Shown in pieces: positions 1 through 64,000 of a stretch of DNA of 64,000 nucleotides. The notes under the pieces were generated by a model, which was not told the DNA's origin, did not search any database, and saw only the letters and a list, made by a program, of their open reading frames with translations. Position 1 is the first letter of the stretch; every line of letters starts with the position of its first letter. The translations under genes were made by a program, and so were the position numbers. Source of the stretch: Stegostoma tigrinum (taxonomy: Eukaryota); NCBI RefSeq assembly GCF_030684315.1, contig NC_081373.1, positions 23,847,989-23,911,988 on the forward strand. The letters run 5' to 3'.

Positions 1-212
1 ACTGAAAAACTAAAACTTAAAATACTGCTTCTATGGGAGTTTACCCCACCCATTCAGGCTGCTTCTATTGTTCCAACTTAAAAAAGAATCTCAAGGCCTT
101 ATGAACTGTTTACTCTACTGGCTCTGAGTATACCAATCAGAACCGATGTCTCAACTTTTCTTCATTACAAAAAGGAACAAAATATAACTCTTAAAGCCAT
201 AGTATTGTCACA
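1..212 (-). mobile_element. Probable LTR fragment (LTR retrotransposon, truncated by window start)
   Basis: Ends in ...agtattgtcaca, i.e. TGTGACAATAC on the - strand, a typical TG-starting LTR terminus; no coding part visible. Confidence 0.35.
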
Positions 213-1889
213 AACCCCTCTCAATGAACCGTGATCCTAAACCCCCTCAATGATCTGATTCCAACCCTCCCCAATGAACCCTGATCCTAACAATGCCCCC
301 CCCCAATCCCAATATTGCTTGGCTCTGTATTCTTTACCCAATGTTTCAGCTTGTTGGACCTGCCTGGCTCTGCGCTCTTGCTCACCACACTTAGCCTGTG
401 CTATTCTACTTCCCTCACCCTCATACACCCAGCTCATGACTACGATCTTCCCCAGCTATCTACAACCATGGCCTTCAAATCCTGTCCGGCTGCAGCCTAT
501 AGAGACCTATGGCCCAGTTGGCTAACCAATCAATCTGAATGTCTGTAAGAAAGTAATGGGGACAAACAAGGTAATCAGGTCCTGTTACTATGTTCACTGG
601 GGTCTCTGGTATTTGACAATGCCTAAAAACAATGGAACAGTAGTCCAGCTTCTTCCCTGGTTCCAATTTAAATTCAGCCTGAAATTTTGTAAAATCTCTT
701 TTTTCTATAGGAGGGGTTAACATTGGTGATGTGGCTTCCAAACTGTGACTGACATATGCAAGCAAATGATATTACTGAGTTTACAAATATCAGTTTCCAT
801 CTTTACATTAAAAAATAGCAACCTGTCAAATGTATTATTAGCAGCAAAATTAACAACTTAAAAAGGCCAAATCAGGTTAAGAGGTATATTTTCACATTAC
901 AGCAATTAAATTTGTCAATTTTTCAGGGATCAGAGGAAAATGAGACAAAGTCATGTGGCTGAAATGGGCAACTGTCTCAGATGAAGCAAAATATCCAAGA
1001 AGTCATTCCAGGCAAAGTGTCTTCACTCAATTTGGCTAAGTGAAGGGATAGATACATATATATTGTGTAGTGTGAGAACTTGTTTAATCTTCTTTGGCCT
1101 CTGCATCAGAAAGACATGGCCACTCTGGCTTCATCCATTTCATACATAATTTATTAATTGGTCTAAACTCTGACCATTGACAAAGTCGATTATGTCAAAC
1201 GTGTCCTATACTGGAGAGTGGTCAATATGCCACAAGGTAACAAAAATAAGTCATAATTAGCAGTGAAAAAGGAATTCAAAAACTCTCCCACATATTGTGA
1301 ATGATTGTTCAATGCACATATCAGAGTACGGATAATTTTCTACAATTTGACCTTGCTGGGTGGAACTAAATGGAACAAAACAGACGTGAACTCATTGAAT
1401 GATGAAGGAGGCTCAAAGCTCAAAATGGCCAACTTCTGCACTTATTTCAAATGTTCTCATAACTAAAGTTAACAGGTTTTAAAATAGATTTAACTGTGCC
1501 TAAGGTGGATAGGTTTAAAAACAAAATGTGACAGTGAAAATACAAAAGCAATGAGGCATTCTGGAGAAGGCAACAGGCCTTAAAAATGTAAAATGTGACT
1601 ACAGATTTGTAATTGGTGATTTTGAAGGCGCGACTCTGATGTACATGAGAATGCAGATGCATTGCTCCAATTTCTAATGATATATTCCAATAATAATCAT
1701 CCAGCATAGCTTCTAAAAAAATTTAGTCAAAATATGCTTTTTTTTGTTCTGACAAGTTTTTTTGTTTGTAATATGAATTCTAAATGCTTGTAGTTTTAAA
1801 AGTCATTACAATCCAGCAGCATCCCCACTCCTTACATACTCACTTTTGTCTCATGTCAGGACCCTGTTTTTTATTCTTTTGTAGAATGA

Positions 1890-2125
1890 GGACATTGCTG
1901 GCTGGCTTCTATTGTGCTTCTATTCCTAATTGCCCAGAGGGGTCAGCTAAGGGTCAACCACACTGCTGTGGGACTGGAATCACACATAGGCCTGGCAAGT
2001 ATGGCAGTTTACTTGTCTAAAGGGGATCCTATCAGACAATGGTGAGACTCAAACCCAGGGACCCAGGTACAGTTCTGGGGACCTGAGTTAGTAGGCTAGT
2101 GACAATACCACTAGGCCATTGCCTA
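1890..2125 (-). mobile_element. Decayed tRNA-derived SINE (same family as 19830-20160)
   Basis: Reverse complement resembles the 19830/24415 copies (ggcaatggcctagtggtattgtcactag head; gggcaattaggaatag tail). Confidence 0.55.
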
Positions 2126-2589
2126 CCTGTTGTCTCGAGAAAATCCTCACCTAGGGGCTTTTACAAGCAGTAATGGACATTAATACAAAGACAGTATGAT
2201 ATCAAGGATACTAAAATTATAGGTGAGAGAGAATTAAAATAAATAGGACTATTTCAACTGCAGGGCAGAGAACATTGTTAGAGAAGGTTTTGCAATAGAG
2301 GGGAGTCATGACTGAGGCCATCATATCCCTTAAAGAAAGCAAAACTGGACAAATATTTGAAACTGGGGAAGACATCCAGAAATGGGAAGAGAGAGCAAGG
2401 AAACAGGATTAGTTCTGAATTTCCCAAAGTAATAAATTGGCACCAGCACAACTGGCTGAATGAACTCCTTCTGAATTTGTCACCCACTTCAGTTGAGCAA
2501 CCTTTTACACACTCAGTTTTTTGGCTTGGCAACATAGCAGAGGTAAATAAAGAAAATCAATAATAAATAAAGCAAAATCCAGTAGATTC

Positions 2590-3295
2590 TGTAGGAAATT
2601 CAGGAGGAAAAGAGGGACCTTATATGCTTGTCCCCGCAAATCCCTGAAGGTGGCAAGGCGGGGTAGTAGGGTGGTTAAGAAGGCATATGGGATACTCGTC
2701 TCTATAAATTGAGATTATGATACCAGGTGGTTATGTTGAAGCTGTACAGAACTTTGGTTAGGGCACAGCTGGAATACAGTGTGCAGTTCTGGTTAACATA
2801 AGGTAGGAAGGATGCAATTGCACTGATGGGTGTGTAGAGAAGATTCAACGGGATTGTGCCTGGGATAGAGCAGTTTAGCTATGAAGAGAAGCTGGATAAG
2901 CCCGGGTTGCTTTCTGTGGAGCGGAGGAGGTTGAAGGCGGTCCTGATAGAGTTTTATAAGATTGTAAGGGGCAGGAATAGAGTAAATAGAAAGCAGCTTG
3001 TTCCTTCAGATGAAGAATCAATAACAAAGGGATACACTTTTAAGACGAAATGCAGAAGATTTAGCAGGGATTTGAGGAAACTCTTTATCACCGAGAAGGA
3101 TCTGGACCCCCTGCATGGGAGGGTAGTCAAGGTGGGTAACCTCATAAATGTTAAAAAGTACGTGGATGAGGACTTGAAATGTTATAACTTTCGAGGCTAT
3201 GAGCTGATGCCGGAAAGCAGTACTGGCGTAGATTTAGTGTAGTTTTGGCAATACAAGCTTGTTTGACTGTAGAGACTCTTCTGTATTCTATGATT
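2590..3295 (+). mobile_element. CR1-clade LINE 3' fragment (degenerate)
   Basis: ORF 2856-3242 has CR1 ORF2 C-terminal motifs (MPGIEQFSYEEKL..GL.S.ERRRL...LIE.YKI); short-repeat tail ttctgtattctatgattctat. Confidence 0.8.
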
Positions 3296-3389
3296 CTATA
3301 ATTCAAAGTGCTGGAGAAATTCAATAGGTCTGACAATGTTTGTAGAGAGAAAAACCAAATTAATGAAATAACTCTTTCAGTAAAAAGTA

Positions 3390-5015
3390 TCAGATTAAAA
3401 AACAAATACATACAAAAAAGCAAAGATTAGTGGGAAACTAGTAGATTGGGAAATCTTTAAAGAGAGCCACAAAAAGAGTTATAAAGAGAAATAAGATAGA
3501 TTATGAGAGTAAACTAGCTCAAAATATAAAAACAGGCAGCAAAAGTTTCTATAAATATGTAAATTGTCAAAGCGTGTTGAAGGTAAATATTGGTCCTTTA
3601 GAGGAATGTAAGGCCAATTTAATAACTGGGATGAGGAAATTGCCGAGACATTAAACAGTTATCTTGTGTCGCTCTTCACAGTGGAAGACACAAATAACAT
3701 GCTGAAAACTGATGGCAAGAAGGTTATCGAGATAGTAGGAACTGCAGATGCTGGAGAATCTGAGATAACAATGTGTAGAGCTGGATGAGCACAGCAGGCC
3801 AAGCAGCATCAGACGAGCAGGATGAGGACCGAGAAACTATCACTATCACTAAGGAGGCAGTGCTGGGCAAGCTAATGGGGTTAAAGGTAGACAAGTCTAC
3901 TGGCCCTAATGAAATGCATCCCATGGTACAAAAAAAGAGGTGATGGGGGAAATAGCAAATGCACTAGTAACTATGTACCAAAATTCACTGGACTCTGGGG
4001 TGGTTCCCACAAATTGGAATGTGCCAATGTGACACCACTGTTAAAAAAGGAAGTAGACAAGAAGCAGGTAACTATAGGCCAGTTAGCTTAACTTCGGTGG
4101 TAAAGAAAATGTTTGAGTCTATCTTTAAGGAAGAAACAGTAAGACAACTAGATACAAATTCTCCCATTGGGAACACCCAGCATGGGTTCATGAAGGGTTA
4201 GGTCATGTTAACAAATTTGGTGGAATTCTTTGAGGACATTACTTGCGTGGTGGGCAATGGGGAACCTGTAGCTGTGGTATATCTGGATTTCCAAAAGGCA
4301 TTTGACAAGGTGCCACATCAAAGGCTGTTACATAAGATAAAGTTGCATGGTATCACAGGTAATGTATTGGCATGGATAGTGGATTGGTTGAGGAGTAGAA
4401 AGCAAACAGTTAAGGGTAAATGTGTGTTTATCTGGTTGGCAGTCAGTGGCTAGTTGTGTGTCTCAGGGATCAGTGTTGGGACCGCAAATGTTTACAATTT
4501 ATACATATGATTTGGAGTTGGGGACTAAGTGTGGTGTGTCAAGATTTGCAAATGACACTTAGGTGAGTGGTACAGCAAAGTGTGCAGAAGACACTGCAAG
4601 TCTGCAGAGGGATACAGATCGTCTAAGTGAGTGGGTAAAGTTCTGGCAGATGGAGTACAATGTTGACAAGTGTGAGGTCATCCATTTTGGTGGGAATAAC
4701 AGCAAAATGGACTACGTTTTAAATGGTAACAAATTGTAGCATGCTGCTGTGCAGAGGGACTTGGGTGTCTTTGTGCATGAATCGCTAACAGTAAGATTGC
4801 AGGTGCAGCAGGTAATTAAAAAGGCAAATGGAATTCTGTCTGTCATTGCTAGAGGGGTGGAGTTGGCTAAATTTTTGAAATGTAAAGGAATTAAGGGTTA
4901 TGGTGCGTGGGCGGGTAAGTGGAGCTGAATCTCAAAAAGATCAGCCATGATCTTATTGAATGGTGGGGCAGGCTCGAGTGGCCAGATGGCCAACTCCTGC
5001 TCCTAGTTCTTATGC
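3390..5015 (+). mobile_element. CR1-clade LINE reverse transcriptase fragment (frameshifted), with a short Penelope-terminal insert at ~3725-3820
   Basis: ANVTPL, GNYRPVSLTSVV, QHGF, YLDFQKAFDKVPH and QGSVLGP motifs in broken frames. Confidence 0.9.
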
Positions 5016-5343
5016 AAAATCGGTGAAACTTCAAAGAGTAGAAATCTTGAATTAACAACTCTATTTATCACTCACAGCAAACATACAGTGCCTAATAAAG
5101 TTTATATCAAGCAATTTGTAACCCTGTTGTCAGGACTTAAATTATCCTATTTGAACTCTGAATTTTGAATAATCTGAGGTAAGCCAGAGAAGCCAACTAG
5201 ATGTCAGCATCAGAGAGACACAGCCAGAGATCTCCGAAGGCTTGACACCAGACTAGCATGTAGGTGCATCAAATGATGTATTTCACAAAGTGCCGTGAAA
5301 CGCAGATGAAGACAAGTTTACCGCTTTTAAATTTAAAACTTAC

Positions 5344-5459
5344 TTGAAATTTAGAAATCTTGATGATCTGTCTGGCTTTGCATCAACAATATCTCCTGTT
5401 GCTTTGTCATCTTCCTCTGTTGCAGGTACAGCAGAGGATTCATCTTCCATTTCAAACAT
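5344..5459 (-). CDS. CASP7: Caspase-7, first coding exon (prodomain MFEMEDESSAVPATEEDDKATGDIVDAKPDRSSRFLNF/K); remainder of gene lies left of the window
   Basis: DIVD-AKPDRSS matches the human CASP7 DSVD-AKPDRSS prodomain cleavage site; acceptor catgcttcag at 5462, donor GTAAGT at 5343 in phase 2 as in human; head-to-head synteny with NRAP. Confidence 0.88.
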
Positions 5460-5776
5460 ATCTGAAGCATGATAAGAGTTATTAATGTAAGTTTTGAGCA
5501 TACCAGAATACTCTGAAATTAATGTAAACACCCATAATGTTGTGTGAATAGTGGAGCTGGTAATATTAATATTTAAATGAAAAATTCTATAATGCGCATA
5601 TCCAATTCTAAAAGTTACCAATTAAAACAAATAAATATCCAACCAATTGTTAGACTGAATTCAATAAGTGTTATCAAAAATCTGAATCAGGTAAATGTAC
5701 AATGCAGATGCAGGGAATTGCACACTCTCATTACAGCATTGTCTCTTCAAATAAAATTTTGATAATTTTAACTGAG

Positions 5777-5999
5777 GTCGTGTCTGCGTGGGTTTTTTCT
5801 GGGTGCTCTGGTTTCCTTCCACAGTCCAAAGATGTGCAGGCTAGGTGGATCGGCCGTGCTAAATTGCCTATAGTGTTCAGTGGTGTGTGGGTTATAGGGG
5901 AATGGGTCTGGGTGGGATGCTTCAAGGGGCGGTGTGGACTTGTTGGGCCGAAGGGCCTGTTTCCAACTTGTAGGTAATCTAATCTAATCAAATCTAATC
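5777..5999 (+). mobile_element. HE1-like SINE, 5'-truncated
   Basis: gtgtctgcgtgggtt..ccacagtccaaagatgtgcagg core, CR1-like 3' end, (aatct)n tail. Confidence 0.8.
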
Positions 6000-7559
6000 C
6001 TTTGAAGCCTAATTTTACTCTTACCCAACACCCACTCATCTACTTCCAGCAGGGATCACTAGGTAGCATACAACTGGAACCCTAACCAATTTCCCCATCA
6101 CTCCCCGATCCATAAATGTGGCAATTGGCAAAAGTTAGCTTAATCAGTAGCAGTCAAACTACTTTATTGGTTCAATCAAACTGCACTTAGTCTAGGTACA
6201 CGTTGCACTGCAAATTCGATGCATATGTTGTAATGGCAGATTTTGTTTCATGGCTGAGGTGTTAATCTGGCTGTAAGCAAACTAACAGGATTAGTTAAAG
6301 TGGGGACTTCTTTTGTATACCTCAATTTATGGTTGTTTTAACCCACCAATGCAAATCAAATTAATCAAATCATGTTCTTTGTGGCAGTTGCTGTTTTTTG
6401 ACAGATTTAAACAGCTACAGAGTCTGTTTAAAACATGAAGAGTCTGTTCTTTGTTCTCTTGTTTGGAGGTTGTTTCTTTGTATCAATTTTACGTAATACA
6501 GAAAATGGGAAGATAGTTTAGAAGATGGCTTCAGCTAAGAAATCCACAAATAACTTGCAGCTATAAGGTCTATAGTACTTTTTGATTTGCCTTGCAAAGA
6601 ACCATGTATTTAACAAACAACGTGAGAAATAATCGCACCAAACACCATTTCTTCTTCATCTTTGTTACTACAGCAGTATACAATATGAATACATCAATTT
6701 CTAAACAGCAGTTTTGAACTTGTTTGTTACACTTGCAGTTTAGTATGCAACAGTGCAAGAATAAATCCTCAGTGGACAGCCACAAGCAGGAAATAATTTT
6801 AAGAAACCAAAAAGGCTAAAACATACAACAATATGCAAACAACAATATTAAAAAAAATGATGTGAGCTGTTTTTGGATATGCAAAGATCTAAAACTTACA
6901 AATCATTAAAGTAAATTTGTTCCAAAGGGTGTTAAAGTCAATTGATGCAAGACTACTTCCAGGACTTGGACCATGACAAAATTGATCTTAATTGAAATTT
7001 GAATAATCTTAATGGTCAGTATTTTAACTTTAACAGGCCATTTACTCTCATGCTTCTTGGTCACTGGATAGAGTACAAAATGCAGCCAGAGACATAACTC
7101 TCTTTCCTAGACTGAGTCTGCGAATGATACCAACGGCATAATGTCACATTTAAATTCTGACCCTAATCTCTGGTGTGTGAAGAACACACAGGGTTATTAC
7201 ATAAATTCAAACATGTTACTTAAACTTTTTTTTCATCAGTTACTTTCTGCTCCATTTTGCCTGAAGCCAAAGCTTCTTTGCTGGTCAAAATTTTACTGAC
7301 AGTCAATCCAAGTATGAGATCCTATCTGCATTCTGAGTCAGAGATAAGGATGCTGTCACAGAACTACAAGACTTCCTTCTTAATAGATTAACTGAGTTGA
7401 GATGAAAAGCTTGATCTTGTGGAAGTGGAATATTCTTAATCTTTGTACTTCAGATCAATCTAAATGAATGAGTATCGAAGGAAGCCAGATGCTTTTAGAA
7501 ATCACTTTCTTGTTTGTGCAATGTCCTTCCGACTATCTTGTAGGCATGCATATACACCA

Positions 7560-8290
7560 TATCATAGAGTCAGAAGGTTTATGACACAGAGCAAAATCAC
7601 TTGGCACACTGTCTGTGCTGACCAAACTAAAAGAAACCCAGCCTAATCCCACTTTCTAGCATTTGGCAGGTAGCCTGACAGGTTTTGACACTGTAGACGT
7701 ATGCCCAGACATCTTTTAAATGATTTGTAGGTTTCTGCCTCTATTACCCTTTCAGGAAATGAATTCCAGACTCCCTGCCACCCTCTGGGTGATACAATCT
7801 TCCTCCTAATCTTTCTACCAATCATTTTAAATCTATGCCCAAATCACTGATCCTCCTCATCCATTCTGTCCAGACAATTCACTATTAGGTATATCACATC
7901 TCTCCTTAGCTTTTCCTGTTCTAAGGAACTTATCCAATCATTCCCCAAAACTGTATTTTTCTGGTCCTGGGAACATCCTTGTAAACTTACCCTATCCCCT
8001 CTCTCTTATGTAATCACATCCTTTCTGTAATGAAATGCCCAGAACTACACACACTACCCAAGTGATGGCCTAATTAAAAACTTCTAAAGTTCCAGCATAA
8101 CATCCCTGAGCTTATATTCAAACGTTGATTGACAAAAGGAAAAGATTCCTTCTGCCTTCTAAGCCATTTTATTAACCTATCTTGTTACATCCAGGGAGCT
8201 GCGGACATTTACCTCACAATCCAGTGCTTTTTCTACACCTCTCAGTATGATGTGTACTCCTTTGCCTTTTTTGACCACACAGATGCACGG
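7560..8290 (-). mobile_element. CR1 LINE 3' fragment
   Basis: Minus ORF with VWNSFPERVIEAET..SFKR.L, the CR1 ORF2 end; 3' UTR-like tail. Confidence 0.7.
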
Positions 8291-8309
8291 CCACACTTCT
8301 TAAAATAAA

Positions 8310-9400
8310 ATGCTCATGGAATGTAAGCGATAACTTGGCTAACATTTATTGCACCCCCCCAATGGCCCTCGAAGTGATGACAATGAACTGCCTTCCTAAC
8401 CCATAAAAGTCCTTGGGGAGTGGAGCGTGCACAGTGCTGTTAGAATGGCAGTTTCAAGAACTCTCACCAGCAGCGAAGGCGCAGTGATATTATATTCCAA
8501 GTCAGGATTATGCATGACTTGAAGGGGAATGTGTATGTGGTGGTGCTCCCATGTATCTGCTGCACTGAGCCTCAGTGAGTTGCTGCAGTGAAACTTGTGG
8601 ATGGTACACATTGCTGCTGTGTATCTGTTGGGAAGGGAGTGAATATTCAAGGTAATGGATAGGGTGCCAATCAAGCAGACATATTTGTCCTGTGTGGTAC
8701 TTCTTCAGTGTTACTGGAGCTGCACCCAGTCAGGCAAATGGAGAGTACGCCATCAGATTCTTGACTTGTGCCTTGTAGATGATGGACAGGCATTTGGGAG
8801 GTAGGGGGTGAACTATTTACTACAGGATTCCTACTCTCAGACATGCTGTTGTAGAGGCTATATGTACATGGCTGGTCTAATTTAGATTCTGTTGATGGTA
8901 ACCCCCTAGGATGTTAATGGTAGGGGATTCAGTGATGGCAATGGCATTGAATATCAAGGAGCAATGCTTAAATTCTCTTAATGTAGATGGTCATTGCCTG
9001 GCACTTGTGTGGTGCAAATATTTCTTGCCACTGGCCAGCCTAAACCTGGACATTGTACAGTTTTTACTGCATACGGACATGGACTGCTTCAGCACCTGAG
9101 GTGTCACAAATGATGCTGAACATTGCAGATACCATCCTCACTTTCAACCTTATAGTAAGAAAAAAGGTCATAGGCTGAAGATGTTGGGCCTAGGACACTT
9201 CTGAGGAACTGCATTATGACCCAAGCGGCAATGATTGACATCCAACAAACACAATCATCTGTCCTTGTGGTAGGTGTGACTCCAACAGCAGAGAGATCCT
9301 CTTCCACCCCAGTTCCTATTAACTCCAGTTTTCTTCACGCTGTTTGATGCCATACTTGGTTAAATGTTGCCTATATGTCAAGGGTGGTGACTCTCACTCA
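8310..9400 (-). mobile_element. LINE 3' fragment (CR1/L2-group)
   Basis: Minus ORF LNIHSL...AAMCTIHK.HCSNS; 3' end shared with copies at 19540, 33640 and 62240. Confidence 0.65.
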
Positions 9401-9406
9401 CTCACT

Positions 9407-9437
9407 CATCACCACCATCATCATCATCATCATCATC
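9407..9437 (+). repeat. (CAT)n microsatellite at SINE tail
   Basis: catcaccaccatcatcatcatcatcatcatc. Confidence 0.85.
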
Positions 9438-9718
9438 ACAGAATCCCTACAGTGTAGAAACAGGCCCTTCGGCCCAACAAGTCCATACTGAACCTCAGAG
9501 CATCCCACCCAGATCCTTCCCCCTATAACACCTAATCTACATATCCCTGAACACTACAAGCAATTTAGCCTGGCCAATCCACTTAGCCTGCACATCATTA
9601 GACTGTGGGAGGAAACCAGAGCACCTGGAAGAAACCCATGCAGAGACGGGGAGAATGTGCAAACTCCATAGATACAGTCGCCTGATGGTGGAATCAAACC
9701 CAGGTTCCTGGCACTGTG
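9438..9718 (-). mobile_element. HE1-like SINE
   Basis: Reverse complement of the HE1 core (gggtttgattcc B-box, gagtttgcacattctccccgtctctgc). Confidence 0.85.
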
Positions 9719-10336
9719 CCCAATTCTCTAGAGTGAATTCCATTTATCACTCTTCTGTCCACTGGAGCAACCACTGATAACTTCGTGCAGTCTACAGTTA
9801 TCATCCGCACTAACAACCATGCTGCTAATGTTTCTGCCATCATTAAACTTTGGTCATTCCCCTACATTTTTGTCCAATTTGTTAAAAAAAACACAAATAG
9901 GCAATCTATTACAGAGCCCTGCAGAACTTCACCAGAAACACCCAAAAGTATTATTAGTTACCCTTTGTTTTATGCCAATGAACTAGTTTTGTAGCAAGCT
10001 TGCATAGCTGATCTGGATCCCATGGATTTTCTTTTAAATGAGTCTTCCTTGTTACCTCAAAAAAATGGAATAATTAATCAGACATGATCTTTCCTTATCC
10101 AATCAATGTGGCTACCTTTTGTTAATCCTTGCCGTTCTAAGTGATAGTTTATCTTTTCCCCAGAATTGGCTCCAATAATTTGGCAACTTGAGGTTCAACC
10201 ACCTGGCCTGTAATTTATCTCTCACTACCTTTGGGAACAAAGATACAGTATTAGCAATCACCCAACTTTCCAGGATCATCTGTTAAAAACTGGAAAACAA
10301 TGGTCACACCTTCACTATTTCCTTCCTGGTTTCCTT

Positions 10337-10610
10337 TCACAGCCCAGGGATCCGGGTTTGATTTCACCCTTGGGCGATGGTGTGGAGTTTGCACATTCTG
10401 TCTGTGTCTTTGAGGGTTTCCTCTGGGTGCTCCGGTTTCCTCCTACAGTCCAAAGATGTGCGGACTAGATGGATTGGACGTGCTCAATTGCCCGTAGTCT
10501 CCAAAGTTATCAGGATAGAGTAAGGGAGTGGGTCTGGGTGGGATGCTCTTCAGAGGGCTAGTGTGGACTTGATGGACCGAATGGCCAACATCCACATTGT
10601 AGGGATTCTG
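10337..10610 (+). mobile_element. HE1-like SINE
   Basis: cagggatccgggtttgatttc B-box, ggagtttgcacattc, cagtccaaagatgtgc. Confidence 0.85.
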
Positions 10611-11154
10611 TGCTTGTATTTTGTGAAAACAGATGCAAAGTGTTATATATGAATTGTACCCTATCTTCCACCTCCAGGGGCAGGTTACCTTTTTGGAGTT
10701 TGAGACCAAACTCTATTCTCTTGCTCTAAAAATATATCGGACTGAAATCTTACTTAGTGTTTCTTTTACACATTCCCAGTAAAAACATTTGACACCGACT
10801 ACAAAAGAGGTGTGCTAGTTATTTGCTTTTGTAGTTCTTGTCAGATTTGATAAATAGTTGCCTGCGAAAACTTTCTCAGAAATTCAGGAAATTAATTTCT
10901 ACAAAAATAACTGTATTTTTTCTAATACCATTATAATTATAGGCAGCACTTATGGAACTGAATAACTTACTTTTCACATGTACCATTTAAAATTATGAGA
11001 CTTTAAAACAGTGTAGAAATAATGTGAATACTTCATGACTGCTGAAAACTAATTCTGATATAGTCTTCAACACCTGACCACTTTAATATTTCTACATTCT
11101 ACAATACTGATGTGCTACGACAAACACAGAACACTGGAGAAACTCAGCAGGAGA

Positions 11155-12810
11155 AACTCCACATTACAGAAGAGGAGGTGCTGGTAGTCTTAAAACGCAG
11201 TAAGATAGATAAATCCCCGGGACCTGATGAATTAGATTAGGTTTTGTTGTAACGTGCACTTCAGTACAAAAGTATGGGAAGCCTATCCCAGGACTTTGTT
11301 GGACGGTAGGGAGAAAATTGTGGGATCCCTAGCAGACATATTTGTATCTTTGACAGTCATGGGTAAAGAGCCCAAAGACTGGAGGGTTGGTAATGTTGTG
11401 CCATTATTTAAGAAAGGCTGCAGGAAAATAGCTGGGAACTACACTGCTAAGCCTAATGTCTGTGGTAGGTAAGTTGTGAGAGGGGCTTCTGACAGGCAGG
11501 TTTTACAGGCATTTGGTAAGTCAAGTACTCATTTGGGATAGTCAGCATGGTGCTGTGGATAGGAAATTGTGTCTCATAAATTTGATTGAGTTTTTTGAGG
11601 GGGTGACCAAGAAAATAGATGAGGCCAGTGTAGGGGACATTGTTTACATGGACTTTAGCAAGGCCTTTGACAAGCTACTGCATGGTATGTTGTTAAGGTT
11701 CAATCTCATGGGTCCAGGGAGTGCTAGCCAATTGGATACAAAATTGGCTTGAAGGTAGAAGACAGATGATAGTGATAGAATCTTGCTTTTCAAATTGGAG
11801 ACCTGCGACCAGTGGTGTGCAACAGGATCAGTGCTGGGTCCACCGTTATTCATCATTTACATAGATGATTCGGATGACAGTTTAGGAGATATGGTTAGTA
11901 AGTTTGCAGATGACACCACGATTGGTGGTATAGTGGACAGTGAAGAGGGTTATGTGGGAATACAGGGAGATCTTGATCAACTGGGCCAGTGGGCTGAGAA
12001 ATGGCAGATGCAGTTTAATTTAGATAAATGCGAGATGTTGCGTTTTGGAGGGTCAAATGAGGGCAGGACTTACACAGTCAAAGGTAGGGCCTTGGGGAGT
12101 GTTATAGAACAAAGAGACTGAGGGGGAAAAATTCATAGCTTCTTGTAAGTGGAGTCAAAGGTAGGCAGGGTGATGAAGGCAGCTTTCGGCATGCTTGCTT
12201 TCATTGAACACAGCATTCAGTATAGGAGCTGGAAAAAGATGTTGCAGCTGTACAGGACACTGGTAACGCTACATTTGGAGTGCTGCAAGCAGTTCTGGTC
12301 GTCCAACTACAGAAAGGATATTATTAGAATAGAAAGAGTGCAGAAAACAAATTTACTAGGATGCTACCTGGCCTGGGAGGTTTGAATTATAAGGATAGAT
12401 TGAATAGTCGGGTACTTTTTTCCCTGGTGTGTAGGACACTGAAGGTTGACTGTCTAGAGGTCTATAAAATCATGCGAGGCATAGATAAAGTAGGCAGCCG
12501 ACAGCTTTTCCCCATGGCAGGGGAGTCTAAAACTAGAGGGCTTAGGTTTAAGTTGAGAGGGGAGAGATATAAAAGGGTCCAGAGGGGCAATCTGGCAGAT
12601 AGAGGGTGACGAGTGTCTGGAATGAGTTGTCAGAGGTAGTGGTGGAGGAGAATACAATTTTGTCATTTAAGAAACATTTGGATAGGTCCATGGATGGGAT
12701 GAGTATGGAGGGATATAACCGAACATAGACAAATGGAATTAGTTTAATTGTGGAAAACTGGGTGGGATGGACAAGGGCCTGTTTCCATGCTGCAAACCTG
12801 TATAACACTA
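11155..12810 (+). mobile_element. CR1 LINE ORF2 3' half (degenerate), inserted into a Penelope-terminal hairpin element
   Basis: NVVPLFKKG, YMDFSKAFDK, GSVLGP, SKFADDT and KWQMQFN motifs; the flanks 11101-11155 and 12815-12975 join into one short element. Confidence 0.9.
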
Positions 12811-13299
12811 TAAGCAGGACTGGCTGCATCTGTTGGGAGAGAAACAGTTACCATTTCAACTGCAGTTCTGAAGAAGTCTGCTTCTCTGCCAACAGATGTG
12901 GCCAGACCTGCTGAGTTTCTTCAGCATTTTCAATTTGGTTCAGTTTTCCAGCACCTGCAGTATTTTGCTTTTATTCCATTTGAGTTAGAACTCAGTTACA
13001 TGTTACAATTACTTTTAAAAAAAGAACATATTGGGTAACAGGAATCCTTCAGTGCCAGCTTAGGGTTAAAAAAAGGAAGTTACTTTCATATTTATTAATA
13101 TTTGGTACAATGGACTGCAGTTAGGTTGTGTAATCAGCTTTTAGGAGCTGAGTGAATCTTATGATTGACAAAAATGGATCAAATGCCAATGGAATAAGTC
13201 CCTAATCTCCACTCAGTTAAATCCTATCTCTCAATTGATCAGCTCCAATTAGTCCTTCTTCCACCATCGGTTGTTTAAATAAAGGCTATACAGAAAACA

Positions 13300-14300
13300 T
13301 TCTTGTAAAGACAAGATTAGAAACCGAAAGCACTACAAATCTATGCAGATTTCACCGAGTTTTTCCAACTCCTACTGGAGAAAACACATGACCGCTCCGC
13401 ACTGTTATATTTACTTGCGAAAAAATGTTTCCGTCCTTTACATAGATCAACATTTTGAAAGTTTCTTTTTCCCATAGATCACCACGTCAAACGGAGAATG
13501 ATGGTCTGAGGGCTGAGTTAGAATCCGTGAGACGCAGTGGCATAATTCTGATTTTTTTTGTAAAAAAAAGAAACGTTTTGTTTATACTGCACGGATCCAA
13601 GGTTGAATTAAACACGTGGCGGGGGGAAAGGTGCAAAGTTTTACTCGTACCTTCGGCCTAAACGATTAGAGTCGGCACAAGCTCGAAGAACAGGAAGCAA
13701 ACTCCTCTACAGTTGGTTGTTTGGTGACAAATGCTACAAAATGTATCGAGACTCAGAGTTCAGGAAATGAGTGGAGCTGAAACTGAAGGCTCCAAGTGAC
13801 CAGCATCGCCCATTGGCTGCTGACTGAAGTAGCCACAGATCTGAAAATTGTACGGCCAAAATAAAAAGGCTCCGATCGCAGGATTTGATGGAGTCCCTTT
13901 CCCCTTCCCCACTCGGAGTTCCCGGACTGGACCAAGTTCCTGTGAGCTGAGAGGGTGTTTCCAGTGCGGGAATGCCTCATTGTCCCGGAACACTTACACG
14001 GCTGACAGGGAATTTCCAACTAATCACCAACAACCTACTTTCAAAAAATTCAATTCCCCTTTCCCCGCCAACAGGGAGTTAGATTTTCGACCTGTGGGGA
14101 AAATGGGGCATTTTGTTTTGTTGCAGACCGCTCAGAGCGAAGGTTTGGCAAGCAGACGATTTTCACTCAAACCTTCCGCTGCAAACTGACCCCCTCGAAG
14201 GTCCAGGACTAGGTGCCGAGGGGCGCTCTTGAAGTTTCTGGCAGCCAAAGCTCAGTAGGGACAGCCCGCCCTCTAAAGTCTTTCTTCCAAAATATGACGA
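13300..14300 (-). promoter_or_regulatory. Probable CASP7 promoter / non-coding first exon(s)
   Basis: Locally CpG-enriched unique DNA; - strand donors CGT|GTAAGT (exon end 13998) and AAG|GTACGA (exon end 13651); consensus NF-kB site GGGAATTTCC at 14008-14017. Confidence 0.45.
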
Positions 14301-14624
14301 GGGTCTGTTCAGTTATCAGAACCCTCATTGCCTCAATGTATGCAAATAGTGTTTTGCTTGAGTAAGAAATCCCTTTCAAACCGGTATGACAGGTCGGCAC
14401 AACATCGAGGGCCGAAGTGCCTGTACTATGCTGTGATGTTCTATGTTCTATGTTTAGTTTTTGCAACTTCAACGAATGTCAAATTTCAATGTTTATTTTT
14501 CCTTGATGCTCAAAAGCCGTGTAGAACTGCTTTAGTACTTATGAATATTGATCATTTTTTATGAATAAAGTGTATTTTTGCAATGAAAAACCAGCTCTGC
14601 TTCAGTAAAAGAGAAACACCAGTC

Positions 14625-17054
14625 ATGTTTGGACATCGAGCAGTTTTTCCGCTGCCTTCGCCTCTGCGCTTACTTCTCTAACCGGGAGCCTAACCCTCCC
14701 TCCACTGACCCCTTCATCCGCCTCTAACACTGTGGATGCCACCCCCAGGCCTCCGACCCTCCCTTGACCTCTTCATCTCCAACTGCCATTGAGACATCAA
14801 TCGCCTCAACCTCTCCACCCCTCTCACCCACTCCAACCTCTCCCCCGCAGGACGGGCAGCCCTCCATTCCAATCCCAGCCTCACCACAAAACCCGCGGAC
14901 AAGGGAGGCACAGTTGTAGTATGGTGCACTGACCTCCACATTGCTGAGGCCAGATCCAACTCTCCAACACCCCCTCCTACTGCTCCCTGGATCATGACCC
15001 CACCCCTGAGCACCAAACCATCCACAACCTCATCACCTCAGGAGACCTCCCACTCATAGCCTCCAACCTCATTGTTCCCCAACCCCGCACCACCTGCTTT
15101 TATCTCCTTCCCAAAATCCACAAACCCACCTGCCCTGGTTGACCCATTGTCTCTGCCTGCTCCTGCACCACCGAACTCATTTCCACATATCTGGACTCCA
15201 TTTTCTTCCCCTTGGTCCAGGAACTCCCTACCTACGTCCGTGACACCACCCACCCGCCCCCCCCCCCCCCCCACTTCCTCCAGAACTTCCAATTCCCTGG
15301 TCCCCAACACCTCATTTTCACCATGGATGTCCAGTCTCTATACAACTGCATTTCCTTGCAGATGGCCTAAAGGCCCTCTGCTACTTCCTTGTCCCGCAGG
15401 CCCAACTAGTCCCCCTCCACCGACACCCTCATCAACCGAGTTGAACTCGTCCTTACCCTCAACAGCGTCTCTTTTGATTCCTCCCACTTCCTACAGGTGA
15501 AGGGGGTGGCCATGGGTACCCGCATGGGCTCAAGCTATGCCTGCCTCTTTGTAGGTTACGTGGAACAATCCCTCTTCCGTACCTACACTGGCCCTAAACC
15601 CTGCCTCTTCCTCCATTACATCGATGACTGTATCAGCGCTGCCTTGTGTTCCCAAGAGGAGCTCGAACAATTCATCTACTTCACCAACACCTTCCATCCC
15701 AACCTCAAGTTCACCTGGACCACATCCCTCCCGTTCCTGGACCTATCTGTCTCCATCTCAGGCAACCACCTAGAAACCGATGTTCATTTCAAGCCCACCG
15801 ACTCCCACAGCTACCTAGAATACGCCTCCTCCCACCCACCTTCCTGCAAAAATCCCATCCCCTATTCCCAATTCCTTTGCCTGCACTGCATCTACTCCAA
15901 GGATGAGGCATTCCACTCCCGTACATCTCAGATGTCCTTGTTCTTCAAGGACTGCAAATTCCCCCCTGCAATGGTCGAGAACGCCCTCAACCATGTCTCT
16001 CACATTTCCCACAACTCATCCCTCACACCCCACCCCCGCAATAACCACCAAAATAGAATCCCCCTCATCCTCACATACCACCCCATCAATCTCCGGATCC
16101 AACACACCATCCTCTGACACGTCCGCCATCTACAATCCGACCCCACCACCAGACTTTTTTCCATCCCCACCCTTGTCTGCTTTCCGGAGGGATCACTCTC
16201 TCTGTGACGCCCTTGTCCGCTCCACACTTCCCTCCAATCCCACCACACCCAGCACTTTCCCCTGCAACTGCAGGAAGTGCTACACTTGCCCCCACACCTC
16301 CTCCCTGACCCCAAGAAGACTTTCCACATCAAGCAGATGTTCACTTGCACAACTGCCAATATGGTATACTGCATCCACTGTATCCATTGTGGCTTCCTCT
16401 ACATTGGGGAAACCAAGCGGAGGCTTGGGGACCGCTTTGCAGAACACCTCCGCTGGGTTCGCAATAAACAACTGCACCTCCCAGTCGTGAACCATTTCAA
16501 CTCCCCATCGCTTTCCTTAGACGACATGTCCATTATGGGCCTCCTGCAGTGCCACACCTTTGCCACCTGAAGGTTGCAGGAACAGCAACTCATATTCCGC
16601 TTGGGAACCCTGCGGCCCAATGGTATCAATGTGGATTTCACAAGCTTCAAAATTTTCACTCCTTCCACTGTATCCCAAAACCAGCCAAGCTCGTCCCCAC
16701 CTCCCTAACCTGTTCTTCCTCTCACCTATCCCCTACCACCTCAAGCCGCACCTCCATTTCCTACCTACTAACCTCATCCCGCCCCTTTGACCTGTCTGTC
16801 CTCCCCAGACTGACCTATCCCCTCCCTAACTACACTCACCTCTACAGGCTCCATACACACCCCTTGTCTGTCTCCTCTCCACCTATCTTCTCCTCTATCC
16901 ATTTTCAATCCGCCTCCCCTCTCTCCCTATTTATTTCAGAACCCTCTCCCCACCATCTTTTCTCATGAAGTGTCTAGGCCCAAAACGTCAGCTTTTGTGC
17001 TCCTAAGATGCTGCTTGGCCTGCTGTGTTCATCCAGTTCCACACTTTGTTATCT
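14625..17054 (+). mobile_element. Penelope-like retroelement, 5'-truncated and frameshifted (RT + GIY-YIG endonuclease)
   Basis: KPADKG-like motif, GVAMGTRMGSSYACLF, YIDD, LPFLDL; GIY-YIG VYCIHC..CG.LYIGETKRRLGDRFAEH; terminal repeat identical to the dispersed hairpin family. Confidence 0.92.
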
Positions 17055-17255
17055 CTACTTTATAAAGTAGATGGTCAGAAATCAAACAACACCACATTGT
17101 AGTCCAGCAGGTTTATTTGAAATCACAAAGCTTTCAAAAGGACTGCTCCTTTAATCACATCATATAAAAGGGGAGAACAGTATATTTACAGCAGGCAATC
17201 ACAGAGGGTGTCATGTGCATAATGTGTGAATTAAATAAACTTCAGAAGGTCTGGT

Positions 17256-17436
17256 CAGATAATGGGAACTGCAGATGCTGGAGAATCTGAGATAAAGTCT
17301 GGAGCTGGATGAACACAGCAGGCCCAGCAGCATCTTAGGAGCACAAAAGCTGACGTTGCAGGCCTAGGCCCGCTTTTGTTCTCCTAAGATGCTGCTAGGC
17401 CTGCTATGTTCATCCAGCTCCACACTTTGTTACCTC
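17256..17436. mobile_element. Penelope-terminal inverted-repeat (hairpin) element
   Basis: Self-complementary gctggatgaacacagcaggcc...ggcctgctatgttcatccagc; flanking direct repeat tcagaaggtctggt. Confidence 0.85.
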
Positions 17437-18099
17437 AGAAGGTCTGGTGGCATCTGTGGAGAGAGAAACAGAGTTAAGGTTTTAAGTCCCAATGTGACTT
17501 CTTCAGAAACAGGCAATATAGTTTCTAAATGCTCCAATTAGTCATAAGTTGACTCTGATTCATTGGAATATTAGGAGGTGGGTTCAAAATTTAAGAAGTC
17601 CACTGGGCACTGGGTGACTGAAGAACCAGCTATCAATGGTGGAGCACATACAAAAGAAACTGTCCATTAAAGGTTATCAGGGAGGGTGAGGTAGTAAAGG
17701 ACTTCATACAAGAATGATCATTTTATCATTTAAGTGCAAACTGAGAACTGATGTACATCGAAAGAATAGAAGCCTTATGTTCAGGATAGGAAAGAACATG
17801 CTGCTCTCTCAATTGGCTGGAGTTCGTTGAAGGTGGAAAACAATGGACTGGTCAAAAAGAATCAGGTTTGGAGACAGCAAAGTTTTGCCTCAAGACCTCA
17901 ATAGCTGAAGGCCAGATGCATAGATTTTAATTAGTCAGGGAAACTAGCATTATAGGGGGAATAAAAAAGGCATAAAAATTTGGAGTTGAGGATCACCAGA
18001 TCAACAATGATCTCATTGAACAGTTGAGCAGACTGGAGGGGCTGAAAGGCCTACTTCTTCACCTACATCTTGTGGTGAGCTCACAGCATCATCACTCTG

Positions 18100-19494
18100 T
18101 CATGGCATTTTGCTAAGTTTCTGTTGACCTTTGATTGATTGTTACTGTGCCCTATTTGGCATTGCCTAACCCTGACTGACATTTTTAGAAAATGATTAGA
18201 ACCAGCTGATTTAACCAAGTCTCACACTCATTCCAACATATTCCTTTTGCTACAGCTACAAGGCATGGCAAATATGCTCAGATCATGGCAAAATCAAAAC
18301 GGTACAATGATTTCATTGAATATACACAAAAATAGGTTTGTCACATTTTCACTGCCAGTGACTGACAAATTATCAAAACCGTATTCCATCAAAAGTAAAA
18401 AATTTGAGTAGAAATAATGGACGTGATTCCTGAAACATTTAGGCAGCTAAAATCATAAGTATTAAGTTTTCATTTGTAGATGTAAGTGGTAAATTATTCT
18501 GTGGCTTTGGATCCAGTGTACAATTAGATTAGATCACAAAACTCGTGCAAGACTTCGAAACATCAAGTTTACTTCAATCATTTAAAAAAAAAATGCACTG
18601 CATCTTGAAGAATCAGTTTTATAAATGCATGTACAAAACACATCAGCTCTGCAAACAAATTACATTTTAAAGTTTCACAACAGATTTGAGACAAATTGTG
18701 CAAAGTAATACGGAAATGAAATAGATCAAGTTTTAAAGCACAGGATGAGGCACTTCTGATATTAGCTGTGGACTATTAAATGTGAATTTCTCCCAAATAA
18801 TAATTCTCCAGCAAGGAGAGCTGAAATCTCAAATTTGGAATGAGACATTTAAAAAACTGCTTTGCCTTCTTTATTCATCACATTTCAGATTTAAGGCAGG
18901 GACTTCAAAGCATTTTGAAGCAATGTTGTAAACCTGAAAGACAAGACATGGCAAAACACTAGATTAATTTCACTCTGTTCCATTCGTGCCTTCAAAACTG
19001 ACTATTAAAAAAACTGCTTTCAGAACCCTGTTTAAGTAAGCCCTGGCCACCTGCCTCAGAATCCTGGCTATTTCACTTCAGGATGTAAAGCTTCGAAAAA
19101 CATGTTGATGTAGACCGTACTAACATTACTCACATTGGCCAGTAGAAGAGGTCTCATCCAGTGAGAAAGGTTGCTGGTGAAGACAGTGGTGTATGAAGTT
19201 ACTTGCTAAATCAAATACTTTGACTATTAAGAAATTAACTGAAAGCTTTCCAATCAGTGAGGTAATTTTCTTTTTCCACCCGCAAATCCCAATTTGATGG
19301 AACAGGCAAAGTTCAGGAACTGAAAGCTTTAGTTCATTGACAGTCATGATTGGTAAAGTTTACTTAATCTCAGGTTATTAGTACCAAAGCAGCTGTGGCA
19401 GTTTGCCACAACAGATGATTTAAAGGGTAACTACAAAGAAAAAACCAGGATAAGAATTTCAGATGACATCAAAACTGCATCTTTAATACTTCTG
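18100..19494 (-). other. Candidate 3' UTR terminal exon of the TGN46/KCT2-like gene
   Basis: Acceptor ccctttcttgacccagcag (NAGNAG) at 19491/19494 downstream of the post-stop donor at 21171; AT-rich non-repetitive DNA; - strand AATAAA at ~18870; 3' end not determined. Confidence 0.3.
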
Positions 19495-19539
19495 CTGGGT
19501 CAAGAAAGGGTAAACATACCTTCTAATTTGTTTGTGGAT

Positions 19540-20900
19540 GTGGATGTTGTTAGTTAGACTTGCATTTATTGATTATTAATTGCCATTGAAGGTGGTGAGC
19601 TATCTTCTTGTGGACACATTCACAACACTGTTAGGGATTCAGCATTACAACACCACAACAGTAAGACAGTGGTCATGTAATTCTAAGTAAGGATGTCATG
19701 ATACTTGGAGGAGAACCACAGGTGGCAGTCAAAGTATTTGCTGCCTTGATCCTTCTAGCTGGTATTCTGTACATTTACAAGGTGCTATCAGAGTGATCTG
19801 TGGCAATGTATCTTGAAGATAGATACACATCGGAGGCAACAGCCCAGTGGTATTATCGCTAGACTGTTAACCCGGAGATCCAGGTAACATTCTGGGGACC
19901 CGGGTTTGAATCCTGCCACAGCAGATTGTGGAATTTGAATTCACTAAATATCTAATGATAATTGTGATCCATGATCAATTGTTGTAAAATCCCACCTGGC
20001 TCACTAATGCCCTTTAGGGAGGGAAACTGCCATTCTCACCTGGGTGTGGCCTATGTGACTCAAGGCTTGAGGTTGACTCTCACTTGCCCTCTGGTCAATT
20101 AAGGATAGGCAATAAATGTTGCTTAGCCAGCAGTGCCCTCATCTTGCAAATGAATTAAAAAACACTTGCAAATGTGCATAGGTGAATGAAGTGAGTAAAA
20201 GGTGGTCAAGTGGCTGCCAAATCAAGCAGCTTCTTCACTCAGGATGGTGTTGAATTGATGCTATTGCTACCATCCAGGTCAGTGGAGATTATTTCATCAC
20301 ATACCCGATTGACTTCGAGATTGGGGGACAGGCTTTGGGGCGACCAAGGTGAGATATTCACCACAGAATGTACAGCCTCTGACAGGGTCTTGCAACTACA
20401 GCATTTATAAAGTTACTCCAGTTCCTTTTCTGACCAAATGGTAAAGTGCTTGATGTTGAGATTGCAGACAGTAAGCAATCATAATGACACTGAATATTAA
20501 GAGACATTTAGATTGTCTTGGTGGAGGTGGTCATTGCCAGATACTTAGCATGCTAAGCCCGAGTGTTGTCCAGCATGAACTCGGACTGTTTCAGAATCTG
20601 AGTAGCAAAGCATGGTGCTGAACATTGTACATGGGGATATTTATTGATTGCACAAACTGATGGAGGGAAGGTCATTGATGAAGCAGCTGGTAGTTGAGCC
20701 TAGGACACTACCCAGAGGATAGTACTGCAGTGCAACAGTACTGTCCTGGAATGAGATGATTAACCTTCAGCCAGTCATGTTCCTTTGTCCTATGTATAAC
20801 TCCAACTGGTGGAGAGTGCTCCCCAGCCCCCCACCCCAGTTCCAATTGAACAAGAATTTTGCTTGGGCTCCTTGATGCCATATACACAATATTGCTTTGA
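19540..20900 (-). mobile_element. Decayed LINE 3' fragment interrupted by a SINE
   Basis: Similar to the 8310-9400 element (gcatttatt..gaaggtggtgagct; gttgagcctaggacact). Confidence 0.55.
19830..20160 (+). mobile_element. tRNA-derived SINE with LINE-derived tail
   Basis: A/B-box-like head (cccagtggtattatcgctagact..gggtttgaatcc), tail ggataggcaataaatg; near-identical layout at 24415-24780. Confidence 0.75.
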
Positions 20901-21198
20901 TGTCAAACTTTTTCTCTTACTGTTGTCGAATGCCAAGCAGCATAAAACTTGTAGACAAAAAAAATCTACAGGATGTAAATCAATCCCAGACTAGCAATAT
21001 GCTTTCTAAATGCACCACTACAATACTTCAAAAAAAAAGTCCCAAGGCTCCAAACATTAGTAATAAATAAAATGAACTGCAATGCATTCATTGGGCATCA
21101 ACATTAATCATTAGATCAAAATGAAACTTTAAAACCTTGTGGAAGACAACATTTGAAAAGAAAATATATACCTGAGGTTTTATAACAAATTTTCTTTT

Positions 21199-21324
21199 TT
21201 AGTCAATGTTTTTCTTTTGCAGACTGGTGATTATATCACTTAAATTCTGATCAAGCTGCTGATATTCAGATACGTTTGGACGTTTAGTTCTTCTGGGCCC
21301 ATTTTTCTGGCACAATCCACTGAT
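21199..21324 (-). CDS. TGN46/KCT2-family membrane protein, cytoplasmic-tail exon (ISGLCQKNGPRRTKRPNVSEYQQLDQNLSDIITSLQKKNID*)
   Basis: Acceptor ctttatttccag, phase 0, in frame with the upstream TM exon; RRTKRPNVSEYQQLDQN resembles TGOLN2 RRPKASDYQRLDQK and C5orf15 VEYHRLDQNV; stop TAA 21199-21201; donor CAG|GTATAT at 21171. Confidence 0.85.
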   Translation of the reverse strand: MSGLCQKNGPRRTKRPNVSEYQQLDQNLSDIITSLQKKNID

Positions 21325-21542
21325 CTGGAAATAAAGCGTGTACATGATTCCTTTTAAAACTCAGTCTGTTGCCAATGTTGAAATAGCGTGCCTATCACAC
21401 AATTTAAAGAGAGCAGCTTTTAAAATCTGAAAAAAAACTATCACAAGGACAGTTCACCAGGTGCACACTGGCTATATCCTGTCAACATTTTTAAACCTCT
21501 TTGGATTTTAGTGGAGTAAGATTGGGGTTTGGTTGGCAGCAG

Positions 21543-21568
21543 CGGGGTGGGGGGGGGGGGGGGGGGGG
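21543..21568 (+). repeat. Poly-G tract
   Basis: ggggtgg followed by a run of about 20 G. Confidence 0.9.
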
Positions 21569-23019
21569 TGTTCGGTTTCGTGGTGGTGGTTGTGTAAATC
21601 CATTGTTGCAGCTGATGGTAATTTCCCTGACAGGCTTGTTAAAGATACCCTCTCTATCTCAAGCAACATGAGATTAAATACTTAGTGAGTAACTTTGCAT
21701 CAAGAATTCATAGCAGGGCATTCAGGATTGTACTCTAGAATAAAAAAAGTGTTGTGGATCCTGGGGATCAGGCTATTTTGTATCCAGTAATGTGTAATGA
21801 GCTAGGTTTAATAAATTAATCTTAGGAAACCTGCTTGTGGTCATTGTTCCCAAGGGTAACAATTTAGCATTCACTGAATGAGAAACATGGATTGGAAACA
21901 TCTAGGATAAATGTAAAGGAGGACAGTTACATAAGGATGATGACAGAGTTGGCAGGAGTGAATTGGGAAGAGAGGTTAGCAGAAATGACAGTTGATGAAT
22001 ACTGGCAAATGTTTTTAAAAAAGGTTCCTGATCAGAGATATATCCTGAAGAAGAACGATTCTAGGATGGGGATAAATTGACCAATTTTGTAAAATCAGGG
22101 TCAAGAACAATACAAAACTGAAAGTAAAACAAACAACATGGCAAAGATTAGTGGTAAATCAGAAATACGCAAGTTGTAAAAGCCAAAAGATAATTAAAAC
22201 TAGTAAATTTTGGGGTGAGCAAGTAACAGATGGTAAGAGCTTCTTATAATACATGAAAAACACAACATTAAACATGGGCCCCTTAGAGAATGAAGCCAGA
22301 GAAATAAGGCAGAGTCACAAAACAGTAGAGTAGCTGAACAAATATTTGACCAATGGGAGATACTAATGGCATTCCATACTAAATAATCAAATGGCTAAAG
22401 GGACAAGAGGGGAAAAGAGGAAATAAGCAATAACTGCCATAAGAGAAAAATAGTCACTAGGGCAACAAACGGGGCTTAAGGCTATTAAAACTGCAAGACC
22501 TGATGGGATACATCCTAGGATATTGAAGGAAATAGCTAGAGATAGTGGATCCACTGGTTGCCATCTTCCAAGAATCATTAGGATGCTGGGAAAAATTTCC
22601 CGAGGATTGCACACTTAATGTGATAACCATATTTAAAAACAGAGGGACAATTCAGGAGGCTACAGGCCAGGTTTTAAACTAATTGTCATTAGGAAAATAT
22701 TCATCTATTATAAAGGGTATAATAGCAGATCTTATAGAAACAATGTAATCCATGACAGCATGGCTTCATGAAAGAGAAATTATGACTGATAACTGTATTA
22801 GAGATCTTAGACGTAACAGGCTGGGTAAATAAAGAGGAGCCAGTAGATGTAGAAAGTTGGGTATTCAATAAGGTACCACAAAAGGCTACTTACAACGTCC
22901 TTGGCGCTGAAGGTTATATATTAACATCAAGAGGTCTGGCTAACAAATAGAAGACTGCATTGGGTTAGGAGAACATTTTCAAGATGGTGATCTAACTGGG
23001 AGAAGTGCCAGAAGGACCA

Positions 23020-23785
23020 CTTCGATAACTTGGGAGTGTCCTATCAGTCAAAGCAGTTATTGAAGAAGAGATCCAGCATTACTTCCAGCATGCTGGGGCA
23101 GGCTTCAGCCACCAGAGAAAAAGGCTGTTCAAAGGCACTACCATCAGATTTGACACAAAGCTCATGGTTTACAGAGCTGTGGTAGTTCCTATCTTCCTAT
23201 ATGGCTCGGAGATGTGGACTGTCTATTGCACATACCTCAAGACACTGGAGCAGTACCAATGCTGCCTGCGCACAATTTTGTGTGTTCACTGGGAAAACAG
23301 ACACACCAATGCCAACGACCCTGACCAGGTCAACATTCCCAGTACTGAGGCACTAACCACCCTTAATCAGCTGCAATGGGCTGGGCATGTCGTCTGAATG
23401 ACCGACACGAGAATCCCTAAGCAAGTGCTCTACTCCCAGTTTCGAAACGACAGGTGAACCCCAGGCGGACAGAGGAAATGCTTAAGGAATACTTGGAAAA
23501 AGGTCTCACTGGGGAAGTACAGAATGTCCCGCTGACACCAAGGAAGCACTAGTCCAAGACCATCCAAAATGGAGGAGCAGCATCTGGGAAGGTGTCGAGC
23601 ACCTCAAGGCTTGCTATCAAGACAAAGCGGAAGCCTTCTAAAAATAGCATAAGAAGCACGTTGCCACACCAAAGCTCCTCTCCCCCTTTCTCTTACCCAT
23701 CTTCTGCCCCAAGCATGGCAGCATGTACAGCCACCCTGAAAGTGGAAGATTTCGCTAGTCTATGAGGGACTGCCAATGAGGATGA
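23020..23785 (+). mobile_element. RTE-clade LINE 3' fragment
   Basis: VYRAVVVPIFLYGSEMWTVY...LRTIL.VHW...QLQWAGHV is the typical RTE ORF C-terminal motif set. Confidence 0.75.
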
Positions 23786-24414
23786 TAAGTGCTGGGGCAC
23801 AAGTATTTACAATATGCATGAATGACATGGATGTGGAAAGTGAATATACTATAGTGAAGTTCACAAATGACAAATGTGGTGAGGATGACCAAGCCTTGAG
23901 AGGGATATAGACAAATTACATGAATAGAATGAAATTTTATTCAGAATATGTTGGAAAATGGGAGGTTATACATGTTGGCAGGAAGAGTAAGGAGGAGCTA
24001 AATATTGAAATGGAAAAAAATTCCAGAAAGCTGCAACACAGATTAGGGGCTGCTAGTGCATGAATTGCAAAACAAAAACGCTAGCATCCAAGTTTATAAT
24101 GTTTCTTCTATTTCAAAGAGAATGGAGTATAAAAAAAATCTTGCTAAAAAAACTGTATAAAGTACTACTCAGATCATAGCTAGAATAACTGAACAGTTTT
24201 GGGCTCTTTATTAATTAAAGATATACTGGAATCAGAGGCAGTTCAGAGAAGGTTCAGTAGGCTGATACCAGGTCCAAGGGCTGGCTAAAGAGAGGTTGAG
24301 CAGGTTGAGCTTATACACTTTGGAATATACAGGATTCTTGGGGAACTTGACAGAGTAAACACTAAGATGTTTCCCTTGTAGTAGAGTCTAGGAGAGGAGG
24401 ACATAATCTCAGCA

Positions 24415-24780
24415 TAGGGGAGTGATGGTCAAGTGATATTATCGCTGGACTGTTAGTCCAGAGACCTGGATAACTTTCAGGGGACCCCGGTCTGAATCCC
24501 ACCACAGCAGATGGTGGAATTTGAAGTCAACAAAAATATCTGGAATTAAGAGTCTAATGATGATCATGAATCCATTGCCAATTATCCAGAAAGCCCATCT
24601 GGTTCACTACAGTCCTTTAATGAAGGAGACTGTTGTCCTCATCTGGTCTGACTCCAGACATGTGACTCCAGACCCACAATAATGTCGTTGACTCAATTGC
24701 CCTCTGAGCAATTAGGGATGGGCAATGAATGCTGCCTGGTCAGCGATGCCCTCAACCCGTGAGCGAATAAAGGAGGAAAA
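24415..24780 (+). mobile_element. tRNA-derived SINE (same family as 19830-20160)
   Basis: Collinear with the 19830-20160 copy. Confidence 0.75.
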
Positions 24781-24859
24781 AAAGTCACCTATTTAATACA
24801 AGATGAGGAGGAATATTTTCTAAGGGTAGCGAATCTGTGGACTTCTTTACAAGTACGGG

Positions 24860-25535
24860 TCATCCTGCTTTAGGGAGGATATTATTCATTGGAGAGGGCT
24901 CCGAAAACATTTACCAGGAATGAGGAGGATTTGAGTTATAAAGGAGAGGCTGCAAAGGCAGCGACTTTTTTCCACTGGAGTATAGGAGGTTGAGGGAGTG
25001 ACCTTATGGAGGTTTATAAAATCATCAGGGTATGGATAAGGTGAACAGCAAAGGACTTTTCCCTGGGGGAGGGGAGCTCAAAACCAAGCAGCATATTTTT
25101 CTGAGATAATGGGAACTGCAGATGCTGGAGAATCCAAAGACAACGAAGTGTGAAGCTGGGCACTCTCTGATGAAGGGTCTAGGCACAAAACGTCAGCTTT
25201 TGTGCTCCTGGGATGCTGCTTGTCCTGCTGAATTCGTCCAGCTTCACACTTTGTTGTCCAGCATATTTTCCAGGTGAGGAGAGAAAGATTTATAAAGGGG
25301 ACCTGAGGAGCAACGTTTTCCACATACAGAGTGGTTCTTATGTGGCGTAAACTGCCAGAGGAAGTGGTGGATGCAGGTAGCTACTATCCAAAAGACATTC
25401 TGCTAAGTAGATGAATAAGAAAGGTCGAGAGGAACATGGGTAAATACAGGCAAGCGAGACTAGTTTTGTTTGGGAAACTTGGTTGGCATGGACGGATTGG
25501 AGCAAAGGGTCTGTTTCTGTGCTATGACTCTCTAA
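24860..25535 (+). mobile_element. CR1 LINE 3' fragment containing a Penelope-terminal hairpin (~25102-25258)
   Basis: gaggttgagggagtgaccttatggaggtttataaaatc (RLRGDL.EVYKI-like); hairpin flanked by the direct repeat cagcatatttt. Confidence 0.75.
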
Positions 25536-25648
25536 CTCTACAGCATAATTGGCATTAGGATCTGCAAAAAAAACCTAGACGTAATGCAGCAAACTTTATA
25601 TCTCAAAACTAAAATTTGACAGTCACAAATATAAAATGCCAAGCTTAC

Positions 25649-26238
25649 CTTGCTTTTGCTGTGGTAGAGAACGTACATTACTGCTACAAACAAAGAGCCA
25701 CTTAGCAGATAAATTACAAAGCGACTGCTTGTCACAGTTGGTGCCAGCAGCATTTCCTTTGCCTTCCCAGTCTCAGTCTCCTTCGTGCCTTGGCCCTGGC
25801 CCTTGGGCAGCACCCCCTTGTCTGGCTCCGTGCCCGTGCCCTCGGGCGGCGGCTCCGTGCCCTCCGTGCCCGTGCCCTCGGGCGGCGGCTCCGTGCCCTC
25901 CGTGCCCGTGCCCTCGGGCGGCGGCTCCGTGCCCTCGGGCGGCGGCTCCGTGCCCGTGCCCTCGGGCGGCAGCTCCGTGCCCTCGGGCGGCGGCTCCGTG
26001 CCCTTCGTGCCCGTGCCCTCGGGCGGCGGCTCCGTGCCCTTCGTGCCCTCGGGCGGCGGCTCCGTGCCCTTCGTGCCCGTGCCCTCGGGCGGCGGCTCCG
26101 TGCCCTTCGTGCCCGTGCCCTCGGGCGGCGGCTCCGTGCCCTTCGTGCCCTCGCCCTTGGGCGACGTCACATTCTTTTCCCCATCCATGCCTCGTCCCTC
26201 GTTCTTGGTCTGTATTTTTGGGCCTCCCTCAGCATGGC
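25649..26238 (-). CDS. TGN46/KCT2-family membrane protein, ectodomain + transmembrane exon
   Basis: Acceptor gaatttttaccag at 26239, donor AAG|GTAAGC at 25648 (phase 0 after YHSKSK); open frame with TEPPPEG repeats, then SSRFVIYLLSGSLFVAVMYVLYHSKSK resembling TGOLN2 [27 protein letters not shown]; in-frame Kozak ATG (GGCATGG) at 26188. Confidence 0.83.
25824..26152 (-). repeat. GC-rich coding minisatellite (core ggcacggagccgccgcccgag) encoding ~10 TEPPPEG units
   Basis: Unit lengths vary only by multiples of 3 (TG, TKG, TEG linkers), so frame is preserved. Confidence 0.95.
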
Positions 26239-26409
26239 CTGGTAAAAATTCAAAGATCCATTGCTTAATGGTAGTAAATTAAGTGCAAAGGCATTTGTTG
26301 CCTCTTTAACAGGTATCAATGTCCTCACTGTCAAAGGAAATATGCATTAAATACTCATTGTCCAAGCTTGGGCAGACATGAAATCCAACATGGAAAGGAG
26401 AAAGTCTCT

Positions 26410-27479
26410 ATGAGACTTGGTCCAAATTTAGTTGGGGCAAGCGTGAGATACGCCTAACATTTTCTGATGGGGTCACAACTTCAGTTCAGTATATAAGCCA
26501 GCAATGTATTTAGATTTTTCAACCAGTCAGGAATGTCCAAATTGGAAGTGACAGCTCATAACTTTAGTTGATCTACCCACACTGTTAAAACCCATTTTGC
26601 TTTTTCATTTTTATTCTATTAACTTTAGCTTGGTGCCGAGAGATGAAATTGACATTTGGTCAGCAGGCAGCAGTGTGTGTTAATATAAAGGAAAGAACAC
26701 AAACAAGCCGCTTTTTGCTAGGACAGGCTAGGAAGTTAATTGCTGGTTGATTCTTAAAAGGTTTAGAGGCTCCTTGACACCAAAGAGCAGTTCATTTGAC
26801 CAGACAGAAGATCTTTGGCCATAAACTCGGTCAGTTCCTGGGAACTGGTTCCGACAAGTCTGGAAAAGGCTGTATTCTCAAGCAAATGTTGAAATGGTAA
26901 CTAGAACCTTGCAGTGACTGTCAATCTATCAGGGAGTGGTCACAATTATAATTGAGTTCTGGACGGTTTCATGTGAGGGCTTTGGCTGCTGATGCTACAG
27001 CAGCAAGTTCTAAGGCTCCTTGCTTAACATCCCATCAGCTACTAGAAGTTTGGAGAATACAAATTAAGTTTCTTCAGAGTGAATGGAAAAAGTGGTCCTG
27101 ATCAACATCTTTAGAAAATTAACTGAGAAACAAGCATCTTTGCCTGTAGAACAATGCATTAAACTCACTTAAGTAATCTGATCAGTTTTGTTTTATTTAT
27201 CCCTTAACCATTTGTCTGTCTGGCTTTGGTGTGATGGCATCGAAAACAAGGATTGTGTTTAAACATACACATCAGATTACTTGTTTAATTTTGCTCTGCT
27301 AGTTAGTTTATTGTTACTAAATTGCTACATTGGGGTTTTTCCATAATCAGGGGTTGGTTTTTCCAAGAAGTCTGCTAAGGAACCTTTGGGGTTCAATTTT
27401 GAACATTTACATTTTATTGCATCTGCAGCACAGAATTAGGGAAAGGCTGATTTGATTTGGCTATTTCCTCGTCGTAACA
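26410..27479 (+). mobile_element. Possible solo LTR
   Basis: Non-coding ~1 kb block ending ...ctcgtcgtaaca, an LTR-like CA terminus; 5' boundary not resolved. Confidence 0.3.
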
Positions 27480-28319
27480 AAATTCAATGCACAAGTAATG
27501 CAAACAATTTCTGAACAAGTCAAAAAAGAAAATTTCACAGAACTTTAAGTGATAGTAGAAGAGGCAGCAATCACTACAGCCCTCTAAATCGCAGTATATT
27601 ACAAACTGAAATTAAAGAACACTTTAAAAAGGTTCTTGCAAAGATTTGTAGCTGGGTTTGTGGAGGAAATTGTTGGCTTGCTCACCAAGCCATCCGGTTA
27701 AGAATCATGATGCTGACAATTTGAAGAAATAAACAAAAATATTGCTCCAGAGACTTAGCAGGTCTAACAGTATCTGTTGGGAGAAAGCAAAGTTAACCTG
27801 AAACATTAATTATGCTTTCTGTCCACTGATTCTACCACATCCAGAGTCTAACATTATTTTTCTTTCAACATAGTCATTGCTAGTGAGATCCTTACTAAAG
27901 GCCAAGTTCTTTGCAAAAGAGGCTCCTCTTTAAGTATTGAATCAGACATGAAGATTGGTACAATGAGAGCTAAGTAATGCATCTACTTCTATAAACCATT
28001 GAAAAATGGAAACCTTCTCTGCTTTGAGATGTAGGTTTTGCTCTGCAAGAAGCGTTATTAATAAAGCTGACACTTTATTCTGCAGAAATAACATTAATTT
28101 TACCCCCAGATTCTTGAAGTTTAAGGGAAGGGTCCAGCAAATAACGTATTTTTATGGCATAAACAGTCTTTAACATGCGTAAGTCAGGACTTAGTCAAAT
28201 TTACTCAGAAATGAAACTGTCTTCAAGTCAGGATCAATGCCATTCAACAACATTAATCAAATGAGATTTTTGTTTTTAGAAGCCATAGATAAAAACGGTT
28301 CGCACAGAAGTGTTATTAC

Positions 28320-29400
28320 CCTGCACTACTGTTTCTGTTCAGGTCTCAAGCGAGGGCAATTGAGGCAATAGATACGAGAAAACGGCAATGTTCCAGTAAC
28401 ACGCGGGAATCTGATGTTAACTCGAACGGCTCAGCCATGATATATTTCGGAAGGAATAAAGTGGTTTATAATTTAGGGGCGGAGTCATGATTAGACCTCA
28501 AGATTTAGGCGTGGAAGTATTGTACTCAAGTGAAATTCAGTTTACCACTAATCTTTTAGAATTGTATTTGATGATTGAGTTATAACACGAGTTTCCGGAT
28601 GCAAACACACAATTTCAAAGCACATGAAGTCTTTCCTTTCAAGATAAACGGCAACAAAACGGAAGTGAAATAAATGCCGCGGTTTCAGCGTGAGTTGGTA
28701 GCTCAATTCTCCAAGTGACTTCTCACATGACCAAGGCAAAGGTCGAAATATTACGTTTGACTCAGTTAAACAGGCTCACAAAAATCACACTGCAAGTTAA
28801 TATTGCCACCCGCTCACTATTTAAATTAGTTTTTTTTAATGTCTTTTAATGAAAAAAGGGTTTATTTTGGCCAATGTAAACACAGCTTCCTGATTTCGAC
28901 AACTGGGCAAAGGTACTGCCAATTCAGCACCGACTCCCCATTAACAGAGGGGGACACACGTTTCTCTCGCGGGGCTGTTGGCATTAACACTTTTACTGCA
29001 TTTGGAATCTGTAACCTGCTGTCACTTTGAAGCCTTAAACTAGCGCTTTCTACTTAAATACGTACCATCTATGAAGAGACATAATACAACAATGATAAGG
29101 AAACAGACTTTCCACGCCATGCTGCTTTATCAAGGAGTTGAGTTTCATCAAAAGCAATACGGAAAACACGTACACGCTCTTTATGCAAATACAGTCTAGC
29201 ACCACCTCTGCAACCGTTTACAGAAGAGCATCGCTCCACATACGTACATATAGGTACGCATGGAAAGCTGTGATCAATACCAATAGATAAAATGAGATCG
29301 ATTAGCCCATGGCAAGTTTCCTAAAATGCTCATTAGCCAATGATCTAGTAACAAGAGTTGTTGCTTGTCATGGGAGCTGACGTAAAATTTTTGGGGTGGA
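28320..29400 (-). promoter_or_regulatory. Probable promoter / first exon region of the TGN46/KCT2-like gene
   Basis: CpG-enriched unique DNA; GC box ggggcggag 28476-28484; GGAAGTGAAA 28661-28670; CCAAT boxes and tgacgtaa near 29280-29385; - strand donor CAGG|GTAATA with exon end 28320. Confidence 0.45.
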
Positions 29401-29454
29401 GTTTTCTTTCACCTTAATTGGTTCTGGGTGTGGTTAACAAGGCCAGTATTTACT

Positions 29455-29865
29455 TTTAAAAAAAGTAGTGAGGATGCTGTACTAAAGCAAAGTTGCTGGA
29501 AAAGCTCTGTAGGTTTAGTAGTAGAGATAATGGGAACTGCAGATGCTGGAGAATCCGAGATAACAAAGTGTGGAGCTGGATGAACACAGCAGGCCAAGCA
29601 GCATCTTGTGCTCCTAAGATGCTGCTTGACCTGGTGTTGTTCATCCAGCTTCACACTTTGTTATCTAGGTTTGGTAGCATCTGTGAGGGGAAAAAGTGGA
29701 GTTAATGTTTTGGGTCTGGTGGCCCTTCCTGGGAACTGAGGATGCTGTAAATCAATAAGAGTTAAGGAAGGGTCGCTAGATCTGAAATGCTAACTCTGAT
29801 TTCTTTTTCTTCACAGGTGCTGCCAGACCTGCTGAGTGTATCCAGCAACTTCTGTGTTTGCTCCA
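29455..29865. mobile_element. Nested Penelope-terminal hairpins (29523-29667 inside a second-family element)
   Basis: Inner self-complementary element flanked by aggtttagtagta/aggtttggtagca; outer gttgctggaaaagctc...ccagcaacttctg arms. Confidence 0.75.
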
Positions 29866-30905
29866 GTAGTTATCGTACCTTCCTGATTGCCTTGATCATT
29901 GTCCTATTGAATGGAAGCACAACATGTAACGTATGTGCAGCTGAGCACTGTAGCGAGAGGGCTATTGTGAACCACATGGAGAGCAACTTCTACAGGATGG
30001 GGATCAGGGTTTTTAAAAACAAATTTATTCTAATCTACCTCAATGACCATTTTGTTCATGAGTTGGATTCCATCTCAATAAGAATTTTGGGAGAGACTTC
30101 CTACTGAAAGTGTGGCTTACTCATTATTCTAACTCGTGGTTTTAAAAATGGGTGTCACTGACTAGGCCAGCATTTATTTGCCCATCTTTAATTGCCCTCA
30201 AGAAAGTGACGGTCAGCTGCCTTTCTAAACTGCTGTAGTCCATGTGGCACAGGTATACCCACTGTGCTGACAGGGGGCTAATGTGAGACTTTGAACTAGT
30301 GACTGTGAAGTGTAGATGCTATGCCTCCAAATATAACTATTTAACACAATTGTAGTGGTTTAATGTTATTAGAGATTTAATAACAAAGTATGCCAATCCT
30401 ATAGTTCATCTGTTCATTGCAGTATCTAATTAGTTTTTAAATGGGTTGAAATTTTGGCTGCACTTCTATATCTGGGGAAATCCATTGTATTTATTTATTA
30501 TTTATATGAAAAATGTTTTGGTATCAGGACTGATTTTTGCCACTTGTTAATTTGAATCCATACTCCTTGTTTCTTTTCTCTTTACAGTGCCTATTCTTGA
30601 TGTTGACCATCTGTACATACTTCTATAAGACCATCTCTGACTTCTCTGCACCCCACCCATCCATGCAAGGTGAGAAATCATTGTAACTCAGGTGATTAGT
30701 AAGAGATGAACTCTGTGTAGACACTAATTTTTCGAAGCTGATAGTATGCTGAAGTGAATCTGTAATGGGAGCTTTGAAGCAGCAGGGCTGGTAATGAATT
30801 TACCTGTTACTAAATAAAAATACAGCTGTATAAACAAGCATGCAGAAAATTGTAATCTGGAAACACCTGTTTTGATTTGCTAGTGCATTTGATACTGTAG
30901 TCAAA

Positions 30906-31265
30906 ACCGCAAAAGATTCTCCTTTTCAACTATTCTACTTGCTTGAGGTGTGGTGACTCTCCGTTTAATATGCCTATTCTTGATGTTTACCATCTGTACA
31001 TAATTCTATAAGACCATTTCTCTTTAATGAGAGAGCAGCTCTGTGAGCTAGTCAGATTATGGTAACTTTATCTTACCTTTCACGCTAGTACAAGGTAAGA
31101 TAATGTTACCATAATCTGACTAGATCACAGAGCTGCTCTCTCATTAAAGAGAAATGGTCTTATAGAATTATGTACAGATGGTAAACATCAAGAATAGGCA
31201 TATTAAATGGAGAGTCACCACACCTCAAGCAAGTAGAATGGTTGAAAAGGAGAATCTTTTGTGGT
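30906..31265. repeat. Near-perfect inverted duplication (arms ~30906-31079 and ~31092-31265) of a SINE 3' part
   Basis: Arms are reverse complements with only a few mismatches; ~12 bp spacer; the right arm continues into a tRNA-like SINE head at 31266-31348 (- strand). Confidence 0.92.
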
Positions 31266-31599
31266 AATCTCAACCAGCGTGGGAATTGAATCCATGCTGT
31301 TAGCATCAGTCCACAGCACAACCAACCAGCTGAGCTAACTGACTCCCCAATGGTAGTGAAACATTGGATTGAATATCCAGACCAAGCTTTTCTGACTGTA
31401 CACAAAGCTTCAACTGTGCCAAATGAGAGGTCTTATCATAATTGTCTCTAAAGGTACTTTATTGGAAATTATTTTGCAAAATCCATTTTGTTTTGCTGTG
31501 ACTGCCTTGACATGTTAAAATTTAAAAAAAATTAAAAAGATTTGCTTTGATATTTGTTAAACAGGTGCTGCAACTGCAAAGTAAGAAAGATACAGACAA

Positions 31600-32630
31600 T
31601 ATTTTATTTATATAGCACCTTCCATTAACTAAGGACTTCCCAAAGCACTTTACAGTCTATGATTATTTCTGAAATATAGTCAATATTGTTATGCAATTTT
31701 ATGGAGGATAATTTAGACACAACAAGCTTTCACAAATTACAGTGCAACAATGGTGAGACATTCTTTTTAGTGGTGTCAACACAAGGTGGGATTAATTCCC
31801 CTTCTCTTTCTTGAATGGCCCAACACAGTTTAAAGGCAATTAGGAGTGAGCAACGAATAGCAACACCCACTACCCATTTGAGGGTTTGACAGGGTAGATG
31901 TGGAAAGGTTGTTATTGCTTATTGGAATGTCTAGGATCAGAAGTCAAAAATAAGGAGGAATTTTCTTATTTCTGAGGATAGTGAATCTGAGAATTTCTTT
32001 ACTGAAGAGAGCTGTAGAAGCTGGGTCATTCAGTATATTCATGTCTGAGATAGACTGAATTTTAATCGGTAAGCCAGTCAAGAATTATGGGGAAAAGGCA
32101 GGAGAAAAAGAGTTGAAGATGATCAGATCAGTCAACATGTCATTGATTGGTTGAGCAAACTCAATGGGCTGAATTACCTGAGATAACGAGATGTAGAGCT
32201 GGATGAACACAGCAGGCCAGGCAGCATCAGGGGAGCAGGAAAGCTCACATTTCGGGCCTAGACCCTTCAGAAAAAAGAGCTGAATTACCTGCTTCTGCTC
32301 CTTTCTTTTAATTCTCTCATGAATGTGCATTTATTGGGCCAGCATTTATTGCCCATGGCTAGTTGCCCTTAAGGTGGTGGTGAACTACCTTCTTGAACTG
32401 CTGCGGTCCATGTGCTGTAGGTCAATCCCCCACAAGGGAGGGAGTTCCAGGATTGTGACCCAGTGACAGTGAACAAACAGCAGAATAAAGCAGATGGATC
32501 TTAATTTAAATGGCACCCAAAAGACGGCAGCTCCCACACTACAGCATTCCATCAGTTTTGTAGTTGAATGTTAGTCTAAACTTTGTGTTCAGTTCCATGG
32601 ATTTGAATTCTGACTCATAAGTGAGAGCAT
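31600..32630 (-). mobile_element. DeuSINE (SacSINE1/AmnSINE1-like) remnant split by nested CR1, Penelope and LINE fragments
   Basis: Tail tttatatagcacctt..cccaaagcactttacag at ~31605-31655; Deu-domain-like ttaaatggcacccaaaagacggcagctc at ~32505-32535. Confidence 0.5.
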
Positions 32631-33469
32631 TCGTGACAAAGCTACTGCTGACAACGAGGCACAACTAGGTAACACAGCAATAGACTTTCAGCCGTGTTTC
32701 TGTATGGCCTGTTTTTCAGAATAAAATCAGTCTCGTCACACAGCCAAGGCTGGTATTTATTATTCATTCCTAGTCTCCCTAAAAAGAATGGTGATGAACT
32801 TTCTTCTTGACTTTCTGTATGCCTTGCCATCAGTCCCTTTTATAATACTGTTAAACATGGTTTCAAGATGCTGACAAAATAAATGTTGTTTGGGCAATGA
32901 TGCACACCCTTCTGGGGACAGCACTGACTTCGCGAGACATTGAACAGTGTCGGTATTTTCTTGCAGACCCTGTTTTTGTTTTTCATGGTGGGTGTAGTCA
33001 CAATGCTGGATGAAAAAGGCATGTGTGAACGGTAGCAGTGCATCCTGAGGATGGTCAACAAAGTGTGGAGCTGGAGGAACACAGCAGGCCGGCCAGCATC
33101 AGAGGAGCAGGAAAGCCAATGTTTTGGGTTTACACCCTTCATCCTGTGGATGGTATGCATTTCAGCTAAGGTGCATTGGTGGTGGAACAGAGAAATGTTT
33201 AGGCTAGTGGTTGAAATACCAATCCTTGGGCTGCTGCATCATTGACCTTCCTTCCATCGTAAAGTCAGAGTTTGGGATTTTCACTGATGATTGAACAATG
33301 TTTAGCATTATTTGCACCTCCACAGATATGGGCACAATCTCTGACTAAAACACCATTCTACACACAAGTTCTTCCCCCATCTCAGTAAGAATTTCAAAAT
33401 AGGATCCTTACTGAAAATTCTTATTCTTAATTAGTCCAGATCGCATTTTTAACAATTCACAAACAGGAT

Positions 33470-34395
33470 GTAGACATCACTGGCTAGGCGAGCATATATT
33501 GCCCATCCCTATTGTCCACAGGAAGTGGTGGTCAGCTGCCTTCTCGAACTGCTATTGTCCATGTGGTACAGGCACACTCACAGTGCTGACAGGGTGCCAG
33601 TGCAGAATTCTGAATTAGTGACAGTGAAGGAGCAGCGAATTTCTGCTGTACAGAAGTGTAGGTGCTTTCCTTTAAATACAGTCTGTGATCCACCTGCAAC
33701 AAAGTATGACAACATCCAGTCCGATATGCACCACACAGGTGCCTGGTACCCATCTCTACATCATACTGTACAGGATTAACAACACTTAAAAAACTAGTAT
33801 TGACCAAAAATATAAACTGGGCCTGTCATATTAAGTACGCTGGCTCCTAGATCAGGTCAGAGGCTGAGATTTCTGCATTGTCTATCTCACCTGCCTCCCC
33901 AAAACTCATTCACCATCAACGAAACACAAGTCAGGAATGTATTGAAACAATCTCCATTGCCTGAGGAGTGAGCTCCACTAACACCCAAGAAGATTGACTC
34001 CATCCAGGACAAAGCAGCTGACTTTGTTGAAACTGCATCCACTACTTTCTACATTCACTCTCCTCTGATACTGATGTACCATTGGTACAGTCTAATCTTC
34101 GAGAAGATGTGCTGCAACACCTTGTCAAGCTTTCTTGGACTGTATCTTCCGATCTTGCAACCTAGATACAGAAGTGCAACAGATGTAGGGAACCACCACA
34201 CCCTGAAATTTCCCCTCCAAATCATATATGGTCCTGATATGGAAATACGGTGCCTTTCCTTCTGTGTTGCAGAGTTAAAATCCTGGAAATCCTTCCCTCA
34301 AATATTGTAGGTGTATTAAAGGACTTGAGAAGTTCAAAAGCTGACTCACCACCATATTCTCCAGGGCAATCAGTGATGGGCAATAAACAGTGATC
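33470..34395 (+). mobile_element. LINE 3' fragment (+, 33640-34395) preceded by an opposite-orientation tail of the same family
   Basis: gtcaggaatgtattgaaacaatctcca, catccaggacaaagcag, gatgggcaataaa tail; reverse tail at 33470-33635. Confidence 0.6.
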
Positions 34396-35145
34396 TTCAA
34401 CCTTGAAATCTTATTGTTATGATCCTTTCAGTCAATCACTGGAAGCTGAGTATCTTTTAAAAGTTATCGATTTCTATGGGGATTGTAACAATGTAGCTGG
34501 TGTTTCTCTCACAACATTTAATAACAAAAAAAACTAACAATAAAATGTGAAAGTACACTTTTCATTCCCAGGAGTGAATTTGCATAAGGAAAAATGTCCA
34601 ATTGTCACTGACAGGAATCTAAGCTACTGAAACACTTGAAAGACAAATCAGAAATTGTTCTGATCATTGGATAATTTTGAATAATTGATGCATAAAGTCT
34701 TTCATTATGGAAACTGGGCCTAAACTTTTCTAATCCATAGATATTCTAGGAAATGGATGGGCTGATCACTGCAGGATTTTCAAGTCTGAGGATATGTCGT
34801 TGGCTGGCTTTGCAGGAAGATATACTGAGTATCTAGTACCAAATCTTTAATATAGTAAAATAACCCGAGGTGCTTCATGACAGTATTATTGAAACATGAC
34901 TGAATGGGAAGCCACAAAATAGATACTAAAGCTTCGTTAAAAGGCTATGTTTTGAGCAGAGTGCCAAAACATAAAAGAAGAGGGAGGTGGAGAGGTTTAT
35001 GAAGGGATAAACAGAGTGTGGGCCCTTGGTGGATGAAGGTATGGATTGCTCAACAGGCTGCAATTGGAGGAGTGTGAAAGTCTTGGAATATTGCAGGGCT
35101 GGTGGAGATTAGAGCGATCAGGTCATGGACAAACTTGAAAATAAG

Positions 35146-35401
35146 TTTAAAAACTGAAAGAACTACAGATGGGGTAAATCAGGAACAAAAACAGAAGTTG
35201 CTGGAAAAGCTCAGCAGGTCTGGTAGCATCTGTGAAGAAGAAAAATCAGAGTTAAACGTTTCGGGTCTGGTGATCCTTCCTCAGAACTGGAAGAACTTTG
35301 AATTCTGAGGAAGGGTCACCAGACCCGAAAAGTTAACTCTGACTTTTTTTTCCTTCACAGGTGCTGCCAGATCTGCTGAGCTTTTCCAGCAACTTCTGTT
35401 T
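35146..35401. mobile_element. Penelope-terminal hairpin element (second family)
   Basis: Inverted arms acagaagttgctggaaaagctcagcag...ctgctgagcttttccagcaacttctgt; TSD ttgaaaataag at 35135-35145 and 35402-35412. Confidence 0.85.
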
Positions 35402-36061
35402 TTGAAAATAAGGTTACAGTTTTAAAATTGAGACTTTACTTAATCTAGAATCAGTCTCGGACAGTGGAGGATGGCCTGGTCAGCTGCTGAAACTCTGCAG
35501 ATGGTAGAGGGAGGACAGAAGCAGATTAGGGTTGGATCTTCTCAAACTTAGTCACAAAGAGGCCCCTGATTTCCTTGCACTTGTTGGAGGTCACTGAAGA
35601 AAGCAGGGGAAAGAATTTTAAGAAGGCAGTTCAAATTTGAGAAATAAGTTGTTATCTTTGCATTCTAAGGTGATCTTTTGAATCTGCCAGTGGAGAACAG
35701 GACTTGATGGTGCTTCATATCATTCAATCGGGGTGGTTAAATCAGTTGCCCACCATATTAATTGAAGCCTGTGAGCCTGGGACTTGCAAGAGGTAAAGAC
35801 TATAATTGAGCAATGATCAAGGTGAAACAGAGTGTAATTGTTTGAATAGGGACTAGGGTTTCAAAGGTGCAGTTGAGAATGTGGTTAAATAAATTTGTAG
35901 CTGCAGAATCCCAAGGGCGGATATTGTGGGAAGTGCAAACAGTAGACATTTCCGATATTGAATCTGAAGTTGTGTATCCTTCCATTTTGAGTACATTATA
36001 TTTCCTTTTAAATGAAAACTAAATGACTTTGGCATGGGACAGTCAATCACTTAATTATGAA

Positions 36062-36295
36062 GGGGTAGTAGGAACTGCAGCTGCTGGAGAATCTGAGATA
36101 TACAAGGTGTGGGGCTGGATGAACACAGCAGGCCAAGCAGCATCAGAGGAGCAAAAAGGCTGATGTTTTGGGCCTGGACCCTTCTTCAGAAATGTTTTCT
36201 GAAGAAGGGTCCAGGCCCGAAGCATCAGCTTTCCTGCTCCTCTGATGCGGCTTGGCCTGCTGTGTTCATCCAGCCCTACACCTTGTGTATCTCAG
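36062..36295. mobile_element. Penelope-terminal hairpin element
   Basis: Self-complementary arms; TSD ttaattatgaa. Confidence 0.85.
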
Positions 36296-36459
36296 TTAAT
36301 TATGAACAACATTTTTCATAAGAGATTTGGAAGACATGAAAGTGAAAAACTGTAGGTCTTTGAGGCATGGGACCGTTTGGTGGCTCTTTCAGAGATTTGG
36401 TACAGCATTTCTGTGATACATAATTCCAACCTTTGCTTTTCAGTATTTATTTATGGCAT

Positions 36460-36790
36460 TTGACATTATTGGCCGGGCTAGCATTTATTGCCCATCCCTA
36501 ATTGACCAGCTCAGAGTCAACCACATTACCATGAGTCTGAAATCACATGTGGGCCAGACCAGGTAAGGATAGAGGATTCCCATTTCAAATTACAGTAGTG
36601 AATGAGATGGGGTTTAGAACATTTGAAAGTATTAACATGGTCAGTTACTGGCTAATTTTTATTCCAACATTTTTTAAATTGAGTTTAAATTTCACTATCT
36701 GCCATGCTGGGATTTGAGCCCATGTCCCCAGGACATTACCTGGGAATTCTGAACTGTTATCCCAGTGACATTACCTATACAATACCACCT
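36460..36790 (-). mobile_element. tRNA-derived SINE (19830 family)
   Basis: Reverse complement of the 19830-type head and tail. Confidence 0.65.
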
Positions 36791-36879
36791 TCTTCCACCA
36801 CCCCCCACCCATTTAAAATGGTTTGTATCATTGGAAATTTTGAACCACTAGTTTATTGTCTTCAAGCTTCAAACCAAAA

Positions 36880-38600
36880 AATTTATTTACAAGTTTGTTG
36901 ACTTGATTGCCGAGCTGGCTTGTTCTCATTCAGACGTTTCGTCACCATGCTAGATGACATCATCACTGAGGTCTCTAATGAAAGCAATATTCTCCTACTC
37001 TGCTGGGAATCTGTACCGTCTGGTCTGTTGTGGTGAGTACTATCATTTCCAGTTTTGATCTGTGTGGGTTTGTATATGGGGTCCAATTCTATATGTTTAT
37101 TGATCAGCATTACAGGCTCAGAACCATGCCTCTAAGAATTCCCACGCAAGTGTATGTTTGGCTCGGGCTACTTTGGTTACATTGTCCCAGTTAAACTGAT
37201 GGCCTTCATTGTTTGAGTGTACTGATATTAAGGAGAATTTGTCGTGTCGTTTTGCTGCTAGCTGATGTTCAGGAATTCTGATGGCTGGCTAGCTTCCTTC
37301 CTATCTGTTCGATGTAATGTTTGTGGGCAGTCGTTGCATGGTATTTTGTAAAACAACATTGGTTCTGCATGTTGTCAGAATGATGTCTTTAATCCTCGTA
37401 GTGTTTGCCTGAGAGTGGCTGTGGGCTTGTGGGTTATCATGATTCTGAGAGGTCTTAGGAGTCTTGTTGTCGGTTCTGATATTTTCCTGATGTAGGGCAG
37501 TGTGGCCAGTGTGTTAGGGCGTTCTGTGCACTCCTGTTGTTGTCTATTTAGTAGGCATCTGCAGATGAAGTTGGAGTGATATCTGACCATATCTGTAGGT
37601 GCTCTTCCTCTTTGCTGCTCAGTTCTGAAGTGTTGCAGTGTGTCGTGACCTGTTTAAGTAGTGTCCTAACACAGCTTTATTTGTGGTAGTTGGGGTGGTT
37701 GCTATGGAGGTTGAGGATTTGATCAGTATGGGTTGCCTTTCTGTGTATCGAGGTTTGGAATTCCCCATTGGTCATGCGCTCAACTTTGACGAACAGAAGT
37801 GGAAGTTGATTGTTGTTTTCTTGTTCCCTTGTGAATTTAATCCCTGTGAATACCTGTTGATGAGGTGATGGTTCTCTTCTAACTTGTTGTGTTTAATAAT
37901 GACAAATGTGTCATCTACGTACTGGATTCACAGTTTAGGTTGAATGTGGGGGAGGATTGTGTTTTCTAATCTTTGCATGACTGCTTCTGCAGTGAGTGCA
38001 GAGATGGGTGACCCCATTGGTGTAATGCTGATCTGGTTGTGTACTTGCTCATTAAAGACGAAGTGTGTGGTGAGGCATGGATCTAATAGTTTGAGGGTAT
38101 GTTGCCCTTGCTGATGGAACTGCTGGTCTGCGTTCCTGCTTCCAGTGATAATGTGGCCAGTATTTCTTTGGCTAGTGGGATGTTGATTGATGTGAATAAA
38201 GCTGTGACATCAAAGGATACCGCATTCTTGTTGCTGATTTTTGTGTTCTTGAGGGAATTCTTGGATTGAATGGATAGAATAGGATGATCCAACATCGGCT
38301 AGGTGTTTCAGTGTCTGCTGTAGGTCCCTGGCCGGTTTGTGTGAAGATGTGTCTGATACGGAAACAATGGGTCTGTGGGGGATCTGGTTGGTGTACTTTA
38401 GGACGCCCATAGAAGTGGGGGAGTATTTGTGCCTTCTGGTTTCATTCTCATGTGGTCTGTCTTAGTTATCTGTCCTGCATCCTCTCGTCTCCTCTGTCTG
38501 GGTGATCCTATTAACGAGCTGCAGTGTTGGGTCTATTGTCACCTGTTGGTAAGTGGTTGCATCTGTGAGCAACAATTGTGCTTTCTTAACATCGTCTTTG
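36880..38600 (-). mobile_element. Second Penelope-like retroelement (different family), degenerate RT + GIY-YIG
   Basis: Minus-strand remnants PHRPIVS, VSFDVTALFTSI, PMGSPIS, YVDDTF, ATLPYI, YKIPCNDC; hammerhead-like terminus at ~36930-36968. Confidence 0.85.
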
Positions 38601-39059
38601 CTAAAACTTTTATCTATTTACAAGTTTCCAAAATGTGCATTCACCCTCAAAATATAAGTAATAACAGATGGTTCATCTGCATTGCCATTCACAAAATTGA
38701 TGCTTGAAAGTCAGTTGCTCACATCTTAAGCACTGAAGTGATGTTGCAGAATCACTGATGTCATTCAGTCTCTGCTGGTCTCATACTGACCTCTCACCAA
38801 GAAATGTGCATCTACAATTATACTAATTAGAATCCTTTGAAAGCACATTGGAAAAAAACTGAATCTTTAATAACAACATTAGAATGACCACCATTCACCA
38901 TATTATAATTTTCCAACGCTGATCTTTAAAGTCCTATCCTGCAGATTCTGTCGAAACATACACGTTCATGCCAAGCAATCAGGTAAACTTGATTTGTGTG
39001 TATCTTGTCATCTTCCTAATTATTCAATCATTTTAAAAGTACAGCAATGTTAGTTTAAC

Positions 39060-39350
39060 TATATACATATAAAAATAGATGGAAGGCAATGAAATGTAAG
39101 GCAGTAACTTACTAAGGAGTTTGGATGACATCAGACAATGAAATCAAAGCCATGGACATCAGCTGAGTTCCATAATTAGATCACAGAGTTTAAATTACCA
39201 TCCGCTATTTCGAATTAAAAATAGCGTATTTACTGGTGAATGGGCTCTTGTGGTACATTGTAGTGCCCCTACCTCTGGACCAGGAGACCCTGGATTCAAG
39301 TACTACCTACTCCAGGTCTTAACAGGTTGATGAGATAATACAGCTGGTGA
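39060..39350 (+). promoter_or_regulatory. Candidate muscle enhancer upstream of NRAP
   Basis: MEF2 consensus TTAAAAATAG at 39215-39224, near-consensus ATAAAAATAG at 39069-39078, E-boxes CAGCTG at 39160 and 39341. Confidence 0.4.
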
Positions 39351-40852
39351 TTTTATTCAATTTATAATTCTAAACATTCTCAGATTTATCATACTTAACA
39401 CTTTAATTCAAGATTTATTTTAGCCTCTGTGATAAGTGGTGAAGTTAAAATGTATTCAACTTCTAAAATCATTCCTTTTAGTTCTTTGAGAAAGAATTTA
39501 AGAATGACATATGTGCAGCACTATAGACCGCTGGTGAGTAAAGAGTTATACTGATGCCACAAAATATGAACATAGATCTTGAATAGATTATTGATGTCAT
39601 TTGTGTTTTAAAGTGAAATAGCAGCTTTATTAATCACTTAGGAACATATAGAATCAGGATGAGTCTCTTCTGCCTTTGAGACTGTTTGTTTCAGCATTTA
39701 ATTAAGGTATGGCTGATCAGCAGGGCAACTCTGATCTTTAGCACCTTTAGGTGATGAAAAAAGATCTCAGACTTAAAATTAATTAAGTCACCAGCATAAT
39801 TTTTATTTGGAGGAAAATACTCCAAACATGTTTGAATTTACGATATACACTCACTTTATTTTTAAAGACATGTACACAAACAACAATGTATGATACAGTT
39901 TGTGTGGCTTTAAACACCCTTGATGTGTAAAAGTATATTTTATTTTCAGTTTTGGCACTAATTGTTTGACTATTCTGCCTTGACATATACTCTCCAATCA
40001 GCAAAATGATTTTTCCTTATCTGTTCTGTCGGTTCCCCTTCAGAATTTCAAAATGTAGAACAAACCATCCTTTGACCTTTTTGGTTCCAAGGGATGTTGT
40101 TATGTTGTAATTTACTGCTTGGAGCCCAGGTATCATTTTGGTCAATTTCCTTCCAATTCACTATATACTTTTTAAGATGTAATACCCAGAACAGTTCTTT
40201 TCCTCAAGATGTGGTCTAATCACGGCTTTGTAAAGCTGAAACATGACTTCTGCCCTGTTTTATCATTTAGATACAAAGATCAATATTCATTAGCCTTTTT
40301 GTTTATAGTCTGGCACCTGTCAAGGTATTTTAATGATCTATTTACCCTAGACACCCAAGTTTCTATGAACATCCATTATTTTTAATTTCTCACCATTTAG
40401 AAAGGAAGATGTTGTACAACTCTTACATTCAAATCCATTTAAATCCATTTGCCACAGTTTCTCTCATTCACTTAACTCTCAATACATTTTTATAGTGCCA
40501 TCCATCCCTATGCCAACAGTAAATCTGGATATGTGACTTTCTGTTCCATCGCCTAAGTATTAACATGGGAGAATCATGGCATCATATAGTCCAGAAAAGG
40601 CCCTTTGGCCCATCAAATCTGTACTGCCAAAAACATACTACCAACTACACTAGTCTCACTTTCCTGTAATAGGCCCATAGCCTTGAATGTTATGGAAATC
40701 TTGAACATACAAAGCAGTTATCAGGTTAAGTTTAAGGGCAGTGATGAAATCACTGTAGAATATAAATGGAAAGTTTTTTAAGAACTGAATACTGTCAGGG
40801 ATTGAGTTGTTGGGACCAGTTTTATTTCTTTTCTCAGCCCTTTGCCTTTACT

Positions 40853-41137
40853 CAGAGATAGTAAGAACTGCTGACGCTGGAGTCAGTGTGGATAACGCAG
40901 TGTGGAGCTGGATGGGCACAGCAGGCCAGGCAGCATCAGAGGAGCAGGAAAACTGACGTTTTGCTTCAGGACCCTCCTTTAGCAGGCCAGGCCGCATCAG
41001 AGGAGAGGAAAGCTGACGTTTCGGGTCGGGATCCTTTTTCAGAAAATGAGGGAGGGTCCTGACCCGAAACGTCAGTTTTCCTGTTCCTCTGATGCTGCCT
41101 GGCCTGCTGTGTTCCTCCACCTCCACACTGTGTTATC
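40853..41137. mobile_element. Penelope-terminal hairpin element with an internal partial duplication
   Basis: Inverted arms plus duplicated gcaggccagg..tcaga segment; TSD tttgcctttact. Confidence 0.85.
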
Positions 41138-41358
41138 TTTGCCTTTACTGATGTTTTGAGGCTGATTTTGTGGAGATGACATTCCAGGCAGATGTGTGGT
41201 GGTGTTCATAACCTTGTCAGTAACAACATCAATGCAGGATTGTACATTTGTGAAAACATCCACTTGATAACCAAATGTATAGCTGTATAAAGGAATCGGT
41301 TTATGATGTACACTCACTTTATTTTTAAAGATGTGTATGACAACAACAATGTGTAATA

Positions 41359-41808
41359 CATAAGACCATAAGACCATAAAACATAGGAGTGGAAGTAAGG
41401 CCATTCAGCCCATAGAATCCACCCCGCCATTTAATCATGGCTGATGGGCATTTCAACTCCACTTCCCTGCACTCTCCCCCCAGCCCTTAATTCCTTGTGA
41501 GATCAAGAATTTATCAGTCTCCGCCCTAAAGACATTTAACGTCCTGGCCTTCTTTGCGTTCCGTGGCAATGAATTCCACAAGCCCACCACTCTCTGGCTG
41601 AAGAAATGTCTCCCCATTTCCGATTTAAATCGACCCCCCCTAATTCTAAGGCTGTGCCCACGTGTCCTAGTCCCCCCTTAACGGAAACAACTTCCCAGCG
41701 TCCACCCTTTCTAAGCCATACAATATCTTGTAAGTTTCTATTAGATCTCCCCTCAACCTTCTAAACTCTAATGAATACAATCCCAGGATCCTTAGCTGTT
41801 CATCGTAA
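41359..41808 (-). mobile_element. Relatively young CR1 LINE 3' end
   Basis: (cataagac)n tail; reverse strand encodes RLRGDLIETYKI..RVDAGKLFP..FFSQRVVGLWNSLP. Confidence 0.85.
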
Positions 41809-42099
41809 CAGTTTGTGTTGCTTTAAACAGCAAAAAATATTTTGGACTGCCAACAGAAAATTCACAGTTACAGACACTGTGCTGCAAGGAAAATCCGATA
41901 TTCTGAAGAAGGACACTAGACTGGAATCGTTAACTCTTTTCTACCCATGAATGCCGCCAGACCAGCTGAGTTTCTCCAGCAATTTCTGTTTTTGTTTCGG
42001 ATTCCCAGCATCCTCAGTTCGTTCTTTTATTTTGTGCTGCAAAGTGTTGATTTGCTTTTGGAAAGTTGATGATCTAGATTGATAAAATGTTGCCAGTCC

Positions 42100-42462
42100 C
42101 CTTTTACCTTATAGCTGACATCAATACATATTTAGTGGAATATTGCTATTTTGGGACTGAGGCATTAAACACCAGTCACCCTCCAAACTTAAACCTGATA
42201 CAAGCTTTGTGATTGACAGCCCTGGTAACCAAAGTCGACTGGAGTTGTGGAGTTCAGAGCTTAGAAATAGGTGTCTGGATCCAATGGCCAAGGAGAGGAG
42301 GCGGGACTTGATTAATCCTGAAATGAAGGGGCTGACTGCTGGTGGCAGGTTCTAGTCCAGGCGAGATCACAAGTAGCACAGCTCAGAAACAGACCACGGA
42401 GAAGGAAATAAAAAGGAAACGTATCGCGGCTTGCTTTTGAATAACAAAAATACTGTTTGAAA
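42100..42462 (+). promoter_or_regulatory. NRAP proximal promoter / 5' UTR
   Basis: MEF2-like ttagaaatag 42261-42270, CCAAT 42281, GC-box-like gaggcggga ~42298, directly upstream of the ATG. Confidence 0.55.
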
Positions 42463-42531
42463 ATGAATAAACCGTGCGCTCGCTGTGGTTTTGGCGTCTA
42501 TCCTGCCGAGAAAATAGTCTGCATAGACCAG
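42463..42531 (+). CDS. NRAP: NRAP coding exon 1 (LIM domain start, MNKPCARCGFGVYPAEKIVCIDQ)
   Basis: Matches human NRAP MNVQPCSRCGYGVYPAEKISCIDQ; donor CAG|GTGAGT. Confidence 0.95.
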
Positions 42532-42624
42532 GTGAGTGATGCTGAAATTTCCTTGAATGTCAGATATGTGTTTAAAATTGAAAGTTTGGCCCGGTTAATA
42601 AAGTGTTTATTTTGTTACCTACAG

Positions 42625-42719
42625 ACCTGGCATAAGTCCTGTTTCCACTGTGAGGTCTGCAAAATGATCTTAACGGTCAACAATTTTATCAGTCACCAGA
42701 AGAAACCATACTGTCAGGC
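42625..42719 (+). CDS. NRAP: NRAP exon 2 (LIM: TWHKSCFHCEVCKMILTVNNFISHQKKPYCQA)
   Basis: Acceptor cctacag, donor GC|GTGAGT, 95 bp; LIM Cys/His pattern. Confidence 0.95.
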
Positions 42720-43060
42720 GTGAGTCATTTTAAAAGTTAATGAAAACTTAGTTGGACCAATCGTACTAAAGGGCTTTTATGACTCAATATTAATTTACAC
42801 TTAAATATATTCAAATGGAACAATGAAAAATGCAAGGTTATTGAATATTTCTTCTGTTTCTACAGTGAACACTGTAAGTGTCACTGGTCTGATTTTAGAT
42901 GTAGAGATTTATACGACAACACTTGTAAAAATTATTCATAGTAGGAGCACTCTGTATGTTTGAAGATATCTGTCTGCAGCAACCTGAGTGAAATTAGTAG
43001 AAAATTCATTTGATTTTTTTTTGATTGTAAATTGGTGGCAATGTTTACTTTAATTCGCAG

Positions 43061-43145
43061 GCACAATCCTAAAGTCAACAAATTTACCAGCGTACTAGAT
43101 ACACCCCTGAACCTGAATGTGAAAAAACAAAGCGAGTCCAGTGAG
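43061..43145 (+). CDS. NRAP: NRAP exon 3 (HNPKVNKFTSVLDTPLNLNVKKQSESSE)
   Basis: Acceptor ttcgcag, donor GAG|GTGGGT; matches human HNPKNNTFTSVYHTPLNLNV. Confidence 0.93.
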
Positions 43146-44277
43146 GTGGGTAACTGGCACTAAAAATGGGAGCAGTACATATTATTCTCATAATACATCA
43201 TCCAAGACCACCGGGCATAACTAAAAGACTGAATAGCCTGTCCCTAAGTACAACATGTTTTTCTTTCACTTCAATTCAGTTGATAAAGCAGTTGTTTAAC
43301 CATAACTAATGATTAAATGACCTAGATCTCATATGGTTCACATGTTTTGCAGAGTGTTTGATATATTTTCTTTTAATCTTGGTGACAACTAGGCTTTGGA
43401 ATGAAGCCTGTTACAGCAACATCTATTTCTGGACAGCAACTGTGACACCTCGCTGCTTGTGCTTCAACTTCATGTGGAGGTTAAAATTACAGTCCTCTAA
43501 ATGCTGGCCGTCCATTTCCCCTGCACTGCACCATATTCTGTTGCTTTTAATCACGAGTGACAAATTGGTCCAAAGTTATTGAACACAACTTCCGCAACAT
43601 TTTAGATTAAACTGACCCTTAATAAGCTAGTCTTGAAGATATACAAACTGACTTTTTAAGTCTTAACTTGTCATGTCAGGCACATGGATGGATGTTTGTA
43701 CTGTTAATGTTATGTTTGCAAGACAGAGATAGTTACTCCCTTTACTTCGCCATCATCAAATTTATCAAGTTATTTTTCTTCTGAAATCCCAACATTTTAT
43801 TTTGATTTTAGTCTTGCCTTGTTGAATTCAATATTTTGGTAGAATTTGTACTTCAGTAGCATGGAGAATTTGTGCTTTTAGTTTATATAAGGATTCCACA
43901 GGCATAAACCATTCTCCTATTGTGTTCCTAAATTTCCAGGTTTTATTCATGATAACTTTTAAAAACAAAAGAAAAATCAAACCTGTTATTCTATTCAACA
44001 TACATTCTGATTGATACCAGTAACTGAACATGTTTTGCTTGTTAACTTGGTTGGCTGGATGGCCAGTGAATGGTATATAATGTAGGTTCAACTTCACTTG
44101 CAACTGAGATCATTCTTAGGGCTTGCCTTACCCATTGGCATCTAGCATGAACCACGATTTAGAAACCCTTGGACAATGAGGATACTGCATAGAAAGAGAA
44201 AGAAAAGTGTGCATATTATGATAGCTGCACATATTGTGCAATTACAAAGAAACTTAAACACTACAGTTTAAACTATG

Positions 44278-44500
44278 CGATAACACAGCGTGGAGCTGGA
44301 GGAACACAGCAGGTCAGGCAGTATCAGAGGAGCAGGAAAGTTGATGTTTTGGGTTGGAACCCTTTGTTGTTTTTTTTCTGAAGAGGGGAACCGACCCGAA
44401 ACATTAACTTTCCTGTTGCTCTGATGCTGCCTGACCTGCTGTGTTCTTCCAACTTCACACTGTCATCTCTGACTCCGGCATCGGCAGTTCTTATTATCTC
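44278..44500. mobile_element. Penelope-terminal hairpin element
   Basis: Inverted arms gtggagctggaggaacacagcagg...cctgctgtgttcttccaacttcac. Confidence 0.8.
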
Positions 44501-44669
44501 ACACTTTAAACTGTTCTTTATTTAGCCAATCTGCAGCTTCTTGTTGCTTTCGTGAGTCTGGAGTGAACTTTCATACTTAATCTCTTGGGACACCATGATG
44601 TACTTATTGTGATGATAATAAGGACAAGATGAAGCTGTGTTGAATGCCTGTCACCCTGTAAAGCTGTAG

Positions 44670-44883
44670 GAGCGAATTACTGCAGATGCTGGAGTCAGTA
44701 CTGCAAACAAAAGATGCTGGAGACCACACTGGGCCATGGAGAGAAAGCAAGCTAATGTTTCAAATCTAGATAACTCTTCATCTTCGGCTCCGATGAAGAG
44801 TCATCTAGACTCAAAATGTGAGTGTTCTTTCTCTCCATGGATGCTGCCTGACCTACTGTGATCTTCAGCACTTTTTGCTTTCA
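44670..44883. mobile_element. Penelope-terminal hairpin element (third family)
   Basis: Inverted arms around ccgatgaagagtcatctagactc hammerhead-like core. Confidence 0.65.
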
Positions 44884-45190
44884 GCCCTGTAATGCTGGTT
44901 CACCTTAACGCATGCAACTTGATTCCTGTATTACTTGAGGAGGGGACCCAATCTATGAGAAGTTGACGAGAAGCTTTTGATTGTTGTTGATGTGAAAATA
45001 TCGAACTTTGAAGAGGCTGACCAGGAAAAGAAAAACAATTAAGAAACATTCAGTAAAAAGGTGGGAAAGATAAAGGAAAAAAGTAACAAATTCACAAGCT
45101 GCATTACCCATGGCTTAAATCTTCCAAGTGCTGATACAGTCGGTTTTAAAATCCAGTATCATAAAATGTCCACTGAACTTTTGTACTTAG

Positions 45191-45295
45191 ATTAAGTATC
45201 GCGAGGAAGCTGAAAAATTCAAATCAGTTTTTCATTGGGATATAAAGTCGAAGCAGCTGGAGCATGCCTGTAAGGCTGGGAGACTTGCAAGTAAG
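45191..45295 (+). CDS. NRAP: NRAP exon 4 (IKYREEAEKFKSVFHWDIKSKQLEHACKAGRLASK)
   Basis: 105 bp, phase 0-0, AG/GT; KSVFHWD.KSK matches human. Confidence 0.93.
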
Positions 45296-46048
45296 GTAAG
45301 CAGCCTGAAGGTATTGTAAAACTTAAGTGTCATATGCAACAAAATCAATATTTAATTATATTTTTCCCCAAGAATCTGTGACTATTCTGTTGGACTCCTG
45401 CCATAATGTTGATAGGAGTTCATGAGAATGGTCATTAGCTAATTTTCAGGATAGTCTTGCAGGGCTGAGTCTTGAAACATCCTTTTCAAGCCATCAGAAT
45501 AAGAGGTTGTGTGAGTTAGGGACAAGGGCATCAAATTCCCACATTACAAGCCCTCTTTCATTGGCAATAATCCTATGCTTGGTGCATCTGTGCCTGATGA
45601 GGCCAGGAAGACTTGATGTGAGACCATTGTGTGGATGGGTGGGTTTGCTGAAGGCTTCCAAAATTGTTGGTCCACCACATTATTCAACAAACCTTGGCAA
45701 AGTCAGCTACAGAGATATGGGCAGCTACAGCCTAACATATTGTCAGATTATTCAAGTATTCAATATTGCAAGTAAAAATTATGAAGTATGTAAAGTGGGC
45801 TATTGACTTGTGATCTCCATAATTCTGCAATTAGTATTTTGATGTTTTACCAAAAATGGCAGTGGTTTAGTTGAGCTCTTCCTATCGCTGTAGTATTAAA
45901 AGCACTAAAAGACAAATATTGGCTGTGACCCTGCAGTTTCCTGATACTTGCTGCATCCAAGAAAGTTTCCCTCCTTATGCCACTAAGCTTTCTTTTCACA
46001 TACAAACGCAAAGAAGCTCCATCATTGAACAAAAGTGCTTCCTTACAG

Positions 46049-46153
46049 GTGCAGTACACTAAGGCATGGGATGAAACAAAGGAATCATATCACTTACCAC
46101 CTGATATGCCCTCTATTCTTCAAGCACAGAAAAATACAGAACTTGTCAGCAAG
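46049..46153 (+). CDS. NRAP: NRAP exon 5, nebulin repeat with no counterpart at this position in human (VQYTKAWDETKESYHLPPDMPSILQAQKNTELVSK)
   Basis: 105 bp, phase 0-0, acceptor ccttacag, donor AAG|GTAGCA; canonical nebulin-repeat pattern. Confidence 0.85.
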
Positions 46154-46234
46154 GTAGCACACGACCAATTTCTCTTGTTTATTTTAACAGTTGTATTTTT
46201 TGTTTAATTGGTTTCCCTATTTTTAATTTGTCAG

Positions 46235-46339
46235 CATGCTTACCAGGCTTCCTATGAAGAAGACAAAAGTTGGTACTCTGCTTGTGTTACGAGTCCAGAG
46301 CTTGTACATGTTGCCCAGGCTCAAAAAGCTATCAGTGAT
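46235..46339 (+). CDS. NRAP: NRAP exon 6 (HAYQASYEEDKSWYSACVTSPELVHVAQAQKAISD)
   Basis: 105 bp, AG/GTAAG; similar to human RAYWTGYGEGNAW...PEIVRMVEARKSL. Confidence 0.9.
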
Positions 46340-46874
46340 GTAAGTGATTGATTTGTCTTAACTAAGAGGCTAGTGTCTGTTAGAACTTCATTGGTGAATG
46401 ATTGATTTTTTTAGCACTTGACGATAATTCTTTGTTGCTTCTGTAATGCATGCTGTGCACTTAGTGATAGATCACTTGAGCGGGTGATCCAAATTAACTT
46501 ACTGATCTAACCAGTTTCATTGTGGGATTCATTCAGTCATTTCCAGGTACTTGTACACTGAGGGAGGGAGAATTGGGAGCTGTTAACTGCAGCTTGATCT
46601 CAAACATCTCTGAGAAATGACTTTAAGAGAGGCAAGGAGCTATGGAACTTGCCATTGCAACCAGAATGGTACATCACATTGACAAACCCAAGGAAGAAAT
46701 GAAAGGGCTAAACAATCTTTAAAAGTAACCGCCCCTCAGGAAAAAATATAGAAAATTTATTCTTAACTTTTGTGTTAAAGTCTGTAAATCTGTATGTATT
46801 TATTTTAGTTGGATTAATTACATAATATTTTAAGGGCAGTTATGGAATTCTAGTCAAAACACAGATTTATGCAT

Positions 46875-47039
46875 GATAGTAGGAACTGCCAATGCTGGAT
46901 AATCTGAGATAACGCGGTGTGAAGCTGGATGAACACAGCAGGCCAAGCAGCATCAGAGGAGCAGGAAAGCTTGACGTTTCCTGCTCCTCTGATGCTGCTT
47001 AGCCTGCTGTGTTCATTCAGCTTCACACTGTGTTATCAT
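46875..47039. mobile_element. Penelope-terminal hairpin element
   Basis: TSD agatttatgcat at 46863-46874 and 47040-47051. Confidence 0.88.
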
Positions 47040-47475
47040 AGATTTATGCATGTTTATCATGATGTAATCTGCAGCTTTTAATTGCCTTAATTCTGAAGCA
47101 AAACCTTGGCTGCATTGATAGCATGTTGCATTTCAGAAGCTGTTTTGAGACTTCTCTGCGTTCCCAATTTTGTAAGTAGATAAAAGCTGATGAGATTTAT
47201 AGAAAATTAGCTAGCCTAAAGTGGGGGCAACCTGAGGCACACTGTAATTGGCCATTCATGTTGGCAGCAGCTAACACAATAATAACTGCATGACCTTAGC
47301 CGTGATGCTTTCTGCGAGCACAAAAATAAGATGTACTGGCGCGGAAATTGCAAAGTCAGATATTCTAGTGTGACATACACTTCAGGAACTGATGTGCTTT
47401 CAGATGTTTTCATTGCCTAAAGATTTATGCTTTCTCTCTACAAATAGCAAGAGCCTAGTGAACAACTATTTATGG

Positions 47476-47694
47476 TGATAATGGGAACTGCAGATGCTGG
47501 AGAATCCAAGATAATAAAGTGTGAAGCTGGATGAACCCAGCAGGCCAAGCAGCATCTCAGGAGCACAAAAGCTGACGTTTCGGGCCTAGACCCTTCATCA
47601 GAGATCTGATGAAGGGTCCAGGCCCAAAACTTCAGCTTTTGTGCTCCTGAGATGCTGCTTGGCCTGCAGGGTTCATCCAGCTTCACACTTTATT
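47476..47694. mobile_element. Penelope-terminal hairpin element
   Basis: TSD aactatttatgg at 47464-47475 and 47695-47706; intact hammerhead-like core on the - strand. Confidence 0.9.
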
Positions 47695-47984
47695 AACTAT
47701 TTATGGAGTTCTCCCTGTAGAAATACTAAAACTTTCCAATGGGCATTTTGTGCAGATGTTTCAAATCAGCAGAGAATGTTGAAGCACAGCTCCAGCTGCT
47801 GTAATGATCCTGGACATATGGCTTACATGTTAGCAGATATTTTGGTGCTACTTCAGTTCTGATCCTGTGCAGGACTGGCAATCTTAATACGTGTGTCATT
47901 GTGTATTCATCTTCACTGACCTTCAACTGAGAAATCTAAGCTGAGTTCATGTCAAACAGACTTCCTTGAAGAGGAGCCAATTTT

Positions 47985-48190
47985 GTCAAAGTGTTGAGGA
48001 ACAAAAACAAAGTCGCTGGAAAAGCGCAGCTGGTCTGTGGAGGAGAAAAGAGTTAACGTTTCGGCTACGGCGGAGCTGAAATGTTAACTCTGTTTTCTCC
48101 TCCACAGATGCTGCCAGACCAGCTCCGCTTTTCCAGCGACTTTGTTTTTGTTGCTGATTTACAGCATCCACAGTTCTTTTGGTTTTTATT
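47985..48190. mobile_element. Penelope-terminal hairpin element (second family)
   Basis: Arms aacaaaaacaaagtcgctggaaaagcg...cgcttttccagcgactttgtttttgtt. Confidence 0.8.
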
Positions 48191-48342
48191 TTGCCAAAGA
48201 GTTAGTTGTTAGGAAGCCGAGTTTATCTGAGATAAATATGAATAAACTATTAAATGCTTAGGATTTCAGACTTGATGAATAAATATTTTTAATTGTTAAA
48301 GCTTGACAGTAATGAAACTTGTTTATTTCTAAATTACTGAAG

Positions 48343-48447
48343 GTGGAGTATAAATGTGGACATGGAGAGTACATTTCCCAGTATGGTTCAGTGGTGGACA
48401 CGCCACAGTTACTGCATGACAAAGCAGGAGGCATATTGGCCAGAGAT
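48343..48447 (+). CDS. NRAP: NRAP exon 7 (VEYKCGHGEYISQYGSVVDTPQLLHDKAGGILARD)
   Basis: 105 bp, AG/GTAAG; matches human VEYKRGHDERISRFSTVADTPELLRSKAG. Confidence 0.92.
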
Positions 48448-49169
48448 GTAAGTATTATTTCTAATGTTGTAGCTTGCAAGATAATTTTGAGAGAATGCAA
48501 TTAGATTAAATAGAACGGATACTGCAGGGAAGCCTTAAACTGTCTATTTTCCATTTTCTCTTTTCCTCCTTGAGAACTGCATCAGATTCCTTTCTTTCTC
48601 CTCCTTCCACCCTGACAGTGCTGCAAATGCTGCAGCTGGTAATCCTTCACCCTTGTAGGAAGCCAAAATCTTGCTACTACTGACAATGTTTTAGAAAATA
48701 TTAATTCCTGTATGGATTGATGGAATGTTTAAAGTATGTGTGGATTAATGGTGTTGCATGTGGTCATTGAATGCATTTTGTTTCTATTTCATTAATATTG
48801 ACACTATTATTTCTGATGAAGCTCTTGGGTCTTGCCATCTCATGGTCTTTGACCTAATAAGGTTGTTTCAATTTGAAATAATACGCTACTTGAAAGCTTA
48901 GATATAAAGATTTTTCCAGAGAAGTCTCTTGATTTGCTTCTTGTAATATAAAGGGCAGGAGTGATCACATGTTTACAACTAGGCTAATGACCTACAAGGC
49001 TTGCTCAAAACTCTGGTTGCTGGATGATTGCATTCCTTTCCTATGTAGCACATTTAGTTTTTGTACCTCTGTGTGGTCTATTATGAGCTGTGGGTAAACA
49101 TTGCTGAATTTATCTTTTTGGAAATGCTGTTCTTCCATTTCACAACTGGAATCTCTGACCGTGTTTTAA

Positions 49170-49870
49170 ATCACTGAATTTGGCTTGTCCTGTCTGCACT
49201 GGCTCTCTGAATGAACAATTCACCAAATACCAGTCCCAAGTCTTCACCCTTTAGCCTGCACACTTCTCCTTTTTCGATAATAATCTCAGTCCGTCTTGAA
49301 TGTCTCAAATAAACTTGCTTTTGCCCAATCTCGGGCAGCACATTTGTTGCATGAAAATGTTTCTTATGTTGCTTTGTCTTCTTCTGCCAATTAACGTAAA
49401 TCTGTACCCTCGTGTTCACAATCTTTCTATCTGTGCAAGCAGTTTTCATGCTTGTACTCCGAACAGACCCCAATGATTTGAACACTTCTATTAAAAGTTT
49501 TTTCAAACTTCTCTTCTCCAAGAAAAATAGTCCCTAGCCCAGCGGACCTTTAGAACTGAAAATCCTCACCCCTCGAACCAATCTCAGCAATCTTTTACAC
49601 ACTCTCACCAATGCCTTCACTTCAAAAGAGTGGCATCCAGACAAAATCCAGTGCTGCAGTTGAGTTGAACCGATGTTTTATACATGATTAGCTTAATTTT
49701 CTTGTTCTTCTACCCTATGCCTTTATTGATAAGCTCAAGATACTGTTTGCTTTGTTAACTGCTCTCTAAGCCTGTCCTATCACCTTCAATAATGTTTGTT
49801 CACATGCATCCAGGTTCCTTGGCATCCCTTTTAAAATTGTGTCCTTCATTTTACGTTATCCCCCTGCCTT
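49170..49870 (-). mobile_element. Old CR1 LINE 3' fragment
   Basis: Minus ORF MEKRSLKKLLIEVFK corresponds to the decayed CR1 EKRRLRGDLIEVFK motif. Confidence 0.55.
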
Positions 49871-50723
49871 CCTCCCACCTCAATAAACAGCATGCACATG
49901 TCTCCAAGCTTGGGTGACAGTTGTTATTGCCTGCTGCATTTTACATCAGTCCAACACATATTGATGAATACCAGTTTCCAGGAAGTAAACTGAGTACACC
50001 TGGCATCATTTTACTCAGAATATCTAGCCAAACAATAATGTTTAACACAATAACTATGCCTTTCAGAAACTTTACCTTAATTTAGCCCCTTCCCAATCGT
50101 GTGAAATACCTTATTAAGCTATCATCCCAGATTTTAGTAATCTACGTTGACTCCTTGCTCCCTCACACTTCCTATTTAAAATTCTCATTCTCATGTTCAG
50201 ATTTTTCATGGCCTAGACCTTCATTTTTATTATGACCTCATCAAGCCCTACCACCCCATCTTGAACTCTAAGTTTTGCCCCCTATGGCGTGCCCATCACA
50301 TTGCTAATAGTGGTTGTGCCTTCAATCAGCTAGGCCCAAGGTTTTGGAATTCTTGGCTTGCATCACTCTTCTCCATCACCTTTCTTTCCTCCTTTTAAAA
50401 ACTTCCTTAAGGCCCACCTCTTTGATCAAGCCTTCAACAATACTTTTTATTATGACCTCCTTTGATTCAGTTTCCATTTCATTCATGCTGGGGATGGAAT
50501 TTGTAGGCTGGAATTTGTAGGCCCCAATGAGGGTGGGTACGGAGTTAGGCAGGTGTGAAATTTCACTGCTGATTTACCAGCAACACACTGTCCTGGACTA
50601 TTTCCATGACTGTCAGATGAGGCGGGGTGCTGTGGCAGGACTATTCACCTACAAAAGGTACAGAGCTACATAAGACTGATGAAAGGCCTCCTAAGGTCAA
50701 AAGCTGACTCGAATTTTCCAGCT

Positions 50724-50929
50724 AATAAAGTGTGAAGCTAGATGAACACAGCAGGCCAAGCAGCATCTCAGGAGCACAAAAGCTGACGTTTCGGGCCTAG
50801 ACCCTTCATCAGAGAGGCCCGAAACGTCAGCTTTTGTGCTCCTGAGATGCTGCTTGGCCTGCTGTGTTCATCCAGCTTCACACTTTATTATCTTGGATTC
50901 TCCAGCATCTGCAGTTCCCATTATCATCA
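50724..50929. mobile_element. Penelope-terminal hairpin element
   Basis: Near-perfect inverted arms; TSD aattttccagct at 50712-50723 and 50930-50941. Confidence 0.9.
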
Positions 50930-52470
50930 AATTTTCCAGCTGACTTCCAGGCACCCTAAATCTTCAGGAATCCACCTGACTGTCCGTCTGACGGCGACTT
51001 CCCAGTGGTTGACCAAGGAACGTGTGCTGCAGGCAGGGTTTGAGGTCTAGGAGGGGCTGTGTGCATGATAGCAATGTCACTAGACTAGACCAATAATCCA
51101 GAAATTTATGTTAACGTTCTGGGAATGCACAATTCCCAGAATCCTCGGAATTTTTAGTCAATGTTTCTTAATATTGATTTCTGCCTTTGGCAACTGATGA
51201 TAATAATACAATCTTCTATGGTTAATGTCAATTTGATGTTGTCCAGACTGAGACTGTTATTTTGCTAGAATAATTGATATCTTATATAAGTAGTATCATT
51301 TTTGATTACTAAATTATGTACATTTAAAATCAGGACAACACTAGAGTCATCATTTGTGACTGCAGAACTCCTGTCTTCCTGCTGTCAGATTAACCTAACA
51401 GGCAATTATTATCAATCCCCTCCATTGAAAAACAACTTAATGAAAATAAACAGCTCAGACAACATGCTGAGACACAATAATATTTCAAAGTTACCTTTTT
51501 AAGATTATGAACATTGTGACACGGTGGCAATATGACATATATACAATGAAGACAAGGTATCACAGTGGTGAAATGTTTTAATGTATGTTGAGAATCCTAA
51601 TTCACAAGAACTGAAGGCATACGCAAGTTACAAATTTCCTGAGCTGGGAGTAATCAGAGGCGTAGATGCAGACAAGGTCTGACGTCTGAACGTCACTACC
51701 CACCCACCAAAACCTGCTTCTTTCCTTGAATGCCTGCATCCACAAAGAAGAAACAAAACTTGGATAACCCAAGGGGCATGCATTGAGTGGTGAACATTAG
51801 GACCAGGAGGCTGCTGCTGTCTGGTTAACCTTGATTGCCGCTGTTGCAGCTAATGATTGCCTGCCAATTGGTTCTATGCAGTGAGTCATCTTCTTGGTTA
51901 GGGAGATCTGTTCGTTGCCACCAAACAGGTCCACCCCCATATTTAGGTAAACAAAGGGAAAATTGCTCCCCCATGAAGATACTCGAATGCAGAGTCAACT
52001 TTCTTTTGAGATTGAAAGCTGTTCTCCCCACTCGAGCCCTTGTGCGATCATATTGGGTGGAGCTTAATGCACTGTTCAGCATTAACCCGTTCAAAACCAA
52101 AGATCCCGTACAACAGTTTGCTCAACAATGTTATTAAAATTAGAACTGTCAAAGTACCTTTACCTATTCTTTTGTGGCAAGTACTGCCACTGAGTCTGCA
52201 AAGTCCCGGGGATTCTGTGAAAATGAATGGCTTTTGTGAGGTTTTACACTTATTTTCAGAAGGTGGCGCAGACATTTAATGGTGAGGCATGTTTATTTCA
52301 TACAGGAATTGGTACTGAAGGGCTCATATGGCATGGAGCATTAGTCTGTTTACTCCATGCTGGAAATATGCCTTGTGGGAGTGCAATGTCATCATCCACT
52401 GTATATATCGAAAAGAAAAACAGACATTGTGCAAATTTCTGCTCCCAGTGCAGACTGTTTCAGACTGTAT

Positions 52471-53144
52471 CAGTGATAATGGGAACTGCAGATGCTGGAG
52501 AATCCAAGATAATAAAATGCGAGGCTGGATGAACACAGCAGGCCCAGCAGCATCCCAGGAGCACAAAAGCTGACGTTTCGGGCCTAGACCCTTCATCAGA
52601 GAGGGGGATGGGGTGAGGGTTCTGGAATAAATAGGGAGAGAGGGGGAGGCGGACCGAAGATGGAGAGAAGAGAAAATAGGTGGAGAGGAGCGTATAGGTG
52701 GGGAGGTAGGGAGGGGATAGGTCAGTCCAGGGAAGATGGACAGTTCAAGGAGGTGGGATGAGGTTAGTAGGTAGGAGATGGAGGTGCAGCTTGGGGTGGG
52801 AGGAAGGGATGGGTGAGAGGAAGAACAGGTTAGGGAGGCAGAGACAGGTTGGACTGGTTTTGGGATGTAGTGGGTGGAGGGGAAGAGCTGGGCTGGTTGT
52901 GCGGTGAGGTGGGGGGAGGGGACGAACTGGGCTGGTTTTGGGATGTGGTGGGGGAAGGGGAGATTTTGAAGCTGGTGAAGTCCACATTGATACCATTGGG
53001 CTGCAGGCTTCCCAAGTGGAATATGAGTTGCTGTTCCTGCCACCTTCGGGTGGCATCATTATGGCACTGCAGGAGGCCCATGATGGACATGTCATCTGAA
53101 GAATGGGAGGGGGAGTGGAAATGGTTTGCGACTGGGAGGTGCAT
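52471..53144 (-). mobile_element. Penelope-like element 3' fragment (GIY-YIG C-terminus + terminal repeat)
   Basis: Minus ORF HLPVANHFHSPSHS.DDMSIMGL..EQQLIFHLGSLQPNGIN, same family as 14625-17054; TSD tgtttcagactgtat at 52456-52470 and 53145-53159. Confidence 0.92.
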
Positions 53145-53305
53145 TGTTTCAGACTGTATGTTCGCTTGGGTTGTATGTGAAAGCACTGAATCCCATATAG
53201 TAGCCCTTAAAGGGGCCCGCCATCAAAAAAGTAATTTTAAAACATATTAACAGGTTTAACATTGCAATTTTTTTTGTTCTTTCTCTTTTTACATTTTCAT
53301 GCCAG

Positions 53306-53410
53306 GTTAAATACCATGAAGACTATGAGAGGAATATTAAAGGAAATTGGAGCCAAGCAGCAGGTGCTCAAGTTGCTATGATAAGAGAAAATTCAGTGAA
53401 GTACAGTCAG
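53306..53410 (+). CDS. NRAP: NRAP exon 8 (VKYHEDYERNIKGNWSQAAGAQVAMIRENSVKYSQ)
   Basis: 105 bp, strong polypyrimidine acceptor, donor CAG|GTTGG; similar to human VRYHQQYQKEMRG...GAEGILTRE..QYGQ. Confidence 0.9.
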
Positions 53411-53699
53411 GTTGGTCACCTAGCAGAAAGCAGTCTCTCTTTTCTCGATCATGTCCATTCTGAATTATCTGTCAGTCAGCTTTAAAATGTGTATTTCATA
53501 ATTGACTAGTTAATAAAAAATGTGAAACATTAATGAAGCATAAGAATGTTTTAAATTGACGTTTGATGTCAATGTTTTTCTTATTATTTTGCTTCACACT
53601 TTCCTTACTGGGAGCGAACATTGTTTTAAAAACACTGTTGCCTTAGAGTCCATTTTGTACAGCAGACATGCAATATGAATGTTCTGCCTGTGGCCATGC

Positions 53700-53785
53700 C
53701 TCTCCAGCTAAAAATAACTACTTGGAAGACACAGTTATATATAGATTTCAATGCAGAGGACTTTGCATGAGTATTTAGCTACTTT
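53700..53785 (+). promoter_or_regulatory. Intronic MEF2 site
   Basis: CTAAAAATAA at 53708-53717 fits the MEF2 consensus YTA(A/T)4TAR. Confidence 0.3.
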
Positions 53786-54557
53786 AAGAAAAGACTCAAA
53801 ATTAATCCTGTTTAGTGTGTGTGTGTAAAACTGGTGCAAAAGTATCTAATTTCAGGTGCCAACATCTTGCTTTCAAAGACAATTTAAAGCCTCTCAAACC
53901 CAATATTGGGAAAAACTTTTTTTAGATGCCCCTGACAATCACTTAAAATAGAACTTAGTGCCAGTATTTGCATAAATCAATAGGCTATTACCTATTTCAG
54001 GCTTCCTGTGCTAAACGAATTAAACAGAAAGTGCTAAAGAAACTGAAGAGGTTTGTCAGCATCTGAGGAGCAAGTAACAGTTAACAGTTTCAGTCCAGTA
54101 TGCCTCTTTGAGTCATCTTGGATGGAAAGTTAACGTTAACTCTGTTTTCCTCTTTTTCCACAGATGTTACCAGACCTGTAGCACTTTCTGTTTATATTTC
54201 AGATTTCCAGCATCTGTATACCTTGTACTTATCAACTAAATTGGATTTTGTGGAGTGCTTTAGGAGCTGGGATTAAACCGCTGTGGATTAGTACATCACT
54301 TCTGCAGTTGAAGATGCAACTACCACCAAATGGTACTTTTTTTTTTACAAAATTAACTAGGCATTTCCCTGTGAAGCAGGAATACTGCCTCTCCCCCACC
54401 AACTCCATGTTGTTTGAGCTAACGTAGCTGCTGTTTCCCTCTACTAATAGACAGGTCAATGAGGGAAGTGGCTGCTCATTTGAAGAAATTAATGCCAAGC
54501 TGCTTGAGGAGATGCTAAAGATCCATTAGTGATAATGAAGCCTGCCAGATTTAGTCA

Positions 54558-54778
54558 GTGATAATGGGAACTGCAGATGCTGGAGAATCCAAGATAACAA
54601 AGTGTGAAGCTGGATGAACACAGCAGGCCAAGCAGCATCTCAGGAGCACAAAAGCTGATGTTTCAGGCCTAGACCCTTCATCAGAGAGCCGATGAAGGGT
54701 CTAGGCCTGAAACGTCAGCTTTTGTGCTCCTGAGATGCTGCTTGGCCTGCTGTGTTCATCCAGCTTCACACTTTATTA
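54558..54778. mobile_element. Penelope-terminal hairpin element
   Basis: TSD tgccagatttagtca at 54543-54557 and 54779-54793. Confidence 0.9.
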
Positions 54779-55389
54779 TGCCAGATTTAGTCATCTGGTT
54801 TTGGTATGGAATATTGTCATGTTCCTGCATTTGCTTCCAAAACTGGATACTAATGAGCTTCCACCCAAGAGTTAAATTGTCCTTTGCCTACAGTTTCAGG
54901 ACTCTTCAGATTAATTCAACACTCTCTTTGTTCCTTGATTCTGGGTGCCCTGATCCTTTTTACCGAGGAGCCACAATGTAAGAAGTCATTGTTTAGATTG
55001 GTCCCAAGAATCATATGCATTCTAGGTGGTTTAATTTCTGACAGGTGCTCTTAGTAGGCAGGGCTTCTCACTAGGAATGGGAATGATCCCATTCTGTGCT
55101 TTAGGACTGCTGGGAGTTTACCGGAGAACAATAGTTACAACCATTAGAAGACTCTTGCATGACCCTTCGTTGATTTGTGCCAGTTTTCCATCATTATGAT
55201 AATGAAAGCCCCCAGATGTGTTACAAGGTTGTGGTCTTTATGTTTTGAAAGCTTTTGTTTCATTTTTATTGTTAGATTGATTTTCAACAGTTACTCAGCG
55301 AAATGCCAAATAACATGATCCTTACATGCAAACTTCAGTACAAAAATAATTATTTTTGATTGCTAATATTGTCCTCTACTTCTGTACAG

Positions 55390-55497
55390 CCTGAGGACTC
55401 TGCTGATTATGAAGAACCCAGGGGCAAAGGCAGTTTCCCTGCTATGATCACACCAGCATACTACAATGCCAAGAGAGCTAATGAACTTGCAAGTGAT
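55390..55497 (+). CDS. NRAP: NRAP exon 9 (PEDSADYEEPRGKGSFPAMITPAYYNAKRANELASD)
   Basis: 108 bp, AG/GTAAG; diagnostic NRAP motif RGKGSFPAMITPAY. Confidence 0.96.
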
Positions 55498-56494
55498 GTA
55501 AGTATTAGAGGAAGTAAATAGGTCCTTTATACATACTGTTGTGCAGTGAAAATTATATCGTTCCAGAATTAGGTAACATTATCAGAAATTGACAGAGCTG
55601 CTCAGAAGCAGAAATGAATTTGTGTCCATGATAACCAAAACTACATTTGCAGTCTCAGCCATGTCAATGTTTTGACTTTCTGACAGGTGTTTGGAAGATT
55701 GCAGAGAAGATCTCTTTGCTTTTAAATCTTCCTGATAATTGAGTACAACATCAAAAGCAAATTATTTTCCTATCCTCTTGCTTTTCCATAGAAACTCTGG
55801 CCCTGACATTGCATGAGCACTCACCTAGTCACCTACTGTAATTCTGGAGGCTGGAGACTGGCAGTACCTCCAGCGTAGGCTGGAGTTCCTGGCTAACCTA
55901 TATCTTGCAATTTCAGGACCCATTACTCCACCCTTTGTCGTTGATTGTCCATGTGCCACTGATCACAAAGTTCCAGGCATCCAAGAGACTGTTTAATGTG
56001 TTTTAATGCATCCTCTGCAACTATCAAGTCTCCTTCCGAACCCATCAAGTGACAAAGTGGCTCAGAGACTCGGTTGCTACCCATTGCACTGTACAAACCT
56101 TCCTAAAACTAGTAACATGTGATCTCTGCTAATGTGATGGCACCTTGTTATTAAGCATGTATCATGAATAGATCTCTAGAGGTTCAGTTCTTCGACTGGT
56201 TTCAATCTGTGGTGTGGTCTTCTGCAGTGCCAAGTCAGAAACTATTAACCTATGAAATAAAATTTACGTTTATTTGCGTTGTTATTTAGTTTGCTGGCTA
56301 GTAGTTTGAGTCGAGACATCATATTAGAGCACAATTATTGATAGCTGCTCAAACCTTTGTCATCACTAAGAGGCAAAGCAATTGGGAATCAGTGTTAACT
56401 TTATGGTATAAGTGCTCAACAGACATTAAGGTTTCCTGTCTTCAGTGTATATGGTTAGAAATAGCTTAACAGCCAAATTGCTTTGTGGCTACAG

Positions 56495-56611
56495 GTAAAA
56501 TACAAAAAAGATCTTGCAAGGATGAAGGGATCAGCCCAATACCACATGCTAACTGCTGAAGAAGACATAACAATGAAGCGTGCCAAGGAAGTGAACAAGC
56601 TTGTCAGTGAG
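56495..56611 (+). CDS. NRAP: NRAP exon 10 (VKYKKDLARMKGSAQYHMLTAEEDITMKRAKEVNKLVSE)
   Basis: 117 bp, AG/GT; matches human IKYRQDFNKMKGAAHYH...VNKLVSE. Confidence 0.95.
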
Positions 56612-57089
56612 GTAACAGAGTTGTAATTAATTATGCAAACCAGGTTCATAGAGCACTTTGAACAAAATCTTTGTTAGTTTATGAAGTAAATAAAATATAG
56701 AATAGTTTACAATGTGATATTTATACTAAACAGCTTGATGTTTTTGCAGCAGGTGTATATGGCTGGAATTTCAAGTGAGTGTGTGTATTTATCTCATGTT
56801 AATAATAGCATTGCATGCTTGAATTATTTATGTTTTATGCTGCTATCTTTGTAGTCAATACTCTTTATCTCTAGCAAAACAGGTATCTGAAATTCTATGC
56901 TCTGGAATTTGTATTTGTGACAAAGGTGCTGGCTGTCGTTACTGTGTAAATTCATAGCAGTTTCTGGTTTCTGCAATATTTGTGCGAATTTAAAACTCTC
57001 TGTCAATAGTATTCTGCAAAGTGCAGTGTGGTACTCCTCATGTTAACACAGATTCATTGATTTGACTTGAAGTTAGTTTTACAGTAAAC

Positions 57090-57225
57090 ACAACATATGG
57101 ATATGGATGATAGTATAAGGTAGGGGTGGAGGTTAGAAAGACCTTAAGATTAGGATAAAAGTTCGGCACAGCATTGTAGGCCAAAGGGCCTGTGCTGTGC
57201 TGTACTGTTCTATGTTCTGTGTTCT
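57090..57225 (+). mobile_element. CR1/HER1 LINE 3' tail
   Basis: cggcacagcattgtaggccaaagggcctgtgctgtgctgtactgttctatgttct; a similar tail occurs at 14345-14455. Confidence 0.65.
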
Positions 57226-57699
57226 AACAAGTTCAGACTTGTTCAATCAGGATTATTACTGGTGCACTAAACCGTAGTCTGCTGGCCATTCTATGGAAGG
57301 AGACCCTCCACTGGAGTGATCGGGCAGCTACAGCCATTATTTAGGTTATGAATATAAGTGACTTTTCAGAGGGTACCTCAAAGCAGGAGTGTCCTTGCAG
57401 TCCCATTCCTGCAGTTGTAGTGCACACCTTTGCTAAACCTTCTCACCCCACCAATGTAGCACTCCTTCTGATGTGTTTTGTAGCTTCAGGATCCCACTTG
57501 GGTGTTCTTCAGCATAGCTGATAAAAGCCTGCACAGTTTGTCATTTTCATTGAAGGTGTGCACACACCTTTAGAGATTCTGGTGAACTGCTAATGTGTTA
57601 GACAACAAATCCCCAGGCTGAAAAATCCAGCATTCCAACAGTCCTGAACTGACTTCTTCACTACCTTAATCACTTTACCTACAGATCCACAGGGGCTAG

Positions 57700-58018
57700 A
57701 ATCATTGAAATCATTGAATTCAAGCAGGCCATTTGGCCCATCAAGTCACCATCTAAAGAGCATGTTACCCAGACCCATCCCATCCCTGCAGATCCCATGG
57801 CTAATCCACTTAAACTACACATCCCTGAACACAATGGGCAATGTAGAATGGCCAATCCACCTTTGCACATCTTTGGACTCTGGAGGAAACTGTAGCATTG
57901 GGAAGAAACAAAGAGAATGTGCAAACTGTACACAGACAGTCACCTGAGGGTAGAAGTGAACCCAGGTCCCTGACACTGTGAGGCAGCAGTGCTAACTGCT
58001 GAGCCACAGTGCTGCCCA
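57700..58018 (-). mobile_element. Full-length HE1-like SINE
   Basis: Reverse strand begins gggcagcactgtggctcagcagttagcactgctgcctcacag (tRNA-like A box), then B box and HE1 core. Confidence 0.88.
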
Positions 58019-58194
58019 CCATGGGTTCCCTCAATCTGCTCTGGTGAAAGCCAATACAGAGTATGTTGATGTCAGGATACACTTTGAGAAATTTCCCAAC
58101 CCTGCAGGCACCAGAACCTGTCATTATTGGACTGAAAAATATCTTACTGATGTATATTGTTTGTTTCTTAACTATTTTGGTTGTAACTTTTCAG

Positions 58195-58299
58195 ATAAAG
58201 TACAAGAAGGACTTAGACAATTCCAAAGGTTACAGCATTAACTACTGTGAAACACCTCAGTTCAAGAATATTGCCAAGTTAACTAAATTTACCAGTGAT
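58195..58299 (+). CDS. NRAP: NRAP exon 11 (IKYKKDLDNSKGYSINYCETPQFKNIAKLTKFTSD)
   Basis: 105 bp, AG/GTGAG; matches human VEYKKDLESSRGHSINYCETPQFRNVSKISKFTSD. Confidence 0.96.
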
Positions 58300-59211
58300 G
58301 TGAGTTATCACAATTTAATCTTGATTTTAGATCTAAAATAGTTTTGTGCTGATACTAACTAGTTCAGTTTGATAGGTTGATAATTACAAATGTGATTGTT
58401 AATTGTACATTAGTTATGCGCAAGCTTATACTGGTGGTGGCTATTAATAACAGTTGGGGTTAGTAACGGCACAGTGATTGTAGCTCTACCACTGAGTCCA
58501 GAGGCCTAGATTCAAGTCCCACCTGCTCCAGAGATATGAAATACGATCTTTGAACAAGGTTGGTCAGAAAGTATCTTAAATAGGAACAGAATGAAACTCT
58601 TGTTGATGGATTAGAAGGTAAACAGACTTATATTTGATATTCCACCCAGGATATGGTGTCACCAATACTCCTATTCCCGATCAATTTTCTGACTTTTGCT
58701 GTGACAGTCACTTTTGACTTTTCTCTGATAATCATATGACAGTACACCTTAATCTGACCTTTCTAATTTGCTCAGATTTTATAATACATTAATAGTCTCA
58801 GTAATATATCTATTAGAGAGTAACCTTGATTAAGAAGGTCCAGAGCAGGTACCCTGTTGAGAAATGTGGCATCAAATATAGGATGGGCGTCGATTTATTT
58901 ATTGCCTGACGGGATACCCCAAAATTCACCAGAAAAATTTAGGCTTTGTTCATTCAAGTATAAGTGAATTTGTAATTGTATGATAAGGTTTAGTTACTAG
59001 CAAACAGCCTTCCTAGCACTGAAAATTAATTTTTACACTTCCTGTAAAGTTAGTGGAAGATGTGCTATGTACATTATTTGTTGCCTACACTGATATCTAA
59101 AGATAAGAAAAAAGCTAGTAAATAAATACTTAAGTAATTTTATGCACCTTAAGTAGTTTATGATTGGAAAATGCAATGAACGAATTGACCCTCATTCGAT
59201 TTCTTACGTAG

Positions 59212-59319
59212 CTCAAATACAAAGAAGCTTACCATAATCAAGTGAAAGGCCATTATGAAGGAGTTGGTATGGACAGCCGCACACTGCATTGTATGAAGGT
59301 TGGAAGCTTAACAAGTGAT
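59212..59319 (+). CDS. NRAP: NRAP exon 12 (LKYKEAYHNQVKGHYEGVGMDSRTLHCMKVGSLTSD); gene continues beyond the window
   Basis: 108 bp, AG/GTAAG; matches human YEGVGMDRRTLHAMKVGSLAS. Confidence 0.96.
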
Positions 59320-62019
59320 GTAAGTAGAAATGAAAGCATTAAAGGTACAAACTGATTTTTAATTTCACTTTTGTGATGCTTTTGTCAAGTAATGATTTTT
59401 GATTCAAGTTGGGCCAATTGAATTTGTGATCTTCTAGTTGTAACAGTCTAATCTCTACAGTATATAACTGATTAGAACGATAAAACATTTTAAGAGAATA
59501 ATTTTGTGTATTAAGAGATACTCTTGGGTCATTTTGATGTTGACTTGTGCTGCTAAAATGCAACGAACCAACTCAGAAGTGAATTATGGTCTGTAGCACT
59601 CATGGCAAGCTAGCATTTGTGTAACAGTTACTTTTGTAAATACAATCAAAATCCATTCACTGTAGCAAATGCAACTCCAAGTATTGCATCATTGCTGCTA
59701 ATTTGCTAGATTGTACGGATTAATCATTGTTAGCAGCTATGTATGTAGTTGATCAGAATAAGCTGCATGTGTATTATTTCTTCCTATGTTAAAAAATGTA
59801 TTCAATATGCGTGGATCACCTTTCTAGCCACAGATGCATACATATCTTTCAATAACAGTTTTGGCCTACACTTCTTACCTCAACTTAATGGTTACCTTAC
59901 TAAACAATAATGCAACTAATTGGCATCAATCTTTATCTTCTTAACTGATTAGATTATGTCAGACTGAAGGTGTTATGCTTCATTTTGTAATGTATGCATC
60001 ACACTTGCACTTGGATGGTTCAAATTTAATTTTCTAGAAGGGAGTCAAATCCAAACAGCTCACCCCCAAAATTGAACCAGGTACATAAAGAAATATCCAA
60101 TAATAAACAACTGGATGGATATAAAAACAGCCCATTCTGAATGATGCAGAAAGAAAAATATTTGTACCAAGGGAAATCAATTTTTTTTAAGTCTGCAAAC
60201 TAATTGCAGGCTGAAAAAGATGTAGAGGCATGAGCAATTTCCAAAAATGTTACAATTTACTGAAAAATTACCCTTCTGAAGATTCTGTTTGTAGGTTTGT
60301 TTATGAATTTTGAGGTATCTGGGCTTGTGACTGGCTCAGAGAGTACTGTCTATACTCCTAAGTAATTAATTTCTGGCATGCTCATATGGAGCTGAATGTT
60401 AATCTGTACACTAGCAATTCTCAGCTATAAATGTTCCACCTGCTCTGAAGCATCTCAATGAGGATCAAGTCCAATCCTGTTACCATCTCTTACATCACAT
60501 TGCCGATTTATTACAACATTACCACATCATCAGAGTGATTAACAATTAATGACAATAGAGCTGCTACAAAATACTCAAAATAATCATTTTTTTCTTTAGA
60601 AATATTTGTAATGGACTGACAGATTTTGTATATGCACTTTAGCAATATTTCTCTTCTACTTAGTGAAACAATGTATGTGAAAAGTTTTACATTTGCAGAT
60701 TTTGTCAGGGCATCCCATGACTATGCAAACGTGTATTTTAGAATCGAGATAGATAGAATATTGACAATTGCTCCCGTGTTAATCTGAGACGTGAATAGTC
60801 ACCAGTTTTATGAAGATGGATCATTTGAATCATTTCAAACGCTTCAGACAGTGTGTTAACATTATCATTCTCAGTATCAACATAAAACATATATTCACCA
60901 CTCCCTGTCTCATCCCGTACATAAGTAGATTCAGGTTTGTCGATCGTGTGTTGTAGCTTGAAGTTACTCCTTGTTTTGTGGTCTGTTTGGATTGGTATAT
61001 GGCCCTTTGGAGCTGTGTTAGAGTTTGCTTAAATGCATTGCCTCTGTCAATGGCTTTTTCTGCCATATACCTTGAAAAATTGATTGAAAGCTGAGCATTT
61101 TCTTTGTATATGCAATCCACAGATCTTGCTATGTTTGGATGACCTAATCATTGTGTCCACTCTTGAGTTTGTGTATAGGACTTTGGTAAGCTTAATTGCA
61201 AGGAGCATTTCATACTTACACCAGCCCTGCAAGTATTTGATGCTAAAAATCATCAGATTGTGTAGAAAATAGTTCTGGACAGCTTCAATCACTTACTCAA
61301 CAATTCATTTCAATCACTCTCTATCCGAACAAAAAGTATTTTCTTTGCATCTGCTCACATAGCCTATTCATTCAATAGGCTCTGTCTATATGTCATGTTA
61401 ATTACAAAAGTTTAATGTTACTTTGAGTTGGTTTTCTAGTGTGGTTCATGCCCTTTGGGGATCTTTTTAGCTTCTGGGAAGATAATCATGATATGTTATG
61501 TCTGCATAGACCTTCATTCCCAATTGCCAAGCAAATCTTCATGGCTTGTTTTACTGCAGTGGACACATGGAGATCTCAAATGCACAGCTGTGAACGCTGT
61601 TCAAGCAATTGCATTCTGTTAGGAGATCTGATGTGTCCCAACTTGAACTAGGGATTTTATGAGATTTGCCTTTGATCTTCCCTTGCTATCACACTGTAAT
61701 CACTTACTTTCCTCAAGACCATGATTGTTCTGTTTTTCCACTGTTTGTGTTACTTCATAAGAATTGCTTATTTTGATTATATCTTGACCAAACTTCTTGG
61801 TGATACCTCCAAATCAGGGTACACTCCATATCTTCTGTTCTGTGCTTTCCTGATTAATTGAAATTTCTTCTCAGAATCTTTTGTTATGACGATTGAAAAT
61901 GCATTCACTTCTGAGATAGATTACTGCTAGAATGGTCTTACCACCACTGCCACCATTGTTTGTCAGTTGGTTCTAGTTTGAATAATCATTGGATTTTTAA
62001 AAATCCAATTCATGGGATG

Positions 62020-62240
62020 AGGGAACTGCAGATGCTGGAGAATCCGAGATAACAAAGTGTGGAGCTGGATGAACACAGCAGGCCAAGCAGCATCTTAGGA
62101 GCACAAAAGCTGACGTTTCGGGCCTAGATCCTTCATCAGAAAAGCTTTTCTGATGAAGGGTCTAGGCCCGAAACGTCAACTTTTGTGCTCCTAAGATGCT
62201 GCTTGGCCTGCTGTGTTTATCCAGCTCCACACTTTGTTAA
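62020..62240. mobile_element. Penelope-terminal hairpin element with two opposed hammerhead-like cores
   Basis: Inverted arms; flanking repeat catgggatg; CTGATGA at 62150-62156, GAAA at 62170-62173. Confidence 0.9.
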
Positions 62241-62775
62241 CATGGGATGTGGGCATTTCTGGCAGGGCTAATATTTATTGCCTATCCGTAGTTGCCTTTG
62301 AGAAGATGGTGAGCTGTCTTCTTGACTGACAAAGTCTATTGGGTGTAGGTTGACCCACTGTGTGTTGGGGACAGTGTTCTGGAATTTTAACCCAATGACA
62401 GTGAAGGGATGGTGATATATTTTCAAGTCAGGATGGTGATTTTGGAGGGGAACTTGTAGGTGGTACTTCTCCCATGTATCGGTTGATGTTGTCCTTCTAG
62501 ATGATGGTGCTTGTAAGTTTGGAAAATGCTGTTTTAGGAGCCTTGGTGAATTTCTGCAGTGCATTTGTAAGTGTTACACACTGCATGTCAGTGGTAGCGG
62601 CAGTGAATGTTTGTGGATGTGGTGCCAATCAAGCAGGCTGCTTTTTCTTGAATGGTGCCAAATTTCTTGATTATTGGAGCTGCACTTATCCAGCTAAGTA
62701 TTCCATCCCAGCCCTGACTTATGGTGGGTAGGCTTTTGGGAGTCAGGAGGTGAATTACTCACTGCAGGAATCCTG
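62241..62775 (-). mobile_element. LINE 3' fragment (same family as 8310-9400)
   Basis: Minus ORF MHCRNSPRLLKQHFPN; tail ggataggcaataaat. Confidence 0.7.
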
Positions 62776-63849
62776 TTGTGTAGCTTGTGGCCTATTGTAT
62801 TGGGAAGGTTTCCTGTCATCTATGAATGACAAAGGTCTGGTTCCAAAGGTTTCTTCAAAACTTGCAATTTGCATTACTTTACATTGTCATGCTCTCTCTC
62901 TCTCACACGCTCTCTGAGGTTGCTGCTTCTCTCTCCTCAGATTCTTACTCATGTCTGTTCCTTCATCACCATCTCATTACTTTACAAGATGACATCCTGG
63001 AATGGTATATTAGCATCTGCAAAGCTTGAGTCTGGCTGCTGTGTTAGAACTAGCATTGGCGCAATAGATTCCTTCAATGTCATCACAGGCACAGGAGAAC
63101 GATAAGGCTGCAAACTCTCCCCATTTCTTTTCTTCTTGGCTGTCAAATCCAGAACAAGGAAGGTGATGGTGGGCTCAGACTTGACTTTGGCATCCTGCAG
63201 CAGCAGTATCACTGGCTGGCAGTCCTGGATTTTGTAGATACCATCATTTGCTGGCCAAAAAATTTTGCATCCTGTACAATGTGATGGCCAGTCTTGGGTA
63301 GCAGGGACAAGGTTAGCCTGGCGTCAGCTATGAGAAGGCCAAGACAATGATGATAGGATGGCAACAAAGCTTCCTGTCTCCATTGTGCAATTGAACATTG
63401 GGCACTTTCTCTGTCTAGGAACCGTCAGCTGTAAGGAGCATGTTGTAGAAATTGATATCTATCTAAGAATTAGCAAAGCAGCGTCAATCATCCAGTGGTT
63501 TTATATGTTCTGGCATTGAACACTGTCAACATAGCTAAGAAGCTGTGACTCTATATTTCTAGTGTAACACCAATCACCATCTGTGCCATTAAGACACTAA
63601 TGAGCTAAATAGTTGTTTCTATGCTGTAAATACTCCCTAATAGTTCAATTTGCCTGTTGCCAATTCATCTCAAACTGACTTTAGCAAGGCGCAACAACAT
63701 GAGACCTTAAAGGGATGCATCAAGTTGCACACAGAAAAATAAAACATTATACCTTCCCTGGTATATTTCTTCTATCCTTATCGAGTAGCTTGTCCTCTGA
63801 CCTAACATGGGCAGTAAGACTGAATGTCCAATAATGAATATATTCAAAG

Positions 63850-64000
63850 CCATTCTGCATGCAAATCGTTCTCTGTGTTAAAAATAAAAATCCCCTCATG
63901 TCTTTTTAAAATTTCTCTTCTCTCACCTTGAAAATGTGTCTCCTAGTCTTGAAATCCTCAATTCTAGGGAGAAGACAACTACCATTAATTCTATCTATAC
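63850..64000 (-). mobile_element. CR1 LINE fragment, truncated by window end
   Basis: aatttctcttctctcaccttgaaaatgtgtctcctagtctt is the reverse complement of the CR1 TRGH.FKVRG region. Confidence 0.55.

What the first reader, a model, noticed from the sequence alone, without database searches (positions are those of the whole stretch)
21199..26238. Hidden TGN46/KCT2-family gene between CASP7 and NRAP: a candidate third 2R paralog
Seen: a - strand exon (26238-25649) encodes a Pro/Thr/Glu/Gly repeat ectodomain, a hydrophobic span (FVIYLLSGSLFVAVMYVLY) and HSKSK. It splices in phase 0 to a 126-nt exon (21324-21199, absent from the ORF track) encoding ISGLCQKNGPRRTKRPNVSEYQQLDQNLSDIITSLQKKNID, giving 221 aa from ATG 26188. 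Established (recalled): TGOLN2 and C5orf15 share S(S/H)FF..L...Y..HNKRK|I with an intron at the same spot and a YxxL-DQ sorting motif. TGOLN2 lies next to TCF7L1 (2p11), C5orf15 lies near TCF7 (5q31), and human NRAP/CASP7 lie near TCF7L2 (10q25) with no such gene between them. Inference: this is a third ohnolog on the TCF7L2 paralogon, kept in sharks and lost in mammals. Its tail mixes TGN46-like (RRxKRP.xS.YQxL) and KCT2-like (DQN....SL) features.
Basis: partly seen in the sequence, partly recalled or inferred. Interest (0 to 1): 0.92.

Follow-up and report, generated by a model that had tools for sequence, protein, structure and literature searches.

The report
Third TGN46/KCT2 gene in cartilaginous fishes
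Sharks, rays and a chimaera carry a spliced third member of the TGN46/KCT2 family of Golgi-type membrane proteins, likely a copy left by the early vertebrate genome doublings and likely lost in bony vertebrates, and its tail keeps both of the likely ancestral motifs that the two known paralogs each keep only one of.

Summary
The gene is real. It passes Pfam KCT2 (31.3 bits, cut-off 26.2). The 25649/21324 splice is joined in a probable RNA contig of a related species. The genome holds separate TGOLN2-like (beside TCF7L1 and a CASP7-like caspase) and C5orf15-like (beside VDAC and TCF7) loci; this gene lies 0.76-0.92 Mb from TCF7L2, next to CASP7. Orthologs in 11 named chondrichthyan species form their own clade (99/98). 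None from a bony vertebrate appeared in two protein searches, but these also missed several annotated sharks, and bony-vertebrate genomes could not be searched. The tree rejects a shark duplicate of KCT2 (p 0.015-0.021) but not of TGOLN2 (p 0.09-0.10); synteny and the tail argue against the latter. The 'mixed' tail is the ancestral state: invertebrate-type homologs have both motifs. Verdict: an apparently undescribed third ohnolog (about 0.8), predicted to cycle through the TGN and endosomes.

The parts
28200..29400 (-). CpG-enriched region around exon 1, likely the gene's own promoter
   Evidence: CpG o/e 0.74-1.05 in five 400-nt windows, window median 0.22
29066..29120 (-).
   Evidence: Maps residues 1-19 of P0002; GT donor; hydropathy 2.27 over residues 1-19
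25649..26238 (-). Coding exon 2 (590 nt): low-complexity Gly/Pro/Thr/Glu ectodomain, transmembrane helix, HSKSK; phase-0 donor
25826..26163 (-). Coding tandem repeat (21-36 nt units) that makes most of the ectodomain; unrelated repeats in orthologs
25664..25720 (-). Transmembrane helix, residues 192-210
   Evidence: 19-residue hydropathy 2.1; aligns with the family TM
21199..21324 (-). Coding exon 3 (126 nt with stop): cytosolic tail with conserved Cys220, RP motif, YxxL and DQNL extension
   Evidence: covered by contigs of X1, X2, X3
21253..21264 (-). YQQL (Tyr236), the YxxL sorting motif, position 26 counted from the juxtamembrane His
   Evidence: 13 of 13 clade proteins have YxxL, 12 at position 26
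21220..21252 (-). DQNLSDIITSL extension after the YxxL motif
   Evidence: D, Q, N, L, S, T, L invariant in 8 of 8 aligned orthologs
20640..21198 (-). Likely 3' UTR ending near an AATAAA at 20645
   Evidence: X1 contig covers 20661-21199; AATAAA
5343..5465 (-). Neighbour: approximate first coding exon of CASP7; the rest lies left of the window; a separate CpG-rich region at 13200-14200 is its likely promoter
42463..42531 (+). Neighbour: first coding exon of NRAP, head to head with the gene
   Evidence: Pfam LIM and Nebulin hits in following exons; the name NRAP is recalled from this architecture

Best explanation
This is a spliced three-exon gene for a single-pass membrane protein of the TGN46/KCT2 family, distinct from this shark's TGOLN2-like and C5orf15-like genes, and it is likely the TCF7L2-linked copy from the vertebrate genome duplications, likely lost in bony vertebrates, whose protein is predicted to cycle between cell surface, endosomes and trans-Golgi network. 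Shown: exons, splice, family, separate clade, three loci each beside a TCF/LEF gene. Inferred: the signal peptide sends it into the ER; the Thr/Pro-rich (Ser/Thr-rich in most orthologs) lumenal domain is O-glycosylated and disordered; the YxxL motif binds the mu subunits of AP-2/AP-1 and drives uptake and return to the TGN, as the YQRL segment of TGN38 does; Cys220 may be S-acylated; the DQNL..TSL extension is a second, uncharacterised tail element inherited from the pre-vertebrate gene. I put TGN/endosome cycling at about 0.65 and the ohnolog origin at about 0.8.
For: Family: PF17818 over cut-off for P0002 and 6 of 6 orthologs scanned. Same gene plan as the paralogs: phase-1 signal exon (55 nt here, 58 nt at the C52 locus) and phase-0 intron after H-x-K-x-K at all three loci. 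Splice seen in a probable RNA contig; 17-member cluster of full-length spliced orthologs on 1.2-1.9 kb Logan contigs (15 listed). Three family loci: C24 (window), C15:29.47 Mb, C52:0.61 Mb. Four TCF/LEF loci: C24 24.64-24.80, C15 29.84-30.02, C52 0.51-0.53, C1 11.92-12.01 Mb; 3 of 3 family loci lie within 1 Mb of one (random placement about 0.3% each, my arithmetic). C24 TCF best matches TCF7L2 (80.8 vs 70.6 bits), C1 LEF1. C15 has the VDAC 30 kb away. Both C24 and C52 show TCF, then the family gene on the TCF's 3' side and strand, then an effector caspase within about 20 kb. PMC9303524 (sections 3.2 and 4.1 read) places TCF7L1 and TCF7L2 as 2R sisters, which fits. Clade support 99/98 with chimaera inside. 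Tail census: RP motif 13/13 clade, 100/109 TGOLN2, 0/8 KCT2, 5/6 outgroup; D-x-N-L/V/I 13/13, 1/109, 8/8, 6/6. YQRL segment sufficient for TGN localisation (PMC2119736, abstract passage).
Against: The 80-column tree does not resolve the order of the three vertebrate groups, TGOLN2 has only 74/80 support, and a chondrichthyan duplicate of TGOLN2 is not rejected. The C52 and C15 TCF genes are not told apart by their N-terminal exons (both best match TCF7L2 chains); their names rest on neighbours and recalled human gene order. Absence from bony vertebrates rests on 150 listed of 395 hits and a word-limited search that also returned no ortholog from several annotated sharks. Gene order in other chondrichthyans was not seen. 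This species reads YQQL, whereas TGN38 needs its Arg not to be Asp. PMC10928510 (passages) says that TGN46's lumenal domain carries its sorting function, and that domain is not conserved here. No localisation data.
Confidence: 0.78

Rival explanations
1. A duplicate of TGOLN2 that arose in the chondrichthyan stem, moved next to CASP7 and diverged fast; bony vertebrates never had it.
For: AU test does not reject clade + chondrichthyan TGOLN2 (p 0.092; p 0.102); all named members are chondrichthyan; RP motif and 3'-of-TCF position shared with TGOLN2.
Against: It would need to regain the D-x-N-L extension that 108 of 109 TGOLN2 proteins lack but invertebrate-type homologs and KCT2 have, to lose the donor that follows the YxxL exon at the C52 locus, and to land by chance beside the paralogous TCF and caspase.
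Confidence: 0.1
2. A 2R ohnolog as in the best reading, but still present, diverged or unannotated, in some bony vertebrates (bichir, gar, coelacanth, lungfish, amphibians), so the loss is narrower.
For: 245 of 395 phmmer hits were not listed; only 8000 candidates scored; several annotated sharks were missed too; misleading names show how easily the gene is overlooked.
Against: The chimaera ortholog scored 83.8 bits and the list reached down to 43.2 bits with 109 TGOLN2, 5 KCT2 and 6 invertebrate-type proteins but no further clade member.
Confidence: 0.25
3. A chondrichthyan duplicate of C5orf15/KCT2.
For: Shares the long last exon and DQN..SL with KCT2; several orthologs are named KCT2-like; the best LG tree joins the two groups at 55/15.
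Against: AU rejects clade + chondrichthyan KCT2 (p 0.021; p 0.015); 0 of 8 KCT2 have the RP motif.
Confidence: 0.03
4. The sole, translocated TGOLN2 of this species, or a pseudogene or repeat-driven false ORF.
For: The ectodomain is a GC-rich tandem repeat open in several frames; no RNA run of this species was listed.
Against: A normal TGOLN2-like gene exists on C52; open frame and tail conserved to chimaera; splice seen; exon 3 differs from X1 at 3 of 126 listed places against 98 of 1341 in UTR and intron pieces (Fisher p 0.04; rough, the difference table was truncated).
Confidence: 0.01

Closest known systems
TGOLN2 / TGN46 / TGN38
   Same: Type I topology, low-complexity lumenal domain, S(H/R)F..YL TM start, H-x-K-x-K stop-transfer, phase-0 intron there, RP motif before YxxL, 3' side of a TCF7L gene with an effector caspase next door.
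   Different: Tail runs about 20 residues past YxxL (median 4 in TGOLN2), conserved I-x-x-L-C (12/13 vs 0/109), no intron after the motif, separate locus and clade.
C5orf15 / KCT2 (keratinocyte-associated transmembrane protein 2; Pfam PF17818)
   Same: Long last coding exon, YxxL-DQN..SL tail, same intron, TCF-linked locus.
   Different: Lacks the KCT2 R-W and L-C-S block; has RP and a Ser two residues before Tyr (11/13 vs 0/8); ectodomain lacks the acidic stretch; nesting in chondrichthyan KCT2 is rejected.
Invertebrate TGN46/KCT2 pro-orthologs (barnacles Pollicipes and Amphibalanus, Chamberlinius, three unnamed records)
   Same: Both tail modules together: RP..Y..L and D-x-N-L/V/I.
   Different: They keep I.A...EGR after the TM as TGOLN2 does; the shark clade has I..LC instead.
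NCBI automatic models of this gene (XP_048406998.1, XP_059509026.1 and orthologs)
   Same: Same exons and protein.
   Different: Named inconsistently (MAGE-like 2, salivary proline-rich, TGN38-like, KCT2-like, SPT2 homolog, FLO11-like, uncharacterized), not as one orthology group.

Membership tests
TGN46/KCT2 family (Pfam PF17818) | Score over the Pfam gathering cut-off | tested here: met
   31.3 bits (P0002) and 31.6 (P0001) vs 26.2; orthologs 37.5-62.7
TGN46/KCT2 family (Pfam PF17818) | Signal peptide, low-complexity ectodomain, one TM, short tail | tested here: met
   Hydropathy peaks at residues 1-19 and 192-210 only; ectodomain 78% G/P/T/E; no signal-peptide predictor was available
TGN46/KCT2 family (Pfam PF17818) | Phase-0 intron right after H-x-K-x-K; phase-1 signal exon | tested here: met
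   All three loci for the phase-0 intron; phase-1 exon seen here and at C52, not looked up at C15
TGN46/KCT2 family (Pfam PF17818) | YxxL at position 26-27 from the juxtamembrane His | tested here: met
   Position 26
TGOLN2 ortholog | Groups with TGOLN2, short tail, locus beside TCF7L1 | tested here: not met
   Own clade; long tail; another gene on C52 fills this place
C5orf15/KCT2 ortholog | Groups with KCT2, R-W..LCS tail, locus beside VDAC1/TCF7 | tested here: not met
   Another gene on C15 fills this place; AU rejects nesting
2R ohnolog set | Copies lie on paralogous segments with other duplicated families | tested here: met
   3 of 3 loci within 1 Mb of a TCF/LEF gene; caspase neighbour on C24 and C52; FSTL-like Kazal exons pair C15 with C1
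2R ohnolog set | Duplication dated between invertebrates and the gnathostome split by the gene's own tree | tested here: inconclusive
   Vertebrate groups form a clade (93/85) but their order is open; TGOLN2-duplicate not rejected
2R ohnolog set | Same gene order in other chondrichthyans; empty or decayed slot in bony vertebrates | not testable with these tools
TGN-cycling cargo (works like TGN38) | Steady-state TGN localisation that depends on the tail tyrosine | not testable with these tools
   Needs a reporter in cells

The most novel reading that the evidence does not exclude
Cartilaginous fishes keep the only vertebrate TGN46/KCT2 paralog with the complete ancestral sorting tail. After the genome duplications TGN46 dropped the DQNL..SL extension and C5orf15 dropped the RP motif, so the extension, near-invariant from chimaera to skates and present in invertebrates, is an undescribed second trafficking signal; this gene is the natural reagent to find it and to assign a function to the orphan human C5orf15. 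The TCF7L2/this gene/CASP7 and TCF7L1/TGOLN2/CASP7-like triads would be one pre-duplication block.
Probability: 0.4. Interest if true: 0.6.

Novelty: new member of a known kind. Interest (0 to 1): 0.42.

Why it matters
TGN46 is a standard Golgi marker and a cargo-sorting protein (PMC10928510); C5orf15 is nearly unstudied (3 papers held two of its names; none held C5orf15 with TGN46 and Golgi). The shark genome ties both to one duplicated block and adds a third copy whose tail shows what each human paralog kept. It gives a direct test of a second tail motif and one more case of a gene kept in chondrichthyans and apparently lost in bony vertebrates, a known pattern (PMC8455134 counts 208 such families, passage read). 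It also fixes a gene that databases scatter under at least seven names. It does not overturn anything.

Tried and rejected
Single exons against Pfam: only the TM piece hit, under the cut-off (15.1 bits), and the own-genome PF17818 search missed this gene, so those searches are insensitive. My first scan for a signal exon missed it because the donor pattern lacked GTACGT. RNA run search: no RNA holder listed; no evidence either way. ESM Atlas: no usable hit for the tail; the Heptranchias ortholog gave KCT2 clusters at 0.93 and TGN46 at 0.89, no separate cluster. No solved relative. Idea that the gene is nested in CASP7 intron 1 and shares its promoter: set aside, since a separate CpG-rich region lies at 13200-14200; not tested with RNA. 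Possible fourth copy near LEF1 (L004, C1:15.514 Mb, E 4.2): 78 of 133 bases match the C15 exon 3, above 1000 shuffles and 1062 background windows, but it was picked genome-wide, has a stop and an out-of-phase acceptor, no TM exon in 73 kb, no gene family but LINE pieces in 150 of 300 nearby ORFs scanned, was not found by a second query, and the FSTL5-like exon is 27.6 Mb away: treated as probably chance. My note 1 gave exon 1 as ending at 29063; one search showed this wrong and fixed it at 29066. Ten paper searches found no description of a third paralog; most subscription papers are not held. The role of the Ser two residues before the Tyr in TGN38 is recalled; one search did not find the paper. 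Earlier scan notes: nothing relevant. No fold or complex prediction was run: the protein is a disordered stalk, one helix and a short tail.
Full report
OBSERVATION. The two exons are at the stated coordinates with canonical splice sites and join in frame. The longer model starts in a 55-nt phase-1 exon at 29120-29066 that encodes a hydrophobic signal peptide; the three exons (771 nt) translate to it exactly. A CpG-enriched stretch surrounds this exon, and a second one at 13200-14200 probably serves CASP7, so the gene looks free-standing. Contigs of four public runs were laid on 20600-25825: the joint 21324/25649, GT-AG on the minus strand, stands in 1 contig of run X1 (probable RNA, a related organism; depth 238, 27 letters on the short side); it is not listed for X2, X3 or the DNA-like X4; X2 and X3 have contigs over exon 3. 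No RNA run of this species was listed. A 17-member cluster of full-length orthologs on 1.2-1.9 kb Logan contigs is further sign of spliced transcripts.

FAMILY. The spliced protein passes Pfam KCT2 (PF17818) at 31.3-31.6 bits against 26.2. The own genome holds two more loci: C15:29.47 Mb with a C5orf15-type tail and C52:0.61 Mb with a TGOLN2-type tail. All three have a phase-0 intron after H-x-K-x-K; this gene and the C52 gene have a 55/58-nt phase-1 signal exon. A second query found these three loci and two weak others (E above 1).

RANGE. A phmmer search of 1.84 billion representatives with the Chiloscyllium ortholog gave 395 hits, 150 listed; 128 of the 150 carry the family motif: 8 of this clade (65.9 bits and up), 109 TGOLN2-type, 5 KCT2-type, 6 invertebrate-type (the other 22 are repeat matches). 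A profile search gave 16 hits, 13 of this clade and 3 KCT2. Named members come from 11 species: Stegostoma, Chiloscyllium, Heptranchias, Pristis, two Mobula, Narcine, Amblyraja, Leucoraja, Rhinoraja and Callorhinchus. None is a bony vertebrate. This is a search blank: 245 hits were unseen, the profile search scored 8000 candidates of 145 aa or more, and no ortholog came up from several sharks with annotated genomes (recalled: whale shark, catshark, white shark). That mammals have no such gene between CASP7 and NRAP is recalled, not tested.

TREE. On TM plus tail (44 rows, 80 columns, LG+C20) the clade has 99/98 support with the chimaera inside, KCT2 100/99, TGOLN2 74/80, and the order of the three is open. 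A 27-row subset (17 rows dropped for speed, LG+G4) agrees. AU tests reject a clade of this gene with chondrichthyan KCT2 (p 0.021 and 0.015) but not with chondrichthyan TGOLN2 (p 0.092 and 0.102); none of the three pairings of whole groups is rejected. So the tree shows a separate lineage older than the shark/chimaera split but does not date it further.

SYNTENY. The genome has four TCF/LEF loci. The window lies 0.76-0.92 Mb 3' of the C24 gene, whose first exon best matches TCF7L2; the C1 gene best matches LEF1; the C52 and C15 genes are not resolved by that exon and are named TCF7L1 and TCF7 from their neighbours and recalled human order. The C15 family gene has a VDAC 30 kb away and an FSTL4-like Kazal exon 0.73 Mb away. 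The caspase beside the window is CASP7 (130.7 vs at most 110 bits for caspase-3). [quoted passage not shown] Thus TCF, family gene and caspase occur in the same order on C24 and C52, the caspase strand differing. PMC9303524 (abstract, sections 3.2 and 4.1, passages; 3 supplements searched, no mention of these genes) supports a 2R origin of the four TCF/LEF genes with TCF7L1 and TCF7L2 as sisters. A block duplication older than the gnathostome split explains this best, and makes TGOLN2 the expected sister; the tree allows that (p 0.31).

TAIL. Census over the proteins: RP before the tyrosine in 13/13 of the clade, 100/109 TGOLN2, 0/8 KCT2, 5/6 outgroup; D-x-N-L/V/I after YxxL in 13/13, 1/109, 8/8, 6/6; I-x-x-L-C only in the clade (12/13). 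Three outgroup rows are named arthropods, three are unnamed and placed by the tree. The tail is therefore the ancestral combination, and TGOLN2 and KCT2 each lost a part. This species has YQQL where most orthologs and the related runs have YQRL; a skate TGOLN2 also has YQQL. The ectodomains are unalignable, repeat-rich and 123-304 aa in full-length members, S+T 19-35%.

MECHANISM. By analogy with TGN38, whose 11-residue YQRL segment suffices for TGN localisation and needs the Tyr and Leu (PMC2119736, abstract passage), the protein should reach the surface, be taken up through its YxxL motif and return to endosomes or the TGN; binding of such motifs to AP mu subunits is established knowledge, recalled. 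TGN46's cargo-sorting role lies in its lumenal domain (PMC10928510, passages), which is not conserved in sequence here, so a like role is only possible. All of this is inference.

NOVELTY AND VERDICT. Databases hold the gene under scattered names, and Pfam already marks it KCT2. Ten paper searches found no account of a third paralog (listed under Tried and rejected); the whale shark genome paper does not name these genes in its main text (supplements not searched). It is a new member of a known family, of real but modest interest: 0.42.

Noticed in passing
G000:C52:634137-637678 (L021): Divergent effector caspase about 20 kb past the TGOLN2-like gene, nearest CASP7 by its last exon; possibly caspase-17, which would make it the paralogon partner of CASP7.
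   Followed up: partly
L004:1440-1640 (G000:C1, about 15.514 Mb): Weak KCT2-tail-like stretch with a stop, 3.5 Mb from LEF1; no TM exon nearby and the FSTL5-like gene is far. Probably chance; a decayed fourth copy is not excluded.
   Followed up: yes
window 13200-14200: CpG-enriched region about 8 kb upstream of the first coding exon of CASP7, likely its promoter.
   Followed up: no
window 31040-31160 and 30920-31040: A segment of about 150 nt appears as a near-perfect inverted pair around 31085 in the stretch upstream of the gene (seen by eye), with a further partial copy near 30630; not analysed.
   Followed up: no
P0104 cluster: Callorhinchus has closely similar KCT2-like models on three different contigs (139, 81 and 19.6 Mb), suggesting recent duplicates or retrocopies.
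   Followed up: no
P0012 (Narcine ortholog): Lacks six residues at the start of the tail, including the clade's Cys; could be a shifted acceptor or a model error.
   Followed up: no
window 14700-17000, 52300-53250, 11500-12600, 37300-38200: LINE/Penelope-like retroelement remains by their ORF text; not classified with a tool.
   Followed up: no
G000 C49, C52:16.36 Mb, C15:29.50 Mb: Three VDAC loci scored, none on C24; the third on C49 rather than on a TCF-bearing contig.
   Followed up: no
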